Source: an uncultured delta proteobacterium (GTDB lineage: Bacteria > Myxococcota_A > Polyangia > Polyangiales > Polyangiaceae). Taken from it: a DNA stretch of 64,000 nucleotides. Under the pieces are notes generated by a model. That model was not told where the DNA came from. It saw only the letters and a program-made list of their open reading frames with translations, and made no database searches. The DNA is taken from the NCBI GenBank assembly GCA_963827955.1, contig CAWHDJ010000018.1, positions 1,053,297 through 1,117,296 of the forward strand. The letters are read 5' to 3'. The translations under genes were made by a program, and so were the position numbers. Positions 1 through 64,000 of this stretch are shown here, piece by piece. How positions within the stretch are numbered: position 1 is the stretch's first letter; each line of letters begins with the position of its first letter.

Positions 1-1065
1 GCGCCCTCGCAATGCGCTTTGTTCTGGGGTCGCTGCGTCGTCGCACGAATGGGGATGGTGACGTCGCCGAGCGCGGTCCTGACCTCGTCGGTGTGGTTCG
101 AGGGCTTGTTGTCGAGCAGCAGCGCGAGCGGCTCCTCTTGCGTCGTGGTGATGCCGTCGGCGAGGGCCTCCGTTATGGCGGCGCTGTCCTCCTCCTCTCG
201 GATGGACATGCCGACGAAGCCCCCGCTGTACGTGTCGACCATCAGCTCGAGGTTGAAGACGAAGCGCTGGCCGTTGAGCGTGACGGCGATCGGCGAGCCG
301 TCGCCAATCCACTGCGCGCCGCCGAAAAAGGTGGCGAAGGAGTTGCGCAGCGCGTCCTCGTCGGGCGAGCGTCCAGGCCGCCGTCGCGGCCGGCGCTTGC
401 CGTACACGGAGAGGATGTTGGAGATGAGCGCGGGCCCGAAGGAGACGCGCTGCTCCTCGCGCAGGTACTTGCAGAAGTCCCGGAAGGTGCCCTCCCAGCC
501 CTTCCAAGAGGCGAGCACCACCTCGATCTCCGCGCTCGGGTGCACCGTGCCCGGTGCGTCCGCGTTGTCATCACCATCGGGCGCGCCATCACGGCCCCCA
601 CTGCCTACGCCCGCGGCGAGCCAATCCTTCAAGGTGCCCAGCGGGATCATGACCGCCTCGGCGAAGTGCTCGAGCTTCCACGTCGCGGTGAAGCTCGCGC
701 AGCTCCAGGACGTACCGGCGGAAGGCGTCGCCGTAGTAGGTCCGCTGGGGCCCCTCCGAGACACAGCCCGGGTGGGCCCTTATGAAGGCCGTGACGGCGC
801 GCAGCAGCGTGTACGCCACGTCGCGGTTGACCTCGCATGGCGGCGACGGGGGCCGGCCGACGGGGCGCAGCACCGAGGGCAGGACGCGGCGCAGCTCGTC
901 GCGCACCTCGTAGGCGCGGCTACGCGAGACGCCCGTGGCCGCGGTGATCTCTTCGACGGTGGGACCGGCCAGCCCGCGGGCGCGCTGGTGCTCGTGCGCC
1001 AGCAAGAGCACGCCAGCGACGAGCACGGTGGAGACAGCGGCGCCGATATCGGCTACGGCCGCCAT
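1..1065 (-). mobile_element. DDE (rve/integrase-core) transposase. N-terminal HTH part lies in ORF 589..1065. The catalytic core (WIGDGS ... LLLDNKPSNHT) lies in a different minus-strand frame from about 780 down to 1. The C-terminus is cut by the window edge and there is an apparent frameshift near 660-780.
   Basis: Manual translation of the minus strand 1-780 gives ...WKLEHFAEAVMIPLGTLKDW...FCKYLREEQRVSFGPALISNILSVYGKRRP...FFGGAQWIGDGSPIAVTLNGQRFVFNLELMVDTYSGGFVGMSIRE...PLALLLDNKPSNHTDEVR, which is an rve-type DDE core. The upstream ORF 589..1065 carries an HTH (TVEEITAATGVSRSRAYEVRDEL). The plus-strand ORFs 12..785 and 19..1230 are its antisense. Confidence 0.55.
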
Positions 1066-1383
1066 CTGGTCCTTCGGAGCGGACGATGCGCGGACTTCAG
1101 CCTGCTCGGGTCCATCCCCCGCTCTCCGTCCAGCGGCGCTACGTCTGCGAGGCCATTGAGGTCGTCGGCTCTCCAGAGCGGGGGCTACGCGTCGATGTCG
1201 GCGAGGAACTCACCGCCTGACCCGATCTGATCGTGCGCACGACGCAGGTCGGACGCGCCTTCTCATGCGGCCAGGGTATCGTCACGCCGACCATCCGCGG
1301 ACGATCGTGTGCCGCCACTGGACGTCGAACGTCGGTCCGGCAGCGCGCTGTACGATGAAGCATGAGACCCACGTCCATCGTAC

Positions 1384-2361
1384 TCAGCGCGGCTCCGATG
1401 GCGCCGCGCGCCGACCCGGAGCGATCTCGACGCCACAGACCACACGCGACTCTGGCGCGCCGAGCTGCTGGCTGCCGAGCCCTACGCCGATCCTCAGTCG
1501 GAGCAGGAGCCCCGTGACCGCCGGCCCTTCGAAGCGGCTCGTCAGGAGCCCTTCCACCGCCGTGCCCGTCTCACCGAAGAACGAGCGCAGCGCCGTCGCG
1601 CCGAAGACTTCGGGTCCGACGATGAGGGACCAGTCGTCGCGTCGCCCGAAGGGCAGCCTCACGCCGCCGGCGAAGCCGAAGAGAAACTCGCTGCCGTGCG
1701 GGGCCCCGGGGGCGGGCGCCTCGTCGAGCGGTCGGACGTGGACGCCGACGTGGCCCGCGTACGTGAAGGCGTGCGCGTCGCCGGCAAAGAGGAGCCGGAA
1801 CATGCCCCGGAACGTGTCGTCGGTCGCGTAGTCGGAGCGGTTGCCGTTCGGGATGAAGAGCTGAGCGCCGGCGCCGAGACGGAACGGGGCCCGCCTTTCG
1901 CCGAAGAGGCGCACGTCCGCGCCAAGGCGCACGTCGGAGATCGGGTCGGGGTTCGACCCCGGGTCGAGCGACGGGCCGGTGAACCCGTACCCGCGCACCG
2001 TGCCGCTGTCGCCCTGGATAGCGAGCGGCGAGGTGGCGTTCAGGTAGAAGCGGAAGCGGTCGTAGGTGATCGAGGCCCCCACGTCCATGAACGCCTCGTC
2101 GGAGACGACGGCGAGGCGGTGGGTGCCGTCGCCGACGCGCAGCGGGTTCCTTGCGTATCCGAACGTGAGCCCCATGGCGCCATGCAGGCCGCCGTACAGA
2201 TCGAGCTCGTCCATCACGAGCCAGCCGCCGCCCGGGGCCGAGGGATAGAAGCGCTCGACCGCGAACCCCTGGACGGGCTGCTGCGCCAGCGCCCGCGACG
2301 GGGCGGCGGCCATCACCGCGAGGACGGCGAGGCCGAGCGCGCGGCGGCTAGAACTCCGCAT
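1384..2361 (-). CDS. Secreted or outer-membrane protein of unknown function, with a signal peptide and a likely beta-rich fold.
   Basis: ORF 1384..2361 starts MRSSSRRALGLAVLAVMAAAPSRALAQQ, a cleavable signal peptide. It is Gly/Phe/Tyr-rich with alternating hydrophobics. It lies 10 bp downstream of the porin gene in the same orientation. Confidence 0.55.
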   Translation of the reverse strand: MRSSSRRALGLAVLAVMAAAPSRALAQQPVQGFAVERFYPSAPGGGWLVMDELDLYGGLHGAMGLTFGYARNPLRVGDGTHRLAVVSDEAFMDVGASITYDRFRFYLNATSPLAIQGDSGTVRGYGFTGPSLDPGSNPDPISDVRLGADVRLFGERRAPFRLGAGAQLFIPNGNRSDYATDDTFRGMFRLLFAGDAHAFTYAGHVGVHVRPLDEAPAPGAPHGSEFLFGFAGGVRLPFGRRDDWSLIVGPEVFGATALRSFFGETGTAVEGLLTSRFEGPAVTGLLLRLRIGVGLGSQQLGAPESRVVCGVEIAPGRRAAPSEPR

Positions 2362-3815
2362 GGATCTTCATCCCCGGGATGTGCGATCGGGCCCGCGCGA
2401 TCGGCGTTGTAGCCGGGGTTCCAGATGAGCTGGTAGTCGGCTGCCAGCCGAATCGCGCGGAAGAGGTTCGCGCTGTAGAACGTCTCGACGAGGCCCTCGG
2501 GCGCCTGGCGGAGGTGGCCGTCGCCGATGAACCCGTCGACGCCGCCCATCGCCAGGTACTTCGCGTGGATCTGCGAGATCCAGCTCATCTGGAAGCCGAT
2601 GCCCGTGATGTCGAGGGGACGCCTCCAGGGGGCGCCCCGCGCCACCACGGCGAACGAGAGGTCCGCGTCGGCGGAGTCGTAGGCGTCGACCTCGGACTGG
2701 CCGTCGGAGATCATGGCCCGCAGCGCGAGCCCGACGTCCTTGGTGACGAGCTGGTCGGCGTTGATGCCGACGCCGAGCTTGGCGTTGGCCCTCCGCACCC
2801 AGCAGAAGTCGGGCGCGGTGAAGTTTTTCGAGCCGTAGTTGTAGCTGCCGGCGGGGCAGTCGCCGGCGTTCTTGCGCGGATCGGCCTCGAAGGCCGCGAT
2901 GGCCTCGTCGAATCGCCCGCTGTACACGTGGTTCAGGTAACCGAGGAGGCGCAGGGTCCCGGGCTGCCCGCCGATCGTGTGGCGATGCTCGAACTCCAGC
3001 GACTCGCCGAAGCGCTCCCAGAAGCGGAAGTCGAGCGACTGCTCGTTGGGGTTCTTGGGCGGGAGGTAGTGGCCCCACCGGATCGTCCAGTCGTCCCAGT
3101 ACAGCTCGAGGGCGGGGCCGACGGTGAAGCCGCGGGCGTCGGCGGGGAAGTCGTAGGACGAGTGCGTCATGAACGCCTCGTTGAAGAACGTGTGCCGCGG
3201 GTCCTCGAGGACGTTGTTCTTGTCGAAGAGGTCGATGACGCCGTAGTTGCCGAACGTGAGGACGAGCCGCCGGCTCTGGACGTCGCCGCCGAGCTGGAGG
3301 GGCTTCGAGTCCTGGTGTTGCGTCGCGCCGCCGAGGTTCCACGTCTGCCGGAGGAAGATGCGCGCTCGGTAGAAAGTCGGTGTCACGGAGCCGGTCTTCT
3401 GGAGCTCAAAGTCCTCGGTCACGCCGCCAAGCCCGTGGAGGCCCGAGAGCGCCCGCTCCGAGAGGATGTCGGGCTCGTAGTAGAGCTCTCCGCCAGGCCA
3501 GAGCTTCGCGCCAAGGAACAGCGAGAACGTGGCGGTGAAGCTCCGCTCGTAGTGGGTGTTGAACGAGTTGGTGCTGCCGTTCGCGTTGGTGTACGGCGCG
3601 CTGAACGGGAGCTTGAAGGCGGTGATGTACGAGAACTGCCCGTAGGCGTTCCAGCGCTCGTCGGTCAGATCGTGGAGCCCGCGGCTCGCGAGCAGGCTCA
3701 TGATGCTGAAGGTGGCGTCCTCCGCCGGCGGCGCCGGTGCGGGCTCGGCGCCCGCGCGCGCAGAGGCGCACAGGACGCAGGCGACGAGGCCAGCCTGGAG
3801 CAGGCGCGCGATCAT
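2348..3815 (-). CDS. oprB: Carbohydrate-selective porin of the OprB family.
   Basis: Internal Met of ORF 2313..4475 at position 3815 (MIARLLQAGLVACVLCASARA, signal peptide). Motifs MSWISQIHAKYLAMGG and YQLIWNPGYNADR are present. The true C-terminus ...HIPGMKIHAEF* (stop at 2348-2350) is only recovered after a 1-nt frame change near 2378-2385. Confidence 0.8.
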
Positions 3816-4325
3816 GGGCGCGCGGCGCTCGTCGTGCAGGTCGCGGCGTCGTAGGCGAGCCCCGCGAAGTCGGTTGGAAAGGCGCGCTGGGTGAGGAAGT
3901 CCGCCTCCTCTTGGCCGATGAAGCTCCCCGCGGCGCAGTCGCCGGCGAACGCCGTCGCGTCGATGGAGATCTCGAAGCGTGCCGTCGAGGTCGACCGCGA
4001 AGCCTTCCCGCGATACCACGGCGACGAGGGCCGTCGGCGGCGAGGCGCTCGTCGGGTCCCACCCCGGCGCAAGGACGGCATACGCCGTGTTGGCGGACGC
4101 GGGCACGGTGCTCTGCGGCGTCGAGGAGGCGCCGGGCAGGAGTGGCGCCGGCAGCGACGTCGCGACCCACAGCGCGTCGTAGACGACGACGTGCCTCGCC
4201 GCGTCCCGCGGGTAGCCGTTCTCGAAGACGAGGTTCGTGCTCGGTGTGTCGCACCCCGTCACCGAAAGCGACGAGAGGGCACCAGCCAAGGCGGTGGCGC
4301 GCATGAGGAGAGCGAGCGACGGCAT
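3812..4325 (-). CDS. Lipoprotein of unknown function, with an apparent frameshift near 3985.
   Basis: Met at 4325 gives MPSLALLMRATALAGALSSLSVTGC with a VTGC lipobox. The plausible C-terminal half (ISIDATAFAGDCAAGSFIGQEEADFLTQRAFPTDFAGLAYDAATC) sits in the frame of ORF 3812..4081. Its stop overlaps the oprB start codon as ATGA. Confidence 0.45.
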
Positions 4326-4559
4326 CGGGCGGCGCGCCCCAGCAACGGGCGTGCCGTCCCGCGGTCTCCGCGCGTCCGGGCAGTCCGCGTCCGTTGCTCC
4401 CGCGTCCCGGCAACTTGCCGCACCGTCGGGGCAACGAGCCGGCATTTTGCCGGGTCGGCTCTCGTACGGGGGCACGGCCTGTCGGTGGGCTCGGCGTGAC
4501 TCGGCTCACGTGCTCCGCGTGGGGGCCCAGGCACGGTACGTGCTCCATGCCCCCGCCTC

Positions 4560-5493
4560 ATGAAGCGAGAGCTCAGCGGTGCGATCGCCGTCGTGCTCGC
4601 GACCAGCGTGTGCGTGGCGTGCGCGCCGGACCGGCGCGCGCGCACCGACTCGCCGCCGCGGAGCGACGCCGTGCCCGAAACGGCGCGGCTGGAGAGGAGC
4701 TGCGAGGTCGAACAAAACGCGGAGGCGTGCCTCTCGCTCGCCGAGAACCTGCGCGACCAGGCTGGGGGCGTCGCGAGCCGCGAGGCCCGCATCGGCGAGC
4801 TCCTGGAGCGCGCGATGAAGCTCTACCGCGAGCGATGCGATCGGGGAGACCGGGACGCGTGCGGCGTCGTGGCCCGCGTCGCGAATCGAAGGCTGCTCTC
4901 GATCCCGCGCGGCGATCCGGCAGGAGACGACGTTGCGAGGACGCTCTTCGAGGCCCTGGAGAAGGGTTGCCTGGCCGGCGACGGCGCGAGCTGTCGGGAC
5001 GCGGCGAGAGCTTACGTGCGCGGCGAGCGCCTGACGCGAGATCCCGCGCGGGCGCGCGAGCTCGCCGAGCGCGGCTGCGGCGACACGCTCACCCAGGGCT
5101 GTACGGAGCTCGGGTTCATCTATGCGGATGGCGTGGGCGTCGATCCGGACGCGCGGCGCGCGCGCGATTCTGTTCGAGCGAGGCTGCGCCGGGGGCGACG
5201 GGGGCGGCTGTCTCGCGCTCGGCGGGCTCATCGCCGAGCCGGGCGATCCCTCGCCCGACATGGTGCGCGTGACCAGCCTGTTCGAGAAGGGTTGCCGGCT
5301 GAAGTACGCGCCGGCTTGCTCGGCGCTCGGTCGGCTCCTTTTGCTAGGCCAGGGCATCCCGAGGGACGAGGCGCAGGGGCTCTCGTGGATGGCGCAGGCT
5401 TGTGAGCTGGGAGACCTGTCCGCTTGCAACGAGGTCCACGCGCGGGCTCCGAACCGGCCGCCGGTCGCGCCCGCGCCGAGCCCGCTCTTCTGA
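4560..5493 (+). CDS. Sel1/TPR-like repeat lipoprotein, with a frameshift near 5150.
   Basis: MKRELSGAIAVVLATSVCVACAP (lipobox) followed by repeated ACxxLAxxYxxGxGVxxD Sel1 units. The repeats continue in ORF 5122..5493 (FEKGCRLKYAPACSALGRLLLLGQGIPRDEAQGLSWMAQACELGDLSACNE). Confidence 0.65.
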
Positions 5494-5508
5494 GGCCGCG
5501 CGAAAGCC

Positions 5509-6920
5509 ATGTCCGGCCCCGTCCGTGCTAACACGCGCGCCAACGTGCAAGGCGCCTTCCCGTCCGATTGGTCCGTTCTCGTGATCGACGACGATCGGGG
5601 GTCCGCCAGTCCCTTCGCCTCTGCCTCGAAGCCGCCGGTGCGCGCGTGTTCGGCGTGGGCACCAAGAGCGGCGCCATCGAGGCCCTCGAGCGGCGGCGCT
5701 TCGACGTGGTCCTCCTCGATCTCTGGCTCGGCGCCGAGTCGGGGCTCGACGTGCTGCCGGAGATCCTCCGACCAGCAGCCTGGCGTCGCCGTCATCGTCA
5801 TCACCGCGTTCGCCACGTTCGAGAGCGCCGTGCAGGCGATGAAGCTCGGCGCGGTCGACTATCTGCCCAAGCCGTTCACGCCGGAGCAGGTACGGCATGC
5901 GACCCAGGCGGGTCGTCGAGGCCCGCGTCCTGAAGCAGCGCGTCTCCGAGCTCGAGGAGCGGCTCGACGAGGCGGGCGCCGCCGGCTTCTTCGAGTCATC
6001 GAGCGCCTCGTTCCGCGGGTTCCTGCAAACGGCCGCGCGCGTGGCGGCGGCCGACTGCACCGTGCTCCTGCGGGGCGAGAGTGGGACCGGGAAGAACGTG
6101 ATGGCGCAGTGGGTCCGCGCGCACAGCCCGCGCGAGGGCGCGCCCTTCGTCAGCGTCAACTGCCCCGCGCTCTCCACCGAGCTGATGAGCAGCACCCTCT
6201 TCGGGCACAAGAAGGGGACGTTCACCGGGGCCGACGCCGACGCCGTCGGCAAGGTGCAGAAGGCCGAGGGTGGCACGCTCTTCCTGGACGAGGTTGGCGA
6301 CCTCGCGCCGGACGCGCAGGTGCGGCTGCTGCGCTTCCTCAACGATTGGTCCTACGAGCGCCTTGGGGAACCGAAGGAGCGCACAGCCGACGTCCGCCTC
6401 ATCGCCGCTACGAACCGGCCGCTCGAGGAGGAGGTTCGCGCAGGCCGCTTCCGCGAGGATCTCTTCTTCCGGCTCAACGTGGTGACGCTCACCTTGCCGC
6501 CGCTGCGCGAGCGGCTCGAGGACGCGTTGCCGCTCGCCCAGCACTACCTCCGGTTCTTCGCGAGGCGCAGGAGCCAGGAGCCGTGCGAACTCTCGCCCGA
6601 GGCGGAGCAGGCGATCCTCGCGCACGGTTGGCCCGGCAACCTGCGTGAGCTGTGCAACGCCGTAGAGCGCGCGACGATCCTCGCCCAGAGCCGGGTGATC
6701 CAGCCGCACGATTCCGGGCATCCCGAGCGTGGCGGGGCCTGTCTCGCGCCGCTCGGGCGCGGCGGTCGCGCTCGGTGCCGACGTCTCGCTGGACGAGCTG
6801 GAGCGCGAGCACATCGCGCGCGTGGTCGCGCGGGCGCCCACGCTGGAGGCCGCCGCGCGTACGCTCGGCATCGACGCGCGCACGCTACAGCGCAAGCGCA
6901 AGCACTACGGCCTCGCGTGA
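5509..6920 (+). CDS. Sigma-54-dependent response regulator of the NtrC family (receiver, AAA+ and Fis HTH domains). At least four frame changes are needed, near 5590, 5770, 5910 and 6720.
   Basis: Receiver pieces: SVLVIDDD, LRLCLEAAGARVFGVGTKSGAIEALERRRFDVVLLDLWLGAESGLDVLPEIL, and DQQPGVAVIVITAFATFESAVQAMKLGAVDYLPKPF. AAA+ sigma-54 core: LLRGESGTGKNVMAQWVRAHS...GAPFVSVNC...ESELFGH-like...GTLFLDEVGDL...RLNVVTLTLPPLRER. C-terminal HTH: REHIARVVARAPTLEAAARTLGIDARTLQRKRKHYGL. Confidence 0.8.
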
Positions 6921-6939
6921 GCCGGGGAGCCTCGGGGCG

Positions 6940-8809
6940 ATGATCGAGCTCAGCCTTCGCGCGCGTTTCCTCGTCTCCGGCGCCGCGCTCGTCCTCACCA
7001 CGGTCGCGTCCGGAGCCTGGAGCGCCATGGCGTTCGCGCGTCTGAGCAGCGTGGTCGGCGAGACCCTGCGCGACACCGAGCAGACCACAGCGGCGACCGC
7101 GGCGGTCGCGAACGCCCTCGAGCGGGAGGACGACGCGCTCCTCCTGTGGCTCTCCGGTGACCCGCAGGCGGAGCGGCGACTCGCGGACGAGCGTGCGAGC
7201 GTGGGGGCGGCGTTCGCCCGGCTCGACGCGCTGCTCACGACGCCGAGCGAGCACGAGGCTGCGGGCGCGCTGCGCCGCGACGTCGATGCGTACCACAGCG
7301 CCGGCGACGCCCTCGTCGCCGCCGCGCGCCACCCCGACGCCCTCGCCGGCTACCACCGCGGCGTCAACCCCCTGCTCCGGCGCGCGGTGACCGACGCCGG
7401 GAGCATCCGGGACCAGCACTTCAGGTCGACCCAGGAGGCCGCCGCCTGGGCGCGGGATGAGGCGCGCCGCGCGACCGGCATGGTCGCCGGCATCTCCTTC
7501 GCCGCGCTGCTCCTGTCGGTGATCGTCTCGTTCCGCCTGGCGCGACGGATCGTACTGGCCACTGCGCCAGCTCACGACGAGCGTCGACGCCGTTCGCCGC
7601 GGCGACTTCGAGCGTCGGGTGGAGCCGGCGTCGGACGACGAGCTGGGCCGGCTCGCGGAGGGCTTCAATCGCATGGCAGAGCACCTCGCCGAGTTCCGCC
7701 GCGCCAACATCGGGGAGGTTCTGCGCGCCAAGGAGACGCTGGAGGCGACGATCGCGGCGCTGCCGGACGCCGTCATCGTCGTGGACCCCGACGGGACGGT
7801 CTCCTCCATCAACGCGCTAGCGCGGAGCATCCTCGGCCTGGCGGCGCCGGACGAGCCCAGGGGCATGGACGATCTGCCGCTGCCGGCAGCCGCCTTCGTC
7901 GCGCTCCGCGAGGCGCTGCACGCGGACCGCCGCGAGGTCCCGACCATGCGCCTGGATCGGGCTATCGTGGTCTCGCTGGGCGGGAGGGAGCGGGCGCTCC
8001 TGCCGCGCGTCGTCCCCGTGCCGGGCTTCGCCGGCGGGCGCCGCGGCGCGGTGCTCGTGTTGCACGACGTCACCGAGCTCGTACGGCTCGACGAGATGCG
8101 CCTCGAGCTCATCGCTGTGGCGTCGCACGAGCTGCGTACGCCGCTGACGACGATGCGCATGACGCTCCTGATGCTGAAGGAAGACGCGGGCGCGCTCGCC
8201 CAGCGGCACCAGGACCTGCTCGCGACCGCGCTGCTCGGCGTGGAACAGCTCGCGGGCACGATCGACGAGTTCCTCGATCTCACCCGTATCGAGGCAGGTC
8301 AGCTCCGGCTCGCGTGGGACCGTATCGACGTCGCCGCGCTGGTCGCGCACGCCGTGCGCCCGCTCAAACCGCGCTGCGAGGAGGCCGGCGTGGCGCTCTC
8401 GGTGCGGATTGAGGAGGGCGCGCCCACGGCCCTCTGGGGGGACCCCGCGCGGCTCCAGGTCGTCGTCACGAACGTCCTGACCAACGCGCTCAAGTACACG
8501 CCGACGGGCGGGGACGTGACCGTGCGGGTGTCGCCCGACGGAGCCTGCGTGCGGATCGCCGTGACGGACACGGGCTCCGGCATCCCTCCGGAGTATCGGG
8601 AGCGGATCTTCGAGAAATTCTTCCGCGTCGAGCACGTGCAGGGCGGCGAACAGGGGGTGCGCGGGTCCGGCATCGGGCTCTACCTGTCGAGGCAGATCGT
8701 CGAAGCCCACGGCGGGCGCATCGTGTGCTTGCCGGGTGAAGGTGCGCGCGGCACGACCATCGCGTTCTCGCTGCCCGTCGAGCGGGCGGACGGCGCACCA
8801 GCGTCCTGA
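6940..8809 (+). CDS. Sensor histidine kinase (TM, HAMP, PAS-like, HisKA and HATPase_c domains), with a frameshift near 7565.
   Basis: Starts 20 bp after the regulator stop (MIELSLRARFLVSGAALVLTTVASGAW). HAMP: DELGRLAEGFNRMAEHL. H-box: VASHELRTPLTTMRM. ATPase N, G1 and G2 boxes: NVLTNALKYTP, VTDTGSGIPPEYRERIFEKFFRV, GSGIGLYLSRQIVEAHGGRI. Confidence 0.8.
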
Positions 8810-8825
8810 GCGGCGCCGCGGCGCC

Positions 8826-10022
8826 TCAGCTCGCCGGAGCTTCCCACTCGAGGGACCGGTGGATGGCCTCGATTCGGTCGACGTCGACGGGGACTCCGAC
8901 CGCGTCGCCCGCGCGGGCAAGGAAGCGCCGCTCCGGATGGCGGGTCGGGCCGCGCAGCCCAGCGACCACCGCCATCGCGTCGGCGAGCGCCGCGCGCTCG
9001 CGCGCGCCGAGCAGGGACACGCGTTCCAGCCAGCACCGCTCGTCGGGCGCGTCGATGTGCCGAGCGTCGTGCAGCGCCGCCGCCCTCTCGTCGTCCGAGA
9101 GAGACCGAGCAATGGCCGCGACGACCAGGAGCTCTTCGTACGTCGCGACGCCGTTGGCGGTGGCGAGCAGCCAGGCGCCTTCGACGAGGAGGGCGCGGGG
9201 CCCGTTGAAGCTCGCGTTTCGTAGCGCCTCGCGCAGGGCGGCGCGCCGGCGGACGAAGCAGCGGGCCGTTGCACCTACGCGCATCGTGGCCCGGTAGCTG
9301 CCCGCCGCGCCCACCGGGATGCCAACAAACGGCACGAGACCGAGCACCGCGTCCTCGAGGATGCTGCGCCCGAGCCGTGCCAGGATCTCGTCCGCCGTCG
9401 CCAGGCGCGAGGCTTCGCCAGCGCGCCACGGTCCGTCTGCTTTGCTGGCGTGGAGCGCGAGGTCGAAGATCTCTGCCAGCTCCGCCGTGTCGCGCACGTC
9501 GGACGGCACGCCGTAGATCGACCCGAGGTCGAAGACCAGCTCGATCTGCACCTTCGCGGACGCGACGATCTCGCCCGCAAGCGACGCTACAACGGCCGGG
9601 ACACAGATCGGCGCGGCGAGGCCCTCGGTCAGGATCGTCAGAACCTCGCCGACCTGGGCGCCTGCGGCCGCGAGCCCGCCGGAGAGCGCCGCTCGGCGCG
9701 CGGCGTGCGCGATGTGGCGATCGGCGCGCTCGTCCGCAGTCATGCCGGGGTAGAGGGCGTCCCAGTCGGGGCTGTTCCTCTCCGCCAGCGAGCGCTCCAC
9801 GCGCTCGCGCAGGAGCTCGCCGAACCAGCCAAGCCCCTCGGTCGGCAACACGCCGAGCCGCCGCGCGCTCGCGCGCAGCCCTTCGATGTCCAGGCTACTG
9901 GTGGTGTCCCGGCAAAATGCCGGCTCGTAGGCCGAGACGGGGGGCGAAACGCCTGGACGAGATGGGCGCGCGAAGCGCGGGAGCAGCCGCCGGACGGTGG
10001 TCGTGATGGCGCGGGTTACCAT
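8826..10022 (-). CDS. Hypothetical protein, possibly EcsC-like.
   Basis: 398-aa ORF with coding-like composition throughout. No diagnostic motif was recognised. The EcsC suggestion comes only from its Gly/Ala-rich mid region and is weak. Confidence 0.45.
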   Translation of the reverse strand: MVTRAITTTVRRLLPRFARPSRPGVSPPVSAYEPAFCRDTTSSLDIEGLRASARRLGVLPTEGLGWFGELLRERVERSLAERNSPDWDALYPGMTADERADRHIAHAARRAALSGGLAAAGAQVGEVLTILTEGLAAPICVPAVVASLAGEIVASAKVQIELVFDLGSIYGVPSDVRDTAELAEIFDLALHASKADGPWRAGEASRLATADEILARLGRSILEDAVLGLVPFVGIPVGAAGSYRATMRVGATARCFVRRRAALREALRNASFNGPRALLVEGAWLLATANGVATYEELLVVAAIARSLSDDERAAALHDARHIDAPDERCWLERVSLLGARERAALADAMAVVAGLRGPTRHPERRFLARAGDAVGVPVDVDRIEAIHRSLEWEAPAS

Positions 10023-10218
10023 GGCGCTCGCGGAGGACGCACGCTTCGTGCCCGAGTTGCCTCCTCCTTATGGAGGAGAAAGGTCCCGGCTGTTCGTGAA
10101 CTGGGCCACCGCGAGAAGACGCCCGTGCGAACGGTTTGCTGCCACACGCCTGCACGGCCCCAGGCGGTGTTCGATCGGAGGTTCGGAGGCAAGCTCCCCG
10201 CGTCGTCGCCGAGCGCGA

Positions 10219-11616
10219 TCAGGGGCGGGCGTCCGCCGGCAGCTCGAGCAGGCGCTGGCCGAGAAGCCACACCTCGGCCACGCCGCCCTTGCTCGTGACC
10301 TTGAAGAGCTCCAGGCACCGCTCGCGCAGGTCGAGCAAGTCGCTCGCGTCGCGGCCGGAGCCCGCCTCGATGCGCGCGAGGACCTCGTTGACGCGCCCGT
10401 AGTATCTGTCAGCCGGAACAAGCAGGCCGCCGAGGGCGTGGTGCGTACGCGCATGGTTGTACCAGTGCAGGTGAGCTACGAGACGCCGCCGCATCTCTGC
10501 CGAATCATAGAAGCGATGGGCGTCGAACAGCTCCTTGTGGAGATTGGCGTTGAAGACCTCCACCTTCCCATTCCACTCTTTGTGCTCGGCCTCGAGGTGA
10601 TCGATCCCGAGCTCGGTCAAGAGCGCCGTGAAGCGCGAGACACCCTTCCACGACCAGAAGGCCGCGCCCTTGTCGCTCATCACCATCTCGGGTCGACCGT
10701 GGCGCGCGATTGCCTCCTCGAAGGCGGCGATCACGAAGTCGGCTCGCTCGCCGCCCTCGTCCACGCCATGGCCGACAACGTAGCGCGAGAAGTCGTCGAT
10801 GATGATCAGCGTGAAGGTGTTCGCGCGGTGGATGTTGCGCTGCACGAAGTCCAGATGCCAGAGGTGATTCGGGCGCGTCGCCTCGTAGCGCTGGTCGTGC
10901 ACCTTGCGCTCCACCTTCGGCGGGCGATACCCCGCCCCCTCCATCACCCGGCGCACCGTGTTGACGCTCGTCCGGATGCCCTTGCGCCGGAGCTGGTTGC
11001 GGATCTGGCTCGGCCCGAGCCCCGGATGGCGGTGCCACTCGTCGAGGATCTCCTTGTCGCGCTGCGCCTCGATCTCCTTCGGCGCCGGCCCCGACGTCGG
11101 CGATGGGCCGTTGCCCGCCGCGGCGCTGTGGACCTTCCGCTGCCAGCCGTAGATCGAGTACCGGCTCACGCCGAACTTCTTGCTCGCCTCGGTGATCCCA
11201 TGCGCGGCGGCGTGCTCGAGGACCTCGGCCTTCTGCGACGGCGTGTAGATCATTGCCACCCGCCTCTTGAGCGGTCGACGCACCGGCGGTTGCATGGTTG
11301 CCGCGGGCTCCTCGCGCTTCGCCTCGGCCGGCGGCGCCCCTACCTTCGTGTTCTCGGCCTGCTCCGCGCCGGCCTGCCCCGCTGCCACCTGCCCATCGCG
11401 CGTCTCCTCCTCCGCGGCTCCCTTCCGCTTGCGTCTGGGCCGCGCTCTTTCCTTCGACTTGCGCGCCATCGTCTTCGCCCCCGCTACTTGAGCCCACTTG
11501 GTCAGGGTCGTCTGGGGGACGCCATGCTTCCTCGCCGCCGCGCTGATTCCGAGCGCGGGAACGTCCACCAGCACCGCCTCGCGCTCCTCATTCGTGTAGC
11601 TTCGTCGCGCAGCCAT
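10219..11616 (-). mobile_element. Intact transposase ORF of an IS481-like (rve DDE) insertion sequence. The element probably spans about 10150-11700, but terminal inverted repeats were not resolved by eye.
   Basis: 465-aa uninterrupted ORF. It has two N-terminal HTH segments (RKHGVPQTTLTKWAQ; KKFGVSRYSIYGWQRK) and then HLWHLDFV...IIDDFSRYVVGHGV...SDKGAAF...HARTHHALGG, the DDE/rve signature. Confidence 0.8.
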
Positions 11617-11735
11617 CCGGTCCTCCTGCCGCGTGGGGCGCCTCGGGAGCGTCCGGAGTTTCAGCCCCGATCACGGACGGGCAGATGATGGACAAGCGCA
11701 CCTACCGCGATGGATGGGTAGAAGGGAGCGAACCC

Positions 11736-13046
11736 ATGACCTACCGCGCTGCCATCCCCGACCGTCTCTATCTCTGCCCCGCCTGCGGCGCCCCGGAGAA
11801 TGCGCCCATCCAGGGAGGACGGGTTGCCTGCACGCAGTGCCGCGCGAGCCACGTGCTGGCCGACCGCACCACCCTTCCCACGCATCCTGCCGTGTTCGAG
11901 ATGCCCCCGAACGATCCGGTGCGCCTCCAGTACCTCCGCGCGCAGGACGGGCGCCCGCGCCAAGTCCCGCCGACGCTCCAGGCGGTGCTGGGCGGGACGA
12001 GCGTACAGCCGGGCCGCGAGCAGGAGGCCCTCGCCATCTGGCAGTCGCTCCGCGCGCGGTCGCAGCGGGGTGACGTCGCGGCGAGCGAGGATCTCACGAC
12101 GCTCACGTTGATCCTCGTCCAGATGCCCTCGACGCGGCCCGAGCTCTGCGACGCGCTCTCGGAGAGCGCGTTCGACGCGGCGGTGCTACCGCGCCACCAG
12201 CAGGAGATGCTCGGCCGCCTCGCACGCGCCGCGATCGCGCGCGGGGATCGCGACCGCGCGCAGCGCTACCTCTCCTGGATGGCGCCGTGGTCGCCCGAGC
12301 TGGACATGGACAGCGAGCTTCGCCTCTCTGCCGCCGCGCTGGCGACCCTAGATCGCGATGGCCGGCGCGTGCTCGCCCTGCTCGGCGGACAGAAGGACGC
12401 GATCCCGATCGCCGACTCGATGGACGCGCTCGCCACAGTCTTCCGGGCCAACGCTTACGAGATGCTGGGCGACCCCGAAACCGCCGCACGTACCCTCCGC
12501 GAGCTGCCCGAGGCGAGGATGCTGCCGCTCGTGTGCAACGCCTTCTCGTCCTTGCGTCTCTGCCAGCAGTCGGCATCGGCGTACACCGCAGCCACGACTC
12601 ACGAGGCGGCGCGCCGTGCTGCATCGAGTGCGGAAGGTTTCGGCTTGATGTTCGGCGTCATTCTCGTTCTCACCGCGCTGCTCCAGGTGCCGTTCGCCTT
12701 CGTGGGCCGCCGCGCGAGCTACGTCAACCTCGTGATTGGCGCGATCATGGCGCTCGTCGGCGTCGCCGTCGCGGCACGCGCACAGGTCAAGGGCAAGCAC
12801 GCGGCGTGGCTGCGAGTGCATGGCCTCTCCCTCGCTGCGCGCATCCTGAGCGTTGAACCCACCGGCACGCGGATCAACAACGTGCCCATGTGCCGCGTCA
12901 GAGTCGAGGTCGCCGGCCCCGATGGGCCCTACTCGACCAGCTTCGACAAGCTGGTGCCGGAGCACCAGCTCGCGATGTTGGCCGGCGGAGACGTTCGCGT
13001 GCGAGCCAACCCGGGCAACCTCCAGGAGGTCATCCTCGAGGAGTGA
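11736..13046 (+). CDS. Hypothetical protein with a zinc-ribbon N-terminus and C-terminal transmembrane helices.
   Basis: ORF 11685..13046. The N-terminus has CPACG...CTQC and there are two hydrophobic helices near the C-terminus (GLMFGVILVLTALLQVPFAF; LVIGAIMALVGVAVAA). The start was chosen at MTYRAAIPDRLYLCPACG, although the ORF opens at 11685 just 69 bp from the IS transposase start. Confidence 0.45.
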   Translation: MTYRAAIPDRLYLCPACGAPENAPIQGGRVACTQCRASHVLADRTTLPTHPAVFEMPPNDPVRLQYLRAQDGRPRQVPPTLQAVLGGTSVQPGREQEALAIWQSLRARSQRGDVAASEDLTTLTLILVQMPSTRPELCDALSESAFDAAVLPRHQQEMLGRLARAAIARGDRDRAQRYLSWMAPWSPELDMDSELRLSAAALATLDRDGRRVLALLGGQKDAIPIADSMDALATVFRANAYEMLGDPETAARTLRELPEARMLPLVCNAFSSLRLCQQSASAYTAATTHEAARRAASSAEGFGLMFGVILVLTALLQVPFAFVGRRASYVNLVIGAIMALVGVAVAARAQVKGKHAAWLRVHGLSLAARILSVEPTGTRINNVPMCRVRVEVAGPDGPYSTSFDKLVPEHQLAMLAGGDVRVRANPGNLQEVILEE

Positions 13047-13392
13047 AGGCTGGGGACCGACCCCATCGGCCGCAAGGTGGCCCCGCTCCTCACTACGCGC
13101 ACCCCGCCTGCCGACGGTCTAACGCAACGCGACACGCTCGCCGCATTAGGCGTGCGCAGCGCCCACAGCCCGCAGCCACGGCCGCTTCCATCGACCATCA
13201 GGAACCGCTCTGGTCGCGCATCCGCACGCTCTCCCGGGCCCGGCGCCACGTACGAGAACGCCTCGCGCGTCGATTTCCCTAAAAAAAGACGGACACCGGG
13301 AAGGGCCCTACAGCGATGGACGGGTAGAGGCGGTGAAAGGACCGGACCGGCGCCCCGGGGGGGGCGGCGCTTTGCCCGGAGAAGGTGACCCC

Positions 13393-15688
13393 ATGCACGA
13401 CGTCTTCAAAATCAGCTCCCCCGCGCTACCCAAGGACACGGGTGTGGTCGGCTTCCGCGGCTCGGAGGGTATCTCCCGGCTCTACGCGTTCGAGATCCAC
13501 CTGGCGCTCGCCCCTGGCGACGCGGATGCCTTCGAGCTCCCCTCGCGCCGTGGGCGCCAAGGGCACCCTCACCGTCGACCGGCACGACGGCCGCCCGCCA
13601 TTCGCCTTCCACGGCATCTTCGCCGAGGCGACGCTCGTCCACCAGGAGCCCGACGGCCGCGCCTTCCTCCGGGCCGTCCTGGTGCCGCGCCTCTGGCAGC
13701 TCACGCAGTCGCTGCACAGCCGCATCTTCACCCAGCAGTCCATCCCCGACATCCTGAAGAAGACGCTGGAGGATGGCGGGCTCACCTCCTCTGACTTCAG
13801 CTTCCAGCTCACCGGCCAGTACGCCACGGAGGAGCACGTCTGCCAGTACCGCGAGAGCGGCTTCGCCTTCTTCTCGCGGTGGATGGAGCGGGAGGGCCTC
13901 TACTACTTCTTCGAGCACGGCGACGACGGGGAGAAGCTCATCATCGCCGACGACAAGTCCGCGCACGAGGGTCTGGTGCCCAAGCCGGTGCGGTACTTTC
14001 CCCTTCTCGGGCATGACATGAGCGCTGGGGAGTGCCTGCACACCTTCCTGTGCCGGCAGCGAGCGCTTCCGGCCAGCGTGACCTTCAAGGACTACGACCA
14101 CGCGAAGCCCTCGCTCGACGTCTCCGGAACGGCGCCCGTATCCGCGACGGGCGCCGGCGAGGTGCACGTCCACGGCGCGCGATTTTTCACGCCCGACGAC
14201 GGCAAGCGCCTCGCCAAGCTTCGCGCGGAGGAGATGCTCGCCCGCCAACAGGTATTCACCGGGACCGGCACCGCGCTCTACCTGCGGTCGGGCTACACGT
14301 TCGACCTGACCGATCACCCGCGGGCTGCCTTCGACGCGACGTACCTCGTGACCGAGGTGGAGCACTTCGGTAACCAGGCGGCCAGGACCCCGGAGATGCT
14401 CAGGCTCACGGGGCTCGCGGAGGTGGCGGAGGACGAGGTGTACCGCGCCGAGGTCACGGCCATCCCCGCTACCGTGCAGTTCCGGGCAGAGCCGCGAGCG
14501 GTCTGGCCGCGGATTTATGGCACCGAGCACGGCACGGTGGACGGGGAGGCCGACAGCGAGTACGCGCAGCTCGACGACCATGGGCGTTACCTCGTCCGGT
14601 TCGCGTTCGACGAGAGCGACCTGGCCGATGGGAAGGCGTCGACCCGCGTCCGGATGATGCAGCCTCACGGCGGCGGGGTCGAAGGCTGGCACTTCCCGCT
14701 GCGAAAGGGGACGGAGGTGCTGTTCACGTTTCTGGGCGGGGACCCAGACCGACCCGTAATCGCGGGCGTCGTGCCGAACACGGAGAAGCCGAGCCCGGTG
14801 ACGAAGGCGAACCAGACACGGAACGTGATCCAGACGGGCGGGCGCAACAGGCTCGAGATCGAGGACAAGAAGGGGTTCGAGCGGATCACGTGGACCACTC
14901 CGTTCGCGAACACGATGATCCGCATGGGCTCACCGAACGCCGACCACGAGATGATCATCCGGACCGACGGCGCCACGCAGCTCGACGCAGGGCAGGATTG
15001 GGATGTCACTGTTGGCGGACACCTGTTCGAGCATGTGACCGGCCCGGTCGCCGAGAACTATGACACCGGGCATGGGACGACGATCAAGGGCGGTCGAATC
15101 CAGAACGTGACGTCGGGCGGGATGACCACCGACGTCGTTGGTGGCTGGTCCCACACGGTGGACGGTGGGGGCAAAATGGACATCGACGGCGGCTTCAAGG
15201 TGAACGTCACCGGCGACGCGATCACGACCGTGAGCGCTGACGCGGAGACCTTCGTAGGTGCCAACGAGGCGCACGTCGTCGGCGGCACCGCGACGCACAT
15301 CGTCTGCGGCTCGGTATTCCAGAACTACGGCCCAGTGACGGCTGTGTGCGCGAGCCTAGACTGGAGCATCCCCGGCGGCGCGACGGTCCACACGCCAAAG
15401 TGGGAGGTCCAGTCGCCCGAGAAGAACTGGCTCACGGCGCAGGGCATCGAGACGAAGGGCATCAACAAGGAACTCACTGGCCTCAGCTTCGAGACCACTG
15501 GGGTCCTGGTCGAAAGCGTCGGCGGTCACGTGGAGAACGTCGGTCTGCACGTCGAGACCATCGCTCTTCACTTCGAGACCGTCGGAATGCACGGAGCCAA
15601 CAAGCCGATCGAACTCGAAAGCCTCGGCACGTACGTGGGCCAACTCGGCGCGCACATCAAGTCGGCCGTGCTTCACGTGCTCAAGTGA
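13393..15688 (+). CDS. vgrG: Type VI secretion spike protein VgrG (TssI), with a frameshift near 13545.
   Basis: N-terminus MHDVFKISSPALPKDTGVVGFRGSEGISRLYAFEIHLAL in ORF 13333..13794 continues in ORF 13385..15688 with FFSRWMEREGLYYFFEHGDDGEKLIIADD, the gp27-like VgrG hallmark. A Gly-rich gp5-like beta-helical C-terminus is present (GGHLFEHVTG...GGRIQNVTSGG...). Confidence 0.85.
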
Positions 15689-15704
15689 AGGTGCGAGGCA
15701 CGTC

Positions 15705-18330
15705 ATGAAGGTCATCAAGCCCATCAAGCTCCCGATTCTCACCCGCATTGTAGAGCGCGCCCATAAGCCGGAAGCTCCACGTTGCCGCCATGCTCGGCTT
15801 CTCGCTTGACGCCCCCCGCGCCCTCCTCGACGAGATGGCCTTCTGGTCCACGGTGGCCGACGCGCTCGGCGCCTCGGGCGTGGTGGACGAGGGGTTCGCG
15901 AAGTGCCGGGGCGAGCTGCTCGTCGCCGGAAGCTTCTTCGCACCGGACGGGATGCCGCTGGCTGCCTCGTACGTCCGCACGAGGGTCGGCGCGGCGGACA
16001 AGCGCCTCGCAGTTGTCGGCAACCGCCTATGGAAAGACCATGCCGCGACCGATCCGGAGCCGATGGTGTCGATGCCGATCGACTGGGCGCACGCGTTCGG
16101 CGGTCCGCGCTTCGACCGGAACCCCTACGGCAAGGGCATCGACCCGCTGGTGAGCGGGGGGCTGGCGATCCCGCTCCCCAACGTCGACCACTACGGCGCG
16201 ATTACGCGCTCACCGGCCGACCGCGGCCAGCCCGCCGGCTTCCTGCCGATGGACGTCACCTTCGCCCAACGGCGGGCGCGCGCGGGGACGTACGATCAAC
16301 ACTGGCTCGACGAGCACTTCCCGGGCCTAGCCGCGGACGCAGCGCCGACCTTCTTCAACGTCGCGCCCGAGGATCAGTGGATCGAAGGCTTCTTTCGCGG
16401 CGATGAGGAAATCCTCGTCGAGAACATGCACCCCGAGCGTCCCCGTATCGAGGGCCGGCTCCCGGGCCTCGCCGCGCGCTGCTTCGTCACCCAGCGCGTG
16501 CCCGAGGGTGAGCGCTTCGTCGAGGTCCCGCTCCGCTGGGACACGGTCTGGCTCTTTCCCTCAGCCGCGGCCGCAGTCGTTATCGCGCACGGTACGCACG
16601 CGGTCTCCGAGGACGACGCCGCGGACGTGGTGCACCTGATCTGTGGGTGCGAGGACCCGACGTCGCAGCGGCCGGCGGAGCATTACCAGCAGGCGCTCGC
16701 ACGCCGCCTCGACAAGGACAAGGGCGCCCTCGCCGGGCTCTCGGACAGTGACCTGATGCCGCCGCGCGCGTCGGGCGTGGCTCCGAATATCGGCGAAATC
16801 GACATCGCGCGGTGGGTGAAGAGCGAGGGCCTGCACGCGAAGAACATGCGGCGGGGCGCACAGCGGACGCGCGCGGAGGTGAGGGCGATGGTCGAGGCAA
16901 ACGGGCTCGACCCGAAGGACTACGGACTCGGCGAACCTCTGCCCGAGCTAGAAGAGCCGCCGGTCGACGACCTCGATGCGCTGGCGGCCTACATGGAGGC
17001 GCAATCGGCGCGTGCGGACGCGATGCTCGCGGAGGCCAGGGACAAGGAGGCGAACGCGCAGGAGGACGTACGGAGGAAGTGCGCGGAGATGGGGGTCGAC
17101 CTCGACGCGATGATGGCGGAGGGAAAGAAGGGGGGCGTGGGGCCGCCGAAGCTCGACGCCGCGACCGAGGTCGAGAGGCTGCGCGATGTAGGCGTGAGAG
17201 GTGCGGAGGTCGACGCACTCAAGGCCGACGTGCGGCGGCAGGAGCAGGGCCTGATCGAGATGTACCGGCGCTTCGGGCACATGCAGCCCGCTGCGACCGC
17301 CATGGATCCGGAGGCGGCGGCGCGGCTGCGGGTGCTCGTCGCGCTCGCGATCGAGACCGGAGAGAGCCTCGCAGGGCGGGACTTTACGGGCGCGAACCTC
17401 TCCGGAATGCGCCTTGGCCACGTCGATCTCGCAGGGGCCTTCCTCGAAGCGGCCGACCTCTCGGACTGCTGGCTCGGCGACGCGAATCTGGAGGGCGCCG
17501 TGCTCGCGAAGGCGACCCTGCGGGGCGCCAGTCTCTTCAGAGCGAGGCTGCGTAGCGCGAATCTCGGCGGCGCTGTGCTCTGCGATGCGGTGTTCGAGCA
17601 CGCGGATCTCACCGATGCCGTGCTGAGCGAGGCCGACCTTGCCGGCGCGCGGTTCGCGGGCGCGACGCTCACGGGCGCGGATTGGATCGAGGCGAAGCTC
17701 GCCGGGGTGGACTTCTCCGGCGCCGTGCTGAGTCAGTGCAACCTGATCAAGGCGGACCTGCGCGGCACGCGCTTTACCCGTGCGGACCTGTCCGACGCGA
17801 ACCTCGTCGAGTGCACACTCGACGGGGCGGACTTCTCGGGCGCCAAGCTGGTGAAGACTACGTTCGTGGGATGCAAGGGTGAAGGAGTGTCGTTTCGCGA
17901 GGCGAATGTCCGGCAGGGGGTCCTCGTGCACGGCTCCTCCTTCGTGCGCGCCGACTTCCGCGATGCAGACATGGAGAAGGCCAACCTCCGGGGGACCGCC
18001 CTCGCGGGAGCGCACCTCGACCGGGCGAACCTCACCGGCGCGGACCTCTCCGAATGCGATGCCACTGGGGCCACCTTCGAGCGCGCAGTCCTCAAGGGGG
18101 CGCTCATGATTCGCACCGGCCTCGTCGACGTAACGCTGCGGGGCGCGAACCTGATGGATGCCCTCGCGTCCAAGGCTCGGCTCGCCGGGGCCGACTTCTC
18201 GGGGGCCAACCTCTTCCGCGCAGACCTCTCCCGTGTGGTCGGTGATGAACGGACGACGTTCGCCGAGGCGGAGCTGGGTCACGTGCGGCTCCTCCCGAAG
18301 GCCAACGTGCATCCCGGAGGTGCCCGATGA
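15705..18330 (+). CDS. DUF2169-like N-terminal domain fused to a long pentapeptide-repeat C-terminus. This is a T6SS accessory or adaptor candidate, with a frameshift near 15770.
   Basis: ATG at 15705 gives MKVIKPIKLPILTRIVER..., a DUF2169-type start. It is then out of frame with ORF 15790..18330. The C-terminal approximately 350 aa are A(D/N)LxGA-type pentapeptide repeats (ANLSGMRLGHVDLAGAFLEAADLSDCWLGDANLEGAVLAKATLRGASLF...). Confidence 0.75.
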
Positions 18331-19424
18331 ACCGCGATCTGCTCATGGACAAGGTGCGGCACGGCGAGCCCATCCGCCGCATGGATCTCTCGCATGTCGA
18401 TCTCGAAGGCGCCGATCTTTCCGGGGCCGTGTTCGAGGAGGTCCGCTTCCCGAAGGCGCTTCACGGGGCGCTGCTCAAGGAATCGGTCTTCGTGTCGTGC
18501 GACTTCACGGAATGCGACCTAGCCGGCGCGGACCTGCACCTCGCCACCGTGTATCGCTCGAAGCTCGACGGTGCGCTCTTCGATGCGGCCAAGCTGATCG
18601 CGGCGAGCTTTGTCGAGAGCAGCGCTGACGGCGCTTCGCTCACAAGCGTCGAGGCCCCGATCGCGAGCTGGGTGAAGACCTCGCTCCGACGCGCGTCGTT
18701 CGTGGGCTCGAACCTCGACCGAGCGAACCTCGTGGAGATCGACGCCGAGGATGCAGTGTTCACGAACGCCAACCTGGAGAAAGCGACGCTCTACCAGGCC
18801 GACCTGCGCACGACCGACCTCGCGGGCGCGAACCTCACGCTCACGACGCTGGTCGAGGCCAAACTGGGGCCGAAGTCCTTCTCCGGCATCCGGCTCTTCC
18901 GGACGCAGTTCATGAAGAGCGACCTCGCGGGCGCCAGCTTCGCAGGCGTCGACTGCACGCAGTGCAACTTCATGGCGGCGGACCTCCAGGGGGCGACGTT
19001 CGAGCGGGCCACGGGGCCGCAGTGCTTCTTCGGCGAGGCGAAGCTCCAAGGTGCGAGGCTCGTCGGCGGCGACTTCCGCCAGGCCGTGTTCGAGAAGGCG
19101 GACCTCTCGAAGGCGGATCTCTCTGGCGCGATGCTCGAGGAGGCGTACTTCGCGCTCGCCGTCGCCGTGGGAGCTCGCTTTCGCGACGCCAGGCTGCGAG
19201 AGGCGAACTTCTCTCACGCCGACGCCACGGCGGCCGACTTCTCCGGGGCGGCTCTCTTTCGGACGAGGTTCCACCGCGCGAAGCGCGACGGCGCCGCCCT
19301 CGCCGAGCTGGCGGGGTGGCTCGGCGATGACGAGAACCTCGCAAGGATCGAACGCTGGCAGCCGCAACACGGGGCGGCGCCTGATCGAGATGTGGACGGG
19401 CAAAGGAAAGGGTCGGAACGATGA
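18327..19424 (+). CDS. Pentapeptide-repeat protein associated with the T6SS module.
   Basis: Start overlaps the upstream stop (ATGA). Repeats include DLSHVDLEGADLSGAVFEEVRF, ANLEKATLYQADLRTTDLAGANLTL and ADLQGATFERA. Confidence 0.8.
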   Translation: MNRDLLMDKVRHGEPIRRMDLSHVDLEGADLSGAVFEEVRFPKALHGALLKESVFVSCDFTECDLAGADLHLATVYRSKLDGALFDAAKLIAASFVESSADGASLTSVEAPIASWVKTSLRRASFVGSNLDRANLVEIDAEDAVFTNANLEKATLYQADLRTTDLAGANLTLTTLVEAKLGPKSFSGIRLFRTQFMKSDLAGASFAGVDCTQCNFMAADLQGATFERATGPQCFFGEAKLQGARLVGGDFRQAVFEKADLSKADLSGAMLEEAYFALAVAVGARFRDARLREANFSHADATAADFSGAALFRTRFHRAKRDGAALAELAGWLGDDENLARIERWQPQHGAAPDRDVDGQRKGSER

Positions 19425-20065
19425 ACGCCGCGAAGAAGCTCGCTAGCACGGAGACGTACCTCGAGACCGGGACGGTGGAGCGCATCCTCAGCGGGACGGT
19501 CGAGGTGCGGCACGCCTCGGGAACCTGCCAAGCCCGGCGCGCGAAAGGTTGCCTCGTGCCTCCCGAGATCGGCGACACGGTGCTCTGCGCGCGAAGCGCG
19601 GAGGGCGCGTGGGTGCTCACCGTGTTGGAGGGCGAGGCGGGCGCGCCGACGCGGCTCGTCGGGGACGGCGACGTGCACATTCAGTCCCAGGGCGGCCGGG
19701 TCACGATCTCCTCGCCCGAGCGGGTCGACCTCGTGAGCGGCGGCGCCGTCGCGGTAAGCTCAGCCGAGCTCCACGTGCACGCCCGCAAGGGCTCCGTCGC
19801 CGTGGACGAGCTGGGCTTCCTCGGCAAGCTGGTGCGGGCGGAGGTGGCGAAGATCGTCGTGGTCGCCGAAGAGGTGGACTCCGTTCTCACGCGGCTGACC
19901 CAGCGGGCCAAGCGCGTCTTCCGCTTCGTCGAGGAGATCGACCAGACGCGCGCCGGCACCGTCGACATGCGCGCCCAGAACCTCGTCGGCATCCGCGGGG
20001 AGAACGCCGTGATCTCGGCGCGGGTGCTCGCCAAGATCGACGGTGAGCAGATCCACCTCGGCTGA
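19421..20065 (+). CDS. DUF3540-like protein, which commonly follows pentapeptide-repeat genes in vgrG islands.
   Basis: 214-aa ORF with overlapping start (ATGA). The call rests on gene context and size and was made from memory of the family, not from a search. Confidence 0.6.
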   Translation: MNAAKKLASTETYLETGTVERILSGTVEVRHASGTCQARRAKGCLVPPEIGDTVLCARSAEGAWVLTVLEGEAGAPTRLVGDGDVHIQSQGGRVTISSPERVDLVSGGAVAVSSAELHVHARKGSVAVDELGFLGKLVRAEVAKIVVVAEEVDSVLTRLTQRAKRVFRFVEEIDQTRAGTVDMRAQNLVGIRGENAVISARVLAKIDGEQIHLG

Positions 20066-20092
20066 GCGACGAGCAAGGAAGGAGGCTCCTCC

Positions 20093-20494
20093 ATGTTGGC
20101 GAAGACATCCGCTGGCGGGCTCTGCACCGCATTTCCGGACGTGTGCCTGACACCCGCACCGCCCGCGCCCGCGCCGGTCCCGATCCCCTACCCGAACATC
20201 GGCGCCAATCCCACCAACGTGAGCTTCGTGCCCAACGTGCTCCTGACGTGCGCCCCGGCGCACAACATGGGCACGCAGCCACCGATGACGAACGGTGACA
20301 ACGCCGGCCTGGCAACCGGCGTCGCCTCCGGGACCGTGATGGGCCCGGCGCGCACGGTGACCGCGGCGTTCACAGTTCTCGTCGGGGGCATGCCGCTCGC
20401 ACGGCTCACCAGCGTGACGATCCAGAACAACACGAACGCCCCCGGCGCCAAGGTCGTGCCCAGCGCCACCAACGTCCTCGTCCTGGCCCCGTGA
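20093..20494 (+). CDS. DUF4150 (PAAR-like) domain protein. It is a standalone 133 aa with no fused toxin domain.
   Basis: MLAKTSAGGLCTAFPDVCLTPAPPAPAPVPIPYPNIGAN..., the PAAR-like DUF4150 N-terminal signature. It ends 10 bp before the next ORF, which is in a different frame. Confidence 0.7.
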   Translation: MLAKTSAGGLCTAFPDVCLTPAPPAPAPVPIPYPNIGANPTNVSFVPNVLLTCAPAHNMGTQPPMTNGDNAGLATGVASGTVMGPARTVTAAFTVLVGGMPLARLTSVTIQNNTNAPGAKVVPSATNVLVLAP

Positions 20495-20504
20495 GAACGC
20501 GCAC

Positions 20505-21953
20505 ATGAACGAGCAGAACCGACAGCGGCTAGGGCGCATCGCCACGCGGCACACCCGTTGCGTGGCGCATGGGCAGAGCGAGACCGAGAGCGACGCGACG
20601 TTCATCGCCGAGTTCGGACGCGTCCGAGATGAAGTGCTGCGACCCGTCATGGATGAGGTGGGTCTCCAGCTCCAAACGGACGGGTACGAGTTTCGGATCG
20701 CCAATGGGGGCACCGAAGCATCGCCCGCGGTCGAGTTCCACGTCGTGATCCCGGGCCGCACCGACGCGAAGGACACGATCCGGCTTTTCGCGCACAAGGA
20801 CGCCTTGCGTGGCTGGCAGGTGATCGCCGAGATCGAGCTCAAGCGAAGCCCGATGGAGCTGGCTCGCTTTGACGCCGGCGACCCGATCACGCGGGACGTC
20901 GCCGAGCGGCTCATCGTGGACGCGACGGAGCAAGTGTTCGCGTCGGCGCTGTCGGCCCCGAGCCGAGAAGCAGAAGCGCGCGCAACGCCGTCGGAGTCGG
21001 TGTCACCGCGACCGCCGGTAGCGGACGTGGCTCCAGCGGCCACTGGCCCGCACCCTGCGGAGGGCGCAGTCGGCGCGCGCGCCCTCGTCCTCCAGCGGCT
21101 CCGTGCCGGCCGCCTTCTCTACGGTCTCAACCTCGTTGGCGCCGACCTCCACGGCATCGACTTTACGGACCGTATGATGCCCGCGCTCGACCTCCGAGAA
21201 GCGAACCTGAGCGGCTGCACCCTCGTCGGGGCGCGACTCGTCGCCGCACGGCTCGACGGCGCCGACCTCACCGACACGGACCTGACGCGCGCCGACCTCA
21301 CACGCGCCAACCTCATCGGCGCTACCCTGACGGGCGCCCGGCTCGACGGAGCCGTGCTCAGCGATACGGTGGGCTTGCAGCTCGCTCCCGCAGACGCTCC
21401 CGAGCCCGAGCCGGAGCCGGAGCCTCGCGCTGTAGAAGCGCCCGCGGAGCACGTCGACGTCTTCGCCGTGCCCGACAAGCCGCCTCCGCTGCCGCCCTTG
21501 CCCGCGGGCCCGGAGATCCGCTGGGCGGGTTGGGCTGGAGAGCAGCGCATGGGCGACACGGAGGAGGTGGACGTGCGGGTCTTCCAGCGACGCGCACTTC
21601 CCTTCGCTGAGGGGCCCCCGGCACCGGAGTTCTTTGCCGCTGCGGACGCCGCGAGAACGGAGCCGCGCGTCTCGCGACCCCCGGGAAACGAGACCGTGGC
21701 ACTGCCCGTGCTCCAGGTGCCCGACGAGCCGCTGACCGTGGAGCAGTACGCCGCGTTCTGCGCGGAGCTGTCGGTCTTTCCGGACGCTGCGGACAGCATC
21801 CATCGGCAGTACGGCGTGCCCGGCGCGGAAGCGCGTGGCCTCCTCGATGCGGCGTTCGCGCGACGGTTCGCCGCCGACCCGACGCTCGAGCGAAAGTGCC
21901 GCGCGCTGGTCCGGCACTACGAGGGCTGGTTCCGTCGCGAAGGTCCGCGGTAG
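20505..21953 (+). CDS. Unknown three-part protein with a novel N-terminal domain of about 150 aa, central pentapeptide repeats and a novel C-terminal domain of about 150 aa. It is a candidate T6SS cargo or immunity protein.
   Basis: Central repeats: LNLVGADLHGIDF...LREANLSGCTLVGARLVAARLDGADLTDTDLTRADLTRANLIGATLTGARLDGAVL. The flanking domains match nothing I recognise. Confidence 0.65.
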   Translation: MNEQNRQRLGRIATRHTRCVAHGQSETESDATFIAEFGRVRDEVLRPVMDEVGLQLQTDGYEFRIANGGTEASPAVEFHVVIPGRTDAKDTIRLFAHKDALRGWQVIAEIELKRSPMELARFDAGDPITRDVAERLIVDATEQVFASALSAPSREAEARATPSESVSPRPPVADVAPAATGPHPAEGAVGARALVLQRLRAGRLLYGLNLVGADLHGIDFTDRMMPALDLREANLSGCTLVGARLVAARLDGADLTDTDLTRADLTRANLIGATLTGARLDGAVLSDTVGLQLAPADAPEPEPEPEPRAVEAPAEHVDVFAVPDKPPPLPPLPAGPEIRWAGWAGEQRMGDTEEVDVRVFQRRALPFAEGPPAPEFFAAADAARTEPRVSRPPGNETVALPVLQVPDEPLTVEQYAAFCAELSVFPDAADSIHRQYGVPGAEARGLLDAAFARRFAADPTLERKCRALVRHYEGWFRREGPR

Positions 21954-22148
21954 CCGAACGGCTGCCGGCGCAACGCCCCACCATGACTTCAACGCCCCCT
22001 GCGGCAGGGGTGCGCAGAACTGCGCCCGAAGGGTCGCGAGCCCTCACGGGCCAAGGGACGCGGTGTGCTTCACGCGACCGGAGAGGGAGGAGTGGACGAT
22101 GATGAGCAGCGATCGAGCAAAGGCGATGGAACGACGCGGAGGCAGTCG

Positions 22149-23318
22149 ATGAGCACGACCGCACCGCCAGCATCGGGACCTCGTCCCGCCCCCAACCATC
22201 CCTCGGCGACGACCAGCGCGCCAGCGCCGTGCGCGCCCGCGCTCCTGCCAGCGGCCGGGATCGCCCTCGGGGAGGAGCTCGGCGGCGACGCCCTGGACGC
22301 GGGGGCCGCTCATCGACCCGAGGTCGACGTCGAGACCATGCGCTCCATCCATGCGCAGGTGCGCGATCTGGTACGGAGGGAATCGTCCGTGGGTGCGCCG
22401 GGATTCCGATTGGTCTGCGTGCTCGAAGGCGACATCTCCTGGCGCGACATCCGAATCGACGGGCCTGGCTACGCGGTCCTTGGCTCGCATCGCGGGTGCG
22501 ACGTCGTGCTCGCGCGCGATCGCGGCATCTGGAGACGCCATCTCGCCGCGATCTGCGTCCCCGTCGAGGATGGGCGCGTGGGCCTACGGCTGGTCGGTCT
22601 CGCGACCGACCAGCCGTTCTTTCTTGACGATGACACGCCACGACAGGCGGTCCTGGTGCGAGGGTCCTTCGCGATGCGCGTAGGCCGCCATGTCATCTGC
22701 GGCTTCCCCATCGGAGAGCGCGCAGACATCGGCAGCCCGTCCGAATTCACCCTCTGCCCGCCCGTCTCGCAACTTGGCGCGGTCAGCTCGGTCGGTGACG
22801 TCCGAGTGATCCTGGTCCGCGGCCACGTCGGAGCCGTCGTTGACCTTCCGGCAGCGGCGTTCGATGGCGGCGTGCTCATCGGCCGGGCGCTCCGATGCTG
22901 CGACGAGGGGCTCCGTCGGGTCTGCGGGGACGCGATCTCGCGCGGTCACGTGCTCATCGTGCGCGTCGGCGGAGACATGCTCGCCTTCGATCTCTGCTCC
23001 AGCAACGGCACCCGGGAGGCCGGGGTCCGCGTGCGGCGGGCCCGGCTGCGCGGCGCCGCACCAAGACTTCAGCTCGGCAAGGACGTGATCCTGACAATCG
23101 CGCTCCCCGGGCTTTGGGTCGGAGGGGATCCGCATGCCGACATCCGCGCTCGGGTACCCGGTCACCCAACGTTTGGAGACTGCTCCGAGCGCGAGTGCAT
23201 GGTCTGCGGCGTACGAGACTGCCCTCGCGGGGACCCTCTTCACTACCAACAGGATGGCTGCCCAGCCTGCGGGGTTGATTCCCCCCGCGGACCGGCCACG
23301 CCAGGAGATGCCGCATGA
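22149..23318 (+). CDS. Protein with two FHA domains. The start is uncertain.
   Basis: GYAVLGSHRGCDVVLARDRGIWRRHLAAICVPVEDGRVGLRLVGLATDQPFFLDDD and GVLIGRALRCCDEGLRRVCGDAISRGHVLIVRVGGDMLAFDLCSSNGTREAGVRV both fit the FHA pattern (GR..cD..l.d..vSR.Ha.i......l.Dl.S.NGT). Confidence 0.6.
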   Translation: MSTTAPPASGPRPAPNHPSATTSAPAPCAPALLPAAGIALGEELGGDALDAGAAHRPEVDVETMRSIHAQVRDLVRRESSVGAPGFRLVCVLEGDISWRDIRIDGPGYAVLGSHRGCDVVLARDRGIWRRHLAAICVPVEDGRVGLRLVGLATDQPFFLDDDTPRQAVLVRGSFAMRVGRHVICGFPIGERADIGSPSEFTLCPPVSQLGAVSSVGDVRVILVRGHVGAVVDLPAAAFDGGVLIGRALRCCDEGLRRVCGDAISRGHVLIVRVGGDMLAFDLCSSNGTREAGVRVRRARLRGAAPRLQLGKDVILTIALPGLWVGGDPHADIRARVPGHPTFGDCSERECMVCGVRDCPRGDPLHYQQDGCPACGVDSPRGPATPGDAA

Positions 23319-23570
23319 ACCACACTTCCCACGGAATCGTGGCCGCACGGCAGGCGTTGCTCGACAGCATCGCGGCGGAGGTGAGCGCGTTCCTGCCTCG
23401 GCTTCCCAGCCGTCGCCCACGAAGCGTCGCCGCGGTTCAAGCGGGTGTATGAGAACTTGGAGACGAACTCCCGCGGGGGCCTTCGATCCTCGGCGGAAGC
23501 GCTCTCCTTTCACCCTCCCGACCCTCGCGGGTCGAGCCGACGCCTGTAGGAGTGTATCCTCTGGCGTTCC

Positions 23571-26500
23571 ATGGAAGCTGGAGCCATTTTGCAGGGTCGC
23601 TACCGCGTGGTCCGCGCAGCGGGCGCCGGCGGCATGGGCGGCGTCTATCGCGCCGACAATCTCGCCACGGGCCGCGCCGTCGCGCTGAAGGTCCTCCTGC
23701 ACCAAGACGCCGCCGCGTCGAGCCGCTTCGTGCAGGAGGCCCAATCGCTCGCGGCGGTGAGCCACCCGGCGATAGTCGGCTACGTGGACCACGGCGTGGC
23801 CGAGGAGGGGCGCCTCTTCCTCGTGATGGAGTGGATCGAGGGCGAGGATCTCGCGGCGGTGCTGGCGCGCGGGGCGATGGCTCCGACGGAGGCGCTCGCC
23901 GTCGCGCGCCGCGTGGCGGCCGGGCTGGCCGCGCTACATGCGGCGGGCGTCGTGCACCGCGACCTGAAGCCCGCGAACGTCGTGCTGGAGAGCGGCGATC
24001 CGGCGCGCGCGCGCATCGTCGACCTCGGCATCGCACGTGCAGGATGGCGCACGCGGGCACTGACACGCACGGGCGCCATCCTGGGGACCGCGGGCTACAT
24101 GGCCCCTGAGCAGATCGAGGCGTCGCGCGGCGCCGACTCGCGCGCGGACGTGTACGCGCTCGGGTGCGTCCTGTTCGAGTGCCTCGCGGGCCGGCCGGCG
24201 TTCGATGGCGGGCACCTGCTCATGGTGCTCGCGCGGGCGTTGGGCGACGAGCCGCCGCGCCTGCGCGAGATCGTCCCCGGCGTGCCGGACGAGATCGACG
24301 CGTTGGTTGCGCGGATGATGGCGCGCCACCCGGCGCAGCGCCCCGAGGACGGCGCCGCGGCTCTTGCGGCCCTCGAGCGCGTCGCGGCGTGGGGGGACGC
24401 CGCCTCCACCGCGGCGCCGGGCGCGGCGGAGGGCGTGCCTCTGCGGGGGGAGCGGAGGCCCCTGGGCCTTGTGCTCGCGCGCGCGCCAGACGACCTAGCC
24501 GACGCGACGATGGACGCCGCCGACGCCGGAGCCGCGCACGCGGCCGCAGATGTGGTCGCGGCCCGCTGGGGAGCGCGCGCGTGGAGCTTCGGCGCCGACG
24601 CCCTGGCGCTCGTCGTTCAGCACCCGGGCGGCGCGCGCGAGCAGGCTGCGCGATCCGCGCGAGCGGCGCTCGATCTGGAGGCGAGGCTCCCCGGGTGGAC
24701 CCTCGCGGTGGCGACCCCGAGCGCCGACATGAGCGGCGAGGTGCTGGCCGCCGTAGTCGACCGCGCGGCGGGGCTGCTCGTGGCGGGCGCCGGAGGCGTG
24801 CGGCTCGACCCGGTGACGGCCGCGTTACTCGACGTGGGCTTCGACGTCGAGCACACGGGCGCGGGGGCGCTCCTCTGCGGCTTCTCGGCGGCGCGCGACG
24901 ACGCCCGGCCGCTCCTGGGCAAGCTGACGCCGTGCGTGGGCCGCGAGGCGGAGCTGCGGTTGCTCGAGGGCGCGCTCGCCGCGTGTGACGACGAGCAGGC
25001 CCCGCGCGCGGTGGTCGTGCTCGCCGACGCGGGCTGGGGGAAGTCCAAGCTCCGCCGCGAGATCATCGCGCGCGCCCGCGAGCGGGGGACGGTGCGCGTC
25101 GTTCAGGCGCGCGCGGAGATGGACGGCGCGCTACACGGCCTCGGGATCGTGCGCTCGCTGCTCGCCGACGCCGCCGGGCTCGGCGACGAGGCGGGCTCAG
25201 CGCGCTGGCGGGCGCTCGCTGGGCACGTCGAGCGGACGATCGCGGGGGCGAGTGCGGACCTCGTGGAGATTTGCGGCGAGCTCGCGGGCGCGCCCCCGCC
25301 GGAGCCGGGGGAGGCGCTCCGAGCCGCGCGCAAGGATCCCGCGGAGCTGCGCTGGCGGGCGATCGAAGCGGTCGCGGCTTGGCTGCGGGGCGAGGCCCGC
25401 GAGCGGACGGTGCTCGTGTCGCTGGAGGATCTGCACCAGGCGGACGCCAGCAGCGTCGGGGTGCTCGTCGAGGCATGGAAGGAGCTGGGCGACACGCCGG
25501 TGCTCCTCGTCGGCACCGCCCGACCCGAGGTCGACGACCTGCACCCTCACCTCTTCGCGATGCGCGGGATGCAGACGGTGCGGCTCGGCCCGCTAGCGCG
25601 CCGCGCAGCGGAACGGCTCGCGCGGCAGGCGCTCGGCGACGGGACGCCGGCGGATCGCGTCGCCCGGATCGTCGACCGCGCGGGCGGCCACCCGCTGCTC
25701 CTGGAGGAGCTGGTGCGCCACGCAGCCGCCGCGCGCGACGACGCCGAGGCGCCGGCGTCGGTGCTCGCGCTCCTGCAATCGCGCCTGCTCGCGCTCGATC
25801 CGGCGGCGCGCCGCCTGCTCCGCGCGGCGAGCGTGTTCGGGGAGCGCTTCCCGCCCGAGGGGGTCCTCGCTTTGCTGCCGGAAGGCGCACGCGCCGACGT
25901 CCCCGTGCTGCTCGACGCGCTGACGCACGAGGAGCTGGTCGTCGCCCCTCGGCGGGGCGCGACGGACGCCGAGGGGTACGTCTTCCGGCACGCGCTCGTG
26001 TGCGCCGCCGCCTACGACATGCTGCCCGCGGACGAGCGCGCGGCCGCCCACCGCGCGGCGGCCGCATGGCTCGCAGCGCGCCCCGAGTCCGACGAGGCGG
26101 CCGTCGCCGATCAGCTCGCGCGGGCCGGCGACGCCGCCGCAGCCGCGCCGTGGTTCCTCCGGGCGAGCCGGAGAGCGGCGGAGCGCAGCGGGGTCGTCGA
26201 GGCGATCGCGCTCGCGCGCCGAGGGCAAGCCGACGGCGTGGACGTCGGGCTCCACGTCGAGCTGGTCGTCGAGGAAGCCTGGGACCTCATGAACCTCGAA
26301 GACCTTGCCGCCGCTTTCACGGCGCTCCACGACCGGGTGCCCTGGTCCCGCCTCCGGGTCGGGTCGCCCCTGTGGGTGATGGCGAAGGCGAGCGAGGCGG
26401 CGCTGGCCGGCTTCGCCAGCGAGCCAGGAGCGCTCGTCGAGGGCGTCGGCGCCCTGCTCGCGCAGACGGTCGAGCCCCCTCCTCCCATCGAGACGTGGGG

Positions 26501-27413
26501 CCGCGCTGTCGCGCTGCTGGTGCCCGCGCTCGTCCACCTGGCGATGGTGGACGAAGTCCGTGCGCTGCTGGCGCTCGCCGAGCGAAGCGGGCCGCTGCGA
26601 GATGACGATCCCTTCCTGGCGTTCCTCGAATTTGCACGCGCTGGCCATCACCTGTGCACCGACAGCGGGGCCGCGATCGCCGAGATCCGTCGGTGCGTCG
26701 ATCGGTCGAAACGGGCCGGCCTGCGCGATCGCCACGGGTTCGCCGCGGTCGCAGCCGTTATCCTCGCGGTCGCCGGCTGCGCCGGCGAGGCGACCTCCGT
26801 CGCGCGCTCGACGCGCGCGCACGTCGAGCGCCGGCGCGAAGGCTTCTATGCCAACTGGATCACAATCGCGGAGCTGCTCACCCGCATCTACCGCGAGTCG
26901 CCGGAGAATTGCGAAGCGTACGCGGCGCGGCTCAACACGACAGACTGGGTGAGCTTCGCGTACGGAAAGGCGGACGCCAGGATGAGCGCGGCGCTCGCGG
27001 CCCCTGGCGATCGCGGTGTGGTCGATGCGGTCTTCGCCGACATCTCGGGGATGGCGGAGGCACTCGTGACGTTCTCGACCGTCTCGATGACGCTGGCCTC
27101 GTTCCTCGCGCACCTCGAGCTGATGCGCGAGCACCCCCTCGAGGCGCTCGCCCACTCCGATCGCGGTCTGCGAGACTTCGTGACCGGAGACATAAGCGCG
27201 CGCACCTCGCTGCGGCTGTCGCGGATCCGCGCCCTCGCGGCGCTCGGCCGGCACGATGACGCGCGCGCCGCGCTGCACGAGGCCCGTGCCCGCATCGCGC
27301 GCATCGCCTCTGAGATCGAGCGCCCGGAGGACCGGGCCGCCTTTCTCGCGCACCCGCTGAGCGCGGAGACGCTCGCATTCAACATGTCCAGCCCGGCGGG
27401 GCTCGGCGCCTGA
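23571..27413 (+). CDS. Ser/Thr protein kinase with a large C-terminal ATPase/TPR-like regulatory region (1280 aa).
   Basis: Hanks kinase motifs: GAGGMGGVY, VALKVL, HRDLKPANVVL, DLGIARAG, GTAGYMAPEQ. A P-loop-like segment (ADAGWGKSKLRRE) lies downstream, followed by Ala/Leu-rich helical repeats. Confidence 0.85.
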   Translation: MEAGAILQGRYRVVRAAGAGGMGGVYRADNLATGRAVALKVLLHQDAAASSRFVQEAQSLAAVSHPAIVGYVDHGVAEEGRLFLVMEWIEGEDLAAVLARGAMAPTEALAVARRVAAGLAALHAAGVVHRDLKPANVVLESGDPARARIVDLGIARAGWRTRALTRTGAILGTAGYMAPEQIEASRGADSRADVYALGCVLFECLAGRPAFDGGHLLMVLARALGDEPPRLREIVPGVPDEIDALVARMMARHPAQRPEDGAAALAALERVAAWGDAASTAAPGAAEGVPLRGERRPLGLVLARAPDDLADATMDAADAGAAHAAADVVAARWGARAWSFGADALALVVQHPGGAREQAARSARAALDLEARLPGWTLAVATPSADMSGEVLAAVVDRAAGLLVAGAGGVRLDPVTAALLDVGFDVEHTGAGALLCGFSAARDDARPLLGKLTPCVGREAELRLLEGALAACDDEQAPRAVVVLADAGWGKSKLRREIIARARERGTVRVVQARAEMDGALHGLGIVRSLLADAAGLGDEAGSARWRALAGHVERTIAGASADLVEICGELAGAPPPEPGEALRAARKDPAELRWRAIEAVAAWLRGEARERTVLVSLEDLHQADASSVGVLVEAWKELGDTPVLLVGTARPEVDDLHPHLFAMRGMQTVRLGPLARRAAERLARQALGDGTPADRVARIVDRAGGHPLLLEELVRHAAAARDDAEAPASVLALLQSRLLALDPAARRLLRAASVFGERFPPEGVLALLPEGARADVPVLLDALTHEELVVAPRRGATDAEGYVFRHALVCAAAYDMLPADERAAAHRAAAAWLAARPESDEAAVADQLARAGDAAAAAPWFLRASRRAAERSGVVEAIALARRGQADGVDVGLHVELVVEEAWDLMNLEDLAAAFTALHDRVPWSRLRVGSPLWVMAKASEAALAGFASEPGALVEGVGALLAQTVEPPPPIETWGRAVALLVPALVHLAMVDEVRALLALAERSGPLRDDDPFLAFLEFARAGHHLCTDSGAAIAEIRRCVDRSKRAGLRDRHGFAAVAAVILAVAGCAGEATSVARSTRAHVERRREGFYANWITIAELLTRIYRESPENCEAYAARLNTTDWVSFAYGKADARMSAALAAPGDRGVVDAVFADISGMAEALVTFSTVSMTLASFLAHLELMREHPLEALAHSDRGLRDFVTGDISARTSLRLSRIRALAALGRHDDARAALHEARARIARIASEIERPEDRAAFLAHPLSAETLAFNMSSPAGLGA

Positions 27414-28215
27414 GCCGAGTTCTGCTCCGTTGTCTCTCGACCCTCGGCGGCCTCGTCGACCCGCTCGTCGACTCCGTGCGGTCGTTCTGCTCGGGCGCTG
27501 CGACGCGTTCTCGCCGACGCTTTCAACTTGCTCGTCGCGGAGGCAACCAGCCCGGTCTGCCCAGCCCTCGGGGTCCCCGGGGGCAACTGGACCATCTTGA
27601 GGGACGACGAGCCCGCCAATCAACCGACTGGAGAGGGGAGGAACATTTGATCGCCCGAGGGAGGAGGAACTGATCGCCGCTCCCAGGGCTGGTGCGCCTC
27701 CGGGATCTCATGGGGCCCGTCGGGCTCACACGCTACCGGCTGCCGGCGCGCTGCACCCGCAAGATGCGGGCACCCAGCATGCCACCGAGGGTGCGCGCGT
27801 CCCCCACCCCTCGTCCTCGGTAGGACGGTGACGCCCCCCTGGCTGACAAGGCCGTCGGCCCCTTCACGCCGCTTGCGGCCTACCTCGGCGAGGTCATTCG
27901 CCTCGTCTGCCGGACGAGCACGCGGCCTGGGCGGCGGCCCAGGACGCGGCCATCTGCCAGCCAGCCCGTCCTGTGGTCAAAGCACCCTGCCACCGCTGAG
28001 TCGCGGACGCGTGCGGTCGCTGACCATCATGATGCTCACAGCGCGCCCCGAGGGGTTGACGCCATCTGGGAAGCGCGCGCTATGCGCAAGGCCATGCTGG
28101 GCCTGGTAGTCGCGATCACAGTCCGTCAGCCGCACGAACGCGTCGACGAAGGGGATCGCCCGCCGCGCGTGCCGGTGTTAACGCGGTCGCGAGGCGCGCG
28201 CTACACGCCCGCACC

Positions 28216-28863
28216 ATGTTGGGGCTCGTCATCTCCACGGGCATCGCGGTCGGGCCGCCGTCCCCATCCGACGGCGGCTTCATCACGCGGCACAAGATCC
28301 ACGTCTTCACTTTCGACAAGGAAGAGCGGGAAGATACCCCGCCGCCGGTTGAAATGGGCCGGATTGAACTGGCCGTGGTCCACGTCGCAGCAGCGGATGA
28401 GAGCGCGGCCAGTCTAGGCGACGTGCTGTACTGCGCGGGCCCGGACTTCAGGAAGCTGCACGACACGTACTTCGACGAGTTCGGACTCTTCAGGCATCCG
28501 TTCCGCAGCAGTCCCGGCGCGGGCCTCGCGTTCGTGGAGCGCATCACGCTCGACCCTCCGTGGCTCGGGCGCAACATCGACCTCGCGATCGTCCATCGGC
28601 TACGGCAGACCCTCGCCGAGGGCTGCAAGCTCCTCGTCGTGGACTCCGCCTCCCGCGAGGAGGCGGAGCACTGGATGCAGATCGGGTTCGAGCACTCTCG
28701 CGCCGGGCAGGAGCACGGCTTCATGCACCTGTCAGGCCGCGGTCATCCGCGAATCGCAGAGGAGCCGAACGACGAGCATCGCTTCAAGGTCGTCCCGCCG
28801 AGTCGGTTCGCGTGGGTAGACGAGGACGACAAAGCAGACGACGAGGGCGACGAAGACGCTTGA
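28216..28863 (+). CDS. Hypothetical protein of 215 aa with an acidic C-terminus, inside the putative integrated element.
   Basis: Coding-like ORF (…ELAVVHVAAADESAASLGDVLYCAGPDFRKLHDTYFDEFGLF…LAIVHRLRQTLAEGCKLLVVDSASREEAEHWMQIGFE…). No recognisable domain and the start is uncertain. Confidence 0.4.
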   Translation: MLGLVISTGIAVGPPSPSDGGFITRHKIHVFTFDKEEREDTPPPVEMGRIELAVVHVAAADESAASLGDVLYCAGPDFRKLHDTYFDEFGLFRHPFRSSPGAGLAFVERITLDPPWLGRNIDLAIVHRLRQTLAEGCKLLVVDSASREEAEHWMQIGFEHSRAGQEHGFMHLSGRGHPRIAEEPNDEHRFKVVPPSRFAWVDEDDKADDEGDEDA

Positions 28864-29031
28864 CGTGCGCCGCTCCAGCGCGGCACGGCAGCACGGTGGC
28901 TGCACGACAACCGTCCCGATGGTGCGGGTGCTGCTTGCCCCGCGATGGCTCTCCTCGGCATCGCCGCGGGGCGCGCGCCGCGCTGAAGCACGCGCGCGCA
29001 GCACCAGCGCAAGCTAACGTCGTCGCGACAA

Positions 29032-29514
29032 TCAGGGGCGTCTCTTTCGGGGAGGTTCCTGCTTGGACTGTATGCGTCCGGCTATCGCGTCGCTGCGCGC
29101 TCCGGGTCGGGAGAGATCCGCGCTCGCGGTCATCACGCTCACATGGGAGCCTCCATCCACGACCGTGACGACCCCGAGGTTGTGGCACACCATCCAAGTC
29201 AATAGGGGAGCCAGCTCGGGTCGGTGCATCGCGGCGCTTCGGGAGGTCACGCAGTCCCCGGTCACCGGGTTGCTGTGGGTGGTGCCAGCGTCGGGCGGCC
29301 ACGCATCGCCCAGGAGTTGTTCGGGAAGCACGCACAGTGCCGCAGCCAAGAGCCGCAGGTTCTGCTCCTTCGGCGGATACGCCCCGTACTCGTACCGCTG
29401 GATGCGCTTCACATCGATGCCCGTGCGCTCCGCGAGGGCTTTCTGCGTCAGGCGCGCGAGTCGGCGAAAGTGTGCGAGGCGCTGGCCGAACTCGGCGTTC
29501 TCGGATGGCGACAT
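29032..29514 (-). CDS. XRE-family (Cro/CI-type HTH) transcriptional regulator.
   Basis: Internal Met at 29514: MSPSENAEFGQRLAHFRRLARLTQKALAERTGIDVKRIQRYEYGAYPPKEQNLRLLAAALCVLPEQLLGD, a classic XRE HTH. The upstream part of ORF 29032..29820 (MDRLMDRLMDRL...) is read from the tandem repeat and is rejected as coding. Confidence 0.6.
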   Translation of the reverse strand: MSPSENAEFGQRLAHFRRLARLTQKALAERTGIDVKRIQRYEYGAYPPKEQNLRLLAAALCVLPEQLLGDAWPPDAGTTHSNPVTGDCVTSRSAAMHRPELAPLLTWMVCHNLGVVTVVDGGSHVSVMTASADLSRPGARSDAIAGRIQSKQEPPRKRRP

Positions 29515-29775
29515 CGGTCGGGAAACCTCCGCAAGCGGGATTGACGGCTGCGAGCGCGCGCAGCGGGTCCACCCACGGGAGCGCCCCGGTGGATGGCGTG
29601 CGCTGACGGCGTACCCATCAGGCTCATCGACGCGTGCCCAACCCGAGTTGCGTGGATCACCAAATATTTTCGCGCGGCGTCTGGTGCGCAAACAATCGCC
29701 CCAGCGCTCAGCCACGATGCCCCGGATCCGCACGCCTGTCCGGCAACCGCATCGGGGCGCTTTTGTCAAGCGAGG

Positions 29776-29822
29776 GACGGTCAACAGACGGTCCATCAGA
29801 CGGTCCATCAGACGGTCCATCC
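29776..29822. repeat. Four tandem copies of a 12-bp unit (GACGGTCAACA, then GACGGTCCATCA twice, then GACGGTCCATCC), lying between the XRE gene and the serine recombinase gene.
   Basis: Read directly: gggacggtcaacagacggtccatcagacggtccatcagacggtccatccagg. Confidence 0.85.
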
Positions 29823-30619
29823 AGGCTGGCCGTGCGCGTGGGGTTCGCTATCCCTTGCGCCCTCTCGCCCCACCCAGTGCCACGTGATGGCGAGGCCGCT
29901 CGGCTTCCCTCTCGGAGCCCCCCGACGGCGCGGTGCGGGAGGGATGTGAGCAAGCCGTGAACGAATCGACGCAGAGCGAGTCAGCAGACCAGTCCTCGAA
30001 CCCCGCGGATGTCCCATCCCAGCCGGCCGCGGGCCTTCCACCACGTACACGCAGACCGATGCGTGACGTACCGATGCTCGGAGCACCGCCGTGGCTCTGG
30101 GCGGCCAGACCGTCGCCGAGCACGTCGTTCGGTACGCCAGCCCACCATGCGAAGCGGTTCGGTGCTCGACGGCGTCGACGGCCCGCTGGCCTTCGTGTGT
30201 ATCATCGGTCCGCAACGAGGAGGATGTGCTCGCCGCCCAAGCCCACAAGCTCGACGACGCTGCGCTGGCGCCGCAACCTCGCGACGTCCGTGGTGGTCGC
30301 AGGAGCCGCGTCGTGAGCGGCGACGGAGCCCGCAGGCACCCGAGGACCCCCGCGACGCGCACGCGGGAATGCTGCGGCCGCCCTCGAGCGTCTTACCGTG
30401 TGCAGGTCGAGCGCTCGGCGCCCGACGCGTACACCGCTCAGATCAAGGTCATGGACGACGCCGCCACTCCACATCCCGACGAAGAGCTCGCACCGGGCGT
30501 GTTCGATGTGGTGGGAGAGCTGCTGCTGGAGCTGACGCGCGAGGGGACGGGATGAAGCACATCGGCGAGAGAGTGCGGCTGATTCTGTTCGTGGACTGGT
30601 GCGGCTCCGGAACGCTTCC

Positions 30620-32290
30620 ATGCGTTCTACGTCCGGGTCACGAAGAAGGAGTCGCTGCGGACGGACCTGTCGATCCCCAACCGAGATCGCAAGGTCTCAC
30701 GAGGTGGCGGCGCAACGCGGCTGGGGCGACTACTGCATCTACGTCGAGCTGACCGACGTCAATGCCAAGTGGTGGGTGGAGAAGCGACCGGCGTTCAAGC
30801 GGCTCGTCGAGGACATCCGCGCGCGGCGCGTCATCGCGGTCTGTGCCCGGCACACGGACCGGCTCTGGCGGGGCGACATCCAAAACAAGTTCCTGAAAGA
30901 GCTGAGCGATCATCGCGCCGAGCTGTGGGACTTCACGTGCCAGCGCGAGTTCAAGAGCGCACAGGGCCGCTTCGCCATCCAGATGCTCAGCGCCGCGGGC
31001 GAGTACGAGGTGAACCTCACCGGCGAGCGCATCCGCGAGATGAAGCGTGGCAAGGCGCTCGGGGGCCAGCCCGGCGGTGGACCGCCTCCCTTCGGCTACA
31101 CCTCACAGTCCCGCCGCAAGCTGGCCTTGGTCGAATCCGGAGCCGAGGACGATGAAGCCTACCGTCAAGCGTGCGTGGCGTTTCCCATCGGTAACGCGTG
31201 GTACATCGACGAGGTTGAGGGCCCGGTCGTCCGGATCATCTTTGCGCTCTACACCGCGCCGGACACGCAGTGGGGTACGAAGCGGATCGCACGCTACCTC
31301 AGCGCGAACGGCCATAGAGCGCGCGAAGGGGGGCCGTGGTCCTCGAACACCATCCGCAAGCTCATCGCGAACCCGGTCTACGGCGGCTACACGACCTTCG
31401 ACGAGGATGCCTACACGGAGAAGGTTCCGTCATCGCTGCCGCGCCGCCGTCAGAAGCGCTTCCAGGGGAAGCATCCGCTCATCATTCCTGCTGAGCAGTG
31501 GGAGCGCGCGCAGGAGATCCGCGACACCCAGCACTCGTTCAAGCGCACGCGTCCGGGCCCCAAGTCGAGCGAGGTCTTCTCGCTCGTCGGCATCCTGCGG
31601 TGCCCGAAGTGCGGCAAGAGCATGATCGGCAAGCTGGCTGGCAGCTCAAACAAGTCGCAGAGGCGCTACTACATGTGCGGCCTTCGCCACACTTCGGGCC
31701 CTGACCAGTGCGACTTCCCGCTGATCGACGCAGTGGCCCTTCAGCGTGAGGTCTGGAGCTGGCTGCACGACGTCCTGCAGCTCACCCGCCTACGTGCACG
31801 AGCACGTGCAGCGGCTGCAAGCGAAGCTCGCGGCGCAGATCCCGGACCTCGAGCGCAGCGTCGGCGTGCTGGACCGGCGCGAGACCGAGGTGCGCGCGGC
31901 GATGGCCAAGTATTTCCGCTTGCTCGAGGCGTCCGACGATCGCGAGCGTGACGCGCCCCTTCTGGAGCGGGTGCGCGAGCTGGGCGCTGAGCTGCGTAGC
32001 GTACAGGCCACGCTCACGGAGGTGCGACGTGAGGCGGTGGCGGTTCCCGCGCCGACGATCAGCGTCGAGCAAGTTCAAGCGTACCTGGCAGCGCTGCGCA
32101 CCCGCGTTGACGAGCGCCCGGGACTCCAGCGAGCCGTGTTCCACCAGTTTCGCCAGGACCACGACCTGGACGTCCGCCCCGTCTCCAAGACCGAGTTCGT
32201 CCTGTCGATCGCCTTCCGCGCCGGCCAATTCGTGCATACCGGGAACGCGGGGCGGAAGGGCACCGGGCGGCTGTACGCCGTGGTGAGCCC
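30620..32290 (+). CDS. Large serine recombinase with resolvase catalytic domain, recombinase domain, zinc ribbon and coiled-coil. At least three frame changes are needed, near 30625, 30680 and 31780. The end is approximate.
   Basis: AFYVRVTKKESLRTDLSIPNQ (catalytic Ser region) appears in one frame. Then LEIARSHEVAAQRGWGDYCIYVELTDVNAKWWVEKRPAFKRLVEDIRARRVIAVCARHTDRLWRG follows in ORF 30599..31951. The recombinase domain has FGYTSQ and ANPVYGGY. The zinc ribbon is CPKCGKSMIGK...YYMCG. The coiled-coil continues in ORF 31746..33140 (VQRLQAKLAAQIPDLERSVGVLDRRETEVRAAMAKYFRLLE...). Confidence 0.8.
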
Positions 32291-32319
32291 AAGCACATCA
32301 CGGGGTGGGTCAGAGGGCG

Positions 32320-33083
32320 CAGGTTTGCCGGATCCCGCGCTGCCGAGGACGAGGAGGGGCTCGGCCGGGTCGCGGTCGAGGATGGCGCGCTGCTCGGCGT
32401 CGAGCAGCGCCGTGATCCGGCCGGCGCCCCGCGGCTCGGCGGGGGCATCCGCCTCGACGGCGAAGCCGGAGGGCCCGCGCTCCGCCTCGAAGCGCCACGC
32501 GCCTCCGCCGCGCACCAGCGCTCCGCCCGGCACGCCGATCGCCGCGAAGCTCGCCCTGCTCGAACGCGAGCACGTGCCGGCGCTCCAGCACCCCCTCGAT
32601 CACCCTCCCGTCGGCCTCGACCTCGTAGTCGTCCCCGGGCTCGGCCGTGAAGAGCACCTCGGCGATCGGGGCCCTCTTCCAGTCGACCACGGTGACGCCG
32701 CGCGCCGGGTCGAGGAAGGGGCGCGCCCCGAGGAGCACGTCGCGCGATCGGCCCGCCGTCCGCACGCGCAGGTGGGCGAAGTACGGCTCGTCCAGGTCGG
32801 GCAGGCGCGCGGCGGACGCCGCCTCGTCGCGCGCGGCCTCCTCGTGGAGCTGCGCCAGCACCGCGGGCCGGTCCTCCTCGCCGGCTGCCGCGTACGCCTC
32901 GCGCAGCGACGCGAGCGCCCCGAGCCTCGCCTCGGCGCGCGCGGGCTTCCTGCAGCGCGCCTCGCCCACCGCCTCGCGCACCGCGGCGAGCAGCCGCTCC
33001 TCGTCCACCGCGATGGAAAGCTCCTCGGCCGTGAGCGGCCGCGCGTGCCTCTCCTCCATCGTCCCTCCGTGCCGGCGTCGCAC
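32320..33083 (-). pseudogene. 5' fragment of a HelD/UvrD-like helicase gene. It has an N-terminal domain and reaches the Walker A motif GSAGSGK, then loses coding character exactly where it meets the recombinase gene's 3' end. There is also an internal frameshift near 32520.
   Basis: ORF 32310..33083 has a plausible N-terminal domain. ORF 32075..32533 carries ITALLDAEQRAILDRDPAEPLLVLGSAGSGKP, a UvrD-type N-terminus. Downstream of that, the minus strand is antisense to the recombinase C-terminus. No helicase motifs Ia to VI are found anywhere else in the window. Confidence 0.5.
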
Positions 33084-33129
33084 TGCGAGCCTCCGGCGTT
33101 CGCGGAAGGTAGCCTCGGCGCCTATCCGT

Positions 33130-34074
33130 TCAAGCCTTGAAAAATAGGGGGATTTTGCTAGTCTTTGAGTGCGTCGCGGAGGGTGGGAGGCCGCGATTGC
33201 GCACAGAGCTCATCCACCCGGTGGGGGCGGGCACGGGGGCGCCTCGGGGTTCGTGAGTATCCAGGCGGTTCCACGTGCTGCACTCCGGCTGCCCCGCGCT
33301 GAGGCTGGCGATCCAGGCGGTGAGCCCGAGCTCGGGGAACTCCATGTAGGCGGCGTCCCCGAAGGAGCCCACCACGCACGTGTTCTGCTGCTGGCAGGTC
33401 TGCGAGGGGAGGAAGCCCGGGGCGAAGGTCGCGATGAGCGCGTCGTAGAGCTCGTCGACCTCCTGGTCGAACTGCGGGTTCTGGTTGAAGCCCGCCAGGT
33501 TCCAGTCGAGCGTGAAGGGCGCCCCGTCCTTCTGGACCTGCTTGCCCGAGACCGAGAACGCGTAGCTGTGCGTCCCGTCGCGGGACTTGAAGCTCAGCGT
33601 GCCGAGGTAGCCCGGCCAGACGTTGAGCGCCGAGATGACCTCGTTGGACGTCGAGAACATGGCCCCGAGGGCCCCGCTCCCGCCGAACGTGCAGTACCCG
33701 GTCTGGCCAGATCCACCCGTGCCGGCGCCGCTGCCTCCGCCCGTCCCCATCGAGACGCACGCGCAATCGATCTTCTCGGCCTCGGGAATGGTCAGGCCCG
33801 TGCCGCTCGGCCCGGCGAGGTCGAGGTTTCCGGCGCGGGCAGGGACCAGCAGGATGGGGGCCCCGGCGAAGTCGGTCGAGCACGGGTTGCCGCCCCCCGC
33901 TCCGCCGGCGCCTGTCGCTCCGCCTGCGGACGACGTGGTCACGGGCGTGGCGCCGCCGCCGGACGTGGACGATCCCGCCGTGGAGCCTCCGTTCACGGAG
34001 ACGATGTTCGAGCTGCAAGCAACACCGAGGAAGAGGGACGCTGGGACGAGGGCCAGCAAGGATCGAGAGGTCAT
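33130..34074 (-). CDS. Lipoprotein of unknown function, with a Gly/Ser/Thr-rich linker.
   Basis: MTSRSLLALVPASLFLGVACSS (lipobox) followed by a low-complexity linker and then a Cys-containing globular part. Confidence 0.55.
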   Translation of the reverse strand: MTSRSLLALVPASLFLGVACSSNIVSVNGGSTAGSSTSGGGATPVTTSSAGGATGAGGAGGGNPCSTDFAGAPILLVPARAGNLDLAGPSGTGLTIPEAEKIDCACVSMGTGGGSGAGTGGSGQTGYCTFGGSGALGAMFSTSNEVISALNVWPGYLGTLSFKSRDGTHSYAFSVSGKQVQKDGAPFTLDWNLAGFNQNPQFDQEVDELYDALIATFAPGFLPSQTCQQQNTCVVGSFGDAAYMEFPELGLTAWIASLSAGQPECSTWNRLDTHEPRGAPVPAPTGWMSSVRNRGLPPSATHSKTSKIPLFFKA

Positions 34075-34083
34075 CCCCCCGCT

Positions 34084-35262
34084 CTACGTGCGCGACACGG
34101 CAGAGACAACCTCACGCTCGACGAGCGACATCACCGTGCCGTGTCCCGGAAACTCTCCGCCGTGGCCGTCGGATTCGAACCCGGACGCGAGCGCCCCCTC
34201 CGCGAACGCGAGGAGCGCGTCGCGCATCGCGGGCGTGAGGCTCGGGTACCAGACGGGGCTCGCCACCACGAGGGCGCGCCAGGCGAAGAAGGGCGGGATG
34301 ACCTCGAGCACCTCGCGGTCGCCGCTCCGGTCGAGGTACGTCGACCAGAAGGCCCCCCAGACGGGCTCGATCCCGCGACGCCACGCGCGCGGGGACACGA
34401 CGGCGCCGAAGACGTAGTTGATGGTCAGCGCGGCGAGGTCGTCGGCGGGGTCGCCCCGGCCGCCGCGGCTCGCGTCGAGCAGGGTGAAGTCGGCGTCCTC
34501 GCGGAACAGGATGTTGTAGGGGTGGAAGTCGCCGTGCGTGCGGCGGAGGCGGTGGGCGCGGCCGCGGATCTTCCAGCGGAAGTCGACGCAGGCTCGCTCC
34601 AGCGCGGCGAGGCGCTCGAAGGGCACGGGGCCGCCCTCGGGGTAGCTGTCGGCGATGCCGAAGACGCCCTCTCCGCTGCCGACCAGGTTGCGCACCGCGC
34701 GCTGGTAGACCTCGGGCGGCCCAGGTTCGGCGGGCGCGCGGTGGAGGTCTGCGAGGTAGGAGGCGAGCGCCTGGGCACGGGCGACGTCGCGCGGCGTCGC
34801 CTCGCCGCGCTGCTCCAGCGCCCGCAGATCGCGGGCGTAGAGCGTGCCCTCGGCGTACTCCGTGAGCAGGTAGAACTCCCCGTCGCCGGCGAGCGAGACG
34901 AGGCTCCCCTCGGCGTCGAAGGCGCCGACGTCGAGGACGCGCGTGTGCCGGGGGACCTCGCCGTACGTGTCGGCGGCGAGGAGCACGAGCGCCGCGCGGT
35001 CCGCCCTCCGGTCGTGGCCGAACGAGTTGGGCGCCATGGTGTGCAGGACGCAGCGCTTCTCCCGCCCGCCGGCGCGGTAGCAGAGCAGCGCGGGCTCGCC
35101 GTAGCCGACGTGCTTGAGCTCGGTGGCGCCGCGGTCGTCGGCGATCGAGCCGAGGTGGACGAGCTCGACGGGGACGCCCTCGATGCGGCGCAGCGCGGCC
35201 TCCACGGCGGCGGGGCGGATGGGGGCGGCGCGCAGCTCGGGCGGATCGACGTGCTGGGTCAT
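34084..35262 (-). CDS. Aminoglycoside phosphotransferase (APH) family kinase.
   Basis: Catalytic loop HGDFHPYNILF (the HGDxxxxN motif) and a DxxR-type motif (LLDASRGGRGDPADD). Confidence 0.7.
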   Translation of the reverse strand: MTQHVDPPELRAAPIRPAAVEAALRRIEGVPVELVHLGSIADDRGATELKHVGYGEPALLCYRAGGREKRCVLHTMAPNSFGHDRRADRAALVLLAADTYGEVPRHTRVLDVGAFDAEGSLVSLAGDGEFYLLTEYAEGTLYARDLRALEQRGEATPRDVARAQALASYLADLHRAPAEPGPPEVYQRAVRNLVGSGEGVFGIADSYPEGGPVPFERLAALERACVDFRWKIRGRAHRLRRTHGDFHPYNILFREDADFTLLDASRGGRGDPADDLAALTINYVFGAVVSPRAWRRGIEPVWGAFWSTYLDRSGDREVLEVIPPFFAWRALVVASPVWYPSLTPAMRDALLAFAEGALASGFESDGHGGEFPGHGTVMSLVEREVVSAVSRT

Positions 35263-35345
35263 GCGACGCTGGAGGGTACTACGCGACGCGCCCCGCGTCC
35301 GGCGCGCTTGCCGGCCGCGCCGCCGTCCCGATACATTTTCACATC

Positions 35346-37658
35346 ATGGATTCTTGGTACGCCAACCTGGGCTCGGTGCTCCTCCTCTCGCTCGCCGTGG
35401 CCGCGGGCGCGGCGGCGTGCGGCGGCGGCAGCAACGCCACAAGCAGCGCCGGCAGCGCGGGCGGTGCCGGAGGCCACGCGACCAGCAGCGGCACCGGCGG
35501 CACGCAGAGCAGCGCGAGCGGCACCGGCGGCATCTCGCTCAGCACCTCCGGGTCCGGCGGCAACACGCAGGGCTTCGACGTGGAGCCGAAGGCCCTGCAG
35601 ACGATCAAGGTCACCGCCGGCCAGACCAAACCGACCGTGACGTACAAGGCGACGCTGAACGGCAAGGCCATCAGCGTCGGCTGGGGAGTCGACCTCGGCA
35701 ACGTCGCCACCATCCCCTCCGGCCCCTCGCCGGCCGCGCTCTTCGCCCCCACCGGGAACGCCGGCGGCATGGTCACCATCACGGCCGGCCTCAACGGCAA
35801 GACCATCCAGCGCCAGGTCATGGTCGAGCTCACCGCGACGCAGAACGGGCCCGGGACGAGCCCCGCCGAGCAGGCGCAGATGCCCGGCGGCGTCGCCGAC
35901 CTGACCAACGGGGGCGGCGTCGGCGGCGTCGGCGGCGAGGGCCTGGGCTCCTCGTTCACCGGCTTTCCGAGCACGACCATGCCGGCGGCCATGGGCCTCG
36001 CGTTCCTGTACCCCTACGACAAGACGGTCTGGCCCCGCGGCCTGCCCGCGCCGCTGCTCCAGTGGACGTGGGCGCCCGGCGACGCCGACGCGATCCGGAT
36101 CGGCCTGAAGACGGCGAACGGCTCGTTCACCTACACGGGCACCTTCGGCCCCCCGCCGATCCTGAAGCAGACGAGCGGCAAGTTCACCCGCATGCCGATT
36201 CCGCAGGACGTGTGGGACATGGCCACCAACAGCGCCGGCGGGGCGGCGAACCCGCTGACCGTGAGCCTCACGGTCGCCAAGGGCGGCGCGGCGTACGGGC
36301 CGATCACCGAGACGTGGACCATCGCGCCCGCGCGGCTCTCGGGCACCATCTACTACCAGTCGTACGGGACGCAGCTCGTGCAGAACGAGTGCTGCAACAC
36401 CAACGGCACCAGCTTCGGCGCCGCGGTGCTGGCCATCCACGTGGGCGACACCGCGCCGAAGGTCATCGCCGGCAACGGCGGCGAGTGCCGGACCTGCCAC
36501 TCGGTGGCGGCGTTCGGAAAGCGCCTCATCGCGATGCCCTACGGCAACTACTCGGACTACGAGCTCAGCCCGAGCGGCGCGACCGAGATTCCCCTGTCCA
36601 ACTCGGGCGCGTGGTTCCCCGGCCTCTACCCGGATGGATCCATGATGCTCACGGGCGACGGCGCGCTCATCCCGCTCCCCAACGGCGGCACGCCCATCAC
36701 GACCACCGGCCTGTCCACGCCCAACCCGTACATGCCCGCGTTCTCGCCCGACGGGAAGCTCGTCGCCTTCAACCCGGCCGTCGGCAGCCAGCTCGTCGTC
36801 ATGGGATTCGACGCCACGAGCAACACCTTCTCGAACCAGGTCGTCGTCGCCGACGACACCGCGGGCGGCGCCACGCCCGGGTGGCCCGCGTTCTTCCCGG
36901 ACGGCAAGTCCGTCGTCTTCGAGCAGGAGACCGCGCCGAGCGCGCTGGACGGCCACGGTGACGGCATCCTCTGGACGCGCGAGAACGCCAAGGGGCACAT
37001 CGCGTGGACCAGCGCGGCGGGCTCGGGGAGCGTCACGGACCTCGACCAGCTCAACGGCAAGGGCTACCTGCCGGCGATGGCCTCGCCCATCCAGTTGAGC
37101 TGCCTGGGCGACAACGGCTACCAGGAGGGCACCAACCTCGACGGCGCCCACGCCACCGACGCGGACATGAACTACGAGCCGACGGTCAACCCGCTCCCCT
37201 CGGGCGGCTACGCGTGGGTCGTGTTCACCAGCCGCCGCCTGTACGGCTCGGTCGCCGCCATCCCGCCCTACTGCAGCGACCCGCGCGGCGTCGACCTCAT
37301 CGACAACATCACGACGAAGAAGCTCTGGGTCTCGGCCATCGACCTCGGCGCCAAGCCCGGCACGGACGCGAGCCACCCGGCGTTCTACCTCCCCGCGCAG
37401 GAGCTGCTCGCCGGCAACTCGCGCGGCTTCTGGGTCCTCGACCCCTGCCAGGCCGACGGCACGTCGTGCACGACGGGCGACCAGTGCTGCAACGGCTACT
37501 GCGAGGCGGACGGCGACGGCGGGGCGCTCATCTGCTCCAACATGCCGCCGAGCGGCACGTGCTCGATGCCGGGCGACAAGTGCAAGTCGAGCTCCGACTG
37601 CTGCGACGCCGGGGATCTCTGCATCAACGGGTTCTGCACGCAATCGACCCCGCAGTAG
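35346..37658 (+). CDS. Large secreted lipoprotein with a Gly/Ser/Thr-rich region and a C-terminal Cys-rich knot.
   Basis: MDSWYANLGSVLLLSLAVAAGAAACGG (lipobox). The C-terminus is DPCQADGTSCTTGDQCCNGYCEADGDGGALICSNMPPSGTCSMPGDKCKSSSDCCDAGDLCINGFC. Confidence 0.6.
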   Translation: MDSWYANLGSVLLLSLAVAAGAAACGGGSNATSSAGSAGGAGGHATSSGTGGTQSSASGTGGISLSTSGSGGNTQGFDVEPKALQTIKVTAGQTKPTVTYKATLNGKAISVGWGVDLGNVATIPSGPSPAALFAPTGNAGGMVTITAGLNGKTIQRQVMVELTATQNGPGTSPAEQAQMPGGVADLTNGGGVGGVGGEGLGSSFTGFPSTTMPAAMGLAFLYPYDKTVWPRGLPAPLLQWTWAPGDADAIRIGLKTANGSFTYTGTFGPPPILKQTSGKFTRMPIPQDVWDMATNSAGGAANPLTVSLTVAKGGAAYGPITETWTIAPARLSGTIYYQSYGTQLVQNECCNTNGTSFGAAVLAIHVGDTAPKVIAGNGGECRTCHSVAAFGKRLIAMPYGNYSDYELSPSGATEIPLSNSGAWFPGLYPDGSMMLTGDGALIPLPNGGTPITTTGLSTPNPYMPAFSPDGKLVAFNPAVGSQLVVMGFDATSNTFSNQVVVADDTAGGATPGWPAFFPDGKSVVFEQETAPSALDGHGDGILWTRENAKGHIAWTSAAGSGSVTDLDQLNGKGYLPAMASPIQLSCLGDNGYQEGTNLDGAHATDADMNYEPTVNPLPSGGYAWVVFTSRRLYGSVAAIPPYCSDPRGVDLIDNITTKKLWVSAIDLGAKPGTDASHPAFYLPAQELLAGNSRGFWVLDPCQADGTSCTTGDQCCNGYCEADGDGGALICSNMPPSGTCSMPGDKCKSSSDCCDAGDLCINGFCTQSTPQ

Positions 37659-38086
37659 CGCGACGCCCAATAATCCGTTTGCGCTCGCTACCCTTTCGAC
37701 CGCTCCGTCTCTGACCGGAGCAGAAGGTTCCGCAGCAGACGTGAGGCTCGTGCGAAGGCGCGCGCGACATGGCGGGCGTCGAAGCTGACACAGAGCGGCG
37801 CATGCCGCGCTAAATTTAGAGCGGCGTGCGTTTGCATTGGGTACGCGCCTACCGAACCGCGAGCGCGAGCGAGCGGGTGCCAGACGGCGCGACGCTTTCG
37901 TGCCCTCGCATGCGTAGCGCTACAGGCAGCGCGACGCGGGCAAGGGCGTGGCGCGTAGGCGCCCTCTGGCACCCGCTCCCTGGCGGTCGCGGTTCGGTAT
38001 GTACTCATCCCGAACGCACGCCGCTCTAGCTCCGCGTGTTTCCTCGTGATCGTGGCCTGGCACACCGGATGCTCATGGAGCGCTCC

Positions 38087-38375
38087 ATGAAGCTTCTTGG
38101 AATTCTCGGTCCCATGCTCGCGGTTGGTCTCGTTGCCTGCGGTGGCGTTTCGTCCGGCGGAAGCCCCACCGGAAGCAGCACGGCGAGCAGCGGGCCGAGG
38201 AGCAGCGGTAGCCATGGAGGGCGGTGGCGGTGGTGGCCAGATCACGCAAGGTTCGATCGAGATCGTGAGCATCGACGCGACGCACGTCGAGTACGAGCTG
38301 ACGGGCGTGAACCCGCCGGAAGCCAACTGGTCCGTGTCGGTCGACGGTTCCCACATCGCTGAACGCTGCCAGTAA
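38087..38375 (+). CDS. Small lipoprotein, with a frameshift near 38220.
   Basis: MKLLGILGPMLAVGLVACGG in ORF 38036..38362. The C-terminus QITQGSIEIVSIDATHVEYELTGVNPPEANWSVSVDGSHIAERCQ is in ORF 38097..38375. Confidence 0.4.
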
Positions 38376-38513
38376 CCGACGGGGGTGCCGCCCACCGGAG
38401 GCGCCCCAAAAGCGAACGGCCGCCGGCCCGGAGTTGCCGGGCGGCGGCCGCGCGCCGAGGGCCCCCCGAGGAGGGGCCCTCACTCTGTTTGTCGCTCTCG
38501 GCCGGTCATCCCC

Positions 38514-39170
38514 TCACGGGAACGTGACGACCACGGCGACCGACCAGTCCGACTTGGCTTGCCCGCGCAGGAGCGCGAAACGAACCAGTACCTGCGTGCC
38601 CGGCGCGCCCGTCAGCTTGCGGGACTTGCCGGTGCCGTCCAGATCCGTGTAGCTCGGCGTCGCAGTGTTGGGGCTCCACTGCGCCGCGTACTTCTGACGG
38701 GTCTGGCCCAGCTCGTGGACCGAGGCCGTCGCCTTGCCCGAGCCCTTCTTCCCGGGCTTGATGTCGATCTGCTCGGGGGGCACGAGGGGGGGCGGCGGCG
38801 GCCTCCCCGCGTAGGCGAGGAGGCCCATGCTCGTGATGTCGGACTCGCTCGTGGCGTTGTTCTCGACCAGCTTGCGGATGAGCCCGAGGCTCTTGTTGAC
38901 CGCAATCTGGGCCGATTCCTCCGCCGCGACGTCGAGCGCGTGCTGCTTCGCGCTCTGCCCGGCCGTCTGCCGCGCGCCCACCAAGGTGGCCTGGACCTTC
39001 CCCAGGTTCGCCACCTCGTCTTGAATGCCTTTCACCGCGTAGAGTGGGCTCTGCGGCGCCATCTTCAACATGGCGGCCACGAGCTTCTCCTGGGCGTTCG
39101 GATCCGCGTTGAGCGCGTTGAGCGCCAGGAGGACGTGGTACTGGTTCGTCGGTTGCTTCTTTTTGGCCAT
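38514..39170 (-). CDS. Hypothetical protein.
   Basis: Internal Met MAKKKQPTNQYHVLLALNALNADPNAQEKLVAAMLKMAPQSP... of ORF 38514..39281, with coding-like composition. Confidence 0.45.
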   Translation of the reverse strand: MAKKKQPTNQYHVLLALNALNADPNAQEKLVAAMLKMAPQSPLYAVKGIQDEVANLGKVQATLVGARQTAGQSAKQHALDVAAEESAQIAVNKSLGLIRKLVENNATSESDITSMGLLAYAGRPPPPPLVPPEQIDIKPGKKGSGKATASVHELGQTRQKYAAQWSPNTATPSYTDLDGTGKSRKLTGAPGTQVLVRFALLRGQAKSDWSVAVVVTFP

Positions 39171-39479
39171 CGCTTTCACCTCCCTTCCAAGAAAATGTTC
39201 AGAGCGCGGCACGGGCTCGCACGACCCCCGCCGGCGCTCCGGAGAGCGGCCGAATGGCCGCCCCCTGGAGCGCCCGCCCACTCTGCCTCCGACACGCTAC
39301 CAATTAGCATCGGCGGAGAGTCGTGCAAGGGGGGACCGAGAGGAAAACGACCGATCGTCGAAAAAAAGAGATCGCCGTGCATCGATGGTGCTCTGCACAC
39401 GCACCACCGGCGGCCATCGGACCGAGCTTTCGGCGGGGATGGGGTGGGCTGAGCACCGCGATCCGCGCACGTAGGTGCC

Positions 39480-40570
39480 GTTCAACAATACCGCGTCACC
39501 ATCGAACGGAGCCTCGGTGCTGTTCGACAAACCCTTGGCGCCGTCGAACCGGTCCGCGGCGCCGTTCGACGCGCCCGCGCTCCGTGTGCGCGACCCGGGG
39601 CTCGATGTGCGCGACCCGGGGATCCATGTGCGCGACCCGGGGCGCCATCAAACGGACCCGCGGGGCGATCACACGGACCCGCGGGGTGATCGAATGGATC
39701 CGCGGGGCGATCACACGGACCCGCGGCGCCGTTTGCATTCCCCGCGCGCCGTTGTGTCGGCCGCGCGGCGTCGTGACCGGATCCCCTCGGCGCCGTTCGA
39801 CAAACCCTTGGCGCCATCAAACGGACCCGCGGTGCCGTTCGACAAACCCTCGGCGCCAGTACACGGACCTGCGGGATGATCGAATGGGTCCGCGGGGCGA
39901 TCACACAGACCCGCGGGGTGATCGCATGGATCCGCGGGGCGATCACACGGACCCGCGGGGCGATCACACGGACCCGCAGGGCGATCACACGGACCCGCGG
40001 CACCGTTTGATCGCCCCCGCGGTCGGTCGAACGAATTCCACCGCCGGTGTACGTACCGAAACGCGTCGTGTGAGATGCGCCGGCGCGCCTTCAAACGGCG
40101 CGCGGGGCGATCGAACGGAGCCCGCGACCGGTTGGATCGAGCCCGCGACCGGTTGGATCGAGCCCCGGTGCCGTTCTATGGGGCCGCGGACCGGTGCAAC
40201 GACGCCGGGGGTCCGTGTGATCGCCCCGCGGGTCCGTGTGATCGCCCCGCGGGTCCGTTTGATGGAGCCGCGGGCCCGTGTGATCGCCCCGCGGGTCCGT
40301 TTGATGGAGCCGCGGTCCTGCTCAACGGCGTCGCGGGTCCGTTTGATGGAGCCGCGGAGCGCGCAGACGGAGCGGCAGGAGGCGAAGACGGCGCTGCGGC
40401 CCGTGTAGAAGGAGGGGCGGGGCGCGGAGACGGCGCTGGGGGATCGTTCGACGGCGCCACGGCGCACGCAGATGGTGTCGCGGCTTCGGGAGACGGAGCC
40501 GCGGCGCACGGCCATGGATCCGAGGGGCGCGGAGACGGAGCCGCGGTCCATGTAGAGAAGGAGGGGCGCC
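39480..40570. repeat. Intergenic array of 21-bp tandem repeats organised as inverted arms. Arm A (about 39575-40010) has units CGATCACACGGACCCGCGGGG. Arm B (about 40190-40340) has units GGTCCGTGTGATCGCCCCGCG, the reverse complement. Further 21-bp-periodic units (GAGACGGAGCCGCGG...) run to about 40560.
   Basis: Read directly from the sequence. There are at least 12 units per arm. The spacer contains its own 21-bp direct duplication (gagcccgcgaccggttggatc twice, near 40118-40160). There are no unique spacers, so this is not CRISPR-like. Confidence 0.85.
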
Positions 40571-40600
40571 AGGAGACGCACGAGCCGGTGGGCCGAGGCT

Positions 40601-42305
40601 TCACGGCAGGAGCAAGCCGCCGATCGCGTAGCTCGACCCGGCGGCCTGCGTCCACACGAGGGCCGGCTTCGCCCCGCTCGCGGGGGCGTAGCCGCCCAGG
40701 TAGTTGCGCTGGTTCGAGTCGGAGGGCGTGAGGATGGCCCACATCGACCACGCCGATCCGTCGAAGTACGTGTAGACGATTCTGGCTGCCGTCGTCGGGG
40801 CTGAGCGCGAGCAGGATCACGCCGTCGCCGTAGGGCGCGAGGAAGATGCCGGAGGCCATCAGCGTGCTCAGCGGCTCGATGGTGCCACCCGCTGTCCAGG
40901 TGCCGCCGACGGAGGACAGGATGGCGTGGTCGAAGCCGCACCCGGTGCGCCGGACGACGTGGACCTGGCCGTTCTGGACCGTGGCGGCCCAGTCGTCGTG
41001 GTCGATGGGCGCGCCCGTCGAGAAGACGAGCGGAGGCGTGACGAAGTTGCCGGAGGCGGGCTCGACGGGGGCCCACGCGCCGTTCGTGAAGACGTTCGAG
41101 AGGATGTTGCCGGGCTGCTCGCTGCCCGCGTCGTCGTAGAGCACGAGCGCCGCGTCGTCGAGCGCGAGGACCTGGTGGGATCCGATCGTGCCGGGCACGC
41201 ACCAGAGCACCTGGTGCGTGAAGAGCGCGCTGTTGAAGCCCGACGAGCCGTCGTCCTTGTCCACGCTGGCGAAGACGTCGGAGTCGCCCGCCCCGCAGTC
41301 GCCCATCGCGGAGAGGGAGCCAGGGGGCGAGAAGTCGCCCGTGTTCTCGTACCCGGTCGCGTCCACGACCTGCCCGTTCGAGAGGATGGCGGTGGCGGGG
41401 CCGTCCGGCCAGGCCATCGGCGTGCCCCCGCCCACGAGCTTGTTGATCGACTGCGAGGTGCCGAAGGCGACGTGGCCCGCCGAGATGGTCGCCCGGAGGT
41501 GATAGACGCCGAGGGCGGGGGCCGAGGCGTCGGCGTAGCCCTGCGTGACGTGCACGACGTCCGTGCCCGCGATGAGGCGGTAGGCCACGCTGAGGTCGCG
41601 CCCGTCGCCGTCGGGGCCCGGCTCGGGGGCGAAGATGAGGCTCTCGCCGTCCTGCCACGTGGCGAAATCGGCGCTGAAGCGCGTCGCGAGCTGCCCGCCG
41701 GCCGCCGGGTCGTGGAAGAGCCACCACTGCGAGGCGCCCTCGGCGTACACGATGTGGGTCTGCGATCCGTGGCCCGTGGCCGTGGGGAGCTCGCCGGTGC
41801 TCGCGAGGACGGTGGGCGTCGCGGTCTGGTGGACGGTGACGGCGGCCTCCGCGCTCTTGCTCCCCGCCGTCGCCTTGACGTGGAAGGTCTGGTCCTCCTG
41901 CGGGGCGCGGTAGACGCCCTGCGGTGAGGTGATGGTGCCGCCGCCCGCCTCGACCACGCTCCAGGTGACGTCGGCCGGAGCGCCGTCGAGCGTCGCCGTG
42001 AAGGTGAGCGTGGTCAGCGAGAGGAGCGTCGCCTCCGGCGGCGAGATGCTGAGCCCCGTGCTCTGCCCGCCCGCCCCCGCGGCGCCGCTCGATGTCGACG
42101 TGGCGCTCGCGGTCGACGTGGCGCTCGCGGTCGACATGGAGGACCCGTGGCTTCCCGTCGACGTCGCGGCGGCGCCGCCGCTGCCGCTGCCACCGGCGGC
42201 GCTCGTGGTCGGGACGCCGCTCGAGATCCCGAAGATCGCGTTGCACCCCGCGATCGCGAGGGGGACGACGGCGACCGCGACGGACCATCGTCCTCGGCGC
42301 ATCAT
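40601..42305 (-). CDS. Lipoprotein with a Ser/Thr/Ala-rich linker and a large beta-rich globular domain. There is a frameshift near 40780.
   Basis: Met at 42305 (MMRRGRWSVAVAVVPLAIAGC, lipobox). A long coding-like stretch in ORF 40176..44126 runs to ...LALSPDDGSQ. The true C-terminus ...RIVYTYFDGSAWSMWAILTPSDSNQRNYLGGYAPASGAKPALVWTQAAGSSYAIGGLLLP* is recovered in another frame and ends at the stop at 40601-40603. Confidence 0.6.
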
Positions 42306-42450
42306 GGGCCGGCATCGTAGGGTGGGCGGGCCGCCGCAGTCTACGGACGACGGCGCCGCGGGCACGGAGACGGGGTGGGGAGGGGAGACGGGGCGGAGGG
42401 TACGTAGAAGGAGAGGCGGGGAGGGGCGGAACGCGTCGGGCGCAAGGGCC

Positions 42451-42514
42451 GTGCCAGTGGTCCGGAAGCGATCGACATCGAGCCCTTCACTTTCTTGGAC
42501 ACTCACCCCCCTCC
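42451..42514. repeat. 64-bp element GTGCCAGTGGTCCGGAAG(C)GATCGACATCGAGCCCTTCACTTTCTTGGACACTCACCCCCCTCC, copy 1 of 2. A TTGTAGGAGC motif lies downstream.
   Basis: Identical apart from one base to the copy at 44689-44752. Confidence 0.85.
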
Positions 42515-42572
42515 AGCCGACCGTTTGTAGGAGCACCGCTTCTTGTAGGAGCCCCGAGCACGACCGGCGAGG

Positions 42573-43712
42573 ATGCCCATGGACTACCGGAACGAGCGAG
42601 ATGCCCTGCGGGGGCGCGTCGAGCGCCTGGAGCAGGACCTGGAGCAGGCGCAGCGGGAGCTCGCCGAGGCGCGGCGGATCGCGGGCGAGGCGGCGGCGGA
42701 GGGGTCGCGGGCCGAGGCGGAGCGGCTCGCCGGGCTCGAGGCGGCGATGCCGGAGGCCGAGGCGCTCATCTACAGGCTGCGGAGGGAGCTGGCGGCGGTC
42801 GAGTTGATGCACCGGGAGCGGCAGGCGACGGTGCAGGACCCCAAGGCGGTGGGCGGCGAGGCGCCGGAGCCGAGCCCTCCGCGGGCCGCGCGCAGGCGAT
42901 GGAGCGCGCTGCTCGCGCTCGCCGTCGTCCCTGCGATGGCGGGTGGCGCTCTGCTCGCTCAGCGATACCGGGTCCACGAGCGGGAGCAGCGGGAGCAGGA
43001 GCAGCGCAACCTGCAGACATGCCAGAACGCCTTCGCCTGTTGCCTGCGGAACAAGGAACCGGGCGACCCTGACTGCACGTGGGCGGTGACGCACTGCGAC
43101 GACTATCTGAGTGAGCACGACTGCTCGGAGCCCCGTCCGCGCAGCCGCGCCGCGCCCGTCCCGCCCACCGCGCAGCCCACGCCGCCCCCGCGCACGGTGG
43201 CCCCCGAGCAGGCTTCGGTGAGGAGACCGTCGCTCGGCCAGGTTCGCCACGCGGTCTGGTCCGGCCGCGTCACGAGGACGACCGGCAGCGCCCCCCCGCC
43301 CGGCTCCAGGTGCATCGTCGAGGCCGAGCTGCAAAGCGCATCCATCGGTATTCGCCTGACCGACTTGACCGTGACGTGCGGCGGCAAGAAGCTGTACTGG
43401 ACCGAGGGCGAGCTCGCGCGCGCCTCCGGAACCAACGGGATCGTCCTCGAACAAGCAGGCCGTACCCCGGGCACGTTCGTGTACGGCCTCCACTACGAGG
43501 AGGCCGGCTTCAGCACCGGACAGAGCGGGTTGGTCGCGATCAACACCGCGCTGGGGCTCGGCGCCGTCTGGCGCGACACGCTGCCGGCGTTCCGGGTCGA
43601 GCTCTCGCTGGCGAAGTCGAGCGAGCCCGTGGCGGGGGAGCCGTTCGCCGATCCCCCGCGTGCAGAGGGGAAGGGTTCGACGCCCGGTGCGACGCGCGCT
43701 GGGGGGGATTAG
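42573..43712 (+). CDS. Hypothetical protein with coiled-coil, a transmembrane helix and a C-terminal domain. First of two tandem paralogs.
   Basis: MPMDYRNERDALRGRVERLEQDLEQAQRELAEARR..., a TM helix (WSALLALAVVPAMAGGALLA) and a C-terminal domain ...TVTCGGKKLYWTEGELARASG...AVWRDTLPAFRVELSLAKSSEPV. Confidence 0.55.
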   Translation: MPMDYRNERDALRGRVERLEQDLEQAQRELAEARRIAGEAAAEGSRAEAERLAGLEAAMPEAEALIYRLRRELAAVELMHRERQATVQDPKAVGGEAPEPSPPRAARRRWSALLALAVVPAMAGGALLAQRYRVHEREQREQEQRNLQTCQNAFACCLRNKEPGDPDCTWAVTHCDDYLSEHDCSEPRPRSRAAPVPPTAQPTPPPRTVAPEQASVRRPSLGQVRHAVWSGRVTRTTGSAPPPGSRCIVEAELQSASIGIRLTDLTVTCGGKKLYWTEGELARASGTNGIVLEQAGRTPGTFVYGLHYEEAGFSTGQSGLVAINTALGLGAVWRDTLPAFRVELSLAKSSEPVAGEPFADPPRAEGKGSTPGATRAGGD

Positions 43713-43715
43713 GCC

Positions 43716-44664
43716 ATGGACTACCGGAACGAGCGAGATGCCCTGCGGGGGCGCGTGGAGAGTCTGGAGCAGGAGCTGGACGACGCGCGGCGGGAGCTTG
43801 CCGAGGCGCGACGGGTCGCGGGCGAGGCGGCGGCGGAGGGGGCGCAGGCCGAGGCGGAGCGGCTCCAGAGGCTCGGGGCGGCGATGCCGGAGGCGGAGGC
43901 GCTCATCCACCGGCTGCGAGGGGAGCTTTCGGCGGTCGACGAGATGCACGCGGCACGTGCGCGTGATGTGAAGGAATCGGAAAGGCAGGCGCCGGTCGGC
44001 GAGGTCCTTCCAGCAAGGGCGCGGCAGCGGATCTCGCCGACGTTGAAAGCGATCCTGCCCGCGATCGTTCCGCTTGCGGCGTTCATCATCTTCGGCGCGA
44101 TTCGGTACTGCACCACGCGAGAGCACGAGACCAAGCCGCCCGCGCCGCCGATCGCAACCGCCTCGCTCAGCGCGCAGCCCTCAGCGGAGGCGCCCGTGGG
44201 CGAAGCTCCGGCCCGTGACGCGAGGTCACCACGAGCTGCACGCGTCGTGGTTCGGCGGCGTGACGAACGCTACCGGGAGCGCTCCGCCGATTGGCTCGTC
44301 GTGTATGATCGATGCCGCCTTCGCAGGCGCGGTCCACGACATCCGCCTGAAGGAGCTCGACGTCACGTGCGGTGACGAACGGATCTTCTCCTCCGCGAGC
44401 GAGCTCGTCGTGCCCGCGGCGAACGAGGCCATCTCCGCGTTCGAATCGCACCCCGACAAGTATGGCATCCACTACGACGAGGAGGGTGTCGGCGGTGGGG
44501 AGCGCGGGCACATCATCGTCGACAGCGCGCACGGGCGGTGCACCGTGTGGCGGGATGCGTTTCCCGCGTTCCGGGTCGAGATCGCCATGGAGGAGAAGAG
44601 CGAGCCCGTCGACCTGAAGGGGCGTCGGGCCGAGGGTGCCGAGCCGGAGAAGGGGCGACCGTGA
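43716..44664 (+). CDS. Paralog of the preceding gene, with a frameshift near 44215.
   Basis: MDYRNERDALRGRVESLEQELDDARRELAEARR... with a TM helix (ILPAIVPLAAFIIFGAI). The C-terminal domain is in ORF 44074..44664 (DVTCGDERIFSSASELVVP...TVWRDAFPAFRVEIAMEEKSEPV). Confidence 0.5.
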
Positions 44665-44688
44665 GCTTCAGGCGATCGCGCAACTGCC

Positions 44689-44752
44689 GTGCCAGTGGTC
44701 CGGAAGAGATCGACATCGAGCCCTTCACTTTCTTGGACACTCACCCCCCTCC
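44689..44752. repeat. Second copy of the 64-bp element, about 150 bp upstream of the vgrG remnant.
   Basis: gtgccagtggtccggaagagatcgacatcgagcccttcactttcttggacactcacccccctcc. Confidence 0.85.
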
Positions 44753-44897
44753 TGCCGCGCGTTTGTAGGAGCACCCGATTGGCAGGCCCCGCGGGGGCGA
44801 CCTGGTAGACGAGCGAACCGCGCCTTCGTAGGAGCCCCAAGCAACGCCGACCGTTGACGCTCGCCACAGACCAGACCAACCACGCCCCCAGGAGACG

Positions 44898-45060
44898 GTG
44901 ACCATGTCCGACATCTTCACGACCAGCTCCCCCTCGCTCCCCAGGGTGGATGGAGCGCGAGGGGATCTACTACTTCTTCGAGCAGGGCGACGACGGGGAG
45001 AAGCTCATCGTCGCCGACGTCCCGGACACGCTCGTGGTCTTCCCCGATCACGCGCGCTTC
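44898..45060 (+). pseudogene. vgrG: Degenerate vgrG 5' remnant. The VgrG N-terminus (MSDIFTTSSPSLP) joins directly to the WMEREGIYYFFEQGDDGEKLIVADV segment, with about 150 codons missing in between.
   Basis: ORF 44898..45161 (MTMSDIFTTSSPSLPRV) and ORF 44950..45171 (MEREGIYYFFEQGDDGEKLIVADVPDTLVVFPDHARFF) are collinear with the intact VgrG at 13393 (MHDVFKISSPALPKD ... WMEREGLYYFFEHGDDGEKLIIADD). Confidence 0.55.
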
Positions 45061-45316
45061 TTCGTCGTCGCGCGGCGCGCGTTCGTCTACCAGTTCCGTC
45101 GAGCGCAGGGTATTCGCAGGGTACCGCGCGGCCCCGCAAGCGCCGCGGTTGGCCCCAATGAACGAGCCTGAGGACCCAGCCCGCCACGGCGCGTGGCCCA
45201 CGCCGCGCGAGCTACCGGACCGCTTCCCCGAGGTGGGAGACGACGAGACGATGCTGCTCGAAGGGGTGAAGGCGTTCATCGACGGCACGCTCGTGACCCC
45301 GGGCGGGGAGGCGTGA

Positions 45317-46162
45317 ATGGGGGTGCTGAGGCGTTTCATCGACGCGTTCGTGCGGACATGGAGGGAGCTGCAAGCGATCTCCGAGTTGGACACGGAGGGG
45401 GAGTATCCGCTCGACCTGCGGCTCCTGGATGCGGATGTAGGCCCCTACATGCCTCTGGACGAGGTCGCTTTGGAGTACGCGCTCCAAGAGGTACGCGCCG
45501 GCCGCATTCCGAAGCGTTCTCGAAAGGCGCTCCGAGACGCCTTCGTTGAGCGCGTCGCCTGGCTCGGCCCCCCGTGGTCAGTTATTGGGGTGCTCTTGCT
45601 TGGCGTCGTCCCAGGCAGCATTGCGGCGAGGAGTCCCCCGTGTGTAATCTTGCTATACTTCGTCCTCTTGATCGGCGGCCTCCTCGTGCCCACGGTCCTG
45701 TGGTGGCGCCTCCGACGTGACGTGCGCGAACAGCGGCTCCGGATCGAGGAGGGCGAGCTCACGCGCAAGTGGATTCGCCCCGCGTTGCGCCCCAAAGCCT
45801 CGGTCGACGTGATGTGCGTTCGCATCGGCGGCCACTGGCATGACGTACGCTCCCCCGCCCTGTTCGCGCAGCTCGGCTTCGGGGTCCGGTATCGCATGTA
45901 CGTGAGCGCGCACGCCGGTCGCCTCATCGCGATCGAGTCCGTCGAGCGCGAGGCGCCCGCAGGGTACCGCGACGCGCCGGCAGGAGCGCCGCGGTTGGCC
46001 CCCATGAACGAGCCCGGGGACCGTGCGCAGCGCGGAGCGTGGCCCACGCCGCGCGAGCTGCCGGACCGCTTGCCCGAGGTGAGCGACGACGAGACGATGC
46101 CGCTCGAAGGGGTGGAGGCGTTCATCGACGGTGCGCTCGTGATGCCAGGCGGGGAGGCGTGA
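45317..46162 (+). CDS. Membrane protein of unknown function, the full copy of a tandemly repeated cassette. Candidate orphan immunity protein.
   Basis: 281-aa ORF with TM helices (VIGVLLLGVVPGSIAARSPPCVILLYFVLLIGGLLVPTVLWW). Its C-terminal tail ...GYRDAPAGAPRLAPMNEPGDRAQRGAWPTPRELPDRLPEVSDDETMPLEGVEAFIDGALVMPGGEA also occurs, about 85% identical at the DNA level, at 45120-45316 fused to the vgrG remnant. Confidence 0.5.
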   Translation: MGVLRRFIDAFVRTWRELQAISELDTEGEYPLDLRLLDADVGPYMPLDEVALEYALQEVRAGRIPKRSRKALRDAFVERVAWLGPPWSVIGVLLLGVVPGSIAARSPPCVILLYFVLLIGGLLVPTVLWWRLRRDVREQRLRIEEGELTRKWIRPALRPKASVDVMCVRIGGHWHDVRSPALFAQLGFGVRYRMYVSAHAGRLIAIESVEREAPAGYRDAPAGAPRLAPMNEPGDRAQRGAWPTPRELPDRLPEVSDDETMPLEGVEAFIDGALVMPGGEA

Positions 46163-46673
46163 ATGGGAGCGCTGAGGCGCATCGTCGACGCGGCCGCGCG
46201 GCGGTGGAGGGCGTTTCGGGGGATCTCCGAGATGGAGGTCGACGGGCAGTTCCCTCTCGTTCTCACGCTGACGGACGGTTTTCGGCCGTCGGGGCAGGAG
46301 GTTCAGGAGCTCAATGCGGGCCGAATCCCGGAGCGCTGCCTGGACGCCCTCGGAGAGGTGGCTACCAGGCGGGCGCCGGGAACCCGCCTTGCGTGGGTCG
46401 TCGGGCTCCCCCTCACATTCGCCGCCGTGATGAGCATCTGCGTCGGTCCTCCCGATGGCGAGCCGTCCCGTGTCGGATCCGTGCGATGGCTCGTGGTTTT
46501 CTGCGTACCGCATGTACTTGAGTGCGCGAGCGGGACGGCTCATCGCGATCGAGTCCGTCGACCGCACCGTCGGGCGCGATGTATTCGCAGGATATCGAGC
46601 GCCCCCGGGCAGGAGCACCGAGGGCAGCACCATGAAGGAACCTGAAGGCCAAACGCAGCGGAGCCGCCCATGA
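46163..46673 (+). pseudogene. Third, truncated and frameshifted copy of the cassette.
   Basis: MGALRRIVDAAARRWRAFRGISEMEVDGQFPLVLTLTDG... parallels MGVLRRFIDAFVRTWRELQAISELDTEGEYPLDLRLLD. The tail YRMYLSARAGRLIAIESVDR in ORF 46455..46673 parallels YRMYVSAHAGRLIAIESVER. Confidence 0.45.
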
Positions 46674-47623
46674 TGCAGACACCCCTCACCAGGGAACCGG
46701 AGAAGGCCGTCGCGGCGGCCGACGGGCCGCTCGGCGTCGAGCGCTACGCGGAGGTGCTGGCGCACATCGTCTACTTCAAGGTCCCGTCGAGGCCGGAGGT
46801 CCTGCAGCGGCTCGGGATCGACCCGTCGGCATGGGCGGCGGCGGACGCGAAGTGGATGCAAGCGCTCGTGGACGAGGCGCTCGAGGACGAGCACCCCGTG
46901 GCGGCGGCCTTCGCCGCGGCCTTCGCGCCCGTGCTCAAGCGGCTGAAGGCGGAGAAGCCGTCGATCGACTCCATCGGCACGCCGCCCTCGCCGCCGTCTC
47001 CTCCGAAAGCGCGGTCTGCCGCCCCCGTGCTCCCACCCCCTGCGCCGCCGCCGGTCGACGAACCTCCCGCGCCCGCCGTCGGCACGGAGCTGCCCACCTA
47101 CCTCCTGCCCTCTCGTCCCCCGGTGCCCGCTCGCTCCCCGCTCGCCGCGACCTCGCTCGCCCTCGACCTCCCCATCGGCCCCGCGCTCCCCTTCGCCAAG
47201 AGCACGGGCGCCGAGCCTCCCGCGCCGTCCCCACCGACGCCCCCTTCACCCAGCGTCGCCGGCGACAGCGCGGCCGCACCGACGCTTCCGCGCGTCCAGA
47301 AGGCACCGGCGCACCTCACCGGGACCATGAGCGTCAGCGACCTACCCGTCGCGGCGGTGCTCCCCTTCGCGCAGGGCGCCGCGGGCGAGGCTCCGGCGCT
47401 CACCCTGGAGGAGTACGCGTCGCTGCGGGCCAGCCTCACCGTGAACGGAGAGGAGGACGCGGCGACGTGGAAGCAGTTCGGGATCGTTTCGCAGGCGATG
47501 AAGGAGGCGCTCCAGGCGCGCTTCGCGGCCAGGTTCCGCGACGACGCGGAGGCGCGGGACCGCTTCGTGGCGCTGCTGCAGCGGATGGTGGGCGAGCTGC
47601 GCGCCAAGGCTCACGGTGGCTGA
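46670..47623 (+). CDS. Pro/Ala-rich hypothetical protein.
   Basis: 317-aa ORF with structured N- and C-terminal regions and a PxxP-rich middle. The start overlaps the preceding stop. Confidence 0.45.
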   Translation: MMQTPLTREPEKAVAAADGPLGVERYAEVLAHIVYFKVPSRPEVLQRLGIDPSAWAAADAKWMQALVDEALEDEHPVAAAFAAAFAPVLKRLKAEKPSIDSIGTPPSPPSPPKARSAAPVLPPPAPPPVDEPPAPAVGTELPTYLLPSRPPVPARSPLAATSLALDLPIGPALPFAKSTGAEPPAPSPPTPPSPSVAGDSAAAPTLPRVQKAPAHLTGTMSVSDLPVAAVLPFAQGAAGEAPALTLEEYASLRASLTVNGEEDAATWKQFGIVSQAMKEALQARFAARFRDDAEARDRFVALLQRMVGELRAKAHGG

Positions 47624-47647
47624 ACTGATCTTCGTGGAGCGTTCATC

Positions 47648-47920
47648 ATGAACGAGACCGACACATCGCAAGAAGCGCAGATCAAGGCCCTCATCGACGC
47701 CGAGGTCTCGCGCGTGCTCGCCCCGTACAAGGCGATGGGCGTACCGGGCGAGGTGCTGAGGGAACAGGAGATCCTGCTCCGCATCGCGCTCCGCACGCAC
47801 CCGGACGCGCAGTTCTACCTGCGTCAGCTCGTGCGCGATCCCGCCGTGGACGCGAGCGACTCGGTGAGGACGCGCGAGATGGATGAAGCCGCGGCGGAGG
47901 CCGAGCCGGAGGGGAAGTGA
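47648..47920 (+). CDS. Small hypothetical protein of 90 aa.
   Basis: MNETDTSQEAQIKALIDAEVSRVLAPYKAMGVPGEVLREQEILLRIALRTHPDAQFYLRQL... Its stop overlaps the next start (ATGA). Confidence 0.4.
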   Translation: MNETDTSQEAQIKALIDAEVSRVLAPYKAMGVPGEVLREQEILLRIALRTHPDAQFYLRQLVRDPAVDASDSVRTREMDEAAAEAEPEGK

Positions 47921-48699
47921 GCCACGGAGGAAGCTCGGGGAGCCTGCCGCCCACGCTCACGCCGGAGCAGCACGAGCTCTTCCTCTCCGAGCCCCAGGTG
48001 CCCTGGCGCGCGATCAACGCGGTCGTGCAGGCGCTGGGCGACGATGTGCCGGGCCTGTCCCGGGATGCGATGCTCGTGGTCGCCGTGCGCGGGGCGGTGG
48101 AGGCGGCGGCGACGTACGATCCAGGGCGCGGCGTTACGTACGCGCAGTGGGGGCTGTACTACGCCATCCATGCGCTCCTGGAGCGGTTGCGCAAAGACCA
48201 CGGCGGGGACAAGCCGACCCTGGCGCGGGTCCGGAGGGCGATGTGCGGCTTCCTGGCGCACGAGAAGCGGGAAATCGATCCCTGGATGGTGACCCGCGCG
48301 AGCGCCACGCGGAGCCTGACGAGCTTCGCCGATACCATGGCGGTGAGCGGCCTGCTCGCGTGGGGAGGCGTGGCGACGGTGCTCGCACGCGGGGAGTCCG
48401 GCGTCGAGGAGCTGCAGGCAGCGGCGAGCGCCGGGGATGCGCTGAGGAAGGTGATGGGTGAGCTGCGCCCGGAGCAGCGGTGGTTGATCGAGCGCTGCCA
48501 CGCGTACGAAGAATCCGTGAAGAAGGTCGCGGCCGAGCTGGGAGGCAAGGGGTACCGCGCGGTGCTGCGCGAGTACCACGATCTGCTGGAGCTGATCGGG
48601 GCGCGGATGGCGAGCCTCGGGATCAAGGAGATGCCGCCGTGGCGCGCGGACGTGTCGGGGCAGGTGCTCGAGGGGCCGCCGGCGAACGACGATGGATAG
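47917..48699 (+). CDS. Sigma-70-family-like regulator. The match is weak.
   Basis: Region-2-like LVVAVRGAVEAAATYDPGRGVTYAQWGLYYAIHALLERLRK and region-4-like LRPEQRWLIERCHAYEESVKKVAAELGGKGYRAVLREYHDLLELI. Confidence 0.4.
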   Translation: MSHGGSSGSLPPTLTPEQHELFLSEPQVPWRAINAVVQALGDDVPGLSRDAMLVVAVRGAVEAAATYDPGRGVTYAQWGLYYAIHALLERLRKDHGGDKPTLARVRRAMCGFLAHEKREIDPWMVTRASATRSLTSFADTMAVSGLLAWGGVATVLARGESGVEELQAAASAGDALRKVMGELRPEQRWLIERCHAYEESVKKVAAELGGKGYRAVLREYHDLLELIGARMASLGIKEMPPWRADVSGQVLEGPPANDDG

Positions 48700-48809
48700 G
48701 GGCGGACGCGTGCGTGAGCCTGGCGCGTGCGCCCCCGTTGCGGTGCCGGTCATGATGGAGGAGCGCACCGGCCTTGCGCTCCGTGCCGCCCCCGGTCCAA
48801 GGTCGCGCC

Positions 48810-50402
48810 ATGAAGCGCCGATTCAACACGGCCGGGCCCTGCCTCGCGTGGATGCACTACATGATCCCGCCCGAGCGCCGTCTGCCCGAAGCGCCCGGCC
48901 TCGTGGAGGAGCTCGGCTACTTCGTGGTGCACGCGCCCCGGCAGACGGGCAAGACGACGGCCCTCCGCGCGCTGGCGCAGGACCTGACGGCGTTGGGGCG
49001 GTACGCGGCGCTGCACTTCTCGTGCGAGGAGGGCGAGGTGGCCGGCGACGACTACGGTGCGGCGCAGCGGGCCGTGCTCGGCGCAGTGCGCCGGCGAGCG
49101 GAGGTCGACCTGCCGCCGGATCTCCGGCCGCCGCCCTTCTCGCAGGAGGCCTACGAGGGCATGCTCGGCGACTTCTCGACGGTCTGGGCGCGCGCCTGCC
49201 CTCGCCCGCTCGTGCTCTTCTTCGACGAGGTCGACGCCCTCCAGGGCAAGAGCCTCGTCAGCGTTCTCCGTCAGCTCCGCGCCAGCTACCCCGATCGACC
49301 GAAGAGCTTTCCCGCTTCCGTCGTCCTCTGCGGCCTCCGCGACGTGCGCGACTACAAGGCCGCGAGCGGTGGCGATCCGCAGCGGTTCGGGACCTCGAGC
49401 CCCTTCAACATCAAGCTGACCTCACTGCGGCTCGGCGACTTCACGCCCGACGAGGTCCGCGAGCTGTACGGGCAGCACACGGCCGACACGGGGCAGGTCT
49501 TCTCGGACGCGGCGATCGTGCGCGCCGTCGAGGTGACGGCCGGGCAGCCCTGGCTGGTGAACGCCATCGCTCGCGAGATTGTCGAGAAGATCGTGCCCTC
49601 GCCGGAAGAGACCATCCTGGTCGAGCACGTCGACGAGGCGAAGGAACGGCTCATCCAGGCGCGCGCGACCCACCTCGACTCACTCGTCGCCAAGCTCAAC
49701 GAACCGCGCGTGAAGCGGGTCATCGAGCCCATCCTGGCCGGCACGGTGGCGGCGGAGGACATGACGTACCAGGACGACGTCTCCTACGTTCGGGATCTGG
49801 GTCTCGCTGCCCGCGACCTTCCGCTCCGCATCGCGAACCCCATCTACAAGGAAGTGATCGCCCGGGTGCTGGCGAGCGGCGTCGAGGAGCGGGTGCTCGC
49901 CGTGCCGCGGAGCTTCGTCCTCCCCGATGGTCGCCTCGCGTTCCGGCGCCTCCTCCGCGAGTTTGCCGCATTCTGGCAGGAGCACGGCGAGGTCCTGGCG
50001 GCGGGGCTGCCGTACCACGAGGTGGCCCCGCAGCTCGTGCTGATGGCGTACCTCCAGCGGGTGGTCAACGGGGGCGGGGTGATCGATCGGGAGTACGGGG
50101 TGGGGCGGGGGAGGATCGACCTGCTCGTGCGGTGGCCGTACCGGGACGCGAACGGGGCGCGGCGGGTGCAGCGGCGGGCGATCGAGATGAAGCTGTGGCG
50201 GGACGGGGAGCCGGATCCACGGAGCAAGGGGCTGGAGCAGCTCGACGGGTACCTCGCGCGGCTCGGGCTGCCGTCGCGGAGGTCGAGGGCGGCGGTGCTG
50301 GTGATCTTCGACCGCCGCGCGAGGAGGGGGAGGGCGGTGGGGCCGCGCTTCGAGGACGCGGTGGCGCCCTCCGGGCGCCGCTTGATCGTGCTCCGGGCAT
50401 GA
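48810..50402 (+). CDS. AAA-ATPase-like protein with a C-terminal PD-(D/E)xK-type domain. It belongs to the family with the MKRRFNTAGPC...HY N-terminal motif.
   Basis: MKRRFNTAGPCLAWMHYMIPPERRL. Walker A: VVHAPRQTGKTT. Walker B: LVLFFDEVDAL. The C-terminus has GRGRIDLLV...EMK (nuclease-like). Confidence 0.65.
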   Translation: MKRRFNTAGPCLAWMHYMIPPERRLPEAPGLVEELGYFVVHAPRQTGKTTALRALAQDLTALGRYAALHFSCEEGEVAGDDYGAAQRAVLGAVRRRAEVDLPPDLRPPPFSQEAYEGMLGDFSTVWARACPRPLVLFFDEVDALQGKSLVSVLRQLRASYPDRPKSFPASVVLCGLRDVRDYKAASGGDPQRFGTSSPFNIKLTSLRLGDFTPDEVRELYGQHTADTGQVFSDAAIVRAVEVTAGQPWLVNAIAREIVEKIVPSPEETILVEHVDEAKERLIQARATHLDSLVAKLNEPRVKRVIEPILAGTVAAEDMTYQDDVSYVRDLGLAARDLPLRIANPIYKEVIARVLASGVEERVLAVPRSFVLPDGRLAFRRLLREFAAFWQEHGEVLAAGLPYHEVAPQLVLMAYLQRVVNGGGVIDREYGVGRGRIDLLVRWPYRDANGARRVQRRAIEMKLWRDGEPDPRSKGLEQLDGYLARLGLPSRRSRAAVLVIFDRRARRGRAVGPRFEDAVAPSGRRLIVLRA

Positions 50403-50549
50403 TCCTCCGGTGGGCGCGCCCACTCGGAGGCCTCGCCGGGGGGCAGAGGGGGGTGATTGAGGGTGCGACGAGTTTGACACCCCTTTCGACCCCCCGATAT
50501 CTTGGGCCCCCGCCCGGGACGGCTTCGGAGTGGGATCCGCCCTGGAAAC

Positions 50550-53494
50550 ATGACCAAAGTCCTCGTTTTCGAAAGCCGATTCGATCGTTCGCCGGGGAGC
50601 TTCGCGCCGAGCTGGGGCGCCTGGGCGCGACCGTGCAGGTGGTCGACGACGGCAACGTCGGGCTGCAGGCGGCCAGCACCGACCGGCCCGACCTCATCCT
50701 GCTCTCCATCGAGCTGCCGCGGATGAACGGGTTCTCGGTGTGCAACAAGCTGAAGAAGGACCCTCACCTCAAGGACGTGCCGCTCGTCATCATGTCGAGC
50801 GAGTCCAGCGAGGAGACCTTCGAGCAGCACCGGAAGCTGCGGACGCGGGCCGAGGACTACATCCACAAGCCGATCGCGTTCGGCGAGCTGCTGCAGCACA
50901 TCCGCGCGTTCGTCCCGCTGGAGCGACCGGCGCGGCCGACGCCGAGGGGATCGTGATCGACGACCTCGACATGGCGGTCGAAGAGGACGCCATGGCGACG
51001 ACCACGGTGCAGGCCCCGTCCCCCCTCCGCAAGTCCGCCGCCCCGCCGGCGCCCGCGCACCATGCCCCGCCCGCCGCGCCGGCCACGCTGGTGTCCCCTG
51101 CCCAGGCCGCGCACGCGCCGGCGGCGCGGATGCCGAAGGCCGACGCCGAGATCGAGGACTTCCTCGGGGGCGCGTTCGGCGACCTGCTCGCGGACGACGA
51201 AGAGGCGATGACGGCGGTGAAGCCGCTCTCCGACTTCGCCGACGTCCTCGGGCCGGCGGCACGGCTCGCGCCCGCTCCCGCTCCGTCGGCGCCGCCGCCC
51301 GTCGCCCACCCTCCGGCGGCGCCCGTCGCCAAAGGGCCGACGGTGGACAGCGGCGTCCACGGCAGGCCGGTGCGGCTCGGCCGCTGACCGCGCCCCCTCC
51401 GGCCGCGGCCGCGCCCTTCGCGTCGAAACCCATCGTGGCCTCGAAATCGAGCGCGATCGCGGCCCCGAGGGCCGCCACCGCGCCGCCGCCGGCTCCCCAG
51501 CCAGCCCCTCACCCGGCCTCCCCCGCGGCCGCTCCTGCGACCCCGCGATCCCCGTCGCCGATACGGCCGAGCTCGAGCGGCTCCGGGCGGAGCTCGAGGC
51601 GCGGACGCGCCGACGCCGAGCGGGCGCGGGCCGAGCTGGAGGAGCACACGAAGGCCGCCGAGGCGGCGCGCGCCGAGCTGGAGCGGAAGCTCGCCGAGGC
51701 GGTCGGGGAACGCGCGGAGCTTTCGCAGGCCAAGGACGAGCTCGTCAGGCTGGCGCGGGAGGCCGACCAGGCGCGGGCGACCGCCGGCCGCCTCGAGGCC
51801 GAGGTGGAGCTGGCGCGCGAGGGCGCCGCCGAGGCGGCGCGGCTGCGGCGCGAGCTCGAGGAGCTGAAGCGCGGCGCCCGCGCGGCCCCCGCGGCGCCGG
51901 TCAAGGCGGGCGCGGTGTCGAGCCGCGAGTTCCTCGATCTGCGCGAGGCGCTCAACAAGAAGGACAAGGAGATCCTCGAACGCTGCGCGACCAGCTCTCG
52001 CGCCAGCGACAAGGAGCTCATCGACGACGCGCGATCAGGGCCTCGCGCTCGAGCGCGAGAAGGCCGACCAGGAGGACAAGCTCCTCGAGCTGGAGCGCGC
52101 CAAGAACGAGCTCGAGGTCCAGGCGGAGGCCGCCGCGGCCGAGAAGGAGGCCGCCCAGCAGCGCCTCGACGCGCTCGAGGCGCGCTCGCGAGCGGGCGCG
52201 AGCAGGCCGAGGCGCGACGCCGGCCGACCGCGACGCGAGGCCCGCGAAGACGAGCGCCGCAACGCGCAGGCCTGCCGCGAAGCTGGTGCACGCGGCGGCG
52301 ATCTGCCGGGGAGCGCGGCCGCGCGCACGAGGCGGCGCTCGGCCGCCGCGGCGGCCGAAGGCGGCGGGGCGCCAGCGGCGAGGCGGCCGCCGTCGGCGGC
52401 CGAGCGCGAAGGGCAAAGGCACGCGACGCGGCGGTCGAGGGCGCCAGGGCCGAGCACCGCCGCGAGCTCGCCGCGCTGGAGGAGAAGGCGGCGCGCGCGC
52501 TCGAGGATCGCGAGGCGGCGCGCTGCGCGCCGAGATGGGCGCGAAGGAGGCGGCGGCCGCCGAGAAGCTCGCGGCCCGCGGGCGCGCGCTGGCGGAGGTG
52601 CGGGCGGCGGCGCTGGCCGAGCAGGCGGCGGCGCTGGCCGCCGAGAAGGCGAGCTCGTGGGGCGCCTCGCCGCGGGCCGGACGCGCTGGCCGAGGCGAAG
52701 GGCCGCGCGCGAAGGCGGAGGAGCGGGCGGCGTCGCCGACGCGGCGCTGGCCGCGCGGCACCGCCGAGCTGGCCGGGCTGAAGGAGATGCTCGCCGCCGC
52801 GGAGGAGGACCTGCGCGCGCACACCGCGGCGCTCTCGGAGGCGCGGGAGAAGCTGGCGGCCGCCGAGAAGCGATTCTCGCGGCGCCGCACGGCGGAGCGC
52901 GACGCGCTCGGCGTCGACCTCGAGAAGCGGGCGGCGGAGCGCGACGGGTTCCGGGCCGACCTCGACGCGCGGACGGCGGAGCGCGACGGGCTGCGGGCGG
53001 ACCTGGAGAGCTCGACGGGGAGCTGGGCGACCGCACCCGCGAGCGCGACGGGCTGCGCGTCGACCTCGCCCAGCGCACCGAGGAGCGCGAGGCTCGGCCG
53101 GCGAGCTGGAGACGCGTACGCGTGAGCGCGACGGCCTGCGCATCGATTTCGACGCGCGCACCGCGCGAGCGCGACGGCCTCCAGGGCGAGCTGGACGCGA
53201 CCCGCGACCGGCTCGAGGCCGCGGAGCAGAAGGCGGCGGTGCGCGAGGCCGACCTCGGCGGCCCGGACCGAGGAGCGCGATCAGCTCCAGGGCGAGCTGG
53301 CGAGCCGCACCGACGAGCGCGACGCCGCCCGCGGCGAGAGGCGAGCGGCTCGCCGCCGCTCGCCCGCGAGGGGCCCGGCTCGAGAAGGCGCGCGTCCGCT
53401 GGGGCGAGGACCGGCAGGCGCTCGATGCGGCGCGGAGGCGCTCGCCGCCGTGGCGGCGCAGATCGAGGCGGCCGCCGAGCGCCCCATCGAGTGA
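50550..53494 (+). CDS. Response-regulator receiver domain, then a Pro/Ala-rich linker, then a long coiled-coil. This is a FrzS/AglZ-like architecture. Many frame changes are needed.
   Basis: Receiver: MTKVLVFES... then ELRAELGRLGATVQVVDDGNVGLQAASTDRPDLILLSIELPRMNGFSVCNKLKKDPHLKDVPLVIMSSE...DYIHKPIAF. Coiled-coil: ELERKLAEAVGERAELSQAKDELVRLAREADQARATAGRLEAEVELAREGAAEAARLRRELEELKRG, with later periodic units of the form R-T-x-E-R-D-G-L-R-x-D-L. Terminal IEAAAERPIE* ends at 53494. Confidence 0.5.
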
Positions 53495-53593
53495 CCGCGG
53501 ACGGACGGGCGCCGGCTGCGCACGTTTTCGACGCGGGGGGTCTGAATAACGGTGCCGGTCGTCCGTCAACGTACCGGAGGAAGAGCCAACCCC

Positions 53594-54175
53594 ATGAAAC
53601 GCTATCGAGCGCCCATCGCCGCCGCCGGGATGCTTCTGCTTTCGCTCGCGGCCCTCACGGCCTGCAAGCGGCACCACAAAGACCAGGGGCCCGGGTCCGA
53701 CGAGGACACGGATTCCCCTCCCGCCGCCACGGTGGCCGTCGCCGCGACCGTGACGCCCACCGCCGTGGCCGCGACCGCGACCGCCGCGGTCGACGACCCG
53801 CCGCCGCCGGCGGCCGACGTGCCAGATCCGCCCGCGCCGCAGCCGGAGGAGCAGGGCAAGCCCCCGAGCAAGGATCACATCTGGGTTCCCGGCTACTGGC
53901 ACTGGACGGGGGCCCGCTACACGTGGATCTCGGGGCGCTGGACGTTCCGGGTCGCGACGACGCGGCCGCCGCCCCCCAAGGTCGAGGTGCCCATCGGCCC
54001 GGCGCCGAGCCGGCGTCACGTGTGGGTCCGGGGGTACTGGAAGTGGGACGGCCGGCAGTATGTCTGGATCAACGGCTACTGGGACCTCCGCGTCGGCGGC
54101 GGCCGGTGGGTCGACGGGCACTGGGACGAGCGGGGTGGCCGCTGGTTCTGGGAGCCCGGGCACTGGACGCGGTAG
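53594..54175 (+). CDS. Lipoprotein with YxW(I/V)xG(Y/R)W repeats.
   Basis: MKRYRAPIAAAGMLLLSLAALTAC, then HIWVPGYWHWTGARYTWISGRWT, HVWVRGYWKWDGRQYVWINGYWD and WVDGHWDERGGRWFWEPGHWTR. Confidence 0.6.
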   Translation: MKRYRAPIAAAGMLLLSLAALTACKRHHKDQGPGSDEDTDSPPAATVAVAATVTPTAVAATATAAVDDPPPPAADVPDPPAPQPEEQGKPPSKDHIWVPGYWHWTGARYTWISGRWTFRVATTRPPPPKVEVPIGPAPSRRHVWVRGYWKWDGRQYVWINGYWDLRVGGGRWVDGHWDERGGRWFWEPGHWTR

Positions 54176-54184
54176 CGCGCCTCC

Positions 54185-54600
54185 TCAGCTCTCCAGCGCT
54201 CCGCGCGGAAGGCGTCCGGGAGGAGCGCCTCGAGCGAGGTGAGTCCGGGGGCGGCGGCGTTGTCCGCGACCAGCAGGCGGATGGGGAGTCGTGCGCGAAC
54301 TCGGCCAGCGTCTGCCGGCACGCGCCGCACGGGGTGCCGAGCACGGGGCCCGCGCGTCACCACGACGATGGCCGCCGGGTCGCGCTCGCCGGCGGCGACC
54401 ATCTGCACGATGGCGGATCGCTCGGCGCAGATCGCCGAGCCCGTACGACGCGTTCTCGACGTTGCAGCCGGCGAAGACGGACGCCCGACGCCACCTGCAG
54501 CGCCGCGCCGACGTGGTAGCGCGAGTAGGGCGCGTGGGCGCGCCGCTGCACGGCGCGAGCGCGCGCGCTCGAGCGCGGGCCCAGTCGATCACGCGCCCAC
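54185..54600 (-). CDS. cdd: Cytidine deaminase, reconstructed across at least three frames.
   Basis: APYSRYHVGAAL (ORF 54357..54734), FAGCNVENASYGLG (573-aa ORF) and TPCGACRQTLAEFA...LLPDAF (ORFs 54069..54344 and 54076..54408). Together these match the cytidine deaminase zinc-binding motifs. Confidence 0.5.
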
Positions 54601-54619
54601 CGCCGCGCCGACGCGGCGG

Positions 54620-55446
54620 ACCCACGCCGAGAGCAGCGCGGTGAAGCGCTCCCGGCCTTCGCTTCGCCGTGGCCTCGACCTCGCTGTGGTCGAGCTTGGT
54701 CGGCGAGAGGCCGGCCGCCAGGTTGGTGATGCACGAGACCGCCGCCGCGCGCACGCCCATGTGGCGGAGCGCGATGACCTCGGGCACCGTGCTCATGCCC
54801 ACCGCGTCGGCGCCCAGCGTGCGCAGCATGCGGATCTCGGCGGGCGTCTCGTACGTCGGCCCGAGCAGGCCCGCGTAGACGCCCTCGCGCAGCGCGACGC
54901 CGGTCTCCCGCGCGGCGACGCGCGCCAGCTCGGAGAGCTCGCGGTCGTACGCCTCGGTCATGTCGGGGAAGCGGGGCCCGAGCGCCGCCTCGTTGGGGCC
55001 GGCGAGCGGGTTCTTGCCCATCAGGTTGAGGTGGTCGGTGACGAGCATCAGGTCGCCCGGGCGTCCACGCCGGCGTCGAGCCCGCCCGCGGCGTTGGTGA
55101 GCAGCACGGCGCGGCAGCCGAGCCGGGCGAGCAGGCGGACGCCGAACACGACGCGCTCGGGGTCGTGCCCCTCGTAGAGGTGGACGCGCCCCTGGAGGCA
55201 GGCCACCGGGACGCCCCCGGCCTGGCCCAGGCAGAGGTTCCCCGCGTGGCCGACGACGGTGGAGCGGGCCATGTGGGGGATCTCCGCGTAGGGGATCCGG
55301 GTCAGCGAGCCGAGGCCGTCGGCCCAGGCGCCCAGCCCGGAGCCCAGCACCACGCCGACGGCCGGCGGCCCGGGTCCCCCGGCGCGCGCACGGCCGCGGA
55401 CCGCCTCGTCGAGCTCTTCGATCACGCTCATGGTCTGGAGGCTCAT
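54620..55446 (-). CDS. Purine nucleoside phosphorylase (PNP/DeoD family II), with a frameshift near 55060.
   Basis: N-terminus in ORF 55048..55446: MSVIEELDEAVRG...VGVVLGSGLG...VVGHAGNL..GQAGGVPVACLQGRVHLYEG...LLTNAAGGL. C-terminus in the 573-aa ORF: VTDHLNLMGKNPLAGPNEAALGPRFPDMTEAYD...GVYAGLLGPTYETPAEIRMLRTLGADAVGMSTVPEVIALRHMGVRAAAVSCITNLAAG. Confidence 0.7.
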
Positions 55447-55574
55447 ACCGCGGCGCGGCGCGCGAAGTGCGAAGCCGTGTTCCGGGCCGATCGCAAGACC
55501 GTTCGCTGGTGCGAAGCCGGAAGGCTCGTGCTAGCTTCGCCGCCCCTTTCCGCCGGTGGTGAAACGAGACGAGC

Positions 55575-55955
55575 ATGGCTACCAAGATCGAAGACTTCCT
55601 CAAGGAGAAGAAGATTGACCCCCGCCGCATCCTCGTGGCGTCCGCCGAGCTCGAGCGGCTGCGCCTGGAGGATCGCCAGAATCCGGCTCGCCAAGCGGGC
55701 AGCCCGGAAGAGCGAGGACCCGGCGAAGAAGAAGGAGGGGCTCGCCGCGCAAGAAGCCCCGCAGCGGTCGCCCGGTGACGCAGGAGGCGATCCACGCCGC
55801 CTTCGCCGGCAAGCACCATCAGCGGCCCGCAGAAGACGCGGATCCTGCGCGCGCTCAACCACGTCCTCGCGCAGAAGAAGCAGGACGAGATTGAGCTGGC
55901 CGCCATCTTCGAGCCGACGCCCCGGCCGAAGAAGGTCGTCGAGAAGGCCGAGTAG
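55575..55955 (+). CDS. Small basic hypothetical protein, reconstructed from three frames.
   Basis: MATKIEDFLKEKKIDPRRILVASAELERLRLEDR... then ...RLAKRAARKSEDPAKKKEGLAA... then ...TISGPQKTRILRALNHVLAQKKQDEIELAAIFEPTPRPKKVVEKAE*. Confidence 0.35.
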
Positions 55956-56460
55956 CCCGCCCCGGCTCAGTCGGTGACGATGGGGGAGACCCCATACCCC
56001 CGGCCCACTCGGCCGGCCCCTACCCCTTGAGCTTCGCCCGGCCGGTGTCGTTCGGCCTGTTGGTGAGGTCGAGGAGGTCGGCTGCCACGAGCGCGAGGAG
56101 CAATCCGGCGGCGATGATGAGCATGCGCCGACCCTCGCTCAAAAAAGCGCACAGGAACAACTTTGGTGCGCCACGTCGCGTCAAGCCGTCCGTGACGCAG
56201 CCGTGCCTCGCCTGCCGTTTCCGGTGAATGAAGCGTGTCGCCCCTGCAACGTAAGCAGGCGTGGAGTCGGTGCTTGCATTGCCGCGGTCGGGTGTGGAGC
56301 CGCCCCCAGGGGCGCCCCCAAGTCCCAGACACGCCTGTCCCTTGTCCCCCGTCCTCCGAGCCCCGGGCCTGCTCAGGGTCCAGCGCGGCCCCGGCCAGCG
56401 GCGGTGCCTCCCCCGGCTCCCTCTACAATCTCGCGGACACCGGCGCAGGTCGGTAGGCTG

Positions 56461-57045
56461 GTGGGTGTGACCGAAGCCCACGACGTGGACGATGTGGTCG
56501 CGCGGGCGCAGCGTGGCGATCGCGCGGCGTTCGCGGAGCTGTTCCGGCGCCATCGCGGCGACGTCTCGCGCCTCGTCTTCCGGATGCTCGGGCCCCTCGG
56601 CCGACTCCGAGGACGTGGTGCAGGAGGTCTTCCTCCAGGTGCACAAGAGCCTGGCGGAGTTTCGCGGCCAGGCGAAGTTCAGCACCTGGCTGCACCGGGT
56701 CACGGTGAACGTGGTGCTCATGGTGCGGCGCGCCGCGCGGAGCCGGCCGGTGTTCGCGGGCGAGGCGGTGGAGGACCAGGAGCCCGACCGGGGGCTGCTC
56801 CCGGACGAGGACGCGGCGCGTCGCGCGCGGATGGAGGCGTTCCGCCGGCTGCTCGACCGGCTCCCGGAGAAGAAGCGGACGGTGTTCGTCCTGCACGAGA
56901 TCGAGGGGCTCGCCCCGGTGGAGATCGCCGAGATCGTCGACGCGCCGGTGCTCACGGTGCGCACGCGCCTCTTCTACGCGCGCCGCGAGCTCGCCGAGAT
57001 GATGCGGACGGAGCCGACGCTCGCGCAGCTCACGGAGGAGCTGCG
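56461..57045 (+). CDS. ECF sigma factor, with a GTG start and a frameshift near 56600.
   Basis: VARAQRGDRAAFAELFRRHRGDVSRLVFRML then EDVVQEVFLQVHKSLAEFRGQAKFSTWLHRVTVNVVL (region 2) and TVFVLHEIEGLAPVEIAEIVDAPVLTVRTRLFYARRELAEM (region 4). Confidence 0.7.
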
Positions 57046-57059
57046 GCCAGCGCGGAGAG

Positions 57060-58476
57060 GCCCAGAGGTCAGCGGAAACGGAGGCAACGTGAGCCAGACG
57101 CACGACGAGATCCGCGCGCTGCGCGTGATGGTGGAGGAGCTCCGGGCGGAGCCCGTGCCCGAGCTCCGCTGGGACGCCATCGAGCAGCGCCTGCTCTCCA
57201 GCATCGCTGCCCATCCTGGAGCGCGCCCGGGAGCGCGCTCCGACGAGCTGACCCACGGCCGCGTGGCCTCCGGCGGCTTGCACGGCGCGCTGCGGGTGCC
57301 CAGCCCGCTCGTCCGCGTCGTCGGCTTCGCCGCCGCCGCGGCCGCGCTGGCGCTGGGCATCGGATCGATCGCGGGCTCGGGCGCGATGCCCGCGGCCTCG
57401 GCGAAGGCACACCACCGGGTCGAGGTCGCCTCCATCGGCATGGAGCCCGGCAACGCCCACGCCCGGGACCTCTCCGCCCTGCGCGCCGGCGACGTGGTGG
57501 AGGCGGGCGACACGCCCGTCCAGCTTCGGCCGCGCAGGGCTCGCGACCTGGACGCTGACGTCCGGGTCCGCGGTGCGCGTGATCTCCACGGGCGACGCCG
57601 CGTCCGGGCGTCGGGTACACGGTCGCGCTCGAGCGCGGCGCGATCCGCGCCGAGGTCACGCCGCGCGATCCCTCGGAGGGCCTGGTCGAGGCCTTCGCCG
57701 TCGAGGTGGGAGGGACGCGCGTGGCGGTGCACGGGACGGCTTTCTCGGTGAAGATCGACGGCGACCGGGCCATCGTCGACGTGGAGCACGGCGCGGTGGC
57801 GGTCGGCCCCGTCGGCCACGTAGGCGAGACCTCCGGGCACCTCCTGGTCGGCCCCTCGCGCGCGACGTTCTCGCTCGACGGCGGTCGGAGCGCGCGCCTG
57901 CTCAATCGCCAGAGCAGGCTGCTCACTGCGAGCGAGCTCGAGATGGCCGAGCCCGTCGCGCTGGACGGCTCCCGCACGGCGGCCTCGAAGCCCCTCGGCC
58001 AGCCCTCGGCGCTGGTCGCGGCGGTGGACGCTCCGGCGGCCGTCGAGCCGGTCACGATGGGGGGAGACCCCCCATACCCCCCGGCCCAGCCGGAGGTTCG
58101 CACCGCGTCGACCGCCCCGACCCCGAGGCTGCCGACTGCGCACGCCCCGGCCGTCGAGAAGGCGGAGGCCCACCCCGCTGCCGTTCCGCCCACCACCGAG
58201 GCTCCTCCCGAGCCCCCGCGGCTGAGCGTCGCGTCCGTGCAGGCCCGTCTCAACCGGTGTGCGCGCCTGAACTACGGCTCCGGCGGGAGCGGGGACTCGG
58301 TCACCACGATCTCCGGCACGTTCCGGATCGACGTGAACCCCGACGGCAGCATCCGGAGCATGCGCGTCGAGCCGCCGATGAAGCCCGAGATGATGGGCTG
58401 CGTGGGCGCCTCCGTCAGCGGCCTCTTCCCGGAGAACACCGGGCACCTGGACATCCCGTTCTCGTTCCAGCCCTAG
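57060..58476 (+). CDS. Anti-sigma factor with a transmembrane helix and a FecR-like periplasmic domain. There are frame changes near 57560-57720.
   Basis: TM: LVRVVGFAAAAAALALGIGSIAG. FecR-like: TLTSGSAVRVISTGDAASG...YTVALERGAIRAEVTPRD...VEVGGTRVAVHGTAFSVKIDGDRAIVDVEHGAVAV. The boundary with the sigma gene is unresolved because no in-frame stop is seen. Confidence 0.5.
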
Positions 58477-58493
58477 TTTCCGCGGCCGCGCGC

Positions 58494-60686
58494 TCAACCC
58501 TCCGAGATCGTCCGCACCCCCGCCGCGCGCAGCACCTCCCGCGGCGGGATGCTCCCGATCATCACGAGCGCCGCGTCCCACCCCATCGAGGCTTCCCCTT
58601 CCGGCCCGCGCAGCGTGAGGTGGTCGGCCGCGAGCGCGGCGACCTCCGTCCGCAGGTGGAGCGCCACGCGCCCCGCGTCGACGAGCCGCTTCACCTCCGC
58701 GATGTTGCGCGCCTTCCCTCGCGCAAAGCCCTCGCCGCGGTGGACGAGGGTCACGCGCGTGCCCGGCTGGCGCGAGAGCGCGACGGCGGCCTCCATCGCC
58801 ACGTCCCCGAGCCCGACCACGACCACGCGCATCCCCTCGAAGCTCCTCGCGTCCGCCAGGTGGTAGTGCACGCGCGCTTCGACCTCGGGGGCGAGCGGGA
58901 AGCCGAGCCGGCGCGGCGATCCGCGCTGGCCGATGGCGAGCAGCACGCGCCGCGCCCGGATCACCTCGGTCGCGCCGCCCTCGCGCGGCGCGACCGTGAC
59001 GAGGAACCCGCCGTCGTCCCTGGCGAGGTCCGTCATGCGCGTGTCCTCGCGGATGGGCAGCCGCGCCTGCCGCACGATGCGCAGCCAGTGCGAGAGCAGC
59101 TCCTCCTTCGTCGACTCTCGCAGCCAGAGCTTGCCCGTCACCGGCAGCTCGAGAGGCTGGTCGAAGACCAGCTTGCCGCGCGGGAAGCTCCGGATGCTCT
59201 GCGCGACGCTCCCCTGCTCGATCACCTGCAGAGAGAGCCCGAGCTCGCCCGCGCGGAGCGCCGCGCTGATGCCCGCCGGCCCCGCGCCCACGATCAAGAG
59301 GTCGAGCGCGCCTCCGCCGCGCGCCCGGTCGCCGGCGCCGAGGCTCGCGGCGACGCGCTCGGCGGCGCGGGCGCCCTGCAGGATGGCGTTCTTGATGAGC
59401 GGGAGGCCGGTGACGTCTCCGGCCAGGTAGAGGCCGGGCACGTCGAGGCTGTCGAGGTCTGCGCCGAGGCGTGGGCGGTCGCCGATGGGCTCGCCGTCGG
59501 CGATGCGCAGCGACCCGTTCGGGCAGCGCTGCTCGCAGAGCGTGAGGCCACAGCAGGCGTCGGGGCGCACCACGACGGCGACGTAACGCTCGACGTCGAT
59601 GACGTCGTAGGGGCAGGCGTCGACGCACGCGTAGCAGCCGAGGCACGTGCTGGTGTCGATCTGCGGCAGGCGCACCCGGGGCGCGGCCTCGGGGACGGTG
59701 GAGGGCGCGGGCCGCCTCCGCCTGCGTCGCAGCGCGTCGGCGCCGCGGACGCAGGCGAACGCGAGCGCGGCGGCGCCGAGCCCCGTCGAGAGCCCGATCC
59801 ACGCGCCCCCCGCGGACGCCGACGCGCGGACCACCGGCACCAGGGCCGCCGCCTCGCGCGCCGCGTCCCAGGCGACGGCGCGGTCCTGCGTGTGGTTGCC
59901 CGCGCAGACGGCGCCGCCGCGATCGCCCTCGCCGGGCCTGCGCCGGCCGCCCGCATCGTCAAGAGCCCTCAGCGGGGGTTTGGGGGCGAAGCCCCCATCG
60001 TCGGCAGGGAGCGCGGGGGTGTGCTCGTCGAAGCAGACGACGGGGCGGGCGTCGCCGAGCGCCTCCTGCCCGTGGAGGAAGCAGCGGGCGATCGGGTCGT
60101 TCGGCGAGGCGACGTCGTGGCAGGGCTTGCAGCTCCCGGCGCTGGGGATCGCCACCGTGGCGCGGCGCGCCGGGTGGAAGCCGACGCCGGCGACCTCGAC
60201 CTCGGCCCCGGGGGCGAAGCGAACCGGGGTGGCATCGGGCGCGAAGACGACGCCCTGGTCGCCGAGGTGGATGGGGTGGCAGGTGGCGCAGGTCATGGTG
60301 CCGCGCGCGAGGGCCGCGGTGTGGCCGCGGCGGATGGACGAGTGCGCGCCGTGGCAGCCCTTGCAGGCGGCGCTCGCGGGCGGGGCGGCGCGATCGCCCG
60401 GGCCGGCGCCGGTGTGGCACGCGCTGCACGAGAGCTGCGCGTCGAGGTGGGGACGCGAGAGCGGGCCGGGGGCGCCGCCCGTGCCCGGCGGGGAGACGAG
60501 GCGCACGGCGATGAACGCGGCGGCGCCGCCTGCGACGGCGGCGGCGAGCACGCCCCGGAAGCGGCTGACGTCCGAGGTGGGCTCCGCGCGCGCGACGGCG
60601 CGGCCCCGGGCGCGGGGCAGGGGGAGCGCCGCGCGATCGCGGGCGTCGGAGAGGCCGGCGGTGAAGAGGGACTTGTCCGAGGGCAT
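58494..60686 (-). CDS. Multi-domain redox protein with an N-terminal TM anchor, four CxxCH heme-c motifs, a second TM helix, a 4Fe-4S ferredoxin module and an FAD/NAD(P)-binding pyridine-nucleotide-disulfide-oxidoreductase-like domain.
   Basis: Internal Met at 60686 (MPSDKSL...GVLAAAVAGGAAAFIAVRLV). Heme motifs: CSACH, CKGCH, CATCH, CKPCH. TM: GLGAAALAFACV. Ferredoxin: CLGCYACVDACP...CEQRCP. FAD fold: LLIVGAGPAGISAAL...VVVVGLGDVAMEAAVAL. The 86 codons upstream, from the ORF start at 60944, are read from the 21-mer repeat array and are treated as non-coding. Confidence 0.6.
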   Translation of the reverse strand: MPSDKSLFTAGLSDARDRAALPLPRARGRAVARAEPTSDVSRFRGVLAAAVAGGAAAFIAVRLVSPPGTGGAPGPLSRPHLDAQLSCSACHTGAGPGDRAAPPASAACKGCHGAHSSIRRGHTAALARGTMTCATCHPIHLGDQGVVFAPDATPVRFAPGAEVEVAGVGFHPARRATVAIPSAGSCKPCHDVASPNDPIARCFLHGQEALGDARPVVCFDEHTPALPADDGGFAPKPPLRALDDAGGRRRPGEGDRGGAVCAGNHTQDRAVAWDAAREAAALVPVVRASASAGGAWIGLSTGLGAAALAFACVRGADALRRRRRRPAPSTVPEAAPRVRLPQIDTSTCLGCYACVDACPYDVIDVERYVAVVVRPDACCGLTLCEQRCPNGSLRIADGEPIGDRPRLGADLDSLDVPGLYLAGDVTGLPLIKNAILQGARAAERVAASLGAGDRARGGGALDLLIVGAGPAGISAALRAGELGLSLQVIEQGSVAQSIRSFPRGKLVFDQPLELPVTGKLWLRESTKEELLSHWLRIVRQARLPIREDTRMTDLARDDGGFLVTVAPREGGATEVIRARRVLLAIGQRGSPRRLGFPLAPEVEARVHYHLADARSFEGMRVVVVGLGDVAMEAAVALSRQPGTRVTLVHRGEGFARGKARNIAEVKRLVDAGRVALHLRTEVAALAADHLTLRGPEGEASMGWDAALVMIGSIPPREVLRAAGVRTISEG

Positions 60687-60699
60687 CCGCGACCGAGCG

Positions 60700-61200
60700 A
60701 GCGTAGCCCGGCACGCCGTGCCCCGGGGAGCCGCATACGACGGGCTGGCCCCCGCATACGACGGGCTGGCCAACGCATGCGATGGGCTGGCCACCGCGTA
60801 CGATGGGCTGGCCACCCAATGCGACGGGCTGGCCCCCGCATACGATGGGCTCGCCAACACATGCGACGGGCTGGCCCCCGCATACGACGGGCTGGTCACC
60901 GCATACGATGGGCTGGCCAGCCCATACGACGGCCTGGCCACCAAATACGACGGGCTGGGTCATCGCATACGATGGGCTGGCCCCCGCATACGACGGGATG
61001 GCCAGCCCATACGACGGGGTGGCCAGCCCATCGTACGCGGTGGCCAGCCCATCGTACGCGGTGGCCAGCCCATCGTACGCGGTGGCCAGGCCGTCGTATG
61101 GGCTGGCCAGCCCATCGTACGCGGTGGCCAGCCCATCGTACGCGGTGGCCAGCCCGTACGACGGGGTGGCCAGCCCGTACGACGGCGTGGCCGGGGCGTC
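60700..61200. repeat. Second intergenic array of 21-bp tandem repeats with inverted arms. Arm A (about 60727-61010) has units GCATACGACGGGCTGGCC(ACC/CCC). Arm B (about 61020-61150) has units CCATCGTACGCGGTGGCCAGC, the reverse complement. A short run reverts to arm A orientation at 61150-61195.
   Basis: Read directly. There are about 14 units in arm A and about 6 in arm B. It sits immediately 5' of the cytochrome-fusion gene start and 3' of the MglA-like gene. Confidence 0.85.
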
Positions 61201-61266
61201 CAATTCGCGAGGGATTACGCGCGCCTGGAGCGGCAGCGGGGCGGAGCCGCCGGCCCGGTGGGCCGG

Positions 61267-62700
61267 CTAGTGGATCGAGCTGCGCGCCAGGCGACAGTCG
61301 ATCGCGAACGCGTACGCCGCGAGGGCCTCCCGGGCGGTGATCAGGCCGTCGCCGCGCGCCTCGCGCACGATGCTGCGGAAGGAGAGGTAGCGGCGGCCGT
61401 CGAGCCCGAGGAGCATGGGGACGACGGTGGCGTCGCGGGGCGCGCCGGTGGTGCCGAAGAGGCCCGCGGCGCTCGCGAGGACACGAGAGACCAGCGTCTC
61501 GCAGAGCTCGATCGCGCGCCAGTAGCGGCCGCGGTGGATCGCGTCCTCGACCTCGCGCACCGTGTCCTGCTCGCCCTCGGGCCACAGCTCGGCGAACGAC
61601 AGGCCCGATGGCCCGGCCGCGTCGCGCAGGAGCGACGGGGCGGCGACGCTCGCCGGCGCGGGCTCGGGGGACGGCTCCAGCAAGGATCCGATGGATCCAA
61701 CGGCGCCGGCGCCGTCGGGTGGGGGAGGAGAGGTGGCGAAGCTCGGACGCACCAGGGGCAGCGGGCGGCTGTCGGTGTCCTCGAACGCCATGGCGGGGGC
61801 GGCGAGGCCGTCGCCGGGGCGAGCGGCGGGATCCGGAGAAGTAAGGATGAGGGACGCCTCGGGGAGGGTCGCCGCCTTGGGGATCTCCGGGGGGGCCGGC
61901 GGCGGCTCGCTCGGGGGGCTCGCCGCCGTGAACGACTCCTCGAACGGCGTCGGCGTCTCCGGCGGGATCGAGGGGTGCGCGCCGGGGGCGCCGATGCGGG
62001 CGAAGACGACGTCGCTCGGGGGCTCGGCGCGCACCGAGGCGTCGCGCAGCGCGGTGACCAGCCCGCCCTCGGCGGGCTCGAAGCTGCCGTCGATCTCGCC
62101 GTCGGTGAGCTCGGGCAGCCGGTCCTTGAAGGCCGTGAGGACGCGCTCGCTGATCTTCTCGAGCGCCTCGTAGATCCCCTCGCCGGTCCTGGCCGAGGTG
62201 GGGATCGAGGGCGCGCCGAAGGGGTTCAGGATGCTGTCGAGCTCCTCGACGGGGAGCAGGTCGGGCAGATCGCGCTTGTTGTGCTGGAAGACGAGGGGCA
62301 TCGTCGCGAACTCCCGCCCTTGTTCGGCGAGGTTCTCGCGCAGGTTCTCCAGGCTCTCCAGGTTGGCGTCGGCCCGCACGAGCTGCGAGTCGCCCACGAA
62401 GACGACGCCGTCGGCGCCCGTGAGCACGAGCTTGCGCGTGGCGTTGAAGTACACCTGCCCGGGGACCGTGAAGAGCTGCAGGCGGACGTGCATCCCCCGC
62501 ACCGGCGGCAGGCGCACGGGCAGGAAATCGAAGTAGAGCGTCCGGTCGACGGGCGTCGCCAGGCTGACCAGCTTGCCGCGGTGCTCGGGCTTCGCGGTGG
62601 CGTGGATGTGCTCCAGCGTGGTCGTCTTGCCGCCGAGCCCGGGCCCGTAATACACGATCTTGAAGACGAGCTCGCGCGAGAGCGGGTTGACCGACGCCAT
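61267..62700 (-). CDS. MglA-family Ras-like small GTPase with a Pro-rich C-terminal extension of about 290 aa that ends in a helical domain.
   Basis: Met at 62700: MASVNPLSRELVFKIVYYGPGLGGKTTTLEHIH...DRTLYFDFLPV...LFTVPGQVYFNATRKLVLTGADGVVFVGDSQ...QHNKRDLP. The P-loop, switch and NKxD motifs are close to M. xanthus MglA. The extension (...SFAELWPEGEQDTVREVEDAIHRGRYWRAIELCETLVSRV...) is unrelated to MglA. Confidence 0.8.
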   Translation of the reverse strand: MASVNPLSRELVFKIVYYGPGLGGKTTTLEHIHATAKPEHRGKLVSLATPVDRTLYFDFLPVRLPPVRGMHVRLQLFTVPGQVYFNATRKLVLTGADGVVFVGDSQLVRADANLESLENLRENLAEQGREFATMPLVFQHNKRDLPDLLPVEELDSILNPFGAPSIPTSARTGEGIYEALEKISERVLTAFKDRLPELTDGEIDGSFEPAEGGLVTALRDASVRAEPPSDVVFARIGAPGAHPSIPPETPTPFEESFTAASPPSEPPPAPPEIPKAATLPEASLILTSPDPAARPGDGLAAPAMAFEDTDSRPLPLVRPSFATSPPPPDGAGAVGSIGSLLEPSPEPAPASVAAPSLLRDAAGPSGLSFAELWPEGEQDTVREVEDAIHRGRYWRAIELCETLVSRVLASAAGLFGTTGAPRDATVVPMLLGLDGRRYLSFRSIVREARGDGLITAREALAAYAFAIDCRLARSSIH

Positions 62701-62919
62701 GTGGTACGGGCGCGACGATATCACCAAACGTCGCCGGGGCTGATTTTTGAGACCCGGTTCCCCTGCGGCGGCCTCCCGTGGGCGGCCCCGTAAGATCGCG
62801 CCCCCTTCGCCCGTTCTCCCTGCGTGCAGCTCGCCGCGATCCCCGCCTGGCCCCTGGCCCTCGCCGCGCTCGGCGGCGGGGGGCCTCCGCCGGTCGTGCG
62901 GCCTCCGCCGCGTCCGGGT

Positions 62920-63546
62920 ATCGTGGCGCGCGTGGCCGTCGCCCGCACCGACCTGGAGGCAGAGCGCGCGCTCGTGGGCCGCGCCCACGCGGGCGACCGC
63001 GGCGCGCTCGGCCAGATCCTGCGGCACCACGGGCCCTCGCTCTACCGGTCGGTGCTCCTGCCCAGGCTCGGATCGGAGGCGGCCGCGCAGGACGCGCTGG
63101 CCGAGACGTACGCGCGCGTGGTGGAGCGCTTCCACCAGTTCACGTGGCAGAATACCGGCGTCTACCCGTGGCTGCGCGTGGTCGCGCTCCGCATCGCCCT
63201 CGACGCGCTCCGGGCGCGCCGGCGCGAGACGCTCTTCGAGCCCGACGACCTGGAGCGCGAGATCGACGCCTCGGAGCGCGACCTCTCCCGCACGGGGGAC
63301 GCCGAGCTCTGCGAGAAGCGCGATCTGGCCGAGGCGCGCGCCCGCGTCGAGGCCGCGCTCGGCAAGCTCAACCCGCGCTACGCGAGCGCGATCCGCCAGC
63401 GCGTCCTCGAGGAGCGGTCCCGTGAGGAGGTGGCCGCCGCGCTGGGGGTGAGCGTGGCCACCTTCGACGTGGTCCTGCACCGGGCCATGGGCTCGCTGAA
63501 GAAAGCGCTTGCAAGCGGGCAGAGCGGGCCCAAGGAGGAGTCGTGA
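62920..63546 (+). CDS. ECF sigma factor. The start is uncertain; the ORF opens at 62824.
   Basis: GRAHAGDRGALGQILRHHGPSLYRSVLLPRLGSEAAAQDALAETYARVVERFHQFTWQNTGVYPWLRVVALRIALD (region 2) and RYASAIRQRVLEERSREEVAAALGVSVATFDVVLHRAMGSLKK (region 4). Confidence 0.7.
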   Translation: MVARVAVARTDLEAERALVGRAHAGDRGALGQILRHHGPSLYRSVLLPRLGSEAAAQDALAETYARVVERFHQFTWQNTGVYPWLRVVALRIALDALRARRRETLFEPDDLEREIDASERDLSRTGDAELCEKRDLAEARARVEAALGKLNPRYASAIRQRVLEERSREEVAAALGVSVATFDVVLHRAMGSLKKALASGQSGPKEES

Positions 63547-64000
63547 TGAAGGGCGAGCGCAAGCTCCGGCTCGTGAAAGGCGGCGGGGATCCCCCGCTTC
63601 GCCCCCGGCCCCTCCGGCCGACGAGCCGCCGTTCACGGAGGAGGAGCTGGCCGCTGCCGCCGCGCTGCGCGACGCGCTCGACGTGGGGGAGGACCCGCTC
63701 GCGCTCGGGCTCCGGGGGGCGTACGCGCCCGCGCCGCTCGTCGAGGCCGACCTCGACGCCATCGTGTCTCGGGCGCTCGGCGACGAGCTCGCCGCGACGG
63801 GCACCGAGCGCGCCGCGGCCGAGCGGCTGCGGGCGGAGCTGGATGGAGAGGTGCTTCCAGGGGACGGGGCGGAGCTCTTGCTGGCGGTGAAGCTCGCGGC
63901 CCACCCCACGGCGCTCCCGCCCGCGCGCAACGAGGAGCTGATCCAGACGGCGCTCCGGGCGCCCTTCCGCGCGCGCGTCCGGCGCATCGCGCCCGTCACG
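63543..64000 (+). CDS. Putative anti-sigma factor. It is 3'-partial at the window edge and has a frameshift near 63620.
   Basis: ATG overlaps the sigma stop (GTGATGA). The sequence MMKGERKLRLVKGGGDPP then continues in another frame as DEPPFTEEELAAAAALRDALDVGEDPLALGLRG..., typical of anti-sigma N-termini. Confidence 0.4.

Follow-up and report, generated by a model that had tools for sequence, protein, structure and literature searches.

A 21-bp tandem-repeat array with an internal inverted block at a synteny break between an MglA-like GTPase gene and a redox fusion gene in a Polyangiaceae genome

The intergenic array and its flanking genes

The stretch of DNA analysed here (64 kb; hereafter the window) has a G+C content of 71.7% and is assigned by its homologues to the Polyangiaceae, the nearest named genus being Minicystis, with 66-67% identity for the redox protein described below. 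Two genes on the minus strand bound the region of interest. The upstream gene codes for an MglA-like small GTPase (Pfam Ras/Arf) with a long, proline-rich C-terminal extension, homologues of which in Minicystis and Polyangium carry the names MglA or gliding motility protein. The downstream gene codes for a redox fusion protein, which comprises an N-terminal transmembrane segment, a CxxCH multihaem cytochrome c3-like region, a 2x[4Fe-4S] ferredoxin and an FAD/NAD(P) pyridine-nucleotide-disulphide oxidoreductase (Pfam Pyr_redox_3, 6.7e-29; Pyr_redox_2; Fer4_7; Cytochrom_c3_2). ECF sigma-factor genes are found on both sides, beyond the flanking genes. Between the GTPase and redox genes lies an array of 21-bp tandem repeats in both orientations, which a first-pass annotation had located at 60700-61200 and which was recovered both by Tandem Repeats Finder and by counting its core motif. 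The array is intergenic, lying 74 nt past the GTPase stop codon, 57 nt past an adjoining stem-loop and approximately 44-45 nt before the ATG at 60686, in keeping with the closeness to the start of the redox gene that had been claimed for it. The features of the locus are as follows:

58494-60686, minus strand: redox fusion gene, downstream of the array (730 aa, ATG at 60686)
60687-60709, minus strand: conserved leader or promoter-proximal segment, GGGCTACGCTCGCTCGGTCGCGG and then the ATG
60710-60722: small palindrome GGCAC-GCC-GTGCC in the interval between array and leader, paired in the predicted folds
60731-61024, minus strand: forward block of 14 units of 21 bp, minus-strand consensus GGCCAGCCCGTCGTATGCGGT
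61021-61150, plus strand: inverted block of 6 units
61151-61192, minus strand: second forward block of 2 units of the symmetric-flank subtype GGCCACCCCGTCGTACGGGCT
61193-61249: spacer separating the array from the hairpin on the GTPase side, unique and lineage-specific
61250-61266, minus strand: G+C-rich stem-loop CCGGCCC-ACC-GGGCCGG with a 7-bp stem, adjoining the GTPase stop codon
61267-62700, minus strand: MglA-like small GTPase gene, upstream of the array (477 aa, stop codon at 61267-61269)

Tandem Repeats Finder delimits a single array at 60731-61192, with a period of 21, 22.0 copies, 81% matches and a score of 364. The core GGCCAGCCCRTCGTAYGC, allowing up to three mismatches, is matched 22 times in the 64-kb window against an expectation of 0.73 from shuffled sequence, and all but one of these matches fall inside the array. 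The units are contiguous and head-to-tail, without linkers and with a start-to-start spacing of 21 bp, and are ordered in blocks, with 14 units in one orientation followed by six in reverse complement and two in the first orientation again. The core matches follow the same order, 13 being on the minus strand (60733-61024), six on the plus strand (61021-61143) and two on the minus strand (61154-61192). A degenerate 22-nt unit within the forward block (60941-60962) displaces both the register and the reading frame by 1 nt. One sequence (GGCCAGCCCATCGTACGCGGT) accounts for five of the six units in the inverted block and is forward variant 60794 read exactly in reverse complement; the remaining unit stands in the same exact relation to the forward variant at 60920.

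At each of the two orientation switches (61021-61024 and 61147-61150) the blocks share a GGCC, on which an imperfect palindrome is centred. This GGCC sits within the palindrome GGGCTGGCCAGCCC formed at the unit joints, and the 21-bp register is preserved across both switches. The arms at 60953-61022 and 61023-61092, each of 70 nt, are 80% complementary and lie 0 nt apart, and hybrid units with symmetric flanks (at 61004, 61151 and 61172) border the switches. A 10-bp palindrome, GCTGGCCAGC, also occurs at the unit joints. Every unit retains invariant GGCCA and TCG positions, the differences among units are a plain mix of transitions and transversions, and neighbouring units are identical in runs.

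The unit was sought outside the array in a range of sequence collections. No second copy is present in the 64-kb window, a two-unit pattern yielded zero matches in a metagenome collection, and a one-unit pattern yielded only isolated chance matches in metagenomes, together with one in viral contigs. Searches with blastn against 72,556 plasmids and against a phage collection likewise gave no match. Within the DNA and the collections searched, the unit is thus not a dispersed or mobile repeat, and an origin from a mobile element, phage or plasmid was rejected on the same grounds.

Coding potential and the start of the redox gene

The first-pass annotation had observed that the minus-strand frame of the redox gene remains open for 86 codons above the Met at 60686, giving (A/V)xSPSYA heptads, and this is indeed the case, the resulting open reading frame (58494-60944) coding for 816 aa from a TTG start. 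Its proposal that the heptads form a low-complexity N-terminal extension of the protein was not upheld by the starts of the orthologues, the gene call of the source assembly or the codon statistics, which are those of non-coding DNA. The phase shared with the redox gene and a period that is a multiple of three both speak for translation of the array, or of its first 10 units, from the TTG at 60944. The open frame has no evidential value, since in DNA of 72% G+C nearly all frames of the array lack stop codons, namely five of the six frames in the forward block and all frames in the other blocks, and the frame in phase with the redox gene spans only about 10 of the 22 units. A 1-nt indel near 60960 moreover breaks every frame.

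The comparison of starts to which the first-pass annotation had pointed gave a clear result, as every close orthologue has its start at the equivalent of the Met at 60686. The redox orthologues (66-77% identity) are 719-740 aa in length, with one exception carrying extra C-terminal residues, and the close orthologues start with MPSDKPP... or MA...LY(T/S)AGL, M1 being invariant in an alignment of 15 sequences. The source assembly's own gene call is the identical 730-aa protein. Codon composition points in the same direction. In the forward block the frame in phase with the redox gene has a GC3 of 0.81 and a GC1 (0.54) below its GC2 (0.73), whereas three neighbouring genes have a mean GC3 of 0.958 (minimum 0.84 over 82 windows) and a GC1 above GC2. 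Each unit also contains one codon (TAT, CCA, or GCA on the other strand) that makes up only 2-6% of the codons for its amino acid in real genes.

No homologous protein was found. A 162-aa translation of the array gave nothing at E <= 1e-3 in a word-indexed search of 5.8 billion proteins, while phmmer, run exhaustively with the in-frame peptide of 86 aa, returned 230 matches, all of them periodic, low-complexity look-alikes. Among them are a eukaryotic retroelement-like ORF with CSPSYDD repeats, tails of the AAPSYGG type and the C-termini of proteins of the size of the RNA polymerase II large subunit. No match extends past the repeat, and there is no redox fusion among the top matches whose sequences were read. 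The xSPSYxx heptads resemble the YSPTSPS tail of the RNA polymerase II CTD, and phmmer matched such tails as well as translated eukaryotic minisatellites, but the likeness is one of periodic composition only, with heptads that are not conserved in the orthologues and codon statistics that are non-coding. The sister array found in a close relative (L003, below) has a period of 20 bp, which likewise argues against a coding role. Taken with the conserved, non-coding motif immediately upstream of the ATG at 60686, which would fall inside the proposed extension, these data lead to the rejection of an N-terminal extension, for which very little probability remains. For annotation, the start of the redox gene should be placed at 60686 and the array entered as a repeat region, not as part of a coding sequence.

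Approximately 30 nt before the redox ATG (GGCTACGCTCGC...CGCGG-ATG) are kept in the three closest relatives (L001, L002 and L003) despite different upstream genes, and the proximal motif GGCTACGCT is absent from 39 loci of more distant relatives, which confines it to the closest clade. The leader at 60687-60709 contains a -10-like TACGCT 13 nt before the ATG, and no Shine-Dalgarno sequence is evident. As read from the sequence, TACGCT may be the -10 element of the redox gene, in which case a near-leaderless mRNA would result. The array overlaps any -35 or upstream-activator region that the gene may have, and an effect on expression is plausible from this placement. Simple scans of 60300-61600 found neither a sigma-70 promoter nor a T-run terminator, and a sigma-54-like GGCAC...TGC at 60710-60722 was discarded when read by eye because its spacing is wrong. 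The stem-loop at 61250-61266 forms the first helix of the predicted minus-strand fold and is possibly a terminator-like hairpin; it has no U tract and was not called by the T-run terminator scan.

Synteny and the distribution of arrays in relatives

The neighbourhood of the redox gene was compared with the five loci that hold its closest orthologues (L001-L005). Upstream of the redox orthologue, L001 contains PGI, L005 contains a cNMP-binding/4Fe-4S gene that abuts the redox orthologue, L002 and L004 contain the cNMP-binding/4Fe-4S gene with a short unannotated gene (261-276 aa) in between, and L003 contains an inserted gene on the opposite strand. Neither an MglA-like gene nor an array lies upstream of the redox orthologue in any of the five, and the 64-kb window contains no copy of the cNMP/Fe-S partner gene. 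The MglA-like orthologues keep a divergent ECF sigma-factor gene, also present in the window, and are followed downstream by a convergent neighbour, which is either a rodA-pbp2-mreDC-mreB cluster some 50 nt away or a GT87 gene that overlaps them. No array was found downstream of them at the loci compared, and the spacer at 61193-61249 has no similarity to the DNA in that position. The comparison of orthologous loci recommended in the first-pass annotation thus places no array at either flanking-gene position in the relatives.

Similarity to the relatives ends at the GTPase stop codon and resumes approximately 30 nt before the redox ATG, so the intervening 557 bp (60710-61266), of which 462 bp are array, have no counterpart in the relatives and are lineage-specific. 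The two flanking genes are never neighbours in the relatives compared, making the array the site of a two-sided synteny break; no genome of a close relative was recovered, the best orthologues of the flanking genes being 76-77% identical and without this locus.

A second array in the window, at 39480-40570 (locus 1), lies 21 kb from the present one. The architecture that the first-pass annotation had described as common to both was substantiated, locus 1 being likewise built of inverted blocks with spacings that are multiples of 21 (plus units at 39653-40000, minus units at 40205-40341). The units themselves differ, as had also been stated, matching at only 10-11 of 21 positions, which is the level of shuffled sequence. 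A heptad P-[FY]-D-G-x-A that can be read at both loci was considered as a sign of a common protein or origin and set aside as coincidence, because the DNA units match at no more than this level.

Arrays are also present at three of the five relatives' loci examined first, with unrelated units and in each case between genes called as convergent:

L002: 21 bp, 4.8 copies, in a gap between convergent genes
L003: 20 bp, about 24 copies, with 2-3 inverted units at the end, in a gap between convergent genes
L004: 21/42 bp, 13 copies, in a gap between convergent genes

Most of the relatives' arrays lack an inverted block, and their units are not self-complementary. In Sorangium cellulosum So ce56, a short array of period 20 bp (L020, 15440-15540) likewise combines units of both orientations. 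The Sorangium motif GGAAGCCTTC was considered as a dispersed repeat and this was ruled out, the motif forming local arrays only. A survey of 80 further Polyangia loci from GTDB genomes, approximately 1.6 Mb in all, showed that the commonest periods among arrays of at least four copies are 21 (13 arrays), 18 (9), 24 (6) and 20 (4). With crude, GC3-based gene calls, the extragenic arrays occupy 15 convergent, 14 tandem and 4 divergent gaps against a background of 87 convergent, 281 tandem and 70 divergent gaps, at least two of the four in divergent gaps being miscalls inside locus 1. The resulting enrichment in convergent gaps has an odds ratio of 3.4 (p 0.0016), or 3.7 (p 0.003) when orthologous Sorangium sites are collapsed and a third case from the window is counted as coding; these values rest on rough gene calls, and coding tails may be included among the arrays whose period is divisible by three. 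The enrichment is therefore no more than suggestive, and would fit either a tolerance of arrays where spacers lack promoters or a function at 3' ends. The preference for intergenic promoters proposed in the first-pass annotation is not borne out, since the relatives' arrays lie mostly between convergent genes. No description of arrays of this kind in myxobacteria was found in the searchable literature.

Folding, origin and significance of the array

Folding prediction for the minus-strand transcript of 60687-61266 gives a single extended, imperfect hairpin of -463.5 kcal/mol, with z -19 relative to dinucleotide-shuffled sequence. The predicted fold of the plus strand is nearly equal (-449.5 kcal/mol), and locus 1 folds better on the strand opposite to its flanking genes, so there is no G-U asymmetry of the kind that would suggest selection on RNA. 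Selection at the RNA level was dismissed on account of this missing strand asymmetry and of the lack of any Rfam family, the whole window giving 0 matches to Rfam 15 at the gathering threshold. A quasi-palindromic unit was likewise eliminated as the source of the hairpin, the best self-complementarity of the unit (0.57) being at the chance level (0.56 +/- 0.07 for shuffles). The predicted hairpin arises instead from the true inverted block together with weak modelled pairing between G+C-rich repeats.

The array could nevertheless be a selected RNA or DNA hairpin between the GTPase and redox genes, acting as terminator, insulator or stabiliser of mRNA ends and reflecting a habit of 3'-end arrays in the Polyangiaceae. 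The size of the predicted hairpin accords with such a role, as do the position of the array downstream of a stop codon, shared with the arrays between convergent genes in L002, L003 and L004, the convergent-gap enrichment (odds ratio 3.4-3.7, p about 0.002-0.003) and the lack of canonical T-run terminators at the locus. Against this, neither strand has a marked advantage in folding and locus 1 favours the non-transcribed strand, a compact hairpin (61250-61266) is already in place at the GTPase stop codon, and most of the relatives' arrays, having neither inverted blocks nor self-complementary units, would form no hairpins. Orthologous positions do without arrays, and an enrichment drawn from crude gene calls could be explained by tolerance in promoter-free spacers. 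A selected hairpin is accordingly judged unlikely. An upstream cis-regulatory element of the redox gene, in which a dimeric protein would bind each 21-bp unit along one face of the helix so as to activate, repress or titrate, is distinctly improbable. The period does correspond to two helical turns, and the invariant GGCCA and TCG of each unit, the 10-bp palindrome at the unit joints, the end of the array about 45 nt before the ATG beside the conserved proximal motif, and the ECF sigma-factor genes on both sides could all be read in its favour. Orthologues with this proximal motif have no array, however, which implies that the array is not needed for the promoter-proximal element, and the relatives' arrays between convergent genes have no promoter to serve. 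As the unit occurs nowhere else, a dedicated binder would have a single target; the variation among units is a plain mix of substitutions; and 22 copies are far above the number in known operator or enhancer arrays.

The intergenic position at a gene 3' end, the presence of both unit orientations, the resemblance of the ~21-bp period to iterons and transposase-binding sites and the location at a rearrangement junction might also be expected of a dispersed or mobile repeat, whether REP/BIME-like, MITE-like or transposon ends with multiple binding sites, or of a plasmid-type iteron or centromere array. With no second copy in 64 kb or in the metagenome, viral, plasmid and phage collections, a unit that is no stem-loop palindrome, and flanking genes without transposase, Rep or Par domains by Pfam (none being evident in the nearby ORFs either), such an origin is very unlikely, and none of these classes resembles a run of 22 contiguous copies. 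Assembly errors are common at repeats, inverted ones included, and a chimeric join would give the same picture as an array placed exactly at a synteny break. Yet the units are diverged (81% matches) and fall into ordered subtypes rather than perfect copies, the array sits within a 1.78-Mb contig, a second array of like design lies 21 kb away, and similar arrays occur in independent assemblies of relatives, including complete Sorangium genomes. There is accordingly very little probability that the array is a mis-assembled or chimeric repeat.

Comparison with known repeat classes supports a different assignment. The array is a lineage-specific bacterial intergenic minisatellite, with head-to-tail units in the range of 10-100 bp, repeated above chance and outside coding sequence. 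In common with intergenic minisatellites and VNTRs, such as the mycobacterial MIRU and ETR, it consists of head-to-tail units of tens of bp restricted to one or a few loci, shows lineage-specific presence and probable growth by slippage, and is located in a spacer between co-directional genes. It differs in its internal inverted block, and MIRU units, at 40-100 bp, belong to a dispersed family, whereas the 21-bp unit here is unique. The REP/BIME elements of enterobacteria and pseudomonads are also extragenic, most of them lying at the 3' ends of genes or in convergent gaps, present in both orientations and capable of forming hairpins. The extragenic, 3'-end position is shared by the array. Each REP unit, however, is an imperfect palindrome, and hundreds of copies are dispersed in alternating orientation, while the present unit is not self-complementary, occurs at one locus only (no dispersal in 64 kb or in the metagenome and viral collections), and changes orientation by blocks, without linkers. 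In plasmid iterons and related phased binding-site arrays, direct repeats measuring about 20 bp follow one another every two helical turns, and inverted copies may lie close by. Iterons occur in sets of about 3-7 adjoining a rep gene and an A+T-rich origin, whereas the array has 22 copies at 72% G+C, no adjacent rep or par gene and no similarity to plasmids or plasmid origins. The contiguity of the units, without the unique spacers that separate CRISPR repeats, sets the array apart from that class. Two traits are mildly unusual for a minisatellite, namely the in-register inverted block and the position exactly on a synteny break.

The array is probably a non-coding, locus-specific minisatellite that fills a young intergenic junction. 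A rearrangement in this lineage would have set the redox gene directly downstream of the MglA-like GTPase gene, and of the conserved sequence just upstream of its start the redox gene would have retained no more than about 30 nt. The array most likely then grew by replication slippage or unequal exchange of the 21-bp unit, as the runs of identical neighbouring units suggest. The inverted block most likely derives from intrastrand template switching or from recombination at the joint palindrome GGGCTGGCCAGCCC, since the switches are centred on GGCC, keep the 21-bp register and have symmetric hybrid units alongside. The array would not be translated, and the redox gene would use its own short, conserved proximal promoter or leader. 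Given the inverted copies, a read-through transcript from the GTPase gene, or single-stranded DNA at the replication fork, would be expected to fold into an imperfect hairpin with a predicted stem of approximately 200 bp. The only plausible effect of the array would then be that read-through from one transcription unit into the other, unrelated one is blocked or destabilised, such transcripts being folded and then presumably stopped or degraded. No sign of selection on the array or on this putative effect was found, and its neutrality is an argument from absence.

The clustering of intergenic arrays at 18-21 bp and their approximately 3.5-fold enrichment in convergent gaps could reflect selection rather than mere tolerance, possible selected roles being terminator or insulator function or phased protein binding. 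On a broader and rather improbable reading, the 18-21-bp intergenic arrays of the Polyangiaceae would constitute a functional class, phased at two helical turns and often with inverted blocks, selected at gene 3' ends and rearrangement junctions as insulators, terminators or landing pads for nucleoid proteins, or would conversely be fragile sites that drive the frequent rearrangements seen in these very large genomes. Both large arrays of the window combine a 21-bp period with an internal inverted block, unrelated arrays of similar period occupy promoter-free spacers in the relatives, and the present array marks the exact point at which two conserved neighbourhoods broke and rejoined. If this pattern were to hold genome-wide, it would indicate that the giant genomes of the Polyangiaceae have a process of their own that generates or tolerates repeats, and such a process would be tied to rearrangement junctions or to termination in DNA without canonical terminators.

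Gene context and leader of the redox-fusion gene

In most relatives, the gene coding for the multihaem-cytochrome/ferredoxin/flavoprotein fusion is located just 3' of a gene encoding a cNMP-binding/4Fe-4S protein. The two genes abut in L005, one of the loci carrying the closest redox-gene orthologues, while in two further such loci, L002 and L004, they are separated by a short unannotated gene. The partner gene is missing from the 64-kb window, and the redox-fusion gene encoded there (58494-60686) is thus uncoupled from its usual operon. Four genomes with differing upstream neighbours (the window, L001, L002 and L003) share a conserved leader motif, GGCTACGCTCGC-N7-8-CGCGG-ATG, 5' of the redox gene; the motif was absent from 39 more distant loci. 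It is positioned as follows:

window 60687-60709, leader motif
L001, L002 and L003, leader motif ~30 nt ahead of the ATG in each orthologue

The TACGCT within this motif may represent a -10 element, which would give rise to a near-leaderless mRNA.

On the other side of the locus 2 array, the gene for an MglA-like GTPase, whose C-terminal extension is long and Pro-rich, stands beside a divergent ECF sigma-factor gene (window 61267-63546), an arrangement also observed in the orthologous loci L207-L209 and conserved across the Polyangiaceae. In two relatives, a rodA-pbp2-mreDC-mreB cell-shape cluster is convergent with the GTPase gene.

Locus 1 and a probable coding repeat in the window

The locus 1 array (window 39480-40570) comprises ~45 units of 21 bp and is larger than that of locus 2, to whose unit its own is unrelated. 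The ~200 bp at its centre contain a different 21-bp unit, GAGCCCGCGACCGGTTGGATC, in 2.3 copies, and the plus strand of the locus folds better than the minus strand. These units and a further repeat in the window are:

39653-40000, plus strand, locus 1 units GACCCGCGGGGCGATCACACG
40205-40341, minus strand, locus 1 units
52889-53199, 42-bp (14-aa) repeat, 7.4 copies of TAERDGLRADLEKR-like units

The last of these is probably a coding coiled-coil repeat, which a crude gene-call classifier wrongly placed outside a gene. Close to where the lipoprotein gene ends (window 40550-40820), the phase of codon-position G+C shifts from 0 above ~40820 to 2 at ~40600-40750, which suggests that just before locus 1 there is a short separate ORF, a frameshift or an error in the sequencing.

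Translated minisatellites in protein searches

The protein library includes ORFs which are evidently translated 21-bp minisatellites, among them P0241 (794 aa) and other matches to the locus 2 heptad peptide. A reverse-transcriptase-like eukaryotic protein, for example, carries CSPSYDD/APHMMTA repeats in two frames. As such ORFs reach E-values as low as 1e-38 against any xSPSYxx heptad query, translated minisatellites are a source of false homology.

Arrays in related genomes

Short arrays occur downstream of the redox gene in two Sorangium species, with CTTCC/GGAAG arms as their core, CTTCCGGCGCGCTCGGGAAG in both orientations and CGGAAGCCTTCG; this motif has no dispersed occurrence among the loci examined. 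Intergenic arrays with unrelated units, each between convergent called genes, are found in L002, L003 and L004.

L020 15440-15760, 20-21-bp short array, Sorangium cellulosum So ce56
L075 19394-19488, 20-21-bp short array, Sorangium sp. So ce1128
L002 9863-9963, 21 bp, 4.8 copies
L003 1158-1647, 20 bp, ~24 copies, last 2-3 units inverted
L004 8018-8297, 21/42 bp, 13 copies

The L003 array is adjoined by a 724-aa gene, the same gene that is located between the cNMP/Fe-S and redox genes, and the L004 array by a two-gene module of AAA_21 and DUF4276, and on account of these neighbours both arrays, too, may lie at insertion junctions.
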